Translations under genes and position numbers: made by a program | Shown: positions 1 to 40,547 of the stretch, one piece after another | Numbering within the stretch: position 1 is the stretch's first letter | Layout of the letters: every line of letters begins with the position of its first letter | The notes under the pieces: model-generated | Databases searched by the model: none | The model's input: only the letters and a program-made list of their open reading frames with translations | What the model was told of the DNA's origin: nothing | Assembly: GCA_036446195.1 (NCBI GenBank) | Contig: JAZFSN010000051.1 | Coordinates: 1-40,547 of the forward strand | Source of the DNA: Thermodesulfovibrionia bacterium | Lineage (GTDB): Bacteria; Nitrospirota; Thermodesulfovibrionia; UBA6902; BMS3Bbin08 | DNA: 40,547 nt | Reading direction: 5' to 3'

Positions 1-139
1 GATGGTGATGCCGGGTGACAATGTAACGCTGACAATAGATCTGATAGCGCCAATAGCAATGGAGAAGGAAGTGAGGTTTGCGATAAGAGAGGGCGGAAGG
101 ACAGTGGGTGCCGGAGTTGTTATAGAGGTTATTGAATAA
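1..139 (+). CDS. tuf: Elongation factor Tu, C-terminal end (partial, 5' part upstream of window)
   Basis: Frame 2 reads [45 protein letters not shown]-stop, the conserved EF-Tu domain III terminus; lies directly upstream of rpsJ. Confidence 0.9.
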
Positions 140-177
140 AACATGAAACTGAAACCAGGGACTGGAAATAAGGGAAA

Positions 178-483
178 ATGAGAGAAAAGGTAAGAGTGAA
201 CTTGAAGGCATACGACTGCAGGCTGCTCGACCAGTCTGTGAAGGAAATAGTGGAAACTGTTAAGCGGACAGGTGCAAAGGTCTCAGGCCCTGTGCCACTT
301 CCGACAAAAATTCACAAGATTACAGTCCTAAGGTCTCCACATGTAGATAAAAAGTCAAGGGAGCAATTTGAAATAAGAACTCATAAGAGACTAATAGATA
401 TACTGGATCCAACACCTCAGACTGTTGATGCCCTTATGAAACTTGACCTTGCCGCAGGTGTTGATGTAGAGATAAAGTTATGA
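178..483 (+). CDS. rpsJ: 30S ribosomal protein S10
   Basis: 101 aa, ...[12 protein letters not shown]...[36 protein letters not shown]; first gene of S10 operon order. Confidence 0.97.
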
Positions 484-1133
484 AAGGCATACTTGGAAAA
501 AAGGTAGGTATGACACATCTATTTTCTGAAGACGGACGTGTTGTACCTGTTACAGTTATAGAGGCCGGACCCTGTAAGGTAGTCCAGTTGAAGAGGGTAG
601 AGAGTGACGGCTATTCAGCTGTTCAGATAGGCTTTGACGAAATAAAAAAAGAAAAAAATATCCCAAAGGGCCGTTTGGGGCATTTTAAAAAAATATCCCT
701 TCCTCCATATCGTTTTTTGAGAGAAATAAAAATGGAGGGGCTTAAGGTTGGTGATGATATTGCTGTGGATATTTTCGATAAAGGTGAAAAGGTTTTAGTT
801 ACAGGGGTGTCAAAAGGTAAAGGGTTTCAGGGTGTAATGAAGAGGCATAATTATAAAGGAGGCCCCGGCTCTCACGGTTCTATGTTTAATAGAGCACCCG
901 GCTCAATAGGACAAAGTTCTTTTCCATCAAGAGTCTGGAAGAATAAGGGCATGCCGGGACATATGGGTGACGAAAAGGTAACTACAAAGAATATAGAGGT
1001 TGTAGATATAAGGGAAGAGCAGAATCTTCTTATTGTCAAGGGCTCTGTCCCGGGGGCTAATGGCGGCTACCTTATAATAAGGTCGGTCGGAGCGATTCTT
1101 CGGTCGAAACGATTAAACTCCGACTCGCTTTGA
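480..1133 (+). CDS. rplC: 50S ribosomal protein L3 (C-terminal ~15 aa encoded by a dispersed repeat)
   Basis: [10 protein letters not shown]..., [19 protein letters not shown] motifs; ATGA overlap with rpsJ stop; tail [17 protein letters not shown] overlaps repeat 1085-1140. Confidence 0.95.
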
Positions 1134-1140
1134 GAATCGG
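1085..1140 (+). repeat. Dispersed repeat family B copy (GGAGCGAyTCTTCG ... GACTCGCTTyGAGAATC)
   Basis: Shares the blocks CGGTCGGAGCGA(T/C)TCTTCG and GACTCGCTT(T/C)GAGAATC with 24231-24273; overlaps the rplC stop. Confidence 0.7.
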
Positions 1141-1159
1141 TCAGTAATTAGGATTATAA

Positions 1160-1783
1160 ATGGCTCAGTTAGAAATATTAAATAAAGATAACAAGCCGGT
1201 AGGCAAGGTTGACCTGCCGTCAGATATATTTGGCGTTGAAGTTAAAAAGTGGGTGCTGCATGAAGTTGTCCGCAACTATCTTGCTAATCAAAGGCAGGGC
1301 AATGCAGTTACTAAAACAAGGGGTCTTGTCAGCGGCGGGGGCAGGAAACCTTACAAACAGAAAGGTACGGGCAGGGCAAGGGCAGGAAGTAACCGTTCCC
1401 CATTGTGGAAAGGCGGAGGTACAGTTTTTGGTCCTTTGCCAAGAGACTATTCGTATAAACTTCCGAAAAAGGTAAAATGGGCGGCGCTTGGAGCAGCTTT
1501 CTCGGCTAAATTTGCCGACGGGGCAATTGTGGTGATAGAAAACCTGCTATTGTCAGAGCCAAAGACAAAGGACCTTGTTGTCTTGATAAAGGGACTCGGA
1601 CTTAGTAATGTTTTGATTATATTATCAGAGGATAATAAGACGATCAGGCTTTCGGCAAGAAATATTCCAAATGTGGATGTTGCAATAGTGGGCAGACTGA
1701 ATGTTTATGAGGTGCTGGTTCATGAGAAACTTCTCATGACCCGGGGGGCAGTAGAGCGAATGAAAGAGGTGTACCTGGATTGA
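1160..1783 (+). CDS. rplD: 50S ribosomal protein L4
   Basis: 207 aa, GGGRKPYKQKGTGRARAGSNRSPLWKGGG motif; operon order. Confidence 0.96.
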   Translation: MAQLEILNKDNKPVGKVDLPSDIFGVEVKKWVLHEVVRNYLANQRQGNAVTKTRGLVSGGGRKPYKQKGTGRARAGSNRSPLWKGGGTVFGPLPRDYSYKLPKKVKWAALGAAFSAKFADGAIVVIENLLLSEPKTKDLVVLIKGLGLSNVLIILSEDNKTIRLSARNIPNVDVAIVGRLNVYEVLVHEKLLMTRGAVERMKEVYLD

Positions 1784-2070
1784 AGACTTTATATAATGTC
1801 CTTGTGAGCCCGCTTTTAACAGAAAAAGGAACAAAGCTTAAAGAAGAGGACAATAAAGTGATGTTCAGGGTGGCAAGAGATGCCAACAAGATAGAGATAA
1901 AAAAAGCGGTTGAGGAAATATTTAAGGTAAAGGTAGACCGTGTCGCTACGATGAATTACAGAGGTAAGAAGAAACGTCTGGGAAAGCACGAAGGGAGAAG
2001 GTCTGACTGGAAAAAGGCTATAGTTAAACTTAAAAAAGGGGAAAAGCTGGATTTCATTGAAGGAGTATAG
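1780..2070 (+). CDS. rplW: 50S ribosomal protein L23
   Basis: 96 aa, LTEKGTKLKEEDNKVMFRVARDANKIEIKKAVEEIFKVKV; TTG start overlapping rplD stop. Confidence 0.95.
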   Translation: MKTLYNVLVSPLLTEKGTKLKEEDNKVMFRVARDANKIEIKKAVEEIFKVKVDRVATMNYRGKKKRLGKHEGRRSDWKKAIVKLKKGEKLDFIEGV

Positions 2071-2078
2071 GAATATAA

Positions 2079-2906
2079 ATGGCTGTAAAAAAATATAAAC
2101 CGACATCACCAGGTTCTCGTTTTAAGAGTGGATTTGATTTTTCTGAAATAACAGAGACAAAGCCGTACAAGGCGCTTTTACGGCCTCTTAAGAGAAGTGG
2201 CGGTAGAAACAACTCAGGACGTATTACTGTAAGGCGCAGAGGCGGCGGCCATAAAAGGTCTTACAGGATTATAGATTTTAAACGCAATAAATTCGGTATC
2301 CCGTCTGTTGTTGAATCTATAGAGTATGATCCTAACAGGTCTGCAAGGATAGCTTTGCTTAGATATGCGGATGGTGAAAGGAGATATATACTCTGGCCTG
2401 TAGGTATCAAGGTTGGTGACTCGCTAGTTTCAGGTCCTGACTCAGAGATAAATACCGGCAATGCTCTGCCCGTATGGAATATTCCGGTGGGAACAATAAT
2501 TCACAATGTCGAAATTTGGCCCGGGCAGGGAGGCAAATTTGCAAGGAGCGCTGGCAATTCTGCCCAGCTTATTGCAAAAGAAGCAAAGTTCTGCCATATA
2601 AAATGTTCATCAGGAGAAGTCAGGCTTATTCCGTCTGTATGTATGGCTACAATTGGTCAGGTTGGAAATGCTGAGTGGGAAAACATTTCTTTTGGTAAAG
2701 CTGGCAGGAGTCGCTGGCTTGGCAAGAGGCCTAAAGTAAGGGGTGTTGCGATGAATCCCGTAGACCATCCGCTTGGCGGCGGGGAAGGTAAAAGTTCAGG
2801 CGGGAGGCCACCTGTTTCTCCATGGGGCAAGCCGGAAGGCATTAAAACAAGAAAAAACAAGAGGACTAACAGATTAATTGTCAGACGAAGGAAGTCAAAA
2901 AAATAA
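2079..2906 (+). CDS. rplB: 50S ribosomal protein L2
   Basis: 275 aa, [11 protein letters not shown]..., [22 protein letters not shown] motif. Confidence 0.97.
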
Positions 2907-2966
2907 AATTAAATATCAAAAATCAGTCCTGAAACATCGGGATGTAATTTTTTATAGGAGAATATT

Positions 2967-3266
2967 TTGCCCAGATCTCTAAAAAAAGGACCGTACGTAG
3001 ATGCAAAGCTTGCTAAACGGATTCAAATAATGAATGAGTCCGGGGGGAAGAGGATTCTTAAAACATGGGCAAGGAGATCTACAATAGTTCCAGAATTTAT
3101 AGGACATACCTTTGCAGTGCATAATGGCAGGAAATTTATTCCTGTTTATATAACTGAGAATATGGTTGGCCACAAGCTGGGAGAATTTTCACCAACAAGG
3201 ACATTCAAGGCACATTCGGGCACTAAAAAGACAGGGGTATCAACTCCGGCTAAAGGGCAAAAATAA
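2967..3266 (+). CDS. rpsS: 30S ribosomal protein S19
   Basis: [11 protein letters not shown]..., [29 protein letters not shown]; TTG start after AGGAG. Confidence 0.96.
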
Positions 3267-3285
3267 ATTTTAGAGGTAATCTTTA

Positions 3286-3624
3286 ATGGAATCAAAGGCT
3301 ATACTGAAATTTGCACGGGTTTCACCAAGAAAAGTAAGGAGGATTACTAACTTAATAAAGGGCAAAAAGGCGGGTGATGCCCTTATAAGCCTTAGATTTT
3401 TTCCACACAGCTCAGCGAAAATTGTAGGGAAAATTTTAAAATCGGCTATAGCTAATGCTGAGCAAAAGAAGGTGGCAGATCCTGAATCGATGACAATAGT
3501 AAATGCTGTTGTGGAACAGGGGCCTACCATGAAGAGAATGATGCCCCGTGCCATGGGCAAAGCGGATATTATAAAGAAGAGGACAAGCCATATAAAATTA
3601 CAATTGGAAGAAGGAAAGGATTAG
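3286..3624 (+). CDS. rplV: 50S ribosomal protein L22
   Basis: 112 aa, ARVSPRKVRRITNLIKGKKAGDAL...; operon order. Confidence 0.96.
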   Translation: MESKAILKFARVSPRKVRRITNLIKGKKAGDALISLRFFPHSSAKIVGKILKSAIANAEQKKVADPESMTIVNAVVEQGPTMKRMMPRAMGKADIIKKRTSHIKLQLEEGKD

Positions 3625-3634
3625 GAGGTAGATT

Positions 3635-4312
3635 TTGGGTCAGAAGACAAATCCAATAGGGAATAGATTAGGGATAACAAGAACATGGGATTCAAGGTGG
3701 TTTGCCAAAAAAGATTATTCAACATTTCTACATGAGGATTTAAGGATTCGTAAACTTATAAAAGAAAAACTCTTTCATGCGGGTATTGCTAAAGTGGAAA
3801 TTGAGAGGGCCGGGCAAAAAGCAAGGATAATTATACATACGGCAAGACCTGGAATAATTATAGGCAAAAAAGGCAGTGAGGTTGACAAGCTTAAAAAAGA
3901 TTTAGAAAAATTTACAGGAAAACAGGTAAGTCAGCTGAGTATAGATATAAAAGAGATAAGGAAACCAGAGCTTGATGCCCAGTTAGTGGCAGAGAATATT
4001 GCCCTTCAGCTGGAAAAAAGGGTTGCTTTCAGGAAAGCAATGAAAAAGGCTGTTGCCACGGCAAGACGGTTTGGTGCTTTGGGAATACGTGTAGCCTGTG
4101 CCGGTCGGCTTGCTGGTTCCGAGATAGCCCGATCAGAATGGTATAGGGAAGGAAGGGTTCCATTACATACATTCAGGTCTGATATAGACTATGGCTTGAC
4201 CGAGGCGAAAACAACCTATGGGAGAATCGGAGTTAAGGTCTGGATATACAAGGGTGATGTTCTGCAGGAATTACAAACACCTAAATCAGACGGGGGCGAA
4301 AATATAGCTTAA
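3635..4312 (+). CDS. rpsC: 30S ribosomal protein S3
   Basis: [23 protein letters not shown]..., KH and S3-C motifs; TTG start after AGGAGG. Confidence 0.97.
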
Positions 4313-4327
4313 AGTTTTTAGCTGTTT

Positions 4328-4374
4328 GTGTTTAGTTTTTAGTCTATGTCCCGTAGGGACTAACAACTAATAAC
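4328..4374 (+). repeat. Imperfect inverted repeat / hairpin in rpsC-rplP spacer
   Basis: Arms GTGTTTAGTTTTTAGTC and GACTAACAACTAATAAC (14/17 complementary) around the inner hairpin GTCCC-GTA-GGGAC (4348-4360). Confidence 0.6.
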
Positions 4375-4405
4375 AAATAACTGATAACTAAGTTTAGGGA
4401 TTGTT

Positions 4406-4822
4406 ATGTTAATGCCAAAGAAAGTTAAATTCAGGAAAATGATGAAGGGCCGTATGAATGGGAAGGCTTACAGGGGGGCTGATGTATCCTTTGGCGAGTA
4501 CGGATTAAAGGCTCTGGAGCCTGGCTGGGTTTCGAACCGCCAGATTGAATCTGCAAGAATTGCAATCGCAAGACATGTAAAAAGAGGATGTAAACTCTGG
4601 ATCAGGATATTCCCTGATAAGCCCTTGACAAAAAAGCCAGCTGAGACAAGGATGGGGAAAGGCAAGGGAACCCCCGAGTCATGGGTTGCTGTTGTTAAGC
4701 CGGGGAGAGTACTTTATGAGATTTCAGGAGTTACTGAAGAAGTAGCGCGTGAAGCTCTCCGTCTTGCTTCATATAAGCTTCCGGTTGCGACGATATTTCT
4801 TAAGAGGGGTAAAATTATATGA
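4406..4822 (+). CDS. rplP: 50S ribosomal protein L16
   Basis: [19 protein letters not shown]..., [22 protein letters not shown]. Confidence 0.96.
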
Positions 4823-5046
4823 AAAAACCCTCTGAATTAAGGGCATTAACCATTGAAGAGCTGAGACAGGAAGAAATAAACCTGAGAAAAGAGCTTTTTA
4901 ATCTAAGATTTCAAAAGACTACAGGTGAAATTGAGAATCCTATGATGATAAAACAGGTAAGAAGAGGGATAGCAAGAGTTTTGACGGTAATAAATGAAAA
5001 GACTCCGGTTCACTCAGCTGAATCGTTAAAAGTGGAGAATCAGTAG
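4819..5046 (+). CDS. rpmC: 50S ribosomal protein L29
   Basis: 75 aa, [28 protein letters not shown]; ATGA overlap with rplP. Confidence 0.94.
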
Positions 5047-5081
5047 TTTTTAACTTGTAACCTTAAACTTGAGAAGGAAAC

Positions 5082-5321
5082 ATGCCAAGAAAAATTTATA
5101 CAGGTGAAGTTGTAAGCGATAAAATGGATAAAACAATTGTGGTGGCTGTTAAAAGATTTATGCAGCATCCAACCTATAAAAAAACCATAAAAAAGATTAC
5201 AAAGTTCAAGGCGCATGATGAGGCGAACAGGTTTAAGGTTGGTGATAAGGTTTCGATTGTTGAGTCTAAACCTCTCAGCAAGGATAAGAGGTGGAGAGTT
5301 CTTGAGGTTATTGAAAGGTAA
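5082..5321 (+). CDS. rpsQ: 30S ribosomal protein S17
   Basis: 79 aa, [40 protein letters not shown]. Confidence 0.95.
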
Positions 5322-5326
5322 AACAG

Positions 5327-5695
5327 ATGATTCAACCACAGACCATATTAGCAGTTGCGGATAATTCAGGGGCAAAAAAAGTTCAGTGTATTAAGGTTAC
5401 GGGTAGTTCTTATAGAAGATACGCGAGGATAGGCGATGTAGTAGTTGTAAGTGTAAAAGAGGCTTTACCTGTGGGTGAGGTTAAAAAGGGGTCCGTTGCG
5501 AAAGGCGTTGTGGTAAGGACCAGGAAAGAGACGAGGAGACCTGACGGTTCGTATATAAGATTTGATCAAAATGCGGTTGTCCTTATAAACGCAGAGGGTG
5601 ATCCAATTGGCACAAGGATATTTGGGCCTGTGGCAAGGGAGCTTCGATGGAAGGCGTTTATGAAAATTGTATCCCTTGCTCCAGAGGTCCTATAA
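5327..5695 (+). CDS. rplN: 50S ribosomal protein L14
   Basis: [24 protein letters not shown]..., 122 aa. Confidence 0.97.
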
Positions 5696-5747
5696 GACAT
5701 CCTGTAAAGAGGGATGATCAAGTATAAGAATTATACTAGGAGAAAAT

Positions 5748-6065
5748 ATGGGATTAGGTATCAAGAAAGATGATATAGTGATGTTAATAGCTGGAGATGA
5801 AAAGGGTAAGAGGGGAAGAGTGCTTACAGTTTACCCAAAAAAACAAAAGGTTTTAATCGAAAAGCTTAATATTATAAAAAGACACATGAAGCCCAGCAAG
5901 AAGTATTCCCAGGGAGGAATTATAGAGAAAGAGGCGCCCATTCACAGGTCAAAAGTGATATTGGTTTGTTCTAAATGTAATAAACCAACAAGGATAGGAC
6001 AGAAAATTCTTGAGAGCGGGTCAAAAGTTAGAACATGCAGGAAGTGCAAAGAGGTTCTGGATTAA
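5748..6065 (+). CDS. rplX: 50S ribosomal protein L24 (C-terminal CxxC...CxxC zinc-ribbon form)
   Basis: KOW motif [22 protein letters not shown]; C-terminal [11 protein letters not shown]...CRKCKEVL. Confidence 0.94.
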
Positions 6066-6073
6066 CAGGAAAG

Positions 6074-6610
6074 ATGGCTAAATTAAAAGAGAAATACAGG
6101 ACAGAAATAGTGCCAACTCTTATGAAGGAGTTCTCGTACAAGAATATAATGCAGGTGCCTAAACTCAAAAGTATCGTTCTTAACGTTGGAATGGGTGAAG
6201 CCCTCCAGAATATAAAACTCCTGGACGCTGCAGCGGTAGAGCTTGCGACTATAACGGGGCAGAAAGCTGTTATTACAAGGGCAAAGAAGTCAATAGCCGG
6301 TTTTAAGCTTAAAAAAGATATGCCTGTTGGTTGTAAGGTAACTTTGAGGGGCAACAGGATGTATGAGTTTCTTGACAAATTTATTAGTATGGCATTACCC
6401 AGAATAAGGGATTTCAGAGGTGTTCCGGATAAGGCATTTGACGGCAGGGGAAATTATGCATTTGGAGTTAAAGAACAGATAATATTCCCGGAAATTAATC
6501 ATGACAAGATTGCAAGTATTTATGGTATGGATGTGGTGATTGTGACTTCGGCTAACACAAATGAGGAGGGTAAGGCCCTTCTCAGGCATTTAGGAATGCC
6601 TTTTAGTTAA
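6074..6610 (+). CDS. rplE: 50S ribosomal protein L5
   Basis: Start moved to [14 protein letters not shown] (AGGAAAG SD upstream); the ORF-track start 6035 overlaps rplX. Confidence 0.95.
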
Positions 6611-6653
6611 ATTTTAATGCTTTCTATCTTATGTAGAAAGGGCAGAGTATTTT

Positions 6654-6839
6654 ATGGCAAAAAAGTGTTTGATAGAAAAGGCTAAAAGGCCGCCAAAGTT
6701 TAAAGTGAGGGCATACAATAGATGCCCCCTATGTGGCAGACCCAGAGCTTTCCTGAGAAGATTTGGAATGTGCCGGATATGTTTCCGGGAGCTGGCCCTC
6801 AAAGGGCAGATACCTGGAGTGGTAAAATCGAGCTGGTAA
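6654..6839 (+). CDS. rpsN: 30S ribosomal protein S14, short zinc-binding type Z
   Basis: 61 aa, [23 protein letters not shown], ends VVKSSW. Confidence 0.96.
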
Positions 6840-6893
6840 AACCGTTGTCATTTTTTAAAAAATAAAAAACAAAAAAAAGAGGCTAGTTTTAAC

Positions 6894-7289
6894 ATGATGA
6901 CAGATCCCATTGCAGATATGCTTACGAGAATCAGAAACGCTAATATGATTAGTGCGGAAAAGGTAGATATCCCTGCTTCGAAATTAAAAATTGAGATGAC
7001 AAAAATACTTAAAGAAAAGGGATTTATTAAAGGTTACAAGGTTTTAAAAGATAAAAAGCAGGGCATTTTGCGAATATCGATGAAATATGTTGCTGGCGGC
7101 GAAAAGGTAATATCAGGAATTAAAAAAATAAGCAAGCCCGGCAGAAGAGTATATGTAGATAAAGAAGAGATACCAAAGGTTATGGGAAATTTTGGAATAG
7201 CGATCCTCTCAACATCGCGGGGGATACTTTGTGATGAAAGTTGCGTGCGCGAGGGGATAGGTGGAGAGGTTTTGTGCTATATATGGTGA
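6894..7289 (+). CDS. rpsH: 30S ribosomal protein S8
   Basis: [15 protein letters not shown]..., ends GGEVLCYIW. Confidence 0.97.
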
Positions 7290-7290
7290 G

Positions 7291-7392
7291 AAACACAGAT
7301 GATCACAGATGTATCTGTCTACGACTCGTAGATCGGTCATCCCTGCCTGCCGGCAGGCAGGTGTATCTTTTTATCTGTGCTAATCTGTGTTT
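7291..7392. repeat. Composite palindromic element: CACAGAT-type arms plus central 20-bp GC palindrome
   Basis: Arms AAACACAGATGATCACAGAT (7291-7310) and ATCTGTGCTAATCTGTGTTT (7373-7392), 18/20 complementary; core CCTGCCTGCCGGCAGGCAGG at 7342-7361. Confidence 0.8.
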
Positions 7393-7407
7393 TTTAAGGG
7401 AGTTAGG

Positions 7408-7950
7408 ATGTCAAGGATTGGACAAAAACCAGTAAATATACCTAAGGGAGTAGATGTCAAAATTAATGGCGGCATAATTACTGTTAAAGGTTCAAAAGGC
7501 GAGCTTAAATGGGATTTTCCACCTGATTTAAAGGTTTCTATTCAGAATGAAGTCCTTATAGTGGAGAGACCTTCTGATATAGTAAAATTGAAGGCCTTAC
7601 ACGGTTTAACCAGGAATATTATCTCGAACATGGTTGACGGTGTAACCAATGGATATCAAAGAGTCCTTGAGATTTCTGGAGTAGGCTACAAGGCTCAGGT
7701 TCAGGGTAGGAAAATGGTCTTGGCTCTTGGATATTCTTATCCTGTTAAATTTCAACTTCCCGAGGGCATAACTGCGGAGGTTGATTCAAAACAGACCAAT
7801 ATAACCCTTAAGGGAATAGATAAACAGTTAATCGGGCAGGTTGCAGCAGACCTAAGGTCATTGAGACCGCCTGACGCTTATAAAAGAAAGGGCATTCGAT
7901 ATGCCGGCGAGAAAGTTAAACTAAAGGCGGGCAAGGCGGGGAAAAAATAG
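7408..7950 (+). CDS. rplF: 50S ribosomal protein L6
   Basis: Start at MSRIGQKPVNIPKGV after GGGAG SD; the ORF-track start 7387 lies inside a repeat. Confidence 0.95.
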   Translation: MSRIGQKPVNIPKGVDVKINGGIITVKGSKGELKWDFPPDLKVSIQNEVLIVERPSDIVKLKALHGLTRNIISNMVDGVTNGYQRVLEISGVGYKAQVQGRKMVLALGYSYPVKFQLPEGITAEVDSKQTNITLKGIDKQLIGQVAADLRSLRPPDAYKRKGIRYAGEKVKLKAGKAGKK

Positions 7951-8065
7951 CAAATAGCTATTAGCAATAAACTTAACCGGAAGCTAATTGCTTTGCTGGC
8001 TGGTTAGTTGACGAATTGTATACACTAAGTGATTCTGCGATCCATTGGGTGTAAAGGGGGAAAAA

Positions 8066-8428
8066 TTGAGAGGCAGTAAGCAAGAGGCTAAACACAGACG
8101 CCATGAAAGGATTAGAAATAAAATTTATGGTACGTCTGAAAGACCGAGGCTAAATGTATTTAAAAGCCTCAAACACATATATGCTCAGATAATAGATGAT
8201 TCATCGGGCAATACTATTGTTTCTGCTGCCAGCATCGATAAGGAACTCAGGGAAAAGCTTAATAAGGGAGGGAATATCGAAGCAGCGGGAAGAGTGGGAG
8301 ATTTAGTTGCTCTAAGGGCTATAGGTAAGGGGATTAAAAAAGTAGCATTTGATAGAGGAGGATACCTTTACCACGGGAGAATAAAAAAACTTGCTGACGC
8401 AGCAAGAGGGGCAGGACTTGAATTTTGA
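8066..8428 (+). CDS. rplR: 50S ribosomal protein L18
   Basis: [34 protein letters not shown]; likely TTG start 8066 after AAGGGGG (ORF track 8045); start uncertain. Confidence 0.92.
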
Positions 8429-8432
8429 GATT

Positions 8433-8467
8433 CTGATTTCACAGATTTAAAAAATCGGTGTAATCAG
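8433..8467 (+). repeat. CTGATTTCACAGATT-family hairpin (single)
   Basis: CTGATTTCACAGATT-TAAAA-AATCGGTGTAATCAG, 13/15 complementary; starts 4 nt after the rplR stop. Confidence 0.8.
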
Positions 8468-8472
8468 GTTTA

Positions 8473-8988
8473 ATGAATATTAAATCAGGAGGTTATGTGG
8501 GTAGAATTGATGCGGAAAGACTCAGTCTTAAAGATAAAGTCATATATATAAACAGGGTCGCCAAGGTTGTTAAAGGCGGCAGGCGTTTTTCGTTTAGTGC
8601 GCTTGTTGTGGTGGGCGATGGTGATGGGCATATAGGTTTTGGTAAAGGAAAGGCTAAGGAAGTCCCTGAGGCTATAAGAAAGGCGATTGAACATGCAAAG
8701 AGAAACCTTATGAAAGTCCCTGTAAAAGACGGCTCAATCCCTCATCAGATAACGGGCAGGTACGGTGCTGGAAGGGTGGTTATGAAACCTGCTCCTGAAG
8801 GAGTAGGTCTTATTGCAGGAGGTCCCGTAAGGGCTATAATGGAGGTTGTAGGTATACATAACATTGTTACCAAGTCTCTTGGCACTCACAATCCATTTAA
8901 TACCGTAAGGGCTACATTTGATGGATTTACCAAACTTAAAGACTCAGAAAGCGTTATGAAAAGGACAGGAAAGGCTGAGGAAGAATAG
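8473..8988 (+). CDS. rpsE: 30S ribosomal protein S5
   Basis: [46 protein letters not shown]; start uncertain (in-frame GTG 8497 follows AGGAGG). Confidence 0.94.
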
Positions 8989-9006
8989 AGAAATATTAAA
9001 TATAAA

Positions 9007-9231
9007 ATGAAAGTAAAGATAACATTAAAACGGAGCTTTATTGGTAAATGCAAAAAACACAGGAGAATTCTTGAGTCCCTGGGTTTGAGAAGGCTCAATC
9101 AGAGCGTCATGCATAATGATATACCCTCTGTGACAGGTATGGTTGATAAAGTTTCCCATATGGTTGAAATGGTCAGATTAAAGGAACAGGAAGCCAGGAA
9201 ATTAAAAAATGAGGAAATCAGAAAAAAATAA
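9007..9231 (+). CDS. rpmD: 50S ribosomal protein L30 (with about 18-aa charged C-terminal extension)
   Basis: MKVKITLKRSFIGKCKKHRRILESLGLRRLNQSV; position between rpsE and rplO. Confidence 0.9.
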   Translation: MKVKITLKRSFIGKCKKHRRILESLGLRRLNQSVMHNDIPSVTGMVDKVSHMVEMVRLKEQEARKLKNEEIRKK

Positions 9232-9260
9232 TTTGTCGATTACCTGTAGAGGAGAAATAA

Positions 9261-9719
9261 ATGAGATTATCTGATTTATCGCCAATGCGGGGAAGCAGAA
9301 AGAAGAAGAAAAGAGTTGGAAGAGGTCCTGGTTCAGGTCATGGTAAAACCTCGTGCAGGGGACATAAAGGCCAGAAATCAAGGTCTGGTGGCGGGACAAG
9401 ACCGGGTTTTGAAGGCGGACAGATGCCTTTACATAGACGACTGCCCAAAAGAGGATTTAGAAATATTTTTAAAAAACAGTATGCAATCATAAATCTTAAA
9501 GTTTTAAATGAAATCTCAGACCCTGTAATTACGCCTGAAGTTATAATTGAAAAAGGATTTATAAAAAGTATTAAGGACGGAGTCAAGATTTTAGGGGTCG
9601 GAGAAATAAAAAAACCACTTAATGTGAAGGCCCATGCCTTTAGTGCCTCTGCTAAAGAAAAAATACTCAAAAGTGGCGGAAGTGCAGAAATAATCAAAAG
9701 TGCAAAATCCAAAACATAA
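9261..9719 (+). CDS. rplO: 50S ribosomal protein L15
   Basis: [44 protein letters not shown]. Confidence 0.96.
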
Positions 9720-9785
9720 AGCAAAAAAATCTTTTATTTTCAATAATTATCTGTTAATCCTTAACTTTTTACTTTAATATTTTTT

Positions 9786-11093
9786 ATGGGTATTATTAAC
9801 AGTTTTAAAAATATATTCAAGATAGTAGAGCTCAAAAACAGGGTTTTGTTCACCTTTGCCCTGCTTGCTGTTTACAGAATAGGTGCCCACATTCCTACGC
9901 CCGGTATTAATGGCGAAGAATTAAGCAAGTTTCTTACAGAACAAGGTGGGGCGCTTATGGGTTTTTTTGATATGTTTACCGGCGGGGCTCTATCGAGAGT
10001 GACTATTTTTGCTCTCGGAATAATGCCGTATATAAGCGCCTCTATTATTTTACAGCTCCTGACTGTTGTAATCCCTGCTCTTGGAAGGCTTGCCAAAGAA
10101 GGGGAAAGGGGCAGAAAGAAGATTACGCAGTATACAAGGTATGGAACCGTTGTGATAAGTGCAATCCAGTCTTTTGGTATTTCTGTCGGTATTGAAGGGA
10201 TGAGCCAGGGGGCTTTTGTGCAGACTCCCGGCTGGTCTTTCAGGCTTATGACCATGATTACCCTGACCTCAGGGACTGCCTTTATCATGTGGCTTGGAGA
10301 ACAGATAACAGAGCGCGGTATTGGTAACGGTATATCTCTTATAATCTTTGCAGGTATAGTATCGAGGTTCCCAAATGCAGTTATAGATACGACAAGACTA
10401 GTCAGTATTGGTGAACTGCATCTTTTTTTATTGATAGCCCTGGTAATTGTGATGATAGCAGTTGTTGGTATTATTGTTTTTGTAGAGCGCGGACAGAGAA
10501 AAATTCCTATCCAATATGCGAAAAGGGTTGTAGGTAGAAAGGTATACGGCGGGCAGAGCACGCATCTGCCGCTCAAGGTGAATACCGCAGGTGTTATACC
10601 ACTGATATTTGCATCATCAGTCATAATGTTTCCTGCTACTATTGCCAGCTTTATAGCAATACCGTGGGTTCAGGCTATGGCAGGACAGCTTGCCCCGGGG
10701 ACATTGTTTTATACGCTAATCTATGTCGGAATGATTTTCTTTTTCTGTTATTTTTATACGGCTATAATCTTTAATCCAGTTGACATAGCAGACAATTTGA
10801 AGAAATATGGAGGCTTTATTCCTGGGATAAGACCCGGGCAGATGACATCTGAATATATTTACAGGGTTCTTGCAAGGATTACATTTGGAGGTGCAGTATA
10901 TCTATCGGTAGTAGCTATATTGCCAGATATCTTAAGTGGTTATTTTAATGTTCCTTTTTATTTTGGGGGGACATCGCTTCTTATAGTTGTAGGTGTAGCC
11001 CTTGATACTGTTTCACAGATAGAGTCTCATTTAATAACCCGTTCCTACGAAGGTTTTCTTAAAAAAGGAAAGATTCGTGGAAGGCGCGGATAG
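9786..11093 (+). CDS. secY: Preprotein translocase subunit SecY
   Basis: 435 aa polytopic membrane protein, ALGIMPYISASIILQLL, GEQITERGIGNGISLIIFAGI motifs. Confidence 0.97.
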   Translation: MGIINSFKNIFKIVELKNRVLFTFALLAVYRIGAHIPTPGINGEELSKFLTEQGGALMGFFDMFTGGALSRVTIFALGIMPYISASIILQLLTVVIPALGRLAKEGERGRKKITQYTRYGTVVISAIQSFGISVGIEGMSQGAFVQTPGWSFRLMTMITLTSGTAFIMWLGEQITERGIGNGISLIIFAGIVSRFPNAVIDTTRLVSIGELHLFLLIALVIVMIAVVGIIVFVERGQRKIPIQYAKRVVGRKVYGGQSTHLPLKVNTAGVIPLIFASSVIMFPATIASFIAIPWVQAMAGQLAPGTLFYTLIYVGMIFFFCYFYTAIIFNPVDIADNLKKYGGFIPGIRPGQMTSEYIYRVLARITFGGAVYLSVVAILPDILSGYFNVPFYFGGTSLLIVVGVALDTVSQIESHLITRSYEGFLKKGKIRGRRG

Positions 11094-11095
11094 CT

Positions 11096-11155
11096 CGTTA
11101 TTTGTTATACGTACTAAGGAAAGAGCGTAAACATTACGTATCTGTCCAAATAACG
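11096..11155 (+). repeat. Imperfect inverted repeat in secY-map spacer
   Basis: CGTTATTTGTTATACGTA ... TACGTATCTGTCCAAATAACG, followed by ATAACGAATAAC-type direct repeats. Confidence 0.55.
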
Positions 11156-11206
11156 AATAACCTATAACGAATAACGGTTGTTGATTTTGGTATTTGGGTT
11201 TAATTA

Positions 11207-11953
11207 TTGATAGTTCTTAAGTCACAGGATGAGATTAAAAAAATAGGTGAAGCATGTCTTATTGTAGCAGAGACGCTTGAGGGTATAAAGAAGATTGTAG
11301 TTCCCGGGATTACCACTGAGGAGCTTGACAGGTTTGTGGAATCCTTTATCGTATCTAAAAACGCAACCCCGGCCTTTAAGGGGTACAGGGGTTATCCTGC
11401 AAGTCTTTGTGCCTCTATAAATGAAGAGGTTGTCCATGGAATTCCTTCCTCAGCAAAGTTGAAAGAGGGAGATATTATCAGTCTTGATGTTGGCGTTTAT
11501 TATAAAGGATTCTATGGGGATGCAGCTTTGACCCTGCCTGTGGGTAAGGCTGGGGAAGGAGTAAAGAAATTGCTTTCTGTTACTGAAGAGGCGCTATATC
11601 GCGGCATAGAAAATGCCGTTATTGGCAAAAGGCTTTTTGATATATCTTTTGCCATACAGAGCTATGTTGAAGATGCAGGTTTTTCAGTCGTCAGAAATTT
11701 TGTGGGCCACGGTATAGGCAGAGAACTCCATGAAGAACCTCAGCTTCCTAATTTTGGCAGTCAGGGGGAAGGTTCTGCTCTAATGGAAGGAATGACCTTA
11801 GCTATTGAGCCTATGGTTAATACAGGTGGCTGGGAAGTTGTAATTCTGGATAACAGTTGGACAGCGGTGACAAAAGATAAAAGCCTGTCAGCCCATTTTG
11901 AACATACGGTAGCTATAACGTCAGAAGGTCCAAAGACCTTGACTAAATTATAA
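11207..11953 (+). CDS. map: Methionine aminopeptidase, type I
   Basis: 248 aa, [42 protein letters not shown] metal-ligand motifs; TTG start. Confidence 0.95.
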
Positions 11954-11981
11954 AAAGAACATATACTTACTTGTTTATAAT

Positions 11982-12200
11982 ATGCCCAAAGAAGAGGCAA
12001 TAGAGGTTCAGGGAACAATAATAGAAAATCTGCCCAACGCAATGTTCAGGGTTGAGCTTGAAAGCGGGCAGAGAATACTGGCTTATGTTTCTGGTAAGAT
12101 GCGTATGCATTTTATCAAAATATTACCTGGGGACAAGGTGACTTTAGAGCTCTCTCCTTATGACCTCACGAAAGGCAGAATAACATACAGATTCAAATGA
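11982..12200 (+). CDS. infA: Translation initiation factor IF-1
   Basis: 72 aa, [47 protein letters not shown]. Confidence 0.97.
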
Positions 12201-12273
12201 TAAGATTAAGGCTGAGAAGAGAATTCTTATTTTTTCTTAACCTCAACCTCAACCTTATTCTAATGAGGTAGAT

Positions 12274-12387
12274 ATGAAAGTACGTTCATCAGTAAAACCT
12301 ATATGTACAAAATGCAAGATTATAAAAAGAAAAGGCGTGGTGAGAGTTGTTTGCAGTAACCCAAGACATAAACAGCGACAGGGATAA
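12274..12387 (+). CDS. rpmJ: 50S ribosomal protein L36 (zinc form)
   Basis: Not in ORF track (37 aa). Hand translation [37 protein letters not shown]; GAGG SD 6 nt upstream. Confidence 0.93.
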
Positions 12388-12391
12388 AAAA

Positions 12392-12419
12392 ACAGTTAAC
12401 AGTTAACAGTTAACAGTTA
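12392..12419 (+). repeat. Tandem heptamer (ACAGTTA)x4
   Basis: Four perfect head-to-tail copies; contains a reiterated GTTAAC palindrome; rpmJ-rpsM spacer. Confidence 0.9.
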
Positions 12420-12496
12420 AAAAATTATGAGTTAAAATACTTTCACATATCTTCACTTTTCACTTTCAGCTTTTAACTTTCTTTAAAGGAGATAGG

Positions 12497-12868
12497 ATGA
12501 GGATTGCAGGTGTTGACTTACCTAAAAATGAAAGGGTTGAAATAGGCCTTACGAGGATTTTTGGCATAGGAAAGCCTTGTTCCCAAAAGATACTTAGAGC
12601 AACGGGTGTAGACCCCGATAAAAAAGTTAAAACCCTGACCGATGATGAAGGCATAAAAATAAGGACTATTATTGATAGGGACTATAAGGTTGAAGGTGAT
12701 CTGAAACGCGAAATTTCCATGAACATAAAAAGAGTTATTGATATAGGTTCGTACATCGGGTATAGACATAAAGCTGGTTTGCCTGTAAGAGGGCAGAGGA
12801 CAAAAACAAATGCCAGAACCCGTAAAGGACCGAAAAGGGCTATTGCCTTTAAAAAGAAGGAGAGTTAA
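12497..12868 (+). CDS. rpsM: 30S ribosomal protein S13
   Basis: [25 protein letters not shown]..., [18 protein letters not shown]. Confidence 0.97.
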
Positions 12869-13254
12869 TGGCACAGAGAGGAAAAGGAGGCAAAAAGGAA
12901 AAAAAAGTTGTACATGTAGGGGCAGCCTATATTCAGGCTACATTTAATAATACGATAATCACAATTACGGACCCCAACGGCAATGTAGTTACATGGTCCT
13001 CGGCAGGTGTCCAGGGCTTTAAGGGTTCGAGAAAAGGCACACCATATGCTGCTCAGATAGCAGCACATGCAGCCGCTAAAAAGGCGATGGATTTTGGGAT
13101 GAGACAGATAGATGTTTTTATAAAGGGTCCTGGCGCGGGAAGGGAATCTGCTATAAGGGCACTTCAGGCAGCAGGACTTGAGATAAAACGTATAAAAGAT
13201 ATAACTCCTGTTCCGCATAACGGCTGCAAACCTCCCAAGAGGAGGAGGGTGTAA
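12868..13254 (+). CDS. rpsK: 30S ribosomal protein S11
   Basis: [30 protein letters not shown]..., [13 protein letters not shown]. Confidence 0.97.
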
Positions 13255-13257
13255 AAA

Positions 13258-13884
13258 ATGGCAAGGTATAATGATGCATTATGCAAGTTATGCAGGAGGG
13301 AAAGCGAGAAGCTTTTTTTGAAAGGAGATAGATGTTATACGGATAAATGTGCTATTGAAAGGAGAAAGTATGCGCCGGGAATGCACGGACAAAGGAGGAA
13401 AAAACCATCTGATTACGGACTGCAGCTGAGGGAGAAACAGAAGGTCAGGCATATTTACGGCATCCTTGAAAGGCAGTTTAAAAGATATTTTTACATTGCT
13501 GAAGGAAAGAAGGGAGTTACCGGAAGTAATCTCCTTCAACTTCTGGAAAGCAGGCTTGATAACGTGGCTTATCGTCTTGGATTTGCTGCAAACAGGGGAC
13601 AGGCAAGGCAGCTTGTAACACATGGTCATTTTAAGGTAAACGGTAAACCTGTAACGATTCCTTCTTATCATGTTAGAGCTGGTGATATTATTGAGCCCAA
13701 GGAATCGAGCAAGAAACTTGTTATCATACAGGACAGTATTGCCAAGGCTGAGCATAGAGGTTTCCCTGCCTGGATTGAAATGGACATAAAGAACCTCAGG
13801 GGTAAGATACATCATCTTCCTTCTCGGGAGGAGATCCCATTGCCTGTTAAGGAACAACTAATAATTGAATTATATTCAAAATAA
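13258..13884 (+). CDS. rpsD: 30S ribosomal protein S4 (zinc-finger form)
   Basis: [36 protein letters not shown]; S4 RNA-binding domain [11 protein letters not shown]. Confidence 0.97.
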
Positions 13885-13888
13885 ATAA

Positions 13889-13986
13889 CTGATTTCACAG
13901 ATTAAAAGACTCTGATTACACAGATCTAAAAAAGTAGAGAGTGAAAAAAATCCGTGTAATCGTCTTAAAAAAATTGGTGTAATCAG
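13889..13986 (+). repeat. CTGATTTCACAGATT / GATTACACAGAT-family nested double hairpin
   Basis: Outer arms 13889-13903 and 13972-13986 (12/15); inner arms CTGATTACACAGATC 13912-13926 and ATCCGTGTAATCG 13950-13962; starts 4 nt after the rpsD stop. Confidence 0.8.
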
Positions 13987-14018
13987 TATAATGAACATTC
14001 ATTATACAGGGGGGCTTA

Positions 14019-15041
14019 ATGGATTTAAGGAAAAAAGGCTTTCATTTACCCGAGAAGGTTGAGTTTGATGTTGAAAGTCTTACTAATACGTATGGTAAGA
14101 TTTGTGCAGAGCCATTTGAAAGGGGGTTTGGCACTACTATCGGTAGTTCGTTAAGGAGGGTTTTACTCTCTTCAATTGAGGGAGCAGCTGTAACGTCTAT
14201 CAGGATTCCAGGGGTACTTCATGAATTTTCAACCATACCAAAGGTAAAAGAAGATGTAGTTGACATTGTGTTAAATGTAAAACAGCTGAGGTTTAAACTT
14301 CATTCTGATGCGCCAAAGGTTGCTTTAATCAATGTTAAAAGACCGGGAGAAGTTAAGGGAAAGGATATTACTGCAGGTGCTCAGGTAGAGCTTCTTACAC
14401 CGGAACAACATATTTTAACACTGGAAAAAGATATTAACTTTAAAATGGAATTGTCAGTTGCAAAAGGCAGGGGCTTTATCCCTGCTGAAAGTAATAAGAC
14501 AGAAGATCAGGCAGTGGATGTCATTGCGGTGGATTCACTTTTTACTCCCATAAAAAAGTTTAATTTCAGTGTTGAGAATGCGAGGGTCGGGCATTCAACA
14601 GATTATGACAGGCTTATTATGGAGATATGGACTGATGGAAGTATTACACCGCAACAGGCACTTACGCAGGCTACCGATGTTATTAGAGGACATATGCACC
14701 TGTTTTCTTTTGAAGAGGAATCGGTAATGGAAGAAGATATTGTTGAAACCCGGGAAGAAGAAAGTCTGACGGGCTTTAATGAAAATCTTCTCAGGAACGT
14801 TGACGAACTTGAGCTTTCAGTCCGCTCCTACAATTGTCTGAAAAATGCAAATATTCGTACAATTGCTGACCTTGTTCAGAAGACAGATCAGGAAATGCTC
14901 AGGACCAAGAACTTTGGAAGAAAATCTTTAAACGAGATAAGAGAGGTTCTCAGGTCAATGGGATTGCATTTCAACATGAGAATAGAGTCGGATTCATTAC
15001 ATGAAGAAGGCTCAGCAAAAAGTGAAGACAATGCGGCATAG
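14019..15041 (+). CDS. rpoA: DNA-directed RNA polymerase subunit alpha
   Basis: 340 aa, GFGTTIGSSLRRVLLSSIEGAAVTS, C-terminal domain ELSVRSYNCLKNANIRTIADLV. Confidence 0.97.
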   Translation: MDLRKKGFHLPEKVEFDVESLTNTYGKICAEPFERGFGTTIGSSLRRVLLSSIEGAAVTSIRIPGVLHEFSTIPKVKEDVVDIVLNVKQLRFKLHSDAPKVALINVKRPGEVKGKDITAGAQVELLTPEQHILTLEKDINFKMELSVAKGRGFIPAESNKTEDQAVDVIAVDSLFTPIKKFNFSVENARVGHSTDYDRLIMEIWTDGSITPQQALTQATDVIRGHMHLFSFEEESVMEEDIVETREEESLTGFNENLLRNVDELELSVRSYNCLKNANIRTIADLVQKTDQEMLRTKNFGRKSLNEIREVLRSMGLHFNMRIESDSLHEEGSAKSEDNAA

Positions 15042-15513
15042 AGTGGCTGGCAGAGGTCTCGGCAGAAATACAAACCAGAGAAAGGCCCTTTTGAGATGTC
15101 TGGTATTATCATTATTTAAACATCTAAAGATAGAAACTACACTTGCTAAGGCAAAGGAGGCAAAAAAGACAGCTGAACATATAATTAGCCTTGGCAAGAA
15201 AGGAGACTTACATTCAAGGAGATTGGCGCTCTCACGTCTTCCCAATAGAGATATAATTTCAAGACTCTTTAATGTTATAGCTCCAAAAATTACCAATAGA
15301 GATAGTGGTTATCTGCGCATTGTGAAAACCAGGGTCCGTCAGGGGGACTGCTCTTCTATGGCTATTCTTGAGTTTGTTGACTATGAAACACTGAGAGAAA
15401 AGAAGAAAGAGAAGAAAAAGACAAAGAAAGAAGGAAAAGAAAAGAAAGAAGGGAAAGAAAAGAAACAACGAAAAGAAAAGAAAGAAGGCAAAGAAACGAA
15501 AAAAGGAGGTTAA
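15031..15513 (+). CDS. rplQ: 50S ribosomal protein L17 with Lys/Glu-rich repeat tail
   Basis: Start at MRHRVAGRGLGRNTNQRKALL (ORF track 15001); conserved core ends MAILEFVD, followed by about 40 aa of KE repeats. Confidence 0.94.
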   Translation: MRHRVAGRGLGRNTNQRKALLRCLVLSLFKHLKIETTLAKAKEAKKTAEHIISLGKKGDLHSRRLALSRLPNRDIISRLFNVIAPKITNRDSGYLRIVKTRVRQGDCSSMAILEFVDYETLREKKKEKKKTKKEGKEKKEGKEKKQRKEKKEGKETKKGG

Positions 15514-15539
15514 GCGTCCTTCCAAAGGCGGTCTGAATT

Positions 15540-16523
15540 TTAACCCTGTTCTTTTATTGCCCCCACGCGCCTGAATTTTTTATATCGTTCTTCACGGAGT
15601 AAATCCAATGGTTTTTTTATTAGTTCGACAAGATGCCTTTTAAGCACTTTTTTAACTAAAGCAGCAGCCTCTTTCGGGTCTCTATGGGCTCCCCCAATCG
15701 GCTCAGGAATTATTTCGTCTATTGCCTCAAAGCCGTATAAATCCTGAGCAGTCAATTTTAGCGCTTCAGCTGCCTTTTCATACTCTTGCTGGCCAACCTC
15801 GGAATTGTTTTTTTTCCACAGAATGGCTGCGCAACCTTCCGGTGAAATTACAGAATATATTGAGTGTTCAAGCATAAGAATTCTATCTCCAACAGCAAGC
15901 GCAAGGGCGCCTCCACTGCCCCCTTCTCCAATTATTACTGAGACTATGGGTGTTTTAAGCATGGACATTTCAAAGAGGTTTGTTGCGATTGCCTCAGCCT
16001 GGCCTCTTTCTTCGGCGCCTATACCAGGATAGGCGCCAGGTGTGTCAACAAGGGTGATAACAGGCTTGCCAAATCTTTCAGCCAGTTTCATTATCCTTAG
16101 TGCCTTCCTGTAGCCTTCAGGGTGGGGCTGCCCGAAATTTCTCCATATCCTTTCTTTTGTACTTTTACCTTTTTGGTGACCTATAACAGCTACAGGTATG
16201 CCCTGAAATCTTGCAAATCCGCCTACTATAGCAGGGTCGTCTGAGAATCGTCTGTCGCCGTGGAGTTCAATAAAATCTTCCATCAAAAGTCCGATATAGT
16301 CGAGAGTGTGCGGTCTTTCCTGGTGTCGCGCTATTAAAATTTTCTGCCAGGGTGTTAATTTTGAGAAAATGTCCACCCTTAAATCTTTTGCTTTTTTCTC
16401 TAATTTTTTTATTTCAGAAGTAATATTCATGTCCCTGCCGTCTGCAAGACGTTTTAGTTCTTCAATTTTGTTTTCCAGCTCTGCAACAGGTTTTTCAAAA
16501 TCAAGATAGTAATACATCACCAA
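15540..16523 (-). CDS. accA: Acetyl-CoA carboxylase carboxyltransferase subunit alpha
   Basis: 327 aa, [11 protein letters not shown]..., [35 protein letters not shown] motifs. Confidence 0.95.
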
Positions 16524-16524
16524 T

Positions 16525-16593
16525 GATTTTGGATTTTGGATTTTGGATTTCGGGTTTTTTCATTCCGCAATCTGCAATCTGCAATCCGCAATT
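16525..16593. repeat. Heptamer-periodic hairpin (GATTTTG)3... / ...(GCAATCT)n
   Basis: Arms 16525-16553 and 16565-16593: 19 Watson-Crick plus 6 G-T pairs of 29, with a mismatch every 7th position; dnaE-accA spacer. Confidence 0.7.
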
Positions 16594-16610
16594 CTCTCCT
16601 TTTTTCATTT

Positions 16611-19600
16611 TTAACTTAGTATTGCCATTCCTTTACCTAAAAGGCCTTCAATTTCTAAAATCATTTTTTCAGTCGGAGTTACATGCTGACCTGTTAATAT
16701 TAAGGTTTCCCATTGCCTTGGGGAAATAATTTTCAGATAAACAGGGACAGGATAATCACCCTTGTTTTTTAAGAGAATGTCCTTCAGATTTGAAAGCTCC
16801 CTTAAATCAGTATTGGCCTTCAGCGTTAATGTCATTGCCTTGAGTTTAAAGTTCAAAGTTTTGTTTATCAGACCCGTAGGGAGTTTTGAGTCCTGTAATT
16901 GAGGATTCAGGGAGTTGAGAGGTTGAGAAGTTTCGAAATTCCCACCCTCCCGGCTTCCTATCTTCTGTTTTCTCGCCTCGGCGAGTCGCCTGGGGTGACT
17001 TTCTTCTGCGAATTTCTCTCCATCTTCTATGGAAACTATTTTTTTTGCAATTATCTTTAACCCTTTATCGCTTTTGTCTATTTGTCCGGATATAATTATC
17101 GGGGAATCCTGAGAAATTATATTTACAGATTCTCTGTAAATGTCAGGGAAGACAATTAGTTCAACTGTGCCGTGAAGATCCTCAATGGTCAGGTAAGCCA
17201 TTAAATCGCCCTTTTTTTTAGTCTGAATCTTCTTGAGTTTTACAGGGATGCCGCCTACATTGATATCTTCTTTATCCGGCAAATCCTGAATTTCATGTGT
17301 TGGCGTAACTGATAGTTGTTCAAGTTTTTTCTTGTATCTGTTTAGAGGGTGTCCTGTAATGTAGAAACCGAGGGCGTCTTTTTCCATTAAGAGACGTTTA
17401 GATTCCCCCCATTCTTCTATTTCAGGCAGTGTCTGAGAAGCCGTTTGATGAGTTTCAAACATGCTCCTCTGACCAGAAAGTCTTTCTCTTTCGGCCTTGA
17501 GGGCAGTGTCCATGACAGAACTGAACGCTGACATTAACTGTGCCCTTTTCCCGAGGGAGTCCAGTGCCCCGGACTTTATAAGGCTTTCAATAACTTTTTT
17601 GTTTACTTTCCTTGAGTCAACCCTTATACAGAAATCCAGAAATGAAGCAAATTTTCCCTTATTACGAGATTCTATAATTGCCTCTATGGCAGAACTTCCT
17701 ATTCCTTTCACTGCCTCAAGCCCGAAACGGATTGAATTTTCTATTACATTAAATTCACGTTCGCTCTCATTAATATCAGGGGGAAGAATCTTCAGCCCCA
17801 TCTCTTTGCATTCATTAATGTATGTTACAATCTTTACTGTATTATCCATATCAGTACTCAGCGCAGCTGCCATGAATTCAACTGGATAGTGAGCCTTTAA
17901 ATATGCTGTCCTGTAAGCTATCAGGGCGTAAGCCGCAGAGTGTGATTTATTAAAACCGTACTGCGCAAAGTTGGCCATATCATTAAAGAGTTTTAGCGCC
18001 TTTTTCTCGGATATTTTATTTGATTTTGCTCCGGAAACGAAGGTGTCTTTCAATTTTTCCATCTCAGCTATCTTTTTCTTCCCCATTGCCCTTCTGAGTA
18101 TATCAGCCTCAGCCATTGAAAAGTTAGCTAACATGTTTGCGATTTTCATGACCTGTTCCTGATATAGGATTACCCCGTAGGTTTCTTCCAGGATTTCTTT
18201 TAATTGAGGCAGTTGATATTTAATCGGGCTTTTGCCTCTTTTGCGTTTTATAAAATCATCTACCATTCCGCTTCCAAGTGGACCCGGCCTGTAAAGGGCG
18301 ACAAGGGCTATCAACTCTTCAAATGTTTCCGGGTTTAGTTTTAAAAGCAGGTCTTTCATCCCTGTGCTCTCAAGCTGGAATATCCCAGTTGTTTTAGCTG
18401 TACAGAGCAATTTAAATACCTCTTTATCGTCAAGCGGTATATCTTTTATGGAAAAAGACTCAGGAGTTTTAGTTGTGTATGAGCCCTGGATAGATTTGTT
18501 TATGATTTTTTCTGTTTTATCTATTATTGTCAGGGTCTTCAGTCCAAGAAAATCAAACTTAGGAAGGCCGAGGGCTTCTATAGCATCCATGTCGAACTGT
18601 GTAATTATTGCTGTTTCATTTGGGGCTTTGTATAGCGGGAGGAATTCTGTTAAAGGCTCCGGGGAAATTACAACTCCAGCTGCATGCGTCGAGACATGTC
18701 TTGACAGCCCTTCAAGCCTTTGTGCAATATCAACCAGTTCTTTTATGGTTAGATTCGTGTCATAGAGCTCCTTGAACTTTGGTTCGATGTTAAGAGCGTC
18801 TTTCAGTGATATATTTGCAACGTTTGGTACGAGTTTTGCGACTTTGTCCACTTCAGCATAAGGTATGTCCATTGCCCTGCCAACATCCCTCAGGGCTGCC
18901 CGTGCCTGCATTGTGCCAAAAGTTACAATCTGGGCAACATGGTCTTTTCCAAAGCGTTCAGCAACATATTCTATTACCTCTGGTCTTCTGTTCATGCAGA
19001 AGTCCACATCAATGTCAGGCATGCTGATTCTCTCCGGATTTAAGAATCTCTCGAACAGAAGGTCATATCTGATCGGATCAATTTCGGTTATATCAAGGCA
19101 GTATGCAACAAGGCTGCCCGCAGCAGAACCCCTTCCGGGCCCTACAGGAATTTTTTTGTTTTTTGCATAGCTGATGAAATCCCATACAATAAGAAAATAG
19201 GAAGAGAATCCCATTGCATTGATTGTCTTAAGCTCACCTTGGAGCCTTTTTTTGTAATTTTCAGATATATTCCCTCCGAGTTTTTTATTAAGGCCTTCTT
19301 CTGCAAGTTTTTTTAGGTAGCTGTTTGAATCATAACCTTCAGGTATTTTATATTTAGGCAGGTGAAATGCACCGAATTTGAAATCAAGGTTGCATCTCTC
19401 GGCAATTTTTTTTGTATTTTCAATAGCCTCGGGTATATGCTTAAAAGCTTCTTTCATTTCAGCCGGGCTTTTAAAATAGAAGGCATCGCCGGAGAACTTC
19501 ATTCTGTTCTTATCTTTAAGGGTTTTGCCTGTCTGGATGCATAGAAGCACATCATGGGCCTTTGCATCTTCTCTTTTTAAATAATGACAGTCATTGGTTG

Positions 19601-20216
19601 CTACAAGTCCTATGTGAAGGTCGCGGCTTAACTCAATAAGTTGTGTGTTAATTTTTTGCTGTTCTGGTATTTCATTTGCCTGAACCTCTAAAAAGAAGTT
19701 ATCAGCTCCAAGGATTCGTTTGTAACTGAGAGCTGTCTCCCTTGCCTTGTCAATCATGCCTGCTGCAAGATAATAAGGGATTTCGCCTTTGAGACAGGAG
19801 GAAAGACCTATGAGCCCCCCGCTGTATTGAGATAAAAGGTCTTTATCAATTCTGGGCTTGTAATAAAAACCTTCAAGATATGCCTTGCTCACAAGTCTCG
19901 TCAGATTTTTATACCCGTAAATGTCTTTACACAGGAGTATTAAATGAAATGATGCATCGCTGATGTTGTTTTTGCTTTTTTTCTCAAAACGATTTTCTGG
20001 TGCTACATAAACTTCGCACCCTATTATAGGTTTAAGGCCAGCCCTGGAAACTTTTTTATAAAATTCGATGGCTCCGAATAGATTCCCATGGTCGGTTATG
20101 GCAACAGCCGGAAGTTTGTATTCTACGGCTATTGCTACAAGCTCTTTGACCTGTATTGCTCCGTCAAGGAGGCTGTGCTGGGTATGGAGGTGAAGAGGAA
20201 CGTAACCGGAATGCAT
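16611..20216 (-). CDS. dnaE: DNA polymerase III subunit alpha
   Basis: 1201 aa, N-terminal PHP domain VPLHLHTQHSLLDGA, PDIDVDF, FNKSHSAAYA, OB fold; extra ~50-59 aa before the C-terminal domain. Confidence 0.97.
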   Translation of the reverse strand: MHSGYVPLHLHTQHSLLDGAIQVKELVAIAVEYKLPAVAITDHGNLFGAIEFYKKVSRAGLKPIIGCEVYVAPENRFEKKSKNNISDASFHLILLCKDIYGYKNLTRLVSKAYLEGFYYKPRIDKDLLSQYSGGLIGLSSCLKGEIPYYLAAGMIDKARETALSYKRILGADNFFLEVQANEIPEQQKINTQLIELSRDLHIGLVATNDCHYLKREDAKAHDVLLCIQTGKTLKDKNRMKFSGDAFYFKSPAEMKEAFKHIPEAIENTKKIAERCNLDFKFGAFHLPKYKIPEGYDSNSYLKKLAEEGLNKKLGGNISENYKKRLQGELKTINAMGFSSYFLIVWDFISYAKNKKIPVGPGRGSAAGSLVAYCLDITEIDPIRYDLLFERFLNPERISMPDIDVDFCMNRRPEVIEYVAERFGKDHVAQIVTFGTMQARAALRDVGRAMDIPYAEVDKVAKLVPNVANISLKDALNIEPKFKELYDTNLTIKELVDIAQRLEGLSRHVSTHAAGVVISPEPLTEFLPLYKAPNETAIITQFDMDAIEALGLPKFDFLGLKTLTIIDKTEKIINKSIQGSYTTKTPESFSIKDIPLDDKEVFKLLCTAKTTGIFQLESTGMKDLLLKLNPETFEELIALVALYRPGPLGSGMVDDFIKRKRGKSPIKYQLPQLKEILEETYGVILYQEQVMKIANMLANFSMAEADILRRAMGKKKIAEMEKLKDTFVSGAKSNKISEKKALKLFNDMANFAQYGFNKSHSAAYALIAYRTAYLKAHYPVEFMAAALSTDMDNTVKIVTYINECKEMGLKILPPDINESEREFNVIENSIRFGLEAVKGIGSSAIEAIIESRNKGKFASFLDFCIRVDSRKVNKKVIESLIKSGALDSLGKRAQLMSAFSSVMDTALKAERERLSGQRSMFETHQTASQTLPEIEEWGESKRLLMEKDALGFYITGHPLNRYKKKLEQLSVTPTHEIQDLPDKEDINVGGIPVKLKKIQTKKKGDLMAYLTIEDLHGTVELIVFPDIYRESVNIISQDSPIIISGQIDKSDKGLKIIAKKIVSIEDGEKFAEESHPRRLAEARKQKIGSREGGNFETSQPLNSLNPQLQDSKLPTGLINKTLNFKLKAMTLTLKANTDLRELSNLKDILLKNKGDYPVPVYLKIISPRQWETLILTGQHVTPTEKMILEIEGLLGKGMAILS

Positions 20217-20307
20217 TGTAAATTTTAGAATAATGATAGGATGTTAGTCAAACAAGAGAACAGGGATCAGGGATCAAAGATCAGGGGACAAGAATCTTTA
20301 TTCTTTC

Positions 20308-20334
20308 ACTGACAACTGACCCCTGACAACTGGT
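20308..20334 (-). repeat. Dispersed repeat CAGTTGTCAGGGGTCAGTTGTCAGTG (inverted copy)
   Basis: The reverse complement matches 24018-24049 (CAGTTATCAGGGGTCAGTTGTCAGT...) with one mismatch over about 26 nt. Confidence 0.75.
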
Positions 20335-20337
20335 ATT

Positions 20338-21348
20338 TTACAGTCTGTTGCTTACTAATTTTATTTCTTCTAATTTTTTAAGGGCTGCACCTGAATCTAT
20401 GGCTTCAGATGCCTTTTCTGCCGCCTCTTTAAAACTTTTTGCCATGTTGCCTGTTATCAGTGCTGCAGCAGTATTCATTATAGTTATATCTCTCTTGGGG
20501 CTCTTTACGCCTTTAAGTATATCAATTGTTATCTTTGCGTTTTCCTCTGCTGTTCCACCCAGCAGGTCTTCTTTTCTGGCTCTTATAAAGCCCATGTCTT
20601 CAGGAGTTATATAATAAGTATCGGTTCTGCCGTCTTTCAATTCTGATATTTTTGTTTTTTCGGTATTAGTAATCTCGTCAAGTCCGTCTTCTCCATGAAC
20701 TATGAAAGCATGTACTATACCAAGGTTGCCAAGTACATGTGCAATAGTTTCTGTTAGACTGTCACTAAATACTCCCAGAACCTGCCTTTCAGCTCCAGCA
20801 GGGTTTGTGAGAGGGCCTAGTATATTAAAGACAGTTCTTATTCCCATTTCTTTTCTCGGGCCAATGGCATATTTCATTGCGGGATGAAATAAGGGGGCAA
20901 ACATAAAACCAAAACCCGTTGACTCAAGGCATTTTTCAACTTTTTTAGGTTCAAGGTCTATTTTTACGCCAAGCGCCTCGAGCACATCCGCGCTTCCAGA
21001 GCGGCTTGATACAGAACGGTTGCCGTGTTTGGCAACAGGCACGCCGCAGGCAGCCGCGATCAGGGCAGCGGAAGTGGAGATATTAAAAGTATGTGCCATA
21101 TCGCCGCCTGTACCGCACGTGTCAACGGTATATTTTGGAGCATTTATTTTCGTCGCCTTTTCCCTCATAACTTTTGCTGCGCCTGTGATTTCCTCGACAG
21201 TCTCACCCTTTATTCTGAGCGCCGTGAGAAAGGATGCAATTTGTGCATCAGTTGCCCGGCCTTCCATTATTTCCCTCATGGCATTTATTATTTCATCTTC
21301 CTGGAGATTCGTGCCTTCAATAACAAGTTTAATAATGTCTTTAATCAT
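20338..21348 (-). CDS. trpD: Anthranilate phosphoribosyltransferase
   Basis: 336 aa, DTCGTGGD, NISTSAALIAAACGVPVAKHGNRS motifs. Confidence 0.95.
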   Translation of the reverse strand: MIKDIIKLVIEGTNLQEDEIINAMREIMEGRATDAQIASFLTALRIKGETVEEITGAAKVMREKATKINAPKYTVDTCGTGGDMAHTFNISTSAALIAAACGVPVAKHGNRSVSSRSGSADVLEALGVKIDLEPKKVEKCLESTGFGFMFAPLFHPAMKYAIGPRKEMGIRTVFNILGPLTNPAGAERQVLGVFSDSLTETIAHVLGNLGIVHAFIVHGEDGLDEITNTEKTKISELKDGRTDTYYITPEDMGFIRARKEDLLGGTAEENAKITIDILKGVKSPKRDITIMNTAAALITGNMAKSFKEAAEKASEAIDSGAALKKLEEIKLVSNRL

Positions 21349-21350
21349 AG

Positions 21351-21932
21351 TTAATCCTCTTTCTTGATCCCCAGTTTCAAAAAATTCCTCAGTAAATCTT
21401 TCCCAACCTTGGTAAGTATTGACTCAGGATGGAATTGAACCCCTTCCATTAAAAAATCTTTATGCCTTATACCCATTATCTCATCTCTGTCTGTCCATGC
21501 AGTTATCTCAAAGCAGGCAGGCAGGGTGGCCCTTTTTATAATAAGCGAGTGATATCTTGTCGCCTCAAAGGGGTTTGGAAGCCCTTTAAAAATAGTTTTT
21601 CCGTCATGGTGAATTAAGGAGGTCTTTCCGTGCATAAGTCGCGGAGCATTTATTATATCCCCGCCGAAAGCTGCGCCAGCTGACTGATGTCCGAGACATA
21701 CGCCAAGAATTGGAATTTTCCCGGTAAAACATCTTATTACTTCTGTGGATATGCCGGCTTCTTTTGGCGTGCATGGCCCGGGAGAGATGACAATTCTCCC
21801 GGGATTGAGCTTTTCTATTTCAGGGATTGTAATCTTGTCGTTTCTGAAAACGCGAATATCCTCACCGAGCTCACCGAGATACTGAACCAGGTTATAAGTG
21901 AAAGAATCGTAATTGTCAATCATTAATAACAT
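21351..21932 (-). CDS. trpG: Anthranilate synthase component II (glutamine amidotransferase, TrpG/PabA type)
   Basis: 193 aa, [34 protein letters not shown] triad motifs. Confidence 0.93.
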
Positions 21933-21992
21933 AAAGTTAATTCCTAATTTTCAGTTTAAACTCTGAAAAATATATAATTGACACACCTGCCA

Positions 21993-22128
21993 AAGTACAA
22001 TAGGATTAGATTTGAACGGTTTTTTTCGTCCAGACATGTCGGGGCGAAAACCCTGCCTGCCGGCAGGCAGGCTCGGAGTCCCGATACTTCGGGATGGGAA
22101 TGAGTGAAAGTCTAATCCTATTGTACTT
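21993..22128. repeat. MITE-like element with perfect 18-bp terminal inverted repeats and central GC palindrome
   Basis: AAGTACAATAGGATTAGA (21993-22010) / TCTAATCCTATTGTACTT (22111-22128); core CCTGCCTGCCGGCAGGCAGG 22052-22071; inner hairpin TCCCGA-TACT-TCGGGA. Confidence 0.8.
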
Positions 22129-22150
22129 CATAACTATACTGTGTTTATTT

Positions 22151-23713
22151 TCAGGTTAAATCGTTCTCTGCCATTTCTATTGCTTTAAACATTCCTTTTG
22201 CCTTGTTGATGGTTTCCATGTATTCTTTCTCAGGGTCTGAATCAGCAACTATTCCTGCTCCTGCCTGTATATAGGCTGTTTGTTTTTTCAGACCCGTCTG
22301 ATCCGCCGAGGCGGAAAAAATAATGGTTCTAATGGTAATACACATATCCATATTACCAGAGAAATCAAAATAACCTACACATCCGGCATAAGGCCCTCTC
22401 TTGGTTGGCTCCAGTTCTTCAATAATCTCCATAGCCCGTATCTTTGGGGCGCCTGTCACCGTGCCTGCCGGGAATGACGCCCTGAGCAAATCAAATGCGT
22501 CCCTGCCATTTTCAAGTTTTCCAATAACATTAGATGCAAGGTGCATGACATGAGAATATCTTTCAACAGTCATCAACTCGGTAACTTCAACAGTGCCTGT
22601 GGCTGCTACCCTTCCCAGGTCATTTCTGCCCAGGTCAACGAGCATAATATGCTCTGCCATTTCCTTGGGATCTGCCTTCAGCTCTTTTTCGAGTTCCAGG
22701 TCTTTTTCAACGGTATCTCCTCTTTTTCTTGTTCCCGCAATTGGTCTCAGCTCTGTAATATCACCTTCGAGCCTGACCAGTATTTCAGGGGAAGATCCTA
22801 CAAGCGTGTTTTTACCGGTCTCAAGGTAGAACATGTAAGGCGATGGGTTTATGATACGAAGTGCCCGGTAGGCATTTATCGGATGAATATCTGTCTCTCT
22901 TTGAAAATTTTGAGATATTACCGTCTGAATTACATCTCCTGACTTTACATATTCTTTTATCTTCCTGACTGCCTTCAGGAAGTCGTTTTTAGAAAAATTA
23001 GACAGGAAATTATTCTCTAAACTGGGGACAAAAGGCTTTTTTGTCATAGTCGGCTTATGACGGGATGATGCAATTGAACTCTTGGGAAGTACAATTTTTG
23101 ATTTAAGCTTTTTGACTATGACGTCAATTTTTTCCAGAGCCTTATCATAAGCTGTTTTTGGATCAGCTTCTATGTGAGCATTTGAGATTACTTTAATCTT
23201 TTGGGTCAGGTTATCAAATACAAGTAATGTATCGGTAAGCATGAAAAATATATCAGGCAGATTTAATTTGGCGAGATGATTATCCGGCAATTTTTCAAAA
23301 AAGCGTACAGTATCATATCCGATATAACCGACAAAACCGCCAAAGAACCTAGGAAGTCCGGGCATTATAACAGGCTTATATTTTTTTATTTCTGCTGATA
23401 TAATTTCAAGTGGGTCTCGATATCGAGCGATACCTGCTTTGTCAAATCTGATTTTCTCTTTTTGTGTTCCCCGCTTAACTGTAAGGGTGTTACCGTTCCC
23501 TTCTATTGTCAGTGAGGGATTGCTTCCGATAAATGAATACCTTGCCCATTTTTCTCCTCCCTCAACGCTTTCAAAGAGGAACCCTGTTTTTCCCTTTAGT
23601 TTAATAAATGCTGAAAGAGGAGTCTCAAGGTCTGCAAGGATCTCTTTATAGACAGGGATAAGGTTGCCTTGTTTAGTTTTCTCTTTAAATTCTTGAAAAT
23701 CAGGGTAGAACAT
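22151..23713 (-). CDS. trpE: Anthranilate synthase component I
   Basis: LFESVEGGEKWARYSFIG, GAPKIRAMEIIEELE, GAGIVADSDPEKEY; start uncertain: MFYPDF (23713) preferred, MKK (23737) or GTG (23779) possible. Confidence 0.93.
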   Translation of the reverse strand: MFYPDFQEFKEKTKQGNLIPVYKEILADLETPLSAFIKLKGKTGFLFESVEGGEKWARYSFIGSNPSLTIEGNGNTLTVKRGTQKEKIRFDKAGIARYRDPLEIISAEIKKYKPVIMPGLPRFFGGFVGYIGYDTVRFFEKLPDNHLAKLNLPDIFFMLTDTLLVFDNLTQKIKVISNAHIEADPKTAYDKALEKIDVIVKKLKSKIVLPKSSIASSRHKPTMTKKPFVPSLENNFLSNFSKNDFLKAVRKIKEYVKSGDVIQTVISQNFQRETDIHPINAYRALRIINPSPYMFYLETGKNTLVGSSPEILVRLEGDITELRPIAGTRKRGDTVEKDLELEKELKADPKEMAEHIMLVDLGRNDLGRVAATGTVEVTELMTVERYSHVMHLASNVIGKLENGRDAFDLLRASFPAGTVTGAPKIRAMEIIEELEPTKRGPYAGCVGYFDFSGNMDMCITIRTIIFSASADQTGLKKQTAYIQAGAGIVADSDPEKEYMETINKAKGMFKAIEMAENDLT

Positions 23714-23933
23714 TTGACAAAACCCGCTTTTTTTCATTACTATTTTAAAGTATAGGCGTATCCTAATACTTGATTGCACCGATTAAAATAAGATTACACA
23801 GATAGTGCGTGAGCGAAGCGTTCGCCTATCTTGAATGTCTATTATAGACTATTGATAGCTTAAAGTTAAGTTTTAAAGAAGAAGTTTTTTCTTTGAGTCT
23901 TTGAATTTAGCTGATAACTGATAACTATTTAAT

Positions 23934-24009
23934 GCGGGTGTAGCTCAGCTGGTAGAGCACAACCTTGACAAGGTTGGGGTCGCGGGTTCGAATCCCGTCG
24001 CCCGCTCCA
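23934..24009 (+). tRNA. tRNA-Val (anticodon GAC)
   Basis: Hand-folded cloverleaf: acceptor GCGGGTG/CGCCCGC, D arm GCTC..GAGC, anticodon arm CAACC-TTGACAA-GGTTG, T arm GCGGG-TTCGAAT-CCCGT, encoded CCA. Confidence 0.93.
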
Positions 24010-24017
24010 TATAAAGC

Positions 24018-24049
24018 AGTTATCAGGGGTCAGTTGTCAGTTGGCAGTG
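24018..24049 (+). repeat. Dispersed repeat CAGTTaTCAGGGGTCAGTTGTCAGT (direct copy) just 3' of tRNA-Val
   Basis: See 20308-20334. Confidence 0.75.
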
Positions 24050-24101
24050 AAAAATTAAACTGATTACTGATAACTGGTTACTGTTTTTAAATTCCTCCTC
24101 A

Positions 24102-24132
24102 ATTCTGCTAAGCAGAATCTTTGTTGTTTTGC
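24102..24132 (+). terminator. Possible intrinsic terminator after tRNA-Val
   Basis: ATTCTGC-TAA-GCAGAAT 7-bp stem followed by the T-rich CTTTGTTGTTTTGC; stem is AT-rich, so weak. Confidence 0.35.
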
Positions 24133-24230
24133 TCGGCTTTTTCTCATCCTTTTTATTTAAACCCCAATTAAGCGATTCTTAATCTGTCATTTCGGTTCCC
24201 GTTCTCCGTAGCACTGCGAAGGATGAATGT

Positions 24231-24273
24231 CCGGTCGGAGCGACTCTTCGCGGAGACTCGCTTCGAGAATCTC
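24231..24273 (+). repeat. Dispersed repeat family B copy
   Basis: CCGGTCGGAGCGACTCTTCGCGGAGACTCGCTTCGAGAATCTC; related to 1085-1140 and, inverted, to 27497-27547. Confidence 0.7.
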
Positions 24274-24320
24274 TCTTCTATGCCACCCGTCACTGAATGG
24301 TTCACCTTTTAACAATAGTA

Positions 24321-24376
24321 TTGACAGACCTAAAACAGTATGGTATATAGATGTTTTACTAAGGCTTTTGTATAAT
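24321..24376 (+). promoter_or_regulatory. Tandem sigma70-like promoters upstream of the DUF5678-like/retropepsin pair
   Basis: TTGACA (24321-24326), 17 nt, TATATA (24344-24349); second perfect TATAAT at 24371-24376 preceded by TG; ATG at 24396. Confidence 0.5.
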
Positions 24377-24395
24377 AGAATTAAGTGATAATCCC

Positions 24396-24635
24396 ATGAC
24401 CAATCTGGAAAAAGAGTTCCAATATTACGTAGACCACCAAGAAGAACTCGTCCGCCAGCATAATGGAAAATTCATCGTTATCAAAGGGCAGGAGATAATA
24501 GGCGTGTATGATTCCGAAATGGAAGCTATTGAAAAAACCTCGGCAGAGCATGAACTCGGAACGTTCCTTATTCAGAAGTGCGAACCGGGAAGCGAAAGCT
24601 ACACGCAGACATATCATTCCAGGGTTGCCTTCTAA
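24396..24635 (+). CDS. Small conserved-looking protein, DUF5678-like (79 aa)
   Basis: Pattern HNGKFIVIKGQEIIGVYDSEMEAIEKT...GTFLIQKC resembles DUF5678-type small proteins (recognised from memory, unverified); own promoters; stop abuts next ATG. Confidence 0.7.
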   Translation: MTNLEKEFQYYVDHQEELVRQHNGKFIVIKGQEIIGVYDSEMEAIEKTSAEHELGTFLIQKCEPGSESYTQTYHSRVAF

Positions 24636-25217
24636 ATGCCCCCCCCTATAAATGTTCACAGCTTCACAACCGAACATAATGGTATTGCCAATGTATTAAA
24701 ATCATTGGTTAATATATCTCTGGGATTTGACCCCAAAGCAATATCAGTACGACCTTCGCCGAAAGAATACACCGCCATCTGGGATACAGGCGCAACCAAC
24801 TCTGTCATTACGAAAAAGGTAGTACAGGAATGCGGGCTGAAACCAATTAGCATGGTACAGGTTAATCATGCTGGCGGTACTACAGTGCAACCCGTTTATC
24901 TTGTCAATATTTATCTTCCTAACAAGGTCGTTTTCTATCATGTAAGAGCTACTGAAGGTGATATAAAAGGCAGTGATGTGCTTGTGGGGATGGATATTAT
25001 CAACAAAGGGGATTTTGTAGTAACAAACAAAGATGGGAAGACAGTGTTTTCATTCAGGTGTCCATCTATTGAGCGAATTGATTTTGTAAAGCAACGACCG
25101 TCCGGGTCTTCTTCCACCACACCATTTCCCCCCTCAGGTAAGAAAATCGGCAGGAATGACCCCTGCAAGTGCGGAAGCGGGAAGAAGTATAAAAAGTGCT
25201 GCGGCAGAGGGGGATAA
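24636..25217 (+). CDS. Retropepsin-like aspartic protease with C-terminal SEC-C zinc motif
   Basis: AIWDTGATNSVI (D-T-G-A catalytic loop, Asp50), VLVGMDIINKGDF, Ser/Pro linker, C-terminal GRNDPCKCGSGKKYKKCCG. Confidence 0.8.
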   Translation: MPPPINVHSFTTEHNGIANVLKSLVNISLGFDPKAISVRPSPKEYTAIWDTGATNSVITKKVVQECGLKPISMVQVNHAGGTTVQPVYLVNIYLPNKVVFYHVRATEGDIKGSDVLVGMDIINKGDFVVTNKDGKTVFSFRCPSIERIDFVKQRPSGSSSTTPFPPSGKKIGRNDPCKCGSGKKYKKCCGRGG

Positions 25218-25273
25218 ACTTCTTTTATCTAGAAAAAGTAGAAAAAGGTAGAAAAAGGGGTCAGACTTAATTA

Positions 25274-25302
25274 TTGACATTTAATAAAATTCTTGCTATT
25301 TT
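25274..25302 (+). promoter_or_regulatory. Sigma70-like promoter inside the left IR of the Y1/HUH unit (would give a near-leaderless mRNA)
   Basis: TTGACA (25274-25279), 17 nt, TATTTT (25297-25302); ATG at 25309, no SD. Confidence 0.4.
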
Positions 25303-25308
25303 TTATGC

Positions 25309-26262
25309 ATGGCACGAAAACCGAGGATAGAGTTTGAGGGAGCGTTTTATCACGTAATAGTCAGGGGCAATCAGAAACAAAAGATATTTAAAGATAATCA
25401 CGATTTTCTACAATACCAGCAAATAATAAACGCCTACAAGGCGAACTACCATTATTATCTTTATTCATATGTCCTTATGAGTAATCATATACACCTGCTT
25501 ATCGAAACAAGAGACACCCCTTTATCAAAAATAATGCAGGGAATCAACCAGCGTTATACAATGTATTTCAACAGAAAATATAAAACAGTTGGGCATCTTT
25601 TTCAGGGTAGATACAAAGCCATTCTTTGTGATAGGAACGCTTATCTATTAACGCTGATTAAATACATACACATGAATCCAGTAAGGGCAAAGATTGCAGA
25701 AAGTATCAGCAAATATCAATGGAGCAGTCATCATGAATATATAAAAAAGAGGAAGAAAAAAGGAATCATTGATGTAGACCAGGTATTGAGGATGTTTTCA
25801 GAAGACAAATCAGCAGCCAGAAAACTATACCGGACTTATATGGGTGATGAAATATCTGTAAAGAAGGAAGATATTTACAGGACTGTAGATCAACGGATAT
25901 TGGGAACAGAGCAGTTTGTAGAGGACGTAATGGAAAGACACGATGTGGAGTTGTCTCAAGAAAGGAAAGCAAGAGAATATTCAATGGCAGAGATAGCAAA
26001 GGCAGTAGAGAAGGTTATGGGCATAAAGTTAAAACAGATTCGTCAAAAAAGTAAATTGAGAGAAATATCCAGGGGGAGACAAATAATATCTATAGTTTCC
26101 GGAGAGTACGGGTATAAGGGCAAAGAGATATCTGAGTTTATACATAAAGATGCAGCAATGATAACGAGATATATGAAAGAAAAGGGAAAGTTAAAGGAAG
26201 AAGTAAAAAATGTAATTGAAATGATGAAAAAAGAACGTAATAATGTCAATAGTCAAGTCTGA
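25309..26262 (+). CDS. Y1 HUH transposase-like protein (IS200/RayT, COG1943-type) fused to DnaA-C-like HTH
   Basis: FYHVIVRGN, HUH motif SNHIHLLIE, catalytic Tyr in LFQGRYKAIL; C-terminal KSKLREISRGRQIISIVSGEYGYKGKEISEFIHKDAAMITRYM resembles DnaA domain IV. Confidence 0.85.
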   Translation: MARKPRIEFEGAFYHVIVRGNQKQKIFKDNHDFLQYQQIINAYKANYHYYLYSYVLMSNHIHLLIETRDTPLSKIMQGINQRYTMYFNRKYKTVGHLFQGRYKAILCDRNAYLLTLIKYIHMNPVRAKIAESISKYQWSSHHEYIKKRKKKGIIDVDQVLRMFSEDKSAARKLYRTYMGDEISVKKEDIYRTVDQRILGTEQFVEDVMERHDVELSQERKAREYSMAEIAKAVEKVMGIKLKQIRQKSKLREISRGRQIISIVSGEYGYKGKEISEFIHKDAAMITRYMKEKGKLKEEVKNVIEMMKKERNNVNSQV

Positions 26263-26279
26263 CCCCATACCACTGATTC

Positions 26280-26654
26280 CTAAACCATTATCTCTACCAG
26301 TATCTTTTCATAGTCAACAACTGGTCTGGTTTTTTTCCTGCCATTCTTTGTCTTTTTAATCTCAATCAAACCAAGTTCTGCAAGGTAATGGACATCGTCT
26401 GTAACATTCTTTGCATCCCTGTGTAAAATCTTTGCAAGCGCATAAATGGAATCAGGCTTATTTTTCTTAATTGTCTTCAATATCCTCAATCGTTCATCAG
26501 TTATGAACTTTCTCATTGTCTTTAAGGATTCAAAAGAGATAACTGATTGAGGCTTTACAGCCTTGCCTTTTGCCACTGCCTTCATTGCTTTCTTTGCTTC
26601 TGCTATAAACTCGTCTTCGCTCTGAATGTCTAATCTTACATTTTTAATCTTCAT
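26280..26654 (-). CDS. HTH DNA-binding protein, putative antitoxin (TumA/HVO_A0114-like)
   Basis: 124 aa; winged-helix-like KPDSIYALAKILHRDAKNVTDDVHYLAELGLIEI; 11-nt overlap with the upstream TumE-like ORF. Confidence 0.7.
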   Translation of the reverse strand: MKIKNVRLDIQSEDEFIAEAKKAMKAVAKGKAVKPQSVISFESLKTMRKFITDERLRILKTIKKNKPDSIYALAKILHRDAKNVTDDVHYLAELGLIEIKKTKNGRKKTRPVVDYEKILVEIMV

Positions 26655-26964
26655 GTCTAACTCTCCTTACGTCGTTTAAAAAATCCTCAAAGAGTTTGTC
26701 AATGCTTTTAAACTCATATGGATATACTTTGTCTTTATAATGCCTGTGGTCTCCTTTTCTTTCTGCATTGTCATAACCTATTATTCTTTTGCCTTCCCTT
26801 ATATAAACCAGTGAATACTTAAATCCATGCGGTTTATCATGTGTTTTGCTGACATGCCATGACCTAATTTCAACAATGTCTCCATTGGGATATACCCTCT
26901 TACGCATTATGAAAGGCTTTGCCTCCATATAGGTTATTATATGCCATGTATCAGCATAAAGCAA
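26644..26964 (-). CDS. TumE/DUF6516-family putative toxin
   Basis: IVEIRSWHV...PHGFKYSLVYIREGKRIIGYDNAERKGDHRHYKDKVYPYEF matches my recollection of the TumE family; start uncertain (TTG 26964 or ATG 26928). Confidence 0.65.
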   Translation of the reverse strand: MLYADTWHIITYMEAKPFIMRKRVYPNGDIVEIRSWHVSKTHDKPHGFKYSLVYIREGKRIIGYDNAERKGDHRHYKDKVYPYEFKSIDKLFEDFLNDVRRVRHED

Positions 26965-27232
26965 TAAAAAAGGTGCTTGAATAACCAGACCCCTTTTTCT
27001 CCCAGGTTCTACTAAAACACCTTAAAAAGTCCTGAAAAATGATAGAAATGGATTAGGTATGTAACAGGTTATAAGCCTTATAATTTAAATGTTTATACAG
27101 TTTGTTATAGAGTGGTATGTCTTTAAAATAATGGTTTATATCGTAAGTATATCAAAACAGGAAGGGAAGTAAAACTAAAGATGGATTCGTATAACCTTGC
27201 CTCAAACTGTATAGTTTTTGTATAGTAAAGAG

Positions 27233-27261
27233 TTGACAGTTAAAAGTTAAGAGTCTATAAA
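27233..27261 (+). promoter_or_regulatory. Sigma70-like promoter for tRNA-Cys
   Basis: TTGACA (27233-27238), 17 nt, TATAAA (27256-27261); tRNA begins at 27295. Confidence 0.45.
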
Positions 27262-27294
27262 TTCTCTTACTGTTCACAGATTACTGTAGTTATT

Positions 27295-27370
27295 GGCGGC
27301 GTACCCAAGTGGTTAAGGGGGAGGTCTGCAAAACCTTTATTCAGCGGTTCGAATCCGCTCGCCGCCTCCA
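27295..27370 (+). tRNA. tRNA-Cys (anticodon GCA)
   Basis: Acceptor GGCGGCG/CGCCGCC, anticodon arm GAGGT-CTGCAAA-ACCTT, T arm AGCGG-TTCGAAT-CCGCT, discriminator U then CCA. Confidence 0.92.
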
Positions 27371-27496
27371 AATGACAAATCTTGGGAAAGGGTTCAAGGG
27401 GTCAGGCCCCCCTGCTTTCTTGCGAAAGCAAGAAGGGGGGCAGGGATACAAGTGATAGAATTAATTTTTTTAAATTTTATCTTCACTGTAACCCTA

Positions 27497-27547
27497 GAAT
27501 CTTGAAGCGAGTCCCGAAGCGGGTCTCCGCAAAGGGTCGCTTCGACC
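27497..27547 (-). repeat. Dispersed repeat family B copy (inverted orientation)
   Basis: Reverse complement reads GGTCGAAGCGACCCTTTGCGGAGACCCGCTTCGGGACTCGCTTCAAGATTC, aligning block-wise with 24231-24273. Confidence 0.65.
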
Positions 27548-27574
27548 TTGTAACCTCTCTTTTTAATAACTGCA

Positions 27575-28147
27575 ATGAAGATAATCGCATTTTTGGGAAG
27601 TCCAAGAAGGGAAGGGAATACAGAACTTCTTTTAAGAGAAGTAATTAGAGGGGTCGAAGATTGTGGTTCAGACGTTAAGGTCTTTGATCTGAACTCTATG
27701 AATATTCAGCCCTGTCAGGACTGTGGAGAGTGTGATGAAACAGGTGAATGTATTATACATGATGAGATGGATGAGGTGTATGAAGCAATAAGAACTGCTG
27801 ATAGAATTATACTCGCATCACCAATATTCTTTTTTGCCCTGAGCGCTCAAACAAAGGCTATGATAGACAGATGCCAGAGTTTCTGGTGTGAGAAGTATGT
27901 TTTAAAGAAACCTGTTCCTGATGGCGAATTTGGAAGAAAAGGGCTGTTACTGCTTGTTGGCGGAATGAAAAAAGAAGTAGGGGTTCAATGCTCAGAATCA
28001 TGTTCAAAAGCTTTTTTCAGAACGGTAAACGTACCCGAACACCGTACATTGAGCTTTCTTGGCATTAATAAGAAAGGCGAAATTTTGCAACATCCAACTG
28101 CACTTAAAGAGGCATACGAAGAGGGCAAAAAACTGGTAGCTTTTTAA
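27575..28147 (+). CDS. Iron-sulfur flavoprotein (Isf-like, NADPH-dependent FMN reductase/flavodoxin fold)
   Basis: MKIIAFLGSPRREGNTELL; compact Cys cluster CQDCGECDETGEC (CX2CX2CX5C); ILASPIFFFALSAQTKAMIDR. Confidence 0.8.
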   Translation: MKIIAFLGSPRREGNTELLLREVIRGVEDCGSDVKVFDLNSMNIQPCQDCGECDETGECIIHDEMDEVYEAIRTADRIILASPIFFFALSAQTKAMIDRCQSFWCEKYVLKKPVPDGEFGRKGLLLLVGGMKKEVGVQCSESCSKAFFRTVNVPEHRTLSFLGINKKGEILQHPTALKEAYEEGKKLVAF

Positions 28148-28154
28148 AAAGCTA

Positions 28155-28243
28155 CTGATTTCACAGATTAAAAAAAAAGATTACACAGATGAAAATCCTC
28201 ATGAGCTTATAATCTGTGTAATCATGGAGGTATCTGTGTAATC
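28155..28243 (+). repeat. CTGATTTCACAGATT / GATTACACAGAT-family nested double hairpin
   Basis: CTGATTTCACAGATT 28155-28169; GATTACACAGAT 28179-28190 pairs perfectly with ATCTGTGTAATC 28212-28223; second ATCTGTGTAATC 28232-28243; starts 7 nt after the isf stop. Confidence 0.85.
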
Positions 28244-28259
28244 AAACGTAGTTAACTTA

Positions 28260-28288
28260 TTGACGGCTATACCTTATTTTGATATACT
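28260..28288 (+). promoter_or_regulatory. Sigma70-like promoter for the che operon
   Basis: TTGACG (28260-28265), 17 nt, TATACT (28283-28288); about 100-nt leader to cheY ATG with GAAAGGA SD. Confidence 0.45.
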
Positions 28289-28395
28289 TATTTATGTGGA
28301 GATAGACCAAAAGAAAAAATTTAATTCCAAGTTAAATATATTATTCCTATCCCTTACTTTACAATAAATCCAAATATAAGAAGAAAGGATTTTTT

Positions 28396-28764
28396 ATGAA
28401 GTCTATTCTTATTGTTGATGATTCAGAAACTACCAGATCAATTATTAAGTCATCGATTGAGGAGATAGACGACATAGATATATTTGAGGCTCCCACAGGT
28501 TTTGAGGCCCTAAGAATGTTACCCACTCAATCTTTTGATCTGGTTTTTATAGATATCAATATGCCTGATATAAATGGTTTAGAACTTATTAATTTCATTA
28601 AAAATAATGATAAATATAAAAAAATCCCTATTATAATTGTGTCAACTGAAAGCAGTGAGGAAGATAGGAAAAAAGGGCTGGCCCTGGGCGCGCTTGCTTA
28701 TTTGACAAAACCTTTTAAAGGAGAGGAGCTTATAGATACCGTTAAAAAGGCACTGAGTTTATGA
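28396..28764 (+). CDS. cheY: Chemotaxis-type response regulator CheY (receiver only)
   Basis: 122 aa; IVDDS acidic pocket, phospho-acceptor in FIDINMPD, VST, TKPF. Confidence 0.9.
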   Translation: MKSILIVDDSETTRSIIKSSIEEIDDIDIFEAPTGFEALRMLPTQSFDLVFIDINMPDINGLELINFIKNNDKYKKIPIIIVSTESSEEDRKKGLALGALAYLTKPFKGEELIDTVKKALSL

Positions 28765-30746
28765 AGACTTCAAAAAAAGATTTTATTGTAGAGGCAGAAG
28801 ATATTATTAGTACCGCAAATAATGGCCTGCTAGAGCTTCAAGACGCTTTTAATCCTGATACATTAAATTCCGTATTCCGTGCTGTTCATACCCTGAAAGG
28901 CCTTTCAGGGCTTTTTGGCTTTCAGGGCATAACCGACCTCAGTCATAATTTAGAGTCTGTTCTAGATGATTTAAGGTTAGATAAAATTAAATTTACTGAC
29001 AATACTTTAGCCTTTATTTTTAGGAACATGGATATTCTCAAGAACCTTGTTGCTCGGGTTAGCGAGGATAAAGAGATTGACGATGTAAGTGATGCCATTA
29101 AAGATATAGAGTCTTTCAGGGTGTCAGCTAAGTCTGAAAGTAGAGATTTAAATCTTGAAGATTTAGGGATTAGCCCTTCTATTTTGAAAGTTCTTTCTGA
29201 ATACGAAGGACACAGGCTTAAAAGTAATATCAAAGATGGAAAAGGGATATATAGTATTAAAGCTGTTTTTAGTCTTACAGACTTTGCTACTGGCCTTGAG
29301 GCTCTTAGTTCTAAAATGAAAGAGTCAGGTGAGATAATGGCAACCCTTCCAAACTCAGAGGGTGTCCCTGATGGTTCCATAGGATTCAACTTGCTGTTTG
29401 GCAGTTCTTCGAAAATAGATGATATTAGATCAAAGGCAGCGCCAGCAGTTATCGAAGAAATATATGATTCTAAAAAGTTTGAACCAGAGACTAAACCGTC
29501 TGTGTCAAAGACTCAAGAAGTGTCATTAAAAAGCACCTCTAATACAATAAGGGTAGACATAGGAAAATTAGATAAAATTCTTAATACTGTAGGGGAGCTT
29601 GTTATGGCTAAAGGCGCTCTTGTAAGGATTGGTGCAGAATTAGCTGAAAATATGGCGTATCACCCTTTAACTGCTGATGTCTATAAGATTGCCCAGACCC
29701 TCGAAAGGAAGCTTGCAGAACTCCAGGACCAAATCCTTGAGTTGAGGATGGTTCCTTTCAGCCAGATTTTTATGCGGCTCTCACAAGTTATAAAAAGACA
29801 CATAAGAGAGGTTGGTAAGAAAATAGAACTTGAACTTTATGGAGAAGATACCGAAATAGATAAACTATTGGCAGAGGAAATAATCGATCCACTGGTACAT
29901 ATTATCAGGAATGCCATTGATCACGGGATAGAGCAGAGTGATAAAAGAATTTCTCTCGGGAAACAGGAGTCTGGCAGGATAACTTTAAAGGCTTTTTCAA
30001 AAGGCAGCAATGTAATGGTTACAGCTCAGGATGATGGTGCGGGTATTGACCTCGATAAAATTCTTCGTAATGCAATTGAGCGCAAAATGATACCTGAGGA
30101 TCAAGTACTAAATCCCAAAGAAATAATTGACCTAATCTTTATTCCCGGTTTAAGCACTAAAGAAGTGGTAAATGAAGTGTCAGGCAGAGGAATGGGTATG
30201 GACATTGTAAAGGAAAAGATAACATCGCTGGGTGGCTTTGTGGATGTCGAATCAGAAATTGGCAAAGGAACCAAGTTTATTCTTACACTGCCAATAACAC
30301 TTGCCATAATCAAGGCATTGATAGTAGATGTAGAAAATGAGCAATTTGCAATACCTATTACATCCATCCTGGAAACATTGAGTGTTAGACCGGAAAAAAT
30401 CCAGACAATTGAAGGGAGAGAGGTTATTGAATTGAGGGGTGAAATGTTGTCCCTGCTAAACGTTGCTGATGTATTCCTGCTTGAGAAAAAACCTAAGGAT
30501 GAATATTTCGTAGTAGTGGTTAGTGTTGGAGGCAAACGGCTTGGACTTTTAATAGATAATTTGACAGAGCAGACAGAAATTGTTGTTAAACCTCTCGGGG
30601 ACCATTTAAAAAATATCCGGGGTTTTGCAGGAGCTGCAGAAATAGGCAGACACAAAATAGTTCTTGTGCTCGATGTTGATGCTATGATGGAAGAGGCCTT
30701 TTCAAGAAAAAATATAATTTCATCTATACAAGAGATAGAAAATTGA
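28761..30746 (+). CDS. cheA: Chemotaxis histidine kinase CheA
   Basis: Hpt FRAVHTLKGLSGLFGF; dimerisation IRVDIGKLDKILNTVGELV; N box HIIRNAIDHGIE; DDGAGID; GRGMGMDIV; C-terminal CheW-like domain; ATGA overlap with cheY. Confidence 0.95.
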   Translation: MKTSKKDFIVEAEDIISTANNGLLELQDAFNPDTLNSVFRAVHTLKGLSGLFGFQGITDLSHNLESVLDDLRLDKIKFTDNTLAFIFRNMDILKNLVARVSEDKEIDDVSDAIKDIESFRVSAKSESRDLNLEDLGISPSILKVLSEYEGHRLKSNIKDGKGIYSIKAVFSLTDFATGLEALSSKMKESGEIMATLPNSEGVPDGSIGFNLLFGSSSKIDDIRSKAAPAVIEEIYDSKKFEPETKPSVSKTQEVSLKSTSNTIRVDIGKLDKILNTVGELVMAKGALVRIGAELAENMAYHPLTADVYKIAQTLERKLAELQDQILELRMVPFSQIFMRLSQVIKRHIREVGKKIELELYGEDTEIDKLLAEEIIDPLVHIIRNAIDHGIEQSDKRISLGKQESGRITLKAFSKGSNVMVTAQDDGAGIDLDKILRNAIERKMIPEDQVLNPKEIIDLIFIPGLSTKEVVNEVSGRGMGMDIVKEKITSLGGFVDVESEIGKGTKFILTLPITLAIIKALIVDVENEQFAIPITSILETLSVRPEKIQTIEGREVIELRGEMLSLLNVADVFLLEKKPKDEYFVVVVSVGGKRLGLLIDNLTEQTEIVVKPLGDHLKNIRGFAGAAEIGRHKIVLVLDVDAMMEEAFSRKNIISSIQEIEN

Positions 30747-30793
30747 AGTTTCAAAGGGATTGTAAAACAGATTAAAATATTACGGAGATAGCG

Positions 30794-31603
30794 ATGTACG
30801 AGGATTTTTTTGGTTTGAAAATAAGGCCGTTTAGCAAAACGCCGGATCCAAAATTCCTCTTTTACACCAGATCTCATGAAGAGGCTTTTGCAAGGCTCCA
30901 ACACGTGGTAGAGGAAAAAGAGCTTATTCTTCTGACTGGAGAAGTGGGCTCTGGCAAGACAACTCTCTCGCGTGCACTTATGGATTCTCTTGGACAGGAA
31001 TACAGAATAATTTCAATTTTAAATCCTCGCCTCACCCCTGCACAGTTTCTGAGGTCTGTTGCTAAAGGGTTTGATATTGACGCCGCACGCTCCAAGGATG
31101 ACCTGCTTGAAACAATTTATGAGAAAGTTTATGAGGATTACACTAAGGGGATAACGCCTGTTATAATTATTGATGAGGCTCAGCTTATCCCATATAAAAG
31201 CACTTTTGAGGAGATTCGGCTTCTTACAAATTTTCAGCTTGATGAGGAAAACCTTTTAAGTTTGATTTTGATTGGGCAACCGGATCTCAGAACAAAACTT
31301 GAACGCAAGGTATATCTTCCATTAAGACAGAGGATTGGACTTAGATGTCACCTTAATTCCCTTAACAGTGAGGAAGTAAGGGATTATATAGCGCACAGAT
31401 TAAGGGTTGCCGGTAGGGCTGACCCATTGTTCAGTGAAGAGGCAATAGATGCACTATATAAATTCTCACAGGGAATTCCTAGAAATATTAATAATATTGC
31501 TTCTAATTCATTGCTGGAAGGTTTTGGCAAAGAGTCACACATGATATCAGAAGAAATTATATATGATGTGGCACATGAGTTAGGACTTAACGGGGTGATG
31601 TAA
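30794..31603 (+). CDS. ExeA/GspA/MshM-like AAA ATPase (ATPase domain only)
   Basis: FFGLKIRPFSKTPDPKFLF..., Walker A GEVGSGKTT, Walker B VIIIDEAQ, LILIGQP, GIPRNINNI: COG3267-type signature. Confidence 0.85.
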   Translation: MYEDFFGLKIRPFSKTPDPKFLFYTRSHEEAFARLQHVVEEKELILLTGEVGSGKTTLSRALMDSLGQEYRIISILNPRLTPAQFLRSVAKGFDIDAARSKDDLLETIYEKVYEDYTKGITPVIIIDEAQLIPYKSTFEEIRLLTNFQLDEENLLSLILIGQPDLRTKLERKVYLPLRQRIGLRCHLNSLNSEEVRDYIAHRLRVAGRADPLFSEEAIDALYKFSQGIPRNINNIASNSLLEGFGKESHMISEEIIYDVAHELGLNGVM

Positions 31604-31615
31604 AAGACTTACATT

Positions 31616-31673
31616 GCAAATTGCAAATTGTAAGAAGGTTTTAAAAATTTTGAATTTTACATTTTACAATTTT
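31616..31673 (+). repeat. Periodic hairpin in ATPase-cheW spacer
   Basis: GCAAATTGCAAATTGTAA (31616-31633) versus TTACATTTTACAATTTT (31657-31673): 14/17 complementary with periodic mismatches. Confidence 0.6.
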
Positions 31674-31692
31674 CACTTGAACGGAATTCATT

Positions 31693-32349
31693 ATGGATAT
31701 AGCTAAAATTAGAAAAAAAATAAAAAAGCTTAATGATCAGAAAGCTAAAGATGATTCTGAAGAGAAGAAGGCGGAAAAACCTGTTGAAGACGCCGGGATA
31801 GAGGAAGCTCAAGAAACAGTTGATGCAAAAACTGTAATAAAACAGGAAGAGGCAAAAAAAACAGGAGGGGATAGCGGAACTGAGCTATCAAAAGCTGAAA
31901 CAGAAGCAGGGACTGTCCCGGTAGAGGAAACCGAAGTTATTGCTTTTAGGCTTGCAAATGAAGAATATGCTATAAGGATAGCTGAGTTACAGGAGGTCCT
32001 TAGGAAACAAAGAATTACTGCTATTCCAAGATCTCCGAAATATTTAAAAGGGGTAACATCCATCCGCGGTAAAATATTACCGATTGTATGTCTTAGGGAA
32101 AGGTTGGGACTTAAAGGGGAAGACGCGGATAATGAAAAAATAATTGTCCTCTCTGGTAAGAAAGAGCCGTTAGGTGTCTTGGTGGATGCTGTTATAGGCG
32201 TATTCAGATTTCCCTCCAGGGAGCTTTCTCGCCCCCCGTCTACCTTAACTGTTGAAGAAAAGGATTTTATAGAGGGAGTTGTAAAGATACACGATAAATT
32301 TACATCTATCCTGAAAGTCGATGAGATGCTCAAAATTGAGACATCATGA
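31693..32349 (+). CDS. cheW: CheW-like coupling protein with ~75-aa Lys/Glu-rich N-terminal extension
   Basis: VIAFRLANEEYAIRIAELQEVLR...IPRSPKYLKGVTSIRGKILPIVCLRERLGL. Confidence 0.88.
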   Translation: MDIAKIRKKIKKLNDQKAKDDSEEKKAEKPVEDAGIEEAQETVDAKTVIKQEEAKKTGGDSGTELSKAETEAGTVPVEETEVIAFRLANEEYAIRIAELQEVLRKQRITAIPRSPKYLKGVTSIRGKILPIVCLRERLGLKGEDADNEKIIVLSGKKEPLGVLVDAVIGVFRFPSRELSRPPSTLTVEEKDFIEGVVKIHDKFTSILKVDEMLKIETS

Positions 32350-32771
32350 AATTGTTCGATACTCTTTATAATGTTAGTCTCAGAGTTAAAATAGTTGGAT
32401 TTGTTACTGTCTTACTCATAATAGCCTTTTTATTAGCAGGTTTTACAAGCGCCTCGTTCATCCGTAAAGATGTATTCAATGTTGCAAAGAATTATTCATA
32501 TAGTATAGCGTACTTACTAACCAAAGAACTCAAAACCCAGGCACTGGCAAAAGGCGATCCTGATTTAATCAGAAACTTTATCAGTGAGTACCCTTTTAGT
32601 CTTAGGAAGGTTGGCTCAATAAGTGTTCTGGATTTAGATGGCGTCAACAGTGATGCTGAAGACAGAAAAATCCTGCAGTCGATAACTTCAGACTATACAG
32701 GGTTTATTGAAGCCCTGGATAGTAATTATGACGGAATAAGGAGGATGATGCAAAAACTCGGATTAATTTAG
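32346..32771 (+). CDS. Small single-pass membrane protein, unknown function
   Basis: 141 aa; one N-terminal TM helix VKIVGFVTVLLIIAFLLAGF; ATGA overlap with upstream cheW; no motif recognised. Confidence 0.6.
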   Translation: MKLFDTLYNVSLRVKIVGFVTVLLIIAFLLAGFTSASFIRKDVFNVAKNYSYSIAYLLTKELKTQALAKGDPDLIRNFISEYPFSLRKVGSISVLDLDGVNSDAEDRKILQSITSDYTGFIEALDSNYDGIRRMMQKLGLI

Positions 32772-32787
32772 ACCCCATGAGAAGGAT

Positions 32788-34557
32788 ATGGCCGGCAGAG
32801 CTTTCTTGCTACTAACGGGGCAGACCGAGTTTTGTATTGACAATCATATGAAAAACAACAGATTTTTAGGCGGCACATTTACCTTATCACTTCTTTTAAT
32901 ACTGCTTTTAGGTCAGGGTTTCGGTATTTTCATATTTATTTTATTAGCACAAAGCGGCCTGATTGATTCACTTAAAGAAAAGGTAGTATTTCTGGTCGCA
33001 TATCAGGGAGTTTTAGTAATGTTTACTGTCCTTTTAATAATATCTGCTTTTAACAGAAAAATTAAAAGCCCTCTCTCAGATCTTAACGCTGCTGTAAACA
33101 GTGCAGGCGCCGGTGACCTTACAGTTGCAATACGGCCTTCAGAGAATCCGGAAATAGCTGTTTTAATAGTAGGTTTTAATTCATTGATTTCTCGCCTTAA
33201 AGATACCATAAAAAAATTATTTTCCACGACAAATGACGTAACGACGGCAATTGAACAGACAGACTTAATTATTGACAGGGTTACCGAGGGTACTCATAAT
33301 CAGGTGGACGCTACAAAAGCGGTGATTTCAGCTATAGAAGATGCCAATAAATCACAAAAAGAAATTTTAGAGGGCACACAAAGTCTAGGAGGATTTTCCG
33401 AAGAAAATTTTAGTTCGCTGGTGCAGTTAAATGCTACGTCAGAAGAAATGACTGAAAGCTCGGAGCATCTCTTCCAAAATGTCTCAGATGCATATTCAAC
33501 CATTGCTGAAATATCTTCTGCAGCAAAGACAATTGCAAAGAGCACTGAAGAACTTTCAACGTCTACAGAAGAGATAACCGCGTCTATTGATCAAATAAGC
33601 GCTAATATTAAAGAGGTGGAGAGCAGCACCAAGGAGTCCGCCAGTCTTACAGATCTTGTGAGAGAAATTGCTTCAGATACAGGAATGATGTCTGTAGCCG
33701 ATTCAATGGAAGGCATGGAAGAAATAATAAAGTCTGTAGATAAGACTATTGAGTTAGCCGATACTCTGAAAACAAAATCTACTGACGTGGAAAAGGTCCT
33801 TACTGTAATAGACGATGTTACCAAGCAAACCAATTTATTGAGTGTGAATGCTGCTATTCTTGCTTCTCAGGCGGGTGAATACGGAAAGGGATTTTCAGTA
33901 GTGGCGAAGGAGATTAAAATGCTGGCGGACAGGACAGCGTCTTCTGCGAAAGAGATAACAGGTATTGTAGAGGCTATTCAAAATGGGATAACAGAGATGA
34001 CGCATGTTGCCGAAAACAGCAAAATAAAAGTTACTAATGGTAATGCTCTTGTCGTAAAAACCGGGGAAGGATTCAGGGAAGTAATTAACAGCGCCCAAAA
34101 GTCCGCTGAAATGGCTAAAACTATCCAGAGTGCAACGAAAGAACAGGTAAATGGAATTGTTCAGATGAAGGAATCAATGGATATGATATTTATGATGGTC
34201 GAAAATGTTACTAAAAGTACCCGTGAGCATGAAACCGGTTCAGAACATTTGGTAAGTGTTACTGGAAAGATTAAAGAAATATCAGAAACTATTAAGAGAG
34301 GCATGAAGGAGCAGACTTCAGGGATACATCTAATATCAAAAAATCTTGAAATAACAAACGAGAGGATTAAACATATTGCTGATATCTCATCAAAACATGG
34401 TAAAGTCAATGAGGATGTTCTTTCTGCAGTGCAAAAGATAGAGGGCATCTGCAGTAGTACCCTCACAATTGCTCAAGAAATGTCAGCATCTTTTAATACT
34501 CTCTTACAAGAAGCAGAAGTCCTTAGGAGTGACATGAAGGGGTTTAAATTTGAATAA
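32788..34557 (+). CDS. Methyl-accepting chemotaxis protein (TM hairpin, HAMP, long signalling domain; no periplasmic sensor)
   Basis: Two closely spaced TM helices, HAMP-like SPLSDLNAAVNSAGAGDLTV, hairpin tip KQTNLLSVNAAILASQAGEYGKGFSVVAKEIKMLADRT; alternative start 32848. Confidence 0.92.
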   Translation: MAGRAFLLLTGQTEFCIDNHMKNNRFLGGTFTLSLLLILLLGQGFGIFIFILLAQSGLIDSLKEKVVFLVAYQGVLVMFTVLLIISAFNRKIKSPLSDLNAAVNSAGAGDLTVAIRPSENPEIAVLIVGFNSLISRLKDTIKKLFSTTNDVTTAIEQTDLIIDRVTEGTHNQVDATKAVISAIEDANKSQKEILEGTQSLGGFSEENFSSLVQLNATSEEMTESSEHLFQNVSDAYSTIAEISSAAKTIAKSTEELSTSTEEITASIDQISANIKEVESSTKESASLTDLVREIASDTGMMSVADSMEGMEEIIKSVDKTIELADTLKTKSTDVEKVLTVIDDVTKQTNLLSVNAAILASQAGEYGKGFSVVAKEIKMLADRTASSAKEITGIVEAIQNGITEMTHVAENSKIKVTNGNALVVKTGEGFREVINSAQKSAEMAKTIQSATKEQVNGIVQMKESMDMIFMMVENVTKSTREHETGSEHLVSVTGKIKEISETIKRGMKEQTSGIHLISKNLEITNERIKHIADISSKHGKVNEDVLSAVQKIEGICSSTLTIAQEMSASFNTLLQEAEVLRSDMKGFKFE

Positions 34558-35059
34558 GCTTGCTGTGTTTACAATTGCAGGCGAAGAATTTGGAATTGAG
34601 CTTAACAGGGTTGTAGAGATTATCAGGCCCCAGAAGACTACTTTCCTTCCCAATGTCCCTGATTTTATTGATGGAGTAATTAATCTTAGAGGTACTGTAA
34701 TAACAGTGATGGATCTGAGAAAGCGCCTTAATGTAAAACCCTCTTCTTCTCGAGAAAAGATTATAGTTGCCAGTATGCACGAAGAGAAAATTGGAATTCT
34801 TGTTGATACTGTCAAGGAGATAATATCTATTGAGGATGACCAGATCTCACCCCCGCCTTCTGTCTTTAAGGGACTAAAGGCAGAATACTTCAGGGGTATT
34901 GGCAAAGTTGAGGACAGGTTAATAGTAATCCTGGATCTTGATAGCCTGCTATCCTCTGAAGAGATGATATCTCTTGAAGAAAGAAAAGTGAAATTATCTA
35001 CTGACGAGCTTTCAAGGGTATCTTTCAATGACCAAAAAGAGGAAGACAAAATTGACTGA
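34550..35059 (+). CDS. cheW: CheW coupling protein
   Basis: 169 aa; FTIAGEEFGIELNRVVEIIRPQKTTFLPNVPDFIDGVINLRGTVITVMDLRKRL; TTG start overlapping mcp stop. Confidence 0.9.
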   Translation: MNKLAVFTIAGEEFGIELNRVVEIIRPQKTTFLPNVPDFIDGVINLRGTVITVMDLRKRLNVKPSSSREKIIVASMHEEKIGILVDTVKEIISIEDDQISPPPSVFKGLKAEYFRGIGKVEDRLIVILDLDSLLSSEEMISLEERKVKLSTDELSRVSFNDQKEEDKID

Positions 35060-37034
35060 AAAATTAAAGAGCTTGCTCAGACATACAGATGCAGAAGTAA
35101 GGATACAGGCTTTAAAAGACGTAAAAAAGCACGGTAAAAATCTATCCAATGTTATTTCCGTTCTTATAAAGGGACTTGGAGACAAAGAATGGCGGATCAG
35201 AAAAACAGCTGTTGAGATGCTAATTGATATTAGAGGAAAGAAGGTTATAAAGGAATTAATTAATACCTTATATCTTGAGGACGACGCTAATGCAAGAAAT
35301 TCAGCAATTGAGGCCCTTATAGCATTAGGCTCTGAGGCTACCGAGCCTCTTATTAATGCATTTAAGGGTTCCAACGATGATGTAAAAAAATTCATCATTG
35401 ATATCCTTGGTACCTCAGAAAATTTAAAGGTACTTCCCTTGTTGATGAAGGCACTTGAGTACAAGGATGAAAATATAAGGACCGCGGCTGTGGAACACCT
35501 TGGTAATATACGGGGGAATGTCGCTGTTATTAACGCATTAACAGGAGTTTTAAGGGATGAAAGTGTCTGGGTAGCCTATTCTGCTGCTGTAGCCCTGGGC
35601 AGAATAGGCGATGCAAAGGCAGTCTCTGCACTTGTTTCAGTTTTACCGCAGAAGACTTTAAGAGAGCCTGTAATAAGGGCGCTTGGCCAGATTGCTGATG
35701 CCGGTTCGCTTTCTTCAATTGTGCCTTTCCTTCAGGATAAATCAAAAACTATAAGAGAAGAAACGCTAAGTGCTATAGAACAATTTTTTCGAAAAGGGGT
35801 ACCAAATGGAATAATAGTAAAGAGCTTAAAGAGCGTTCTTGGCAGTAAAGCTCCAAATTTTCTCTTGCCATATACCCGGAGCAATAAAAAAAGAGTAAAG
35901 GTTGCTGCAGTACTATTGCTTGGACTTCTCAAAGATAAAAAGTCTATTGGCCCTCTTTTTGAGATGTCATTGGAAGAAGACCTCCATGAAATAGTCGTAA
36001 AGGCGTTGGTCTTTATCGGAAAGTCAATGCCAGAGTTGCTTATACCATTTTTTAATGTAAATGATTCCTATAAAAGAAGGGTTTTATGTGATGTAGCTGG
36101 TAAAATGGGAGCTGGCGATTTTTTTGAGTATCTTGTTGACCGACTTAAGGATGAAGACGGTCATGTTAGGGGAAATGCTGCTATTGCACTTTCAAAATTG
36201 AATGACCCGAGAGCAATAAAATATATCAAACCGCTCCTTCTTGACGAATATGAAAATATTCAGGAAGAAGCAATAAAATCCCTTTCGAAATTTAAAAAAC
36301 GGATCAATTTAAGCGAAATAATAAAGTGGCTTTCCGATAAGAATCCTGTGTTAAAAAAAAATTCAGCATTGCTTCTTGGGCTTCTTAAGGAACAGGGTTC
36401 GGTTAAAGCCCTCGGAGTCGCTTTAAAAGACAGTAATATTTCAGTCAGGAAAGCTGTAGTTGAGGCGCTTGGGGATATTGAGGGGAAAAGTGTCTTAAAA
36501 TTTTTACTTCAGGCACTAATGGACGAATCTCCTGAAATACGCCTTATTGCCGCTATTGCAATTGGCAGAATGTGTTCTGAAGAATCGATAGAACATCTGA
36601 TGATTCTCCTCTGTGATTCAGATATAAGGGTCAGGGCCGCAGCGGCAAAAGGTCTTGGCAATACAGGCAACAAAAAAGCAATTGATCCATTAATACGATT
36701 ACTATCTGACGACTCGGGTTTCGTAAGGGTAGTTGCTATAGAGGCACTTGGCAATTTTAAGGTAGAAAAAGTTAAAAATATCCTGATAGAGCTTCTCAAT
36801 GAAAAAGATGCCGAGATAAAAAGTACAGCAGTGGGATCATTGGCAGTATTTGATGGAGTTGCACAGGACATAATTCCGCTTTTAAAGGATAAACAATGGT
36901 CTGTCAGAAAAAAAGCTGTCGATGTCCTGGGTGTTTTTTTTAAGGATGAAAGCTATGCATATCTAAAGGAAGTTGCAAATACAGATGAAGATTCCCATGT
37001 AAGAGATACTGCTGAGAGGTATCTTAGTGTTTGA
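35028..37034 (+). CDS. HEAT-repeat (PBS-lyase HEAT-like) protein, 668 aa
   Basis: At least 11 repeats of the form VRxxAxxALGxIGDxxAxxxLxxLL (for example VRAAAAKGLGNTGNKKAIDPLIRLL); start may be slightly later. Confidence 0.88.
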   Translation: MTKKRKTKLTEKLKSLLRHTDAEVRIQALKDVKKHGKNLSNVISVLIKGLGDKEWRIRKTAVEMLIDIRGKKVIKELINTLYLEDDANARNSAIEALIALGSEATEPLINAFKGSNDDVKKFIIDILGTSENLKVLPLLMKALEYKDENIRTAAVEHLGNIRGNVAVINALTGVLRDESVWVAYSAAVALGRIGDAKAVSALVSVLPQKTLREPVIRALGQIADAGSLSSIVPFLQDKSKTIREETLSAIEQFFRKGVPNGIIVKSLKSVLGSKAPNFLLPYTRSNKKRVKVAAVLLLGLLKDKKSIGPLFEMSLEEDLHEIVVKALVFIGKSMPELLIPFFNVNDSYKRRVLCDVAGKMGAGDFFEYLVDRLKDEDGHVRGNAAIALSKLNDPRAIKYIKPLLLDEYENIQEEAIKSLSKFKKRINLSEIIKWLSDKNPVLKKNSALLLGLLKEQGSVKALGVALKDSNISVRKAVVEALGDIEGKSVLKFLLQALMDESPEIRLIAAIAIGRMCSEESIEHLMILLCDSDIRVRAAAAKGLGNTGNKKAIDPLIRLLSDDSGFVRVVAIEALGNFKVEKVKNILIELLNEKDAEIKSTAVGSLAVFDGVAQDIIPLLKDKQWSVRKKAVDVLGVFFKDESYAYLKEVANTDEDSHVRDTAERYLSV

Positions 37035-37911
37035 GGAAGAGAATATACTCCTTCCAACAGATATTTTCCGTCTGATAAGGGATTTCATAAGGAATTACTG
37101 CGGTATATATTTTGATGACAAATCGAAATATATACTTGAGCGCAGACTTAACAGACGTCTTAAGATCAATCATCTGAAAGACTTCAGAGAATATTATCGT
37201 CTTCTTATGTATGATAAAAACCGTGATAAGGAACTGAGGGAAATAATTGATGTCTTGACTGTAAATGAAACTTATTTTTTCAGGGAGCGCAATCAACTTA
37301 CCGCTTTTACTGAGGAGATTATTCCAGAGCTTAAAAAGAAGAAAAAAGATAAAAAAAAGATAAACATCTGGTCTGCAGGATGCTCTACAGGGGAGGAACC
37401 GTATTCCATTTCTATATTAATGCTCGAAAAAGGAGGTTTTAGTGATTGGGATGTCAATATACTGGGCAGCGATATAAGCCAAAGGGTCCTGCGGGTTGCC
37501 AGGGAAGGCATTTATAAAAAAAATTCTTTCAGGGCCACTGACCCGTATTTCATTAAAAGCTATTTTCAGGAACAGCAAAACGGCGACCAAAGGATTTTGG
37601 ATAAAGTCAAAAAGCTCGTAAATTTTAACTGTTTGAATCTACTTGATTCCTTAAGGGTTAGACTTATTGGAAAAATGGATGTAATTTTTTGCCGGAATGT
37701 TTTAATATATTTTGATAAGGATACAAGAAAGAAAGTTATTGAGAATTTCTTTAATTTACTCAGAGAGGGCGGTTATCTCTTGCTTGGCCATACAGAATCA
37801 CTTATAAGTATAAGTACTGACTTTGAACTTAAACATTTAAAAAATGACATGGTTTATCAAAAACCGGAAAAATCGCAGGATAATTTGATGTCGGAAAAGG
37901 TGGATATATAG
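37027..37911 (+). CDS. cheR: Chemotaxis protein methyltransferase CheR
   Basis: FIRNYCGIYFDDKSKYILERRL, NETYFFRE, SAM motif IWSAGCSTGEEPYSI, IFCRNVLIYFD; GTG start overlapping HEAT gene end. Confidence 0.93.
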   Translation: MFEEENILLPTDIFRLIRDFIRNYCGIYFDDKSKYILERRLNRRLKINHLKDFREYYRLLMYDKNRDKELREIIDVLTVNETYFFRERNQLTAFTEEIIPELKKKKKDKKKINIWSAGCSTGEEPYSISILMLEKGGFSDWDVNILGSDISQRVLRVAREGIYKKNSFRATDPYFIKSYFQEQQNGDQRILDKVKKLVNFNCLNLLDSLRVRLIGKMDVIFCRNVLIYFDKDTRKKVIENFFNLLREGGYLLLGHTESLISISTDFELKHLKNDMVYQKPEKSQDNLMSEKVDI

Positions 37912-37913
37912 TA

Positions 37914-38975
37914 ATGCGGGATAGTAAGTCACGCCACATTAAGATTCTGATAGTTGATGACTCTGCCTTCAGCCGTCAAACAATAAAGAGGATTCTGGAG
38001 AAGATACCTGGAGCTGAGGTGGTAGGTGTGGCTACTGATGGCCATGATGGCATGAATAAGATCTTGAAGCTTAATCCGGATGTAATTACGCTTGATCTTG
38101 AGATGCCCGAAATGGATGGTTTCGCCCTTCTTCGGTGGATAATGAAAGAAAGACCATTGCCGGTAATAGTGGTAAGTTCTTATGGTGATAAGCCCACGGT
38201 ATTTAAAGCTTTAGAATTAGGTGCAGTGGATTTTGTTGTAAAACCGACAATGAAGGCATCATCAGAACTTGAGAATATAGAAAGTGATCTGATGAGCAAG
38301 GTTTTAGAAATTTCCACTCTTGATATTAAAAAAGTCAAAAGAAATGTATCTCTTTTGGAAGACAAGAAAGTTGTAGATGATACTTCTTTGTTAAATGAGA
38401 ACAAGATTGATGTGGTTGCCATAGGTTCCTCCACCGGTGGACCTACAGCAGTCCAGAATATATTAACTCGGCTTCCAGCCACTTTTTCCGGAGGGATAGT
38501 TATAAGTCAGCATATGCCGCCGAAGTATACCCGGCAGTTTGCTAACAGGATTAGTAGTATCTGTTTACTAAGCGTCAAAGAAGCTGAAAATGGTGAACTG
38601 GTTGAGAAAGGCAAGGCACTTGTTTGTCCCGGAGGTCATCACCTGGTTTTTAAGAAATCGAAAAAAGATGTTTTTGTGGTTTTAAAGGATTCTTCTTCCA
38701 ATGACAGGTATATACCCTCTGTAGATATTATGATGACGAGTGTTGCAGAAATTTACGGGAAAAGATCAATGGGTATAATTCTTACTGGAATGGGAAATGA
38801 TGGAAAGCAGGGAATGCTTGAAATCAGAAAAAGAGGGGGGGTTACCATAGCTGAGTCCGAAGAATCCTCTGTTATTTTTGGAATGCCCCGGGAAGTTATT
38901 TTGTCTTGCGGAGTTGATAGTGTGCTTTCTCTGGAAAAGATTCCAGCTGAAATTATGAAAAGAATGAAAACGTAG
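37914..38975 (+). CDS. cheB: Protein-glutamate methylesterase/glutaminase CheB (REC + esterase)
   Basis: ILIVDDSAFSR, ITLDLEMPEMDG; esterase IGSSTGGP, QHMP, TGMGNDG, FGMP. Confidence 0.94.
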   Translation: MRDSKSRHIKILIVDDSAFSRQTIKRILEKIPGAEVVGVATDGHDGMNKILKLNPDVITLDLEMPEMDGFALLRWIMKERPLPVIVVSSYGDKPTVFKALELGAVDFVVKPTMKASSELENIESDLMSKVLEISTLDIKKVKRNVSLLEDKKVVDDTSLLNENKIDVVAIGSSTGGPTAVQNILTRLPATFSGGIVISQHMPPKYTRQFANRISSICLLSVKEAENGELVEKGKALVCPGGHHLVFKKSKKDVFVVLKDSSSNDRYIPSVDIMMTSVAEIYGKRSMGIILTGMGNDGKQGMLEIRKRGGVTIAESEESSVIFGMPREVILSCGVDSVLSLEKIPAEIMKRMKT

Positions 38976-39024
38976 AATTAACATTGAGAAAAGGCAACAA
39001 TTTTCAGCAAATTTTAAAAGAAGA

Positions 39025-40134
39025 TCAACAGTGTAAACACAAGGTTTCACGTCTTTGCGTGTCATTTTTATAACCCAACTGTCCACACGCTGCAGAGATA
39101 TCATCTCCCCTGCTTTTTCTTATTATGACTGTCATACCTGAATTGAGTAAAATCTTTTGAAATACAGATATAGTATCTTCTGAAGGGTTTCTAAATTCAG
39201 CTTTTTTTGAGCACGGGTTATATTGTATCAAATTTACCTTTGACTTTATTCCTTTTAATAATTTTACAAGTCTCAATGCATCATTTTTTGAATCGTTTAC
39301 CCCATCTATCAGTACATATTCAAAGGTTATTTTTCTTCCCGGTGCAAGGGGGAATTCCCTGCAGGTTTTTATTAGTTTTTTTATAGGATACTTTCTGTTA
39401 ATTGGCATGATTTTATTCCTTACTGTGTCTGTTGTTGCGTTAAGAGATACGGCCAGGCTTATTTGCGGTCCCTTATCTGCGAGTTCAAAAATCTTAGGTA
39501 TAATTCCCACGGTTGAAAGGGTTATTCTTTTTTTAGAAAAGCCGATAAAATTTATTATCCTCCAGAGGGCTTCGATAACCTCGGTAAAATTAAGCAGGGG
39601 CTCGCCCATACCCATAAAGACAATGTTGGTAATTGCATAATCCCCCCTTCCCCCCTTTAATACAGGGGGGCGAGGGGGGATTATTTGCCTTTGGTCGATA
39701 AGCCTTTGCACTGTTATAATCTGGTCAACGATTTCGTGGGCTTTCATGTTTCGCTTTAATCCCAAGCTGCCTGTCATACAGAATTTACACCCGGCAGCAC
39801 ACCCGACCTGGGAGGAAATGCATAATGTAAGGCGATTTTTATCTGGTATTAAAACGCTTTCTATTGTTTCACCGTCTTCAAGTGCCAAAAGAAATTTTTG
39901 TGTACCATCTTTTGAAATCTGTTTTCTTATGAGTTTCATATTACTTATAAAAGCAGTTTTCTCAAGCAATTCTCTGAAAGATTTTGACATATCTGTCATC
40001 TCATCAAAAGAAGTTGCATGCTTCTTATATATCCAATTATTAAGCTGTCTTGCCCTGTAAGGACTCTGCCCGAGGGTCGCTATGAATTCTGTTAATTCTT
40101 TTGCTGATAAGGCCTTGAGATTAATTTTCATCAT
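39025..40134 (-). CDS. rlmN: 23S rRNA/tRNA adenine-C2 methyltransferase RlmN (radical SAM)
   Basis: YRARQLNNWIY, CISSQVGCAAGCKFCMTG, NIVFMGMGEPL, ACGQL; start taken at MMKINLK (ORF track extends to 40248). Confidence 0.93.
   Translation of the reverse strand: MMKINLKALSAKELTEFIATLGQSPYRARQLNNWIYKKHATSFDEMTDMSKSFRELLEKTAFISNMKLIRKQISKDGTQKFLLALEDGETIESVLIPDKNRLTLCISSQVGCAAGCKFCMTGSLGLKRNMKAHEIVDQIITVQRLIDQRQIIPPRPPVLKGGRGDYAITNIVFMGMGEPLLNFTEVIEALWRIINFIGFSKKRITLSTVGIIPKIFELADKGPQISLAVSLNATTDTVRNKIMPINRKYPIKKLIKTCREFPLAPGRKITFEYVLIDGVNDSKNDALRLVKLLKGIKSKVNLIQYNPCSKKAEFRNPSEDTISVFQKILLNSGMTVIIRKSRGDDISAACGQLGYKNDTQRRETLCLHC
39639..39682. repeat. GC-rich near-palindrome inside the rlmN coding sequence
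   Basis: AATCCCCCCTTCCCCCC-TTTAATACA-GGGGGGCGAGGGGGGATT; encodes IPPRPPVLKGGRGD in frame on the minus strand. Confidence 0.8.
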
Positions 40135-40447
40135 TCTTATTTTACATGATTTTTTGGTTACCCCGTTAGAATACTCCGCGTAAGCTTGCCCGTTATAAGG
40201 GCGAAGGTCTTCTAACGGGGTAAACTTGATACGTTCGGCGGCACGCAAATCCTACCCTTTAGGGTATGGAAAATACAGGTGCCGCTCAGTATCAACCCTG
40301 AGCAAACCCTGACTGCTTGCCCTGAGCGAAATCGAAGGGTTAAGTCGGGGGCAGTCGAATGGGTTGATTATTAGTTTACTGTCTATTATCCTAATAAAAT
40401 ATATATTTTATTTTAAATACGAGTAGTATCCGGTAAAATCAAAGTTT

Positions 40448-40515
40448 GCCGGCGTGGTGGAATGGCAGACCTGCCTGCCGGCAGGCAGGCGCAAGGAACT
40501 CAAATCTGTTACAAT
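40448..40515 (+). pseudogene. tRNA-Leu-like 5' fragment interrupted by the 20-bp GC palindrome
   Basis: GCCGGCGTGGTGGAATGGCAGAC resembles the class II tRNA acceptor/D arm; after the palindrome (40470-40489), GCGCAAGGAACTCAAATC resembles a Leu(CAA) anticodon region; no T arm follows. Confidence 0.4.
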
Positions 40516-40547
40516 TATTAATCACTAAATTGAATGAGTTTTACAAA

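Follow-up and report, generated by a model that had tools for sequence, protein, structure and literature searches.

Does a pair of small, directly abutting genes located between two tRNA genes encode a protease that is held in check by its neighbour? The cassette lies on the forward strand of a 40,547 nt stretch of DNA from a Thermodesulfovibrionia bacterium (the window). A preliminary description of this stretch had suggested an addiction, defence or stress module, in which a protease effector is gated by a small partner or targeted by a zinc tail, and had stated that no function is described for this combination. The latter is in line with the full-text literature, in which we found neither a paper describing the pair nor a function for the combination.

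The first gene, ORF1 (24396-24635, + strand), encodes 79 aa and the second, ORF2 (24636-25217, + strand), 193 aa, both starting with ATG. The exact abutment noted initially is correct: the TAA stop codon of ORF1 (24633-24635) is immediately followed by the ATG of ORF2 at 24636, leaving no gap, and both genes share one reading frame in this window. A putative promoter and leader of the cassette were assigned to 24321-24395 (+ strand), based on reading the sequence by eye and on an inverted-repeat scan. By eye, a perfect -35 element TTGACA (24321-24326) is followed by a spacer of 17 nt and the -10 element TATATA (24344-24349), which is bracketed by a 7-bp inverted repeat (TAAAACA-N14-TGTTTTA). 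A perfect TATAAT without a good -35 region is found at 24371-24376. The strong promoter-like sequences that had been claimed are thus readable by eye, but the consensus promoter scan lists neither of the two sites; TATATA breaks the position-6 rule of the scan. There is no obvious Shine-Dalgarno sequence in the leader (24321-24395).

Annotation of the flanks confirms the neighbourhood as described, that is a toxin-antitoxin (TA) pair and an HUH element within a tRNA islet. The cassette is flanked by a tRNA-Val gene (23934-24009) on one side and on the other by a Y1_Tnp (HUH) gene (25309-26262), a TumE/HVO_A0114 pair (26280-26964) and a tRNA-Cys gene (27295-27370). A search of Rfam over 23700-27800 returned the two tRNAs and nothing else. 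In a contig of a related strain (L178) homology of 95.9% begins exactly at 24321. The cassette represents a block of 910 bp (24321-25230) with 96% identity between the two strains in otherwise rearranged surroundings.

ORF2 consists of three parts. Residues 1-155 (24636-25100, + strand) form a predicted retropepsin-like aspartic protease domain, as judged by Pfam, invariant alignment columns and AlphaFold/Foldseek. Both gag-asp_proteas (38.2 bits, cut-off 28.2) and Asp_protease_2 (34.1 bits, cut-off 24.3) score above their Pfam thresholds, whereas NCBIfam gives matches to the SEC-C tail and, weakly, to generic clan AA models only. An N-terminal beta-hairpin (8-29) with the invariant residues F10 and T11 precedes the core. 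The conserved key motifs are W49-D50-T-G-A-T, L116-x-G118-M-D120 (within VLVGMDII) and T136-x-F-x-F-R-x-P-S-I-E-R-I-D-F150. In an alignment of 26 homologues WDTGAT with Asp50, VLVGMDII and the Cys motif of the zinc tail are invariant. In a larger set of 131 unique proteases DTGA is kept in 130 and GM[DN] in 128, hence the DTG loop is conserved, as the proposal of the preliminary description requires. The AlphaFold model (pLDDT 84) adopts a predicted single-lobe retropepsin fold. Its best Foldseek match is APRc of Rickettsia (5c9f, E=4.6e-7), and the proteases of FIV, EIAV and RSV as well as Ddi1 are also found. The single-lobe core had been recognized correctly, and judging from these motifs ORF2 keeps an intact retropepsin catalytic core.

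The core is followed by a Ser/Pro-rich, flexible linker (residues 156-170, 25101-25145, + strand) with pLDDT values below 50 at residues 158-166. It is the least conserved segment of ORF2 (13% mean pairwise identity). The remaining residues 171-193 plus the stop codon (25146-25217, + strand) represent a SEC-C or SecA-like metal-binding domain. It reads I-G-R-N-D-P-C177-K-C179-G-S-G-K-K-Y-K-K-C188-C189-G (CxCx8CC) and reaches 35.2 bits in Pfam at a cut-off of 20.4, so that the proposed order of a Ser/Pro linker and a canonical SEC-C motif was confirmed. The columns C, C, G-S-G, C and C are invariant in the 26 homologues, and the family profile matches solved chains of the SecA metal-binding domain and YchJ (1sx0, 1ozb, 9l6b). 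SEC-C metal-binding domains of SecA and AscA bind ribosomes and SecB (bioRxiv 10.1101/613315; 10.1101/2020.07.21.215244). About 15% of the family proteases carry a polybasic (Lys/Arg-rich) tail in place of SEC-C, and the SEC-C tail is therefore dispensable. SecB is not known from many of the host phyla concerned, hence the ribosome would be a more general partner of the tail than SecB.

ORF1 of the window is acidic (pI 4.9). Its predicted architecture starts with a helical hairpin (3-22), continues with a beta-beta-alpha-beta core (26-61) and ends in a conserved strand (C62-E-P-G...Y69-T-Q-T-Y-H-S-R-V-A-F79; YTQTF/YHSRVxF in the family). The proposed similarity to DUF5678 (PF18929) holds by fold, but the sequence score stays below threshold (20.8 bits, E=3.4e-4, Pfam cut-off 23.2). 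The AlphaFold model superposes on pandoravirus DUF5678 proteins, which are the best matches in BFVD (TM 0.72-0.75, rmsd ~2 Å, E=1e-4). Some homologues do clear the cut-off, such as P0243 with 28.2 bits, and several bear a precomputed PF18929 label. Nothing significant was found in the PDB with the ORF1 fold and nothing at all among PDB sequences with the ORF1 profile. PHROGs holds no family for ORF1 or ORF2. No HTH or other DNA-binding family matches ORF1 in Pfam; an N-terminal extension of one homologue (P0312), suspected to be HicB-like, has no Pfam support either. Among the best 150 relatives of ORF1 no fusion to the protease is found. One relative is a tandem duplication of ORF1.

The C-terminal tail is the most conserved segment of ORF1, yet it is modelled with a pLDDT of only 41-64, as would be expected of a segment that folds on binding. 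The tail is constant whichever type of tail the protease bears. ORF1 is therefore likelier to act on the protease core, and judging from the sequences of the family this core rather than the zinc tail is most likely its target. The two proteins differ in charge throughout the family, with a median pI of 5.4 for ORF1 vs 9.0 for ORF2. By eye, T-F-H-S-R in the tail of ORF1 resembles T-F-S-F-R in the final strand of the protease domain core, which we mention as an idea.

In all 160 protease-centred loci, taken from 80 genomes of many phyla and 80 viral contigs, the gene immediately preceding the protease gene is a homologue of ORF1. The two families are thus recurrent neighbours, as had been supposed, and the pair is not due to chance since it recurs in all loci examined. 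The spacing ranges from start/stop overlaps to short gaps (modes at -8, -4, -1 and 0 to +12), in agreement with the compact, coupled layout described initially, and we read it as translational coupling. A conserved third gene was not found in the protease-centred loci, the flanks of which are heterogeneous. The arrangement is neither rare nor unusual in its occurrence: the ORF2 family comprises 5970 matches at 90% clustering and the ORF1 family 2015 clusters at 50% identity. At least 521 confirmed relatives are present in 185,579 species genomes without synteny. The distribution is patchy over more than 15 phyla, and hundreds of species ranging from Chloroflexota to Bacteroidota and bacteria of the candidate phyla radiation (CPR) carry the pair.

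Another 222 relatives reside on viral contigs of IMG/VR. There, the pair is found beside genes for an integrase (13 loci), an Ant anti-repressor (11) or a CI-like repressor (4) as well as endolysins, which are typical positions of accessory genes. It is also present on records of Leptospira LE1-like phages. One genome harbours two paralogous copies 4.5 kb apart; the islet in which they lie also contains genes for an integrase and an NTP_transf_2 nucleotidyltransferase. No match to the cassette was found among 72,556 plasmids of PLSDB. In cellular genomes the neighbours are mostly housekeeping genes and most copies are not surrounded by a mobile element. Among the immediate genomic neighbours only a few restriction-modification or kinase matches out of 122 occur, which we judged unconvincing as an enrichment of defence genes; there is no consistent embedding of the cassette in defence islands. 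Taken together, the accessory positions in phages, the patchy occurrence among phyla and the 910-bp unit shared between strains show that the cassette travels between many phyla and temperate phages as a unit of ~0.9 kb.

The two genes decay in an asymmetric manner. When loci were centred on ORF1, 15 of 78 combined an intact ORF1 with a protease gene that was lacking or damaged by a frameshift, a stop codon or an insertion (5 among 11 distinct loci of viral origin, 14 having been retrieved, and 10 among 67 from metagenomes). The lesions comprise frameshifts, in-frame stops, truncations, one apparent insertion of an insertion sequence and absence of the gene; one frameshift was seen in two samples. 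Conversely, 159 loci possess an intact protease, and ORF1 is present in all of them. The difference between 0/159 and 15/78 is significant (Fisher p=2e-8; 1e-5 for the viral collection alone), bearing in mind that the two samples were selected differently, namely as protease-centred and ORF1-centred loci. The protease gene has 2.4 times the length of ORF1, but length alone is insufficient to account for the asymmetry. The asymmetric decay of the protease therefore points to a protease effector which is gated by its small partner.

Based on these observations the cassette may be a type II TA-like or abortive-infection cassette, with a dimeric protease as effector, ORF1 as its inhibitor and a tail that docks the protease on ribosomes. 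We give this reading an even chance. In retropepsins homodimerisation builds the active site from two Asp residues, and by analogy ORF2 would do likewise. The active dimer would cleave one or more essential cytoplasmic proteins. By analogy to SecA and AscA, the basic C-terminal tail, be it SEC-C or the polybasic variant, may tether ORF2 to the ribosome. The acidic ORF1 would bind to the protease core and hold it inactive, whereby its amphipathic C-terminal beta-strand may fold on binding, either as a pseudosubstrate in the cleft or within the dimer-interface sheet so that dimerisation is blocked. If ORF1 is lost, degraded or displaced, possibly because the element is lost, a phage infects the cell or stress sets in, the protease would be freed and cause growth arrest or death.

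The TA-like reading draws on several similarities to type II systems such as phd-doc of prophage P1 and relBE. As in those systems, two small, adjacent, co-directional and coupled genes with their own (here putative) promoter are transferred together between unrelated genomes and mobile elements; their spread is patchy and horizontal, prophages and genomic islets serve as carriers, and paralogous copies exist. A small acidic protein, whose conserved tail is probably disordered in isolation, is encoded first and is followed by a basic enzyme. Moreover, no locus has the toxin candidate without its partner, while orphan ORF1 genes and decayed proteases occur, as orphan partners and decayed effectors commonly do in type II TA. 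In contrast, the effector of the cassette is a retropepsin-like aspartic protease. In the literature searched there is no validated effector of this class in TA or phage defence, and we know of none from either field.

Other features speak against a TA system. ORF1 is acidic and has no recognisable DNA-binding domain, and autoregulation in the style of type II antitoxins is not evident. Upstream inverted repeats with arms of at least 8 bp occur in 11% of cases vs 6% in shuffled controls, which is marginal. The degree of conservation of ORF1 equals or exceeds that of the protease, an uncommon trait in antitoxins. Plasmids frequently carry classical addiction modules, but the cassette has no match among those in PLSDB. 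Its cellular neighbours are mainly housekeeping genes with few restriction-modification genes. Covariation between the two proteins in 188 pairs is weak, with only I45-C66 clearly above the shuffled maximum, which is too little for mapping an interface. The initial proposal of an addiction, defence or stress module with a gated protease is supported in part, namely with respect to pairing, compact layout, mobility and asymmetric decay; the cassette is not consistently embedded in defence islands, and its zinc tail is dispensable.

Some bacterial aspartic proteases are encoded beside their substrate, as exemplified by spoIIGA-sigE. Following this precedent, ORF1 could be a pro-protein whose conserved C- or N-terminal segment is cleaved by ORF2, with processed ORF1 being the functional product (compare SpoIIGA/pro-sigma-E or Gag/protease). 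The conservation of ORF1 over its full length including the exposed tail would fit a cellular target of its own, and orphan ORF1 genes persisting on phage contigs suggest that it may act alone. However, ORF1 should decay once its protease is lost, yet it is intact in the 15 of 78 loci described above, and a harmless protease should leave protease-only remnants, none of which occurs in 159 loci. The lack of fusions among the best 150 relatives of ORF1 also argues against such a pair. A read-through product of the Gag-Pro type was considered because of the shared frame in the window and was rejected, as spacing and frame vary in homologues; with the reading frame between the genes not being conserved, a read-through polyprotein is unlikely. 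On balance we regard a maturation of ORF1 by ORF2 as unlikely.

The vicinity of many viral copies to integrase, Ant and CI-like repressor genes raises the question whether the cassette is a switch of mobile elements like ImmR/ImmA or DdrO/IrrE, with ORF1 as regulator and ORF2 as signal-activated protease controlling lysogeny or excision. In ICEBs1 the genes immR-immA-int are arranged co-directionally in this order, and one phage clade indeed shows a co-directional ORF1-ORF2-int arrangement. Beyond this clade the integrase is convergent, divergent or co-directional at varying distance, and cellular copies stand alone amid housekeeping genes without an element. Neither an HTH partner nor a fixed operon with integrase or excision genes was found; ORF1 is acidic without a DNA-binding match, and cleavage of a repressor needs no tail binding to ribosomes or SecB. 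Such a switch is very improbable. The protease could also be a non-selfish enzyme of processing or quality control at the ribosome, with ORF1 as adaptor or chaperone. The housekeeping flanks speak in favour of this, as do methionine aminopeptidase and other ribosome-associated enzymes with SEC-C tails (10.1101/613315) and the precedent of RimB, a retropepsin-like protease of the RimABK complex that acts in ribosomal protein modification (PMC11957791). Such a role is nevertheless as improbable as the switch, since the pair is sporadic without synteny (at least 521 relatives in 185,579 species genomes), frequent on phage contigs and present in paralogous copies within one genome, and its protease is often pseudogenised.

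Compared to characterised proteins, ORF2 shares the single-lobe clan AA fold, D-T-G-A and a second Gly motif with APRc (5c9f), RimB of Pseudomonas and retropepsin-like peptidases of P. aeruginosa at a sequence identity of 10-14%. Unlike ORF2, APRc is membrane-embedded and the P. aeruginosa peptidases are described as secreted. To our knowledge, none of them ends in a SEC-C tail, depends on a DUF5678 protein as obligate partner or is spread by phages. The tail resembles those of SecA, AscA (YecA) and YchJ in its CxCx8C(C/H) pattern and the G-S-G-K-K-Y/F-K core, and as in SecA the metal-binding domain is located at the extreme C-terminus behind a flexible linker. In contrast to these three proteins, the domain of ORF2 is joined to a protease and swappable for the polybasic tail.

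A PADLOC profile of ~128 residues, PDC-M08B, matches 20 of 26 ORF2 homologues over the protease core (best E=2.6e-7), while ORF2 of the window matches weakly (E=5e-4) and with the core only. This suggests a remote relationship to a protease domain of the candidate phage-defence system PDC-M08. The PDC-M08A models have no match among 24 ORF1 homologues. An identity of the cassette with PDC-M08 was thus rejected, component A being unmatched and component B weak and restricted to the core. A functional analogy exists to Lit of the E. coli element e14, a zinc metalloprotease on a prophage-like element that is activated by a phage peptide and cleaves EF-Tu, whereby translation stops and phage infection is aborted. 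Lit has no partner inhibitor gene and no relationship to ORF2 in sequence or fold.

Going beyond the TA-like reading as such, we tentatively put forward, as a possibility that we do not regard as probable, that the cassette founds a family of TA or abortive-infection systems with an aspartic-protease effector. A SecA-type zinc knuckle, or in variants the polybasic tail, would dock a dimeric retropepsin to the ribosome, and a small DUF5678 protein would silence this protease by means of a C-terminal strand that fills the cleft or blocks dimerisation. Temperate phages may use the cassette to exclude competitors, and orphan ORF1 on other phages may serve as counter-defence.

The cassette comprises only 0.9 kb including its own putative promoter, hence decisive tests are simple. 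A natural protein inhibitor of a retropepsin, acting as pseudosubstrate or dimerisation blocker, would be of interest to protease biochemists. If true, the proposed function would extend bacterial conflict systems by a new effector chemistry, provide the first role for DUF5678, a domain of unknown function, and turn SEC-C into a portable tag for docking to ribosomes or SecB outside the Sec pathway. As the family is large and phylogenetically broad, it would moreover annotate thousands of hypothetical genes.

In the window, a contig of 40,547 bases from a metagenome-assembled genome of the Thermodesulfovibrionia (Nitrospirota), ORF1 (24396-24635, 79 aa) ends with TAA and the ATG of ORF2 (24636-25217, 193 aa) follows without a gap, as read in the preliminary description. 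The Pfam families gag-asp_proteas, Asp_protease_2 and, at the C-terminus, SEC-C all match ORF2 with scores above their curated cut-offs. Its AlphaFold model (pLDDT 84, disordered at residues 158-166) matches the retropepsin-like protease APRc of Rickettsia, retroviral proteases and Ddi1, and the final 23 residues resemble the solved metal-binding domains of SecA and YchJ. Profiles and structures thus agree on the retropepsin-like protease with a SEC-C tail proposed before. ORF1 is modelled (pLDDT 77) as a helical hairpin followed by a beta-beta-alpha-beta core, for which fold and profile comparison found no relative among solved structures. The suspected DUF5678 likeness holds for the fold, since the model overlays DUF5678-annotated pandoravirus proteins (TM 0.72-0.75), but the Pfam match of 20.8 bits stays slightly below the cut-off of 23.2. 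The nearest BFVD proteins by structure are A0A2U7UG46, S4VV29 and A0A2U7UD66 from pandoraviruses, giant viruses infecting amoebae; to meet this small fold there is surprising. Concerning the strong promoter-like sequences noted upstream, a perfect -35 hexamer with 17 nt spacer and TATATA as well as a separate perfect TATAAT can be read by eye, but neither element was listed in a consensus promoter scan.

Homologues of ORF2 number in the thousands, are ~190 aa long and show an identical domain architecture; WDTGAT, GMD and four Cys are invariant in 26 of them. ORF1 relatives form 2015 clusters at the 50% identity level, nearly all stand-alone, ~80 aa long and with the same terminal tail. One homologous protein (P0243, 181 aa) carries two tandem ORF1-like domains. 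Scanning one genome per species for the protease yielded at least 521 confirmed relatives. The best 80 loci, which were examined, belong to Chloroflexota, Desulfobacterota, Planctomycetota, Nitrospinota, Nitrospirota, Bacteroidota, Verrucomicrobiota, Acidobacteriota, Spirochaetota, candidate phyla radiation (CPR) groups and one archaeal bin, among others. In every one of the 80, an ORF1 homologue in the same orientation lies directly upstream of the protease, with ORF1 stop and protease start overlapping or a few bases apart. ORF1 also precedes the protease in each of the best 80 of 222 relatives on IMG/VR viral contigs. Recurrent neighbourhood, on which the proposed two-gene module mainly depended, is hence found throughout both sets. 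The pair is also present in Leptospira LE1-like phage records, and pairwise identities of ORF1 and ORF2 correlate across loci (r=0.48).

Bacterium BMS3Abin10 (L082, contig BDTC01000019.1) harbours two paralogous cassettes 4.5 kb apart (7761-8573 and 12255-13091), each paired and with abutting stop and ATG, in an islet that also holds a phage-type integrase, an NTP_transf_2 nucleotidyltransferase, an FRG-domain gene and an ankyrin-repeat gene. In a Bacteroidota locus (L025, 5996-6010) the protease frame, otherwise open and conserved, has no ATG, GTG or TTG near the expected start after the ORF1 stop (TAA-TAT-TCA...), making a non-canonical start or termination-reinitiation possible. Locus L050 (4663-5196 and 5833-6126) has, just downstream of the first cassette, another protease core that is more divergent and lacks SEC-C, as well as a second ORF1 match, and may therefore represent a tandem duplication of the module.

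The two genes are not lost alike. Loci were resampled via ORF1 instead of the protease, giving 14 viral loci (11 distinct) and 67 evaluable metagenome loci. In five of the 11 distinct viral loci ORF1 is intact while a functional protease is missing: unrelated genes follow ORF1 in L166, L169 and L170, the protease is reduced to its first ~25 codons in L164, and in L167 it breaks off after ~80 residues beside an ORF that looks like a transposase, so that an insertion sequence may have interrupted it. Among the metagenome loci the protease is disrupted or absent in 10 of 67, by frameshifts (L191, L195, L210, L255), in-frame stops (L222, L223), truncation (L180, L241) or absence (L227, L232). The frameshift is identical in L191 and L195, which come from different samples, and is thus probably no assembly error. 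Conversely, none of 159 loci with an intact protease lacked a full-length adjacent ORF1. This asymmetry (0/159 vs 15/78) is significant (Fisher p=2e-8; viral collection only p=1e-5), and the 2.4-fold difference in gene length was computed to be insufficient to explain it. Decay of the protease with retention of ORF1 is the pattern expected if ORF2 does harm in the absence of ORF1, and is our main reason to favour a toxin-antitoxin-like mechanism. Alternatively, ORF1 might be the substrate of ORF2 in a maturation pair. This is possible and fits both the orphan ORF1 genes and the conservation of ORF1, which is unusually high for an antitoxin, but leaves unexplained why the protease never stands alone. 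Orphan antitoxins on phages are known as counter-defence genes; by analogy, the intact orphan ORF1 at about 3000-3240 in the IMG/VR contigs L166, L169 and L170, with no protease downstream, could be such an 'anti-toxin'.

How a toxin-antitoxin-like pair might work is suggested by conserved features of both proteins. As 130 of the 131 unique proteases retain the DTGA loop, whose loss would have spoken against the preliminary description, the family appears to be kept as an active enzyme by selection. By analogy with retropepsins ORF2 would act as a homodimer. Median pI values are 5.4 for the acidic ORF1 vs 9.0 for the basic ORF2. The best conserved part of ORF1 comprises the last 18 residues (C-E-P-G-x3-Y-T-Q-T-F/Y-H-S-R-V-x-F), an amphipathic strand at the protein end with a pLDDT of only 41-64 in the single-chain model. 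High conservation combined with low model confidence is typically seen where a stretch of protein takes up its fold on a binding partner. In pairs whose protease is devoid of SEC-C this ORF1 tail is unaltered, hence it most likely touches the protease core, where it might occupy the cleft as a pseudosubstrate or compete as a strand for the dimer-interface sheet. The signal of covariation over 188 ORF1-ORF2 pairs was too weak for interface mapping. SecB and ribosomes are known ligands of SecA-type metal-binding domains, which also occur on ribosome-associated enzymes (10.1101/613315; 10.1101/2020.07.21.215244). SEC-C terminates ~83% of the proteases, and in ~11% a Lys/Arg-rich tail takes its position behind the same variable linker. 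To our knowledge SecB is missing from many host phyla. Given this and the polybasic substitute, the ribosome, or some other polyanionic target, would be where the tail docks the protease.

Among the loci compared no third gene is conserved beside the pair. Immediate neighbours in cellular genomes are mutually unrelated and chiefly housekeeping genes; a handful are restriction-modification genes. Viral contigs show integrases at 13 loci (several lineages, mixed orientation), Ant anti-repressors (11), endolysins (5), CI-like repressors (4) and DNA methyltransferases, positions at which temperate phages typically place accessory cargo genes ('morons'). A regulatory switch of the ImmR/ImmA type is unlikely, as the relation to integrases is variable, most genomic copies stand by themselves and no HTH family matches ORF1. 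That the pair serves a housekeeping function at the ribosome is also unlikely, given its sporadic distribution, its carriage by phages and the frequent pseudogenisation of the protease. The pair is a mobile, self-contained cassette: the block shared with a closely related strain (contig L178; 24321-25230, 95.9% identity) extends exactly from the -35 hexamer to 13 bases beyond the ORF2 stop and adjoins tRNA-Val in both strains, with the surrounding islet rearranged.

In L178 the tRNA lies 67 nt from the promoter vs 293 nt in the window, the ~290 nt at 24029-24320 being missing. The window also encodes a 317-aa protein with an IS200-like Y1 (HUH) transposase domain and a DnaA-C-type HTH (25309-26262), flanked by 25-nt inverted repeats (25257-25281 / 26242-26266, 92% complementary). 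L178 has no such gene at this site, thus the element looks like a recent insertion. An outer inverted pair (25237-25262 / 26988-27013, 26 nt, 85% complementary) encloses this gene and a second toxin-antitoxin pair of the tRNA-Val/tRNA-Cys islet (26280-26964, - strand), in which a TumE toxin gene (26644-26964) overlaps an HVO_A0114-family winged-helix gene (26280-26654; 97.5% identity in L178, but in rearranged gene order). A GGGGTC/GACCCC core is common to the outer pair, the inner repeats and 24027-24035. A GC-rich repeat of ~35 nt (24232-24272; inverted copy 27515-27547, 88%; partial copy 1084-1138) has no match in Rfam and may be a REP-like intergenic repeat.

The components belong to known families, namely clan AA retropepsin-like peptidases, the SEC-C domain and the DUF5678 fold. 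For their combination PHROGs contains no family and NCBIfam no specific model, and full-text literature searches found no description. PADLOC PDC-M08 was rejected: the protease core resembles PDC-M08B only distantly, and ORF1 does not match PDC-M08A. In its presumed working, the pair is most similar to type II toxin-antitoxin or abortive-infection cassettes, but an aspartic protease is not known as a validated effector class in such systems. Several points speak against the proposed mechanism: ORF1 shows no DNA-binding signature, palindromes upstream of it are barely enriched, the pair was not found in PLSDB plasmids and no consistent embedding in defence islands was seen. The earlier interpretation as an addiction, defence or stress module is partly supported: its comparative-genomic predictions hold, and its functional part stands as a proposal. 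We give the proposed toxin-antitoxin-like mechanism about an even chance. ORF1-ORF2 is a genuine gene pair, widespread and so far uncharacterised; its genetics are clearly toxin-antitoxin-like, and the mechanism proposed for it is plausible and lends itself to simple tests.

Follow-up and report, generated by a model that had tools for sequence, protein, structure and literature searches.

Genes for RAYT-like Y1/HUH proteins that lie between terminal inverted repeats (TIRs) were named TIRYTs in 2013, and the units that they form were named TIRtrons; their TIRs have the motif GGGGWSAS (Di Nocera, De Gregorio and Rocco, BMC Genomics 14:522, PMC3733652). Among the TnpA_REP proteins, they were later assigned to subclass 2.1.2, which carries a Bac_DnaA_C-like tail, and subclass 2.1 is present in 14.9% of the surveyed strains (Quentin, Siguier, Chandler and Fichant 2018, BMC Genomics 19:475, PMC6006769). 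The RAYTs reported so far occur as single copies and are inherited vertically (PMC5581495).

The locus described here is a good new example of the known TIRYT/TIRtron class, not a new kind of system. It is located in a 40.5-kb stretch of DNA from a Thermodesulfovibrionia bacterium, which was analyzed as a whole and is referred to below as the window. To our knowledge, no TIRYT has been characterized biochemically. As in the TIRYTs described so far, the gene encodes a RAYT-like Y1/HUH protein that is longer than RAYTs and has a C-terminal Bac_DnaA_C/HTH-like domain. It lies between TIRs that start with GGGGWSAS, not between REP hairpins. One TIR can extend into the 3' part of the gene, and in some genomes TIRs are also found single, dimeric or grouped. 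There is no essential difference from the class; what is new is the host lineage, a Nitrospirota/Thermodesulfovibrionia-like MAG. The putative assignment to subclass 2.1.2 is based on the domain architecture and the TIR motif; the protein has the C-terminal extension with a Bac_DnaA_C/HTH_23/HTH_28-like domain described in PMC6006769. The original prediction for this locus, made from the window alone, implied novelty in the presence of TIRs (which IS200 elements lack), but TIR-flanked Y1 genes had been named in 2013 (PMC3733652); the DnaA_C-like tail had been described in 2018 (PMC6006769). In these two papers, we found no report of the unit boundaries, the missing target-site duplications, the leaderless promoter geometry or the ∼97-bp copies described below.

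A discrete unit bounded by inverted repeats

The ORF at 25309–26262 is framed by 25-nt inverted repeats, at 25257–25281 and 26242–26266, which are complementary at 23 of 25 positions. The gene and both TIRs form a compact, one-gene unit of 1010 bp (25257–26266). The features of the locus, in window positions, are as follows.

25230–25258, no strand assigned: tandem repeat with three copies of TAGAAAAAG(G) in a purine-rich flank; it abuts the left TIR and enters it by 2 nt
25257–25281, plus strand: left TIR GGGGTCAGACTTAATTATTGACATT, with tip GGGGTCAG; homology to an 84%-identical copy starts at 25257, and the TIR is in the same place in loci L003–L015 and in the metagenome loci
25274–25302, plus strand: predicted sigma-70-type promoter, with −35 box TTGACA (25274–25279), a 17-nt spacer with TG, and −10 box TATTTT (25297–25302)
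25309–26262, plus strand: TIRYT gene, encoding a 317-residue RAYT-like Y1/HUH transposase that ends in an HTH domain
25345–25674, plus strand: Y1/HUH catalytic domain, residues 13–122 (Pfam Y1_Tnp, invariant residues, Foldseek)
25981–26220, plus strand: DnaA-domain-IV-like HTH, residues about 225–304, supported by a sub-cut-off Pfam match, the family profile, and the model with Foldseek
26242–26266, minus strand: right TIR, reverse complement GGGGTCAGACTTGACTATTGACATT; it codes for the C-terminal NVNSQV and the TGA stop

The repeats noticed in the original prediction are real and, as shown below, conserved around homologues. The 25-mer has two matches in the window when up to three mismatches are allowed, versus none in 100 dinucleotide-preserving shuffles. 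No full TIR beyond the two framing copies is present in the 40.5-kb window, which contains one copy of the TIRYT gene. The right repeat overlaps the end of the gene as predicted, with the stop codon (TGA, 26260–26262) inside it.

The unit is discrete and is found in unrelated genomic contexts. The blastn similarity between the window and its 84%-identical relative (loci L001 and L083) extends only from 25257 to 26261, and the flanks are unrelated. In L001, the left limit of similarity is exactly the outer TIR base, 25257, while the right limit, 26261, lies within the right TIR. The unit is thus delimited on both sides by the outermost G of the TIR. In L081, a strain variant with 99% identity, the sequence departs from the window just beyond the left TIR, and no neighbor genes are common to the window and any other TIRtron locus. 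Exact look-ups of the two neighbor proteins yielded no empty (insertion-free) site; the one contig retrieved is arranged like the window. Two further comparisons were discarded. L015 and L016, considered as two copies in one MAG that would define the boundaries, are 99.6% identical over 5.5 kb; they are one region assembled twice and thus uninformative on element boundaries. L083, considered as a second context for the 84% copy, repeats the context of L001, and an Illumina adapter forms its end.

Both TIR tips read GGGGTCAG, which fits the published motif GGGGWSAS. Across 216 TIR copies, which were collected with GGGTCAG as a fixed search seed, the first G is a G in 195. The most conserved part of the TIR is the outer tip, GGGGTCAGAC, and not the promoter-proximal part, and purines are enriched in the outer flank. 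The tip and adjacent flank are duplicated in short tandem arrays, like that in the window, also in L081, L007, L014, L122, L177 and L100. At the family-variable positions 13–16, the two arms agree in 80–96% of elements, versus 32–65% between elements. The arms share a common constraint, and such arm-to-arm covariation is equally expected from one protein recognizing both ends as duplex DNA. By inspection, transitions and transversions are about equal among arm-to-arm mismatches, with no transition excess indicating pairing. Neither TIR alone shows a local hairpin above shuffles (z between −0.6 and +0.2), and the 4-bp GTCA/TGAC stem is lost in the ATTGAG subfamily of TIRs.

The TTGACA-17-TATTTT promoter and near-leaderless mRNA of the original prediction are well supported by comparison. 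The −35 box lies inside the left TIR, and the ATG follows 6 nt past the −10 box. The −35/−10 pair is present at 30 of 33 left ends, with a distance of exactly 6 nt from the −10 box to the ATG in 25 of these 30, and a Shine-Dalgarno-like sequence is present at none of the 33. The mRNA is predicted to be leaderless because of the 6-nt gap and the lack of a Shine-Dalgarno sequence; this prediction, which uses an inferred transcription start, is strongly backed by the comparison of left ends.

Catalytic and C-terminal domains of the protein

The 317-residue protein contains SNHIHLL, with the HUH motif H60-I-H62 (nt 25486–25494), and LFQGRYKA, with the tyrosine Y102 (nt 25612–25614), as well as KSKLREISRGRQII and EISEFIHKDAAMITRYM. 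It matches Pfam Y1_Tnp (E = 3.2e-16), and H60, H62 and Y102 are invariant across 45 homologues, in support of the original prediction of a Y1/HUH enzyme of the RayT/IS200 superfamily. The best structural match by Foldseek is E. coli TnpA_REP (4er8_A, E = 3e-6); the TnpA structures of IS608 and ISDra2 are matched at about 2e-4. The protein has more than 7,000 relatives in databases, and the C-terminal NVNxQV/A is common to many homologues. Neither of two NCBIfam models reaches its cut-off: REP_Tyr_transpos scores 71.4 bits (cut-off 80) and transpos_IS200 scores 19.4 bits (cut-off 55).

The locus also differs from both groups in other ways. Like TnpA_REP (4er8), the best structural match, the protein is encoded by a single-copy gene bracketed by inverted cognate repeats, and, as with RAYTs and their REPINs, the gene family coexists with gene-less hairpin doublets. 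However, the repeat in the window is not a palindrome or hairpin and has no GTAG tag, and GTAG-tagged palindromic REPs do not flank the gene at this locus. The protein also has an extra HTH, and the whole TIRtron unit appears to be mobile or transferable. With IS200/IS605 elements (IS608, ISDra2), the unit shares the HUH/Y1 fold and catalytic residues, the lack of target-site duplication and, presumably, single-strand chemistry. Those elements lack TIRs and end asymmetrically in subterminal hairpins, whereas the window unit has TIRs and no significant local hairpin at its ends. Their transposases lack an HTH tail, and they are usually multi-copy.

The match to Pfam Bac_DnaA_C (23.2 bits) is under the gathering score of 31.5. 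Of the two HMMs named as a check in the original prediction, Y1_Tnp matched and Bac_DnaA_C stayed below its gathering score, and the DnaA-type domain was therefore examined further by profile and fold. Several homologues have precomputed PF08299 matches, and the family profile matches E. coli DnaA domain IV (1j1v_A, E = 0.007). In an AlphaFold2 model, the HTH domain has a pLDDT of 84–93, while the linker between it and the catalytic domain (residues 124–154) is of low confidence. Foldseek of the model gave the DnaA DNA-binding domains 3pvp_A (E = 4.5e-4; target-normalized TM, 0.70) and 1j1v_A (0.71). The modeled fold supports a C-terminal domain of the DnaA-domain-IV type, as had been predicted.

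The similarity to DnaA domain IV (E. coli 1j1v and M. tuberculosis 3pvp) thus covers the HTH fold (TM 0.70–0.71) and the equivalent of D433, D281, which is invariant. In contrast, the equivalents of H434, T435 and T436 are replaced and not conserved (family consensus K-D-P-A-V-V), and the protein has no AAA+ domain. The inner TIR 9-mer, TTATTGACA, has 7 of the 8 specified positions of the DnaA box TT[AT]TNCACA, and the mismatch falls on a C in CACA, the core of the box. The idea that the inner TIR is a genuine DnaA box was rejected, since a G is systematically found where DnaA boxes have a C and the H-T-T reading residues are lost. The same two observations argue for a different specificity of the HTH.

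Relatives of the unit and gene-less TIR copies

Of 14 distinct full-length genome loci, 13 have the gene between a TIR pair (L003–L015; protein identity 47–65%), a tally in which L015 and L016 are counted once. The right arm is degenerate in L001, and L002 is without a left arm. The TIR-flanked gene is also present in about 11 metagenome loci. The same TIR is found around relatives in MAGs of Nitrospirota and Deltaproteobacteria. In Sporomusa termitida (protein WP_170233413.1) and Legionella adelaidensis (WP_131739603.1), where protein identity is 36–38%, the TIRs have a related tip, GGG(G)TCAGGCC. Unit lengths are 999–1017 bp (about 1007 bp), and each full unit has the TIRYT as its sole ORF between the repeats. 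None of 39 TIR pairs has a direct flank repeat longer than 2 nt that could be a target-site duplication. Relatives are found once per MAG. This, with the one gene copy in the window, is the pattern of domesticated RAYTs and not of active insertion sequences. Plasmid relatives were found in 28 of 72,556 records, all with less than 40% identity, and phage collections contain only distant relatives, with the gene being rare.

About 90 of 120 metagenome loci with a TIR are without a TIRYT gene. In other genomes, gene-less TIRs are found as extragenic solos, as perfect hairpin doublets and as ∼97-bp MITE-like copies, which look like internal deletions of the full unit. Gene-less copies are located inside long ORFs in 19% of cases, versus a baseline of 73% (p = 8e-32). 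The doublets (57 nt in the natural hairpin) fold at −30.2 kcal/mol (z = −12.6), versus a z of about 0 for single TIRs. The class A gene-less copies are followed by a conserved hairpin; neither a second TIR nor a TIRYT was found at these copies.

Alternative readings and a proposed mechanism

We consider it probable, with room for doubt, that the unit at 25257–26266 is a TIRtron (with a TIRYT of TnpA_REP subclass 2.1.2) that works as proposed here. The HUH/Y1 domain would nick and rejoin single-stranded DNA at the GGGGTCAG tips via a 5'-phosphotyrosine at Y102, by analogy with TnpA_REP and IS608 TnpA. The DnaA-IV-like HTH would bind the inner ATTGAC half of the TIR and so place the enzyme at both ends; the same binding would repress the gene's own promoter, as the −35 box is this ATTGAC site. 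The substrate is probably a stem of two paired inverted TIRs on single-stranded lagging-strand template DNA. In doublets such a stem forms readily (−30 kcal/mol), and it could also arise between the two ends of a unit with the gene. Movement without duplication would apply to units with the gene and to gene-less TIR pairs alike. Tip cleavage, HTH binding, autoregulation and the single-stranded stem intermediate are steps that we infer.

The most serious competing reading, which we regard as possible yet clearly less likely, is that the gene is domesticated and immobile, and that it acts in trans to keep or multiply gene-less TIRs, in the manner of Group 2/3 RAYTs and their REPINs; the TIRs on either side of it would then be the nearest family members. 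This would fit a gene that is single-copy in the window, occurs once per MAG among close relatives and is rare on plasmids and in phages, much as published RAYTs are single-copy and vertically inherited. Most metagenome TIR copies are gene-less and extragenic, and the hairpin doublets resemble REPINs. However, the unit occurs at 84% nucleotide identity in unrelated contexts, where homology ends at the TIR tips and synteny is lacking. The fixed length of ∼1007 bp, with a promoter and a stop codon of its own in the TIRs, is what an autonomous element would have, the ∼97-bp copies resemble internally deleted full units, and the window has no extra TIR copies. It is improbable that the repeats serve as operators only, for autoregulation by the HTH or for DNA looping, with no breakage there and the Y1 domain acting elsewhere or vestigial. 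The −35 box within the left repeat, the predicted dsDNA-binding HTH and the lack, in single TIRs, of a hairpin of the kind usually recognized by Y1 enzymes are consistent with operators, but not the invariant HUH and tyrosine, the break of inter-genome homology at the repeat tips, the spread of the repeats as gene-less copies, or a conservation that peaks at GGGGTCAGAC instead of near the promoter.

Two further readings carry still less weight. The original prediction held it plausible that the gene encodes a REPtron-style nuclease serving one of the window's other repeat families, with the CACAGAT hairpins and the GC palindrome CCTGCCTGCCGGCAGGCAGG as candidates. The enzyme is indeed RAYT-like, and both repeats occur several times in the window. 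However, in ∼1 Mb of loci with the gene family or its TIR, the palindrome has no copies and the hairpin motif GATTWCACAGAT has one. The gene is consistently flanked by its TIR and not by these palindromes, and REP_Tyr_transpos is below its cut-off. The proposal is largely refuted and very unlikely to hold; the repeat family that accompanies the gene is its own TIR. We give least credence to a DDE-type IS or MITE family that has these repeats as its ends and the Y1 gene as a passenger. DDE elements typically have TIRs and short, MITE-like copies, but the absence of target-site duplications in all 39 pairs, the TIRYT as sole ORF in every full unit, and the gene's promoter and stop codon embedded in the repeats all argue against a passenger.

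A more specific form of the TIRtron mechanism, which we put forward as a speculation, is a 'gene-in-the-loop REPIN'. The arms would pair on the single-stranded lagging-strand template into a stem, with the GGGGTCAG/CTGACCCC cleavage sites at its base. Recognition of TTATTGACA by the DnaA-IV-like domain would tie excision, reinsertion and autorepression of the leaderless transcript to replication. The doublets, and short GGGGTCAG solos by the tRNA genes, would be products and footprints of this process.

TIRYTs are the second-largest branch of TnpA_REP-like Y1 enzymes. The unit and its relatives offer a clean, minimal substrate of ∼1007 bp with defined tips, no target-site duplication, and natural hairpin and ∼97-bp derivatives, and cultured carriers are available in Sporomusa termitida DSM 4440 and Legionella adelaidensis NCTC12735. 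With a delimited substrate and cultured carriers, the question of transposon versus domesticated gene becomes open to experiment. Of smaller, practical value is annotation, where the TIRYT/TIRtron label is preferable to IS200 transposase or RayT, and extragenic GGGGTCAGACTT...ATTGA repeats can be labeled as TIRYT satellites. If the 'gene-in-the-loop REPIN' is correct, it would represent a third mode of end recognition by Y1 enzymes, beside the subterminal hairpins of IS608 and the REP hairpins.

The gene, its protein and its terminal inverted repeats

The region 25250-26266 contains a single ORF, encoding a protein of 317 aa with all of the peptide motifs named in the original prediction: SNHIHLL (H60-I-H62), LFQGRYKA (Y102), KSKLREISRGRQII and EISEFIHKDAAMITRYM. 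The predicted framing repeats were recovered by repeat search as two terminal inverted repeats (TIRs), the predicted promoter by a consensus scan, and the right repeat overlaps the stop codon as described.

25257-25281: left TIR arm, 25 nt, 92% complementary to the right arm
25274-25302: promoter-like TTGACA-17-TATTTT, with TG before the -10
25309-26262, plus strand: ORF of 317 aa
26242-26266: right TIR arm, 25 nt
26260-26262: TGA stop, inside the right TIR arm

At up to 3 mismatches, the TIR 25-mer has 2 matches in the window, the two arms themselves, versus none in 100 dinucleotide-preserving shuffles. The observation on this region is confirmed as written, and its interpretation is supported in part.

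RAYT-like genes with flanking TIRs were described by Di Nocera, De Gregorio and Rocco in 2013 (PMC3733652), who named the genes TIRYTs and the units of gene and TIR pair TIRtrons. Many of these TIRs have GGGGWSAS in common, they may overlap the gene ends, and some make up single, dimeric or grouped repeat families (PMC3733652). Quentin, Siguier, Chandler and Fichant (2018, PMC6006769) assigned 20 of 26 TIRYTs to TnpA_REP subclass 2.1, in which subgroup 2.1.2 has a Bac_DnaA_C/HTH_23/HTH_28-like C-terminus; they did not find REP-like sequences nearby, and considered GGGGWSAS unlike a DnaA box. The tip of the window TIR, GGGGTCAG, fits GGGGWSAS exactly. Judged from its domain architecture and TIR motif, the window element is a TIRtron and its gene a TIRYT of TnpA_REP subclass 2.1.2, and thus belongs to a class already described, in 2013 for TIRYTs and TIRtrons and in 2018 for the DnaA_C-like subgroup. 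A specialist would know it as a TIRtron straight away. A full-text literature search found no biochemical work on any TIRYT.

The Pfam domain Y1_Tnp matches residues 13-122 (E = 3.2e-16), and H60, H62 and Y102 are invariant in an alignment with 45 homologues (59-77% identity). The NCBIfam scores are below cut-off for both REP_Tyr_transpos (71.4 bits, cut-off 80) and transpos_IS200 (19.4 bits, cut-off 55), which, on these curated thresholds, excludes the protein from both the RayT equivalogs and the IS200 transposases. Searched with Foldseek, an AlphaFold2 model (mean pLDDT 74, pTM 0.60, with a low-confidence linker at 124-154) retrieved E. coli TnpA_REP in complex with a REP hairpin (4er8_A, E = 3e-6), followed by the IS608 and ISDra2 transposases; the Y1/HUH assignment of the original prediction was right. 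The proposed likeness of the C-terminal domain (pLDDT 84-93) to DnaA domain IV also holds. Although Bac_DnaA_C scores 23.2 bits, less than the Pfam gathering score of 31.5, the best PDB sequence match of the alignment profile is E. coli DnaA domain IV (1j1v_A, E = 0.007, profile positions 225-304), and Foldseek found the DnaA DNA-binding domains 3pvp_A (E = 4.5e-4, TMt 0.70) and 1j1v_A (TMt 0.71). The domain has the DnaA fold, yet DnaA-box specificity should not be assumed, since the family keeps only the Asp of the base-reading segment D433-H434-T435-T436 in the profile alignment.

With 7,340 proteins at E≤0.001 out of 8,000 candidates scored, the protein family is very large; the closest relatives are from Nitrospirota/Thermodesulfovibrionia MAGs. 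A one-genome-per-species scan yielded 16 full-length relatives, and the two flanks of each locus, 5' and 3', were compared by script for their best-matching inverted repeat. In loci L003-L015, from Nitrospirota and 'Deltaproteobacteria' MAGs with 47-65% protein identity, the gene is flanked by the GGGGTCAGACTT...ATTGA pair of the window. The tip also recurs in two distant, cultured bacteria with proteins 36-38% identical, as TTTGGGGTCAGGCC... on Sporomusa termitida pSPTER and as GGGTCAGGCCTTGCC on Legionella adelaidensis plasmid 24, where the repeat is 26 nt long and 92% complementary. Remoter branches have other flanking repeats (e.g. GGGGACGGTC...), with true hairpins in Patescibacteria. The position matrix of 216 non-identical TIR copies reads t(-1) GGGGTCAGACTT RAWT ATTGA S W TT, a length of ∼26 nt, and the outer flank is rich in purines.

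Promoter geometry, boundaries and gene-less copies

A -35 box, TTGAC(A), is present in 30 of 33 left ends, and lies inside the TIR in the window's TIR type. The spacer to the -10 (TAnnnT) is 17 nt in 24 of these 30, the ATG follows the -10 by exactly 6 nt in 25 of the 30, and in 24 of the 33 the ATG is 52 nt from the TIR tip. No left end (0/33) has a Shine-Dalgarno-like sequence. This conserved geometry, together with the lack of a Shine-Dalgarno-like sequence, predicts a leaderless mRNA, much as originally proposed for the window gene. In a subfamily with ATTGAG in place of the inner ATTGAC, a separate TTGACA follows the TIR; the inner motif is thus not just a -35 box.

The boundaries were located by blastn of window 23500-28500 against L001/L083, a copy from a different organism with 84% nucleotide identity to the window element. 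The only alignment spans 25257-26261, starting at the left TIR's first G and ending within the right TIR; lysyl-phosphatidylglycerol-synthase-like genes lie upstream of that copy. The contig end of L083 (5750-5868) is Illumina adapter (AGATCGGAAGAGCACACGTCTGAACTCCAGTCAC), so that its 285-aa 'protein' P0004 is an assembly artefact, a truncated full-length TIRYT. A 99%-identical variant, L081, matches the window in the element and in the toxin-antitoxin pair downstream, and has unrelated DNA upstream of ∼25250; its TIR tip is present as a 27-nt tandem duplication. No other TIRtron has any of the window's neighbour proteins encoded in its vicinity. In the TIR-pair survey, full units are 999-1017 bp long, most commonly 1007 (window, 1010 bp), and there is no target-site duplication: none of 39 TIR pairs has a direct flank repeat >2 nt. 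Short tandem duplications of the tip plus a few flank bases, with units of 9-10 nt to 137 nt, recur at element ends (window 25230-25258; L081 181-226; L007 3931-4014; L014 3925-3976; L122 3710-3900).

At the family-variable positions 13-16, left and right arms agree in 80-96% within an element versus 32-65% between elements, which implies a common constraint on both ends. Taken alone, the agreement would fit pairing of the arms as well as their recognition by a single protein.

A metagenome scan with GGGGTCAGACTTNNNNATTGA gave at least 120 loci, and among the matches listed a TIRYT is encoded beside the TIR in only ∼30 of 120. The gene-less copies among these matches are of three kinds: perfect head-to-head doublets (L085, 57 bp; L095, L133, L199), ∼90-100-bp copies in which the full unit's right-end sequence is retained (L120, L147, L157, L168, L189, L161/L186), and solos. 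They are extragenic, with 19% within long ORFs versus a 73% baseline (p = 8e-32, among the matches listed). As single-stranded DNA, a doublet folds at -30.2 kcal/mol (z = -12.6) and a ∼97-bp copy at -18.2 kcal/mol (z = -5.9); single TIR arms show no folding (z between -0.6 and +0.2).

One gene-less class has a conserved CCTAACAAATCACTCCAGCGGATGGC...CCGCTG hairpin ∼35 nt downstream of the TIR (L091 5319-8956; also L087, L125, L129, L140, L145, L166, L170, L171). In L091, TIR and hairpin are upstream of an ORF of 184 aa, and the complete insert has a copy of a 383-aa mutY-like ORF on either side.

Islet and other repeats of the window

The TIRtron lies in a small accessory islet between two tRNA genes.

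23934-24009: tRNA-Val
24010-27294: accessory islet holding the TIRtron
24396-24635: DUF5678-like ORF
24636-25217: retropepsin-like aspartyl protease with SEC-C motif
26280-26964, minus strand: TumE toxin/HVO_A0114 winged-helix pair
27295-27370: tRNA-Cys
20316-20323 (minus), 24026-24033 (plus), 27398-27405 (plus): non-TIR copies of GGGGTCAG, all extragenic

The left flank plus TIR tip, AGTAGAAAAAGGTAGAAAAAGGGGTC (25237-25262), is repeated inverted at 26988-27013 (22/26), beyond the TumE/HVO_A0114 pair; a larger bracket thus encloses the TIRtron and the toxin-antitoxin module. The tip 8-mer occurs 5 times in the window versus 0.76 expected, a count reached in 0 of 100 shuffles. Two non-TIR copies closely follow tRNA genes, 17 nt past tRNA-Val and 28 nt past tRNA-Cys, and short GGGGTCA(G) solos also cluster by TIRs in metagenome loci. 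Such solos may be remnants of TIRYT activity or the minimal sites for it. A 25-nt inverted repeat, ACTGACAACTGACCCCTGACAACTG (20308-20332/24017-24041, 24/25 complementary), includes the GGGGTCAG motif inside CTGAYAACTGA-type repeats, and brackets three minus-strand ORFs at 20338-23779 (largest 542 aa) and tRNA-Val.

Other repeats of the window are as follows.

7341-7361, 22051-22071, 40469-40489: perfect GC-rich palindrome CCTGCCTGCCGGCAGGCAGG
8429-8473, 13885-13992, 23770-23803, 28151-28245: CTGATT(T/A)CACAGAT repeats, often inverted pairs, in intergenic spacers
15394-15497: purine-rich 18-nt tandem repeat (AAGAAAAGAAAGAAGGNA)n at the 3' end of ORF 15001-15513, presumably coding for a Lys/Glu-rich low-complexity tail

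The gene had been suggested to encode a REPtron-style nuclease that services other palindromes of the window. This is unsupported: in ∼1 Mb of loci with the TIRYT family or TIR, the GC palindrome (3 sites in the window) occurs 0 times and the GATTWCACAGAT hairpin motif (8 sites) once, and neither flanks the TIRYT gene. In other loci, the CTGATT(T/A)CACAGAT repeats are not linked to the TIRYT family, and the GC palindrome appears unrelated to it. It is the gene's own TIR that serves as the enzyme's cognate repeat.

Proposed action of the TIRYT

The TIRtron is compact: its ends contain the promoter and the stop codon of its gene, and its boundaries lie at the TIR tips. It is found in unrelated contexts, lacks a target-site duplication and has gene-less derivatives, and its TIRYT combines intact catalytic residues with a dsDNA-binding-type domain. 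TnpA_REP and IS608 TnpA cleave and rejoin single-stranded DNA at their own sites by HUH/Y1 chemistry. By analogy, the Y1 domain would most probably cut and rejoin single-stranded DNA at the GGGGTCAG tips. The substrate would be paired inverted arms on single-stranded DNA, and the HTH may bind the inner ATTGAC part of the TIR and so both position the enzyme and repress the promoter.

The main alternative is a domesticated, immobile TIRYT whose action is confined to TIR satellites in trans, comparable to the RAYTs associated with REPINs (PMC5581495). Its single copy per genome and its rarity on plasmids and phages fit domestication, whereas the change of context at 84% identity fits immobility poorly. 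The TIRtron as a mobile unit and the domesticated enzyme acting in trans are not exclusive, and both can hold. With its boundaries, predicted leaderless design and satellite copies documented, the window TIRtron is a handy test case for the TIRYT class.

Follow-up and report, generated by a model that had tools for sequence, protein, structure and literature searches.

What kind of signalling system is encoded by a chemotaxis-like operon that carries an AAA+ ATPase gene and a HEAT-repeat gene among its canonical components, and what could the ATPase contribute to it? The operon in question belongs to a member of the Thermodesulfovibrionia (Nitrospirota). The window, meaning the whole stretch of DNA that was analysed, is 40,547 nucleotides long.

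Gene content and layout of the operon

Positions 28396-38975 contain a real, intact, non-flagellar chemotaxis-like operon. Ten open reading frames lie where the original prediction had placed them, and Pfam-type domain calls agree with the domains it had described. The catalytic motifs are intact across the translated reading frames. The features are, in order:

28260..28288, + strand: sigma70-type promoter, TTGACG-N17-TATACT plus the TG of an extended -10, 10/12 consensus positions matched
28396..28764, + strand: cheY, single-domain receiver, 122 aa (Response_reg 1.1e-29)
28761..30746, + strand: cheA, 661 aa, P1/P3/P4/P5 (Hpt, H-kinase_dim, HATPase_c and CheW domains)
30794..31603, + strand: stand-alone AAA+ ATPase, 269 aa, AAA_22/ExeA-like, base and lid only (AAA_22 4.9e-26)
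31604..31692, + strand: 89-nt intergenic spacer, found only in this window, that contains an imperfect inverted repeat (19-nt arms, 31615-31633 and 31657-31675)
31693..32349, + strand: first cheW (cheW-N): N-terminal peptide MDIAKIRKKIKKL, acidic low-complexity linker of ~70 aa, CheW domain (1.3e-32, residues 82-214)
32346..32771, + strand: 141-aa ORF, what is left of a deleted ~950-aa MCP gene rather than a true gene (tblastn of relatives' MCPs)
32788..34557, + strand: mcp, 589 aa, transmembrane (TM) hairpin, HAMP and 64H-length signalling domain (HAMP and MCPsignal)
34550..35059, + strand: second cheW, 169 aa, no extension (CheW 9e-37)
35028..37034, + strand: HEAT-repeat protein, 668 aa (HEAT_2 1.1e-92)
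37027..37911, + strand: cheR (CheR_N and CheR, 5e-59)
37914..38975, + strand: cheB, receiver and methylesterase (CheB_methylest 5.7e-60, Response_reg)

CheY contains D8/D9, D53, T84, Y102 and K105, CheA has no Pfam match for a P2 domain, and CheB scores 388 bits against NF001965, above the cut-off of 293. The promoter was already part of the original prediction. Six related loci (L003, L004, L005, L007, L009 and L015) have it upstream of cheY with the hexamers, spacing and TGa unchanged, despite diverged flanks.

Translational coupling of all ten genes had also been proposed. A base-by-base check of the junctions found the ATGA overlaps at cheY/cheA and cheW/141-aa ORF, the 8-nt overlaps at mcp/cheW and HEAT/cheR and the 2-nt gap at cheR/cheB to be real, and added a previously unmentioned 32-nt overlap between the second cheW and the HEAT gene. 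Coupling throughout is nevertheless an overstatement, because gaps of 47 nt (cheA/ATPase), 89 nt (ATPase/cheW) and 16 nt (141-aa ORF/mcp), likewise unmentioned, interrupt the operon. In the near-identical contig L002 the ATPase/cheW gap is only 10 nt, and the palindromic spacer is absent.

The 141-aa ORF, which has one hydrophobic segment, had been counted as a TM protein of the accessory gene set. We reject this candidate, since both ends of a ~950-aa MCP were recovered by tblastn: residues 1-98 and 907-953 of the MCPs of L003, L004, L005, L007 and L008 match 32346-32642 and 32622-32768, in one frame. The ORF joins residues ~1-98, in frame, to residues ~907-953 of the MCP that holds this position in relatives, the gene having undergone an internal, in-frame deletion of ~810 codons. 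In L002, a further 213-nt in-frame deletion leaves 70 aa.

The remaining MCP has no periplasmic domain, as predicted, and its hairpin is formed by segments 26-44 and 64-82. Its start is probably the ATG at 32848; the L002 gene call is 569 aa long. The hairpin tip is at E364 and each arm measures ~225 aa, or about 32 heptads; it is by arm length that the in-cluster MCPs were assigned to the 64H class. Sequence comparison indicates that two 64H-length transmembrane MCP genes were once built into the cluster, and that one has since been deleted. The second cheW is kept after the MCP gene or genes in Nitrospirota loci.

Outside the operon, the window holds a ribosomal protein operon, secY, rpoA, accA, dnaE, trpEGD, two tRNAs, an IS200-like gene and rlmN. 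Its gene content bears out the earlier statement that cheZ/C/D/V and flagellar or pilus genes are missing from it.

A widespread family and its closest known systems

The accessory gene set had been called unusual. Instead, it is what a widespread family, with a published Geobacter member, normally contains. The survey suggested in the original prediction recovered the order cheY-cheA-ATPase-cheW...HEAT-cheR-cheB in about 160 retrieved loci from Nitrospirota, Desulfuromonadales, one Betaproteobacteria MAG and Myxococcota-like contigs. The genome set covers 80 GTDB species genomes, all Nitrospirota (ATPase identity 60-82%), and the metagenome set 80 loci. Synteny shows both the ATPase and the HEAT genes to be conserved in orthologous clusters.

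The family core is cheY-cheA-AAA+ ATPase-cheW, this cheW bearing a conserved N-terminal peptide with few exceptions, and the HEAT-cheR-cheB module is a frequent add-on. The cheA gene lies directly upstream of the ATPase gene in all 78 genome loci and in 58 of the 63 metagenome loci; four Nitrospirota loci have cheY-cheA-ATPase without a following cheW. Related clusters were also found in L083, a "Deltaproteobacteria bacterium" (55% identity, no MCP), and in L085 (41% identity).

In related loci that carry it, the HEAT gene stands immediately 5' of cheR, and 33 of the 35 matches of one search, from one lineage with the same cluster type, are HEAT::CheR fusions. Both arrangements parallel the CheR-TPR fusions of ACF clusters, in which a helical-repeat solenoid is likewise placed on CheR in non-motility che clusters (PMC3447774). 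There, however, the TPR part is short and C-terminal, whereas the HEAT part is large, occupies the N-terminus of the fusions and stands as a protein of its own in the window.

Myxococcus xanthus Che7, with its HEAT protein Cpc7, had been named as the closest analogy. The comparison is reasonable, as Che7 has the order cheY-cheA-cheW-mcp-HEAT-cheR-cheB with the HEAT gene directly before cheR (PMC3945109), and its CheY7-Cpc7 function is developmental and non-motility, as far as Darnell 2014 is recounted in PMC11514114. However, an ATPase is missing from Che7, which has only one CheW, a short protein of 148 aa that lacks the extension, along with a cytoplasmic Mcp7 and the desaturase Des7; Cpc7 and the window HEAT protein are likened by gene position, not by sequence.

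The Geobacter beta-group/Esn cluster is closer (Tran 2008, PMC2577667; Chan 2017, PMC5585712). In Geobacter sulfurreducens, an "ATPase" gene, GSU2221, lies between GSU2222 (CheA/EsnC) and GSU2220 (CheW/EsnB) (PMC5585712). The shared gene order was read directly in the close relative Geothermobacter and accommodates the three published GSU tags; these tags, taken with the Geothermobacter order, are the basis for equating "G. sulfurreducens cluster 5" with GSU2212-2224. The cluster of the cultured Geothermobacter ehrlichii comprises 13 genes: PATAN-REC, cheY, cheA, ATPase, cheW, REC, cheW, ZnR-REC, HEAT, cheR, cheB, GAF and cheY. Identities to the window are 43-57% for the enzyme orthologues (CheY 57%, CheA 43%, ATPase 53%, CheR 55%, CheB 46%) and 26% over 646 aa for the HEAT protein, and the Geobacter-type cluster is not beside flagellar genes either. 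In contrast, the beta group was defined as being without mcp genes and Deltaproteobacteria-specific, and Esn uses an orphan 40H GAF-MCP (EsnA), whereas the window, from a Nitrospirota host, has one 64H MCP and the remnant of a second inside the cluster, and is without PATAN-REC, REC, ZnR-REC, GAF and the second cheY.

The cluster looks non-flagellar and ACF-like, a resemblance that had been noted from the start. Jointly with the mechanism given below, we somewhat favor the view that the locus is the form taken in Nitrospirota (Thermodesulfovibrionia) by a widespread, little-studied non-flagellar chemosensory family, whose described member is the Geobacter beta-group/Esn cluster.

The ATPase and the peptide-bearing CheW

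The searchable literature describes no mechanistic role for this ATPase, in agreement with the original prediction. Orthologue comparison shows invariant Walker A (G49-T56), Walker B (D127/E128), N146, R180 and R230. The best PDB folds for its AF2 model (pLDDT 90.6) are MuB, Orc1/Cdc6 and TnsC, with a TM-score of ~0.7.

The following CheW had been predicted to carry a charged extension of about 75 aa; the extension is 81 aa long, with the CheW domain starting at residue 82. It begins with the motif (M)D[IL]xK[IA]RKKAK, followed by the disordered linker. The peptide is present in 70 of the 72 genome-locus orthologues (68 exact, two RNK variants) and in all 63 from metagenome loci, that is, in about 133/135 first CheWs. 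It was found in none of the unrelated ORFs among the 4962 in these loci, and the second CheW of these clusters never carries it.

A 64H MCP, CheA and the two CheWs would form a membrane array, in which CheA would phosphorylate CheY and CheB, and CheR and CheB would adapt the receptor. The HEAT solenoid may be a CheR scaffold or regulator, and possibly a target of CheY~P, as in Myxococcus CheY7-Cpc7. As an ATP-dependent oligomeric switch like MuB, TnsC and Orc1, the ATPase would dock the first CheW by its basic N-terminal peptide, via the flexible linker, and so assemble, stabilize or position the array. We infer this Esn/ACF-like mechanism with slightly more confidence than doubt.

The ATPase and the peptide-bearing CheW might then be a non-homologous counterpart of Vibrio ParC/ParP. 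ParP consists of an ATPase-binding domain at the N-terminus, a Pro-rich linker and a CheW-like domain. In both systems the gene after the che-cluster ATPase encodes a CheW-like protein whose N-terminal interaction element, putative in the window protein, is joined by a long flexible linker to a C-terminal domain that binds the array (PMC5706961). The likeness would be one of architecture only: ParC is a ParA/MinD-type ATPase and belongs to flagellar F6 systems, whereas the window ATPase is an AAA+ protein of the MuB/TnsC/Orc1 fold.

Alternatively, though this seems unlikely, the ATPase is the output itself, an ExeA/GspA/MshM-like assembly ATPase driving a secretin, a pilus or outer-membrane cytochrome export under Che control. 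This would explain matrix and electrode phenotypes, and the family is tied to extracellular electron transfer and matrix. Moreover, the closest sequence relatives (~40% identity over the AAA_22 core, catalytic motifs in common) are long ExeA/GspA proteins with peptidoglycan-binding domains, and the PEP-CTERM exopolysaccharide-locus model TIGR03015 is matched at 244.5 bits. This score is, however, below the cut-off of 324.5, and domain calls find neither the TM nor the peptidoglycan-binding parts that ExeA uses. No T2SS or EPS genes neighbor the window ATPase, and no secretin, T2SS or pilus gene adjoins in any annotated locus. Its gene is instead fixed between cheA and cheW, often with stop/start overlaps, and away from the response regulators.

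We give no better chances to a peptide that acts independently of the ATPase, the latter then doing something else, for instance chaperoning CheA. The N-terminal helix is cationic and amphipathic, with I3, I6, I10 and L13 of MDIAKIRKKIKKL on one face and Lys/Arg elsewhere, and could bind membrane or DNA as a membrane or nucleoid tether; the nearest folds of the ATPase, MuB and TnsC, are DNA-bound filaments. Against this, the peptide is confined to the CheW encoded beside the ATPase, and D2, R7 and K8 hardly vary from phylum to phylum, a pattern that points to specific docking and not to generic charge.

Likely output and state of the operon

The output of the Esn/ACF-like system would not be motility, but probably a surface or envelope trait: matrix production, colonization or extracellular electron transfer. 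In G. sulfurreducens, mutants with scarless deletions of esnB and esnC fail when grown on electrodes, though not on Fe(III) oxide, and GSU2221 has a Tn-seq electrode-growth defect of -2.1 (PMC5585712), which may be a polar effect on downstream esnB. The beta group reportedly regulates the extracellular matrix (unpublished results cited in PMC2577667). Multihaem cytochrome genes lie directly downstream of the core module, right after cheW-N, in twelve loci. However, no cytochrome genes are found near the operon in this window, which also lacks the PATAN and GAF genes and the additional receivers of its relatives, and an output inferred from those other lineages might not apply here.

An ordinary flagellar chemotaxis operon, with flagellar genes elsewhere in the genome, is considerably less probable than either alternative above. 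Thermodesulfovibrio relatives are motile, and the set of CheA/W/Y/R/B/MCP is full, with a single-domain CheY. Yet CheX is lacking along with CheZ/C/D/V, the context is not of a sigma28 type, a sigma70 promoter being conserved instead, and eight Pfam-annotated loci have no flagellar or pilus genes within +/-10 kb. Furthermore, the orthologous Geobacter genes affect electrode colonization (PMC5585712), and the family occurs in Myxococcota-like contigs and, as the beta group, in flagellated and non-flagellated Desulfuromonas alike (PMC8235581).

Slightly less probable still is a decaying, non-functional window copy, as might be read from the shrunken MCP gene, the palindromic spacer that L002 lacks and a Y1 transposase gene (IS200-like) 2 kb upstream, since the other nine genes retain their full length and their catalytic residues and share 90-99% identity with L002, the promoter is conserved and one 64H MCP is kept.

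A probable non-flagellar che operon and its chemoreceptors

The locus is real and intact, with the exception of one deleted chemoreceptor gene (mcp). Ten consecutive open reading frames (ORFs) lie on the + strand of the window at 28396-38975. Elsewhere, the window contains housekeeping genes, an IS200-like gene and two tRNAs.

Table. Open reading frames of the operon at 28396-38975 (+ strand), in gene order
CheY, 122 aa, + strand (Pfam/NCBIfam)
CheA, 661 aa, + strand: Hpt, dimerisation, HATPase_c and CheW/P5 domains, no P2 match (Pfam/NCBIfam)
AAA_22 ATPase, 269 aa, + strand (Pfam/NCBIfam)
First CheW, 218 aa, + strand: CheW domain from residue 82
141-aa ORF, + strand: no family assigned (Pfam/NCBIfam)
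MCP, 589 aa, + strand: HAMP and MCPsignal domains
Second CheW, 169 aa, + strand
HEAT protein, 668 aa, + strand
CheR and CheB, + strand: last two ORFs of the operon (Pfam/NCBIfam)

The original prediction had all ten genes translationally coupled, and this holds for part of the operon. ATGA overlaps join cheY to cheA and the first cheW to the 141-aa ORF, 8-nt overlaps join mcp to the second cheW and the HEAT gene to cheR, and 2 nt separate cheR from cheB. The further junctions are one 32-nt overlap and gaps of 47, 89 and 16 nt, and because of these gaps the coupling is not continuous. The 89-nt spacer between the ATPase gene and cheW (31604-31692) contains an imperfect inverted repeat with 19-nt arms (31615-31633 and 31657-31675). 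This repeat occurs once in the window and is missing from L002, a contig near-identical to the window, where the gap measures 10 nt. Either a short palindromic insertion or an RNA element within the operon could account for it.

The predicted sigma70-type promoter is present at 28260-28288 (TTGACG-N17-TATACT), and the same hexamers, spacing and TG were found 5' of cheY in six related loci with diverged flanks. Promoter-like sites in the region do not exceed the shuffled expectation (39 vs 34 ± 6); it is phylogenetic conservation only that argues for this candidate promoter. Farther 5', the segment at 24636-26654 encodes an aspartyl-protease/SEC-C protein, a 317-aa protein with an IS200-like Y1 transposase domain, and a member of the HVO_A0114 family. 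With tRNA-Val and tRNA-Cys on its flanks (tRNAs at 23934-24009 and 27295-27370), this stretch could be a small piece of mobile or rearranged DNA.

The 141-aa ORF, at first read as an accessory transmembrane (TM) protein, is instead a decaying remnant of an MCP of ~950 aa. In tblastn comparisons, the ~950-aa MCPs of five relatives matched the window with residues ~1-98 at 32346-32642 and residues ~907-953 at 32622-32768, both in one frame. These two in-frame end matches identify the ORF as the leftover of an in-frame deletion of ~810 codons, which took out the HAMP domain, the signalling domain and most of the C-terminal Phosphonate-bd/PBP-like domain. This origin also accounts for a weak TIGR04553 match. 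In L002, a further 213 nt were lost in frame, including the TM segment. In the complete ~950-aa Nitrospirota MCPs (for example L001:11597-14485, L003:4915-7776 and L004:11561-14422), the Phosphonate-bd/PBP-like domain of ~260 aa sits at the C-terminus, after a complete 64H hairpin, an unusual place for a sensor domain.

The MCP retained in the window has a TM hairpin with a loop of ~19 aa, a HAMP domain at residues 88-138 and a hairpin tip at E364. Its two arms are ~225 aa (HAMP end to tip) and 225 aa (tip to C-terminus) long, or ~32 heptads each, and the same arm lengths recur in its orthologues and in the large paralogue. By arm length, the in-cluster MCP would thus correspond to the 64H class. 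Some orthologues carry a periplasmic domain of ~125 aa, which is absent from the window MCP.

No flagellar or pilus gene and no CheZ, CheC, CheD, CheX or CheV was found in the window or in eight annotated related loci. The marks of the flagellar (F) classes, namely adjacent flagellar genes, auxiliary phosphatases and CheV, were likewise found neither in the window nor in the related loci. The locus most likely encodes a non-flagellar pathway resembling the alternative cellular function (ACF) class.

Conservation of the cluster and its probable place in the beta-group/Esn family

The window ATPase has thousands of relatives, the closest named ones in Nitrospirota/Thermodesulfovibrionia metagenome-assembled genomes (MAGs). 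Two scans yielded at least 544 and at least 589 tblastn-confirmed loci with ATPase relatives, of which 160 were inspected, and all 160 sit in che clusters. The genome scan used one genome per GTDB species (at least 544 loci); its best 80 loci, in which ORFs were called and compared with the ten window proteins, are all from Nitrospirota, with ATPase identities of 60-82%. A metagenome scan seeded with distant ATPases contributed the other 80 inspected loci, which have the same cheA-ATPase-cheW core.

The survey confirmed that the arrangement recurs and that both the ATPase and the HEAT gene are conserved. CheA is encoded directly 5' of the ATPase in 78/78 genome loci and 58/63 metagenome loci, CheW directly 3' of it in 63/69 and 57/62, respectively, and a HEAT gene follows farther 3' in 52 of 57 genome loci. 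The usual Nitrospirota order is cheY-cheA-ATPase-cheW-[MCP ~950 aa]-[MCP ~560-690 aa]-cheW-HEAT-cheR-cheB. A second subtype has one MCP and downstream GAF and cheY genes, and most Nitrospirota relatives carry one or two MCPs. In four Nitrospirota loci (L051, L052, L059, L068), cheY-cheA-ATPase is not followed by a cheW or HEAT gene within 8-10 kb; L051 carries cheB fragments and another, divergent cheA instead, on the opposite strand.

The same skeleton extends beyond Nitrospirota. It is present in a "Betaproteobacteria bacterium" MAG, in metagenome contigs with ATPase identities of 41-49%, and, without any MCP, in a "Deltaproteobacteria bacterium" contig. Furthermore, a profile search reached a 13-gene cluster in the cultured Desulfuromonadales member Geothermobacter ehrlichii, with the order PATAN-REC, cheY, cheA, ATPase, cheW, REC, cheW, ZnR-REC, HEAT, cheR, cheB, GAF, cheY. 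Identities between window and Geothermobacter proteins are 57% for CheY, 43% for CheA, 53% for the ATPase, 55% for CheR, 46% for CheB and 26% over 646 aa for the HEAT protein.

The Geothermobacter gene order fits that of GSU2224 to GSU2212 in Geobacter at three published anchor points, and the window cluster was therefore treated as orthologous to the beta-group/Esn family. This assignment, with "cluster 5" equated to GSU2212-2224, is an inference through the Geothermobacter proteins and the published locus tags. As in the Esn cluster, cheA, cheW, cheR and cheB of the window are clustered, and the ATPase gene lies between cheA and cheW. In Geobacter, GSU2222 is the CheA (esnC), GSU2221 is annotated as "ATPase" and has a Tn-seq value of -2.1, and GSU2220 is the CheW (esnB) (Chan et al. 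2017, PMC5585712). Clean deletions of esnB and esnC abolished electrode colonisation and left Fe(III) oxide reduction normal (PMC5585712). Tran et al. (2008) called the beta-group clusters conserved in Deltaproteobacteria and mentioned unpublished evidence that they regulate the extracellular matrix (PMC2577667). Within Desulfuromonas, flagellated as well as non-flagellated members carry the beta group (PMC8235581).

The beta group was defined without an mcp gene (PMC2577667), whereas the window encodes a 589-aa MCP and what is left of another one. The group as published is also restricted to Deltaproteobacteria, whereas the best 80 of at least 544 GTDB loci are all from Nitrospirota and a Betaproteobacteria MAG carries the cluster as well. 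The Nitrospirota and Betaproteobacteria loci extend the range of the family and are not a bar to membership. The gene set, initially described as unusual, is no odd one-off. The cluster represents the beta-group/Esn family in a Nitrospirota version that has 64H MCPs inside the cluster but lacks the extra receiver, PATAN and GAF genes. In many other members, a PATAN (PatA_N/DUF4388) protein is encoded directly 5' of cheY (for example L001:6506-7630, L083:5680-7455, L087:5824-7533 and L092:2250-3449), in some fused to REC or GAF. It often occupies the place of the transposase-domain segment of the window, and is a candidate for an output or partner that the window lacks.

The Myxococcus Che7 system, previously named as the closest analogy, has a related layout with the HEAT gene directly 5' of cheR, cheY-cheA-cheW-mcp-Cpc7(HEAT)-cheR-cheB-des7 (PMC3945109). 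However, Che7 has no ATPase. It also has the desaturase Des7 and a cytoplasmic Mcp7, whereas the window has no desaturase and its MCP has two TM segments.

The family is large, yet the genetic data come from Geobacter only and concern electrode colonisation. It is also under-described, as the literature calls it delta-specific and leaves the ATPase aside. Our analysis adds a peptide conserved in the first CheW, a fold class for the ATPase, HEAT::CheR fusions, a cytochrome-linked subtype and a wider phyletic range.

The ATPase, the first CheW and the HEAT protein

The embedded ATPase had been noted as lacking a described role, and we likewise found no discussion of its role in the searchable literature. 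It is a minimal AAA+ protein, base and lid only, with a core of 269 aa and an AAA_22 match of 92 bits (cut-off 27). Walker A, Walker B, sensor-1, R180 and the sensor-2 R230 are invariant from Nitrospirota to relatives with 41% identity. A PDB sequence search returned P-loop matches only. In a fold search with the AF2 model (pLDDT 90.6), the best PDB folds were MuB filaments, Orc1/Cdc6 and TnsC, followed by RuvB, at TM scores of ~0.7. These proteins form oligomers, switch in an ATP-dependent manner and recruit a partner, in many cases by way of a short peptide. A tandem-duplicated form of the stand-alone ATPase, with two AAA_22 domains in 575-690 aa, also exists (P0123, P0128, P0131, P0132).

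The ATPase shares the AAA_22 domain with ExeA/GspA; its identity to the AAA core of the long ExeA/GspA proteins, which have peptidoglycan-binding domains, is ~40%. However, the C-terminal TM segment, the peptidoglycan-binding domain and the T2SS context of ExeA/GspA are all absent for the window ATPase, and PG_binding_1 was found only in longer relatives. Against the model of the XrtA/PEP-CTERM-associated ATPase (TIGR03015) it scored 244.5 bits, below the curated cut-off of 324.5. A hitch-hiking transposon helper (MuB/TniB) can be dismissed, with no transposase adjacent and the position fixed in ~160 loci across phyla.

A possible partner is encoded next to the ATPase. The first CheW starts with MDIAKIRKK..., a peptide that follows the consensus (M)D[IL]xK[IA]RKKAK. 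Between this peptide and the CheW domain lies a linker of low complexity, acidic or proline-rich, whose length varies greatly (total protein 162-365 aa). A regular expression found the peptide in 68 of 72 first CheWs of the genome-derived loci, with two more as an RNK variant, and in none of the unrelated ORFs among 4962. All 63 first CheWs in metagenome loci have the peptide or an MVDL/VDIL variant; it is always absent from the second CheW of these clusters.

A similar architecture is known from Vibrio ParP, whose gene also neighbours that of its ATPase. ParP binds ParC through an N-terminal domain and ends, beyond a proline-rich linker, in a CheW-like domain for array integration (PMC5706961). 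The first CheW likewise has an N-terminal element and a flexible linker, with its gene beside that of an ATPase; the likeness is one of architecture only, and docking is putative here. ParC, in contrast, is a ParA/MinD-type ATPase, whereas the window ATPase has an AAA+ fold of the MuB/TnsC/Orc1 type. Because of this architecture and the strict co-occurrence of the ATPase and the CheW peptide, we propose that the two proteins could form a module for array assembly or positioning. This pairing raises the hypothesis that chemoreceptor arrays could also be assembled or positioned by a second system not based on ParA. The Tn-seq phenotype of GSU2221 is compatible with such a module, but may also be a polar effect on esnB. 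Only tentatively do we extend the proposal to a so far unrecognised array-organising module, with an evolutionary origin separate from the ParA-type ParC/PpfA systems, in which a MuB/TnsC/Orc1-like ATP switch would capture the invariant CheW peptide and nucleate, stabilise or position arrays. Such a module would define a cross-phylum family that would repeatedly control extracellular electron transfer or surface colonisation, in some lineages within one operon with porin-cytochrome genes.

In related loci that carry it, the HEAT gene lies directly 5' of cheR. Furthermore, one lineage has the HEAT protein fused to CheR: 33 of 35 matches (35-100% identity to the query) combine HEAT_2 and CheR in one protein; of the other two, one has HEAT_2 only and one CheR only, and the partial HEAT-only match is named Myxococcota. 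The fusion proteins are ~590-680 aa long (P0404-P0438; L084:13038-14531, L089:10001-11953), and the three contexts examined (L084, L089 and the P0423 contig) are all ATPase-containing che clusters. CheR-TPR fusions of ACF clusters (PMC3447774) are a parallel case. By the Rosetta-stone logic of the fusions and this parallel, the data point to a HEAT protein that acts with CheR. According to a review, CheY7 binds Cpc7 (PMC11514114), and a CheR-linked role would leave room for Cpc7-like binding of CheY~P. The fusions offer a lead on the role of the HEAT protein in Che7-like systems. A phycobilin lyase was rejected, since the NblB, CpcE and CpcF scores were far below the cut-offs and the hosts are not phototrophs.

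A cytochrome-linked subtype

No multihaem cytochrome or conduit genes were found in the window, and an extracellular electron transfer output for the Nitrospirota locus, drawn from analogy, is speculative. Twelve related loci without HEAT-cheR-cheB (L088, L092, L094, L098, L104, L114, L117, L121, L126, L135, L144, L149) present a different picture. There, cheY-cheA-ATPase-cheW, with the peptide, runs directly into multihaem cytochrome genes.

Table. Products encoded downstream of the che core in the 12 cytochrome-linked loci
MtrC/MtrF-like protein, ~670-750 aa, 9-10 haems (CXXCH)
Paired_CXXCH (MtrA-like) protein, ~335 aa, nine haems
Secreted protein ending ...VKW, ~640 aa, candidate outer-membrane barrel, no Pfam match
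Solute-binding protein and HAMP protein

From this gene order, the che core appears to be fused to a porin-cytochrome conduit operon. Together with the electrode phenotype in Geobacter, these loci provide at least two independent links between the family and extracellular electron transfer. The spread to Nitrospirota, a Betaproteobacteria MAG and Myxococcota-like genomes, sometimes directly 5' of genes for Mtr-like cytochromes and a candidate porin, suggests a sensory system that generally serves decisions on a surface or redox lifestyle.
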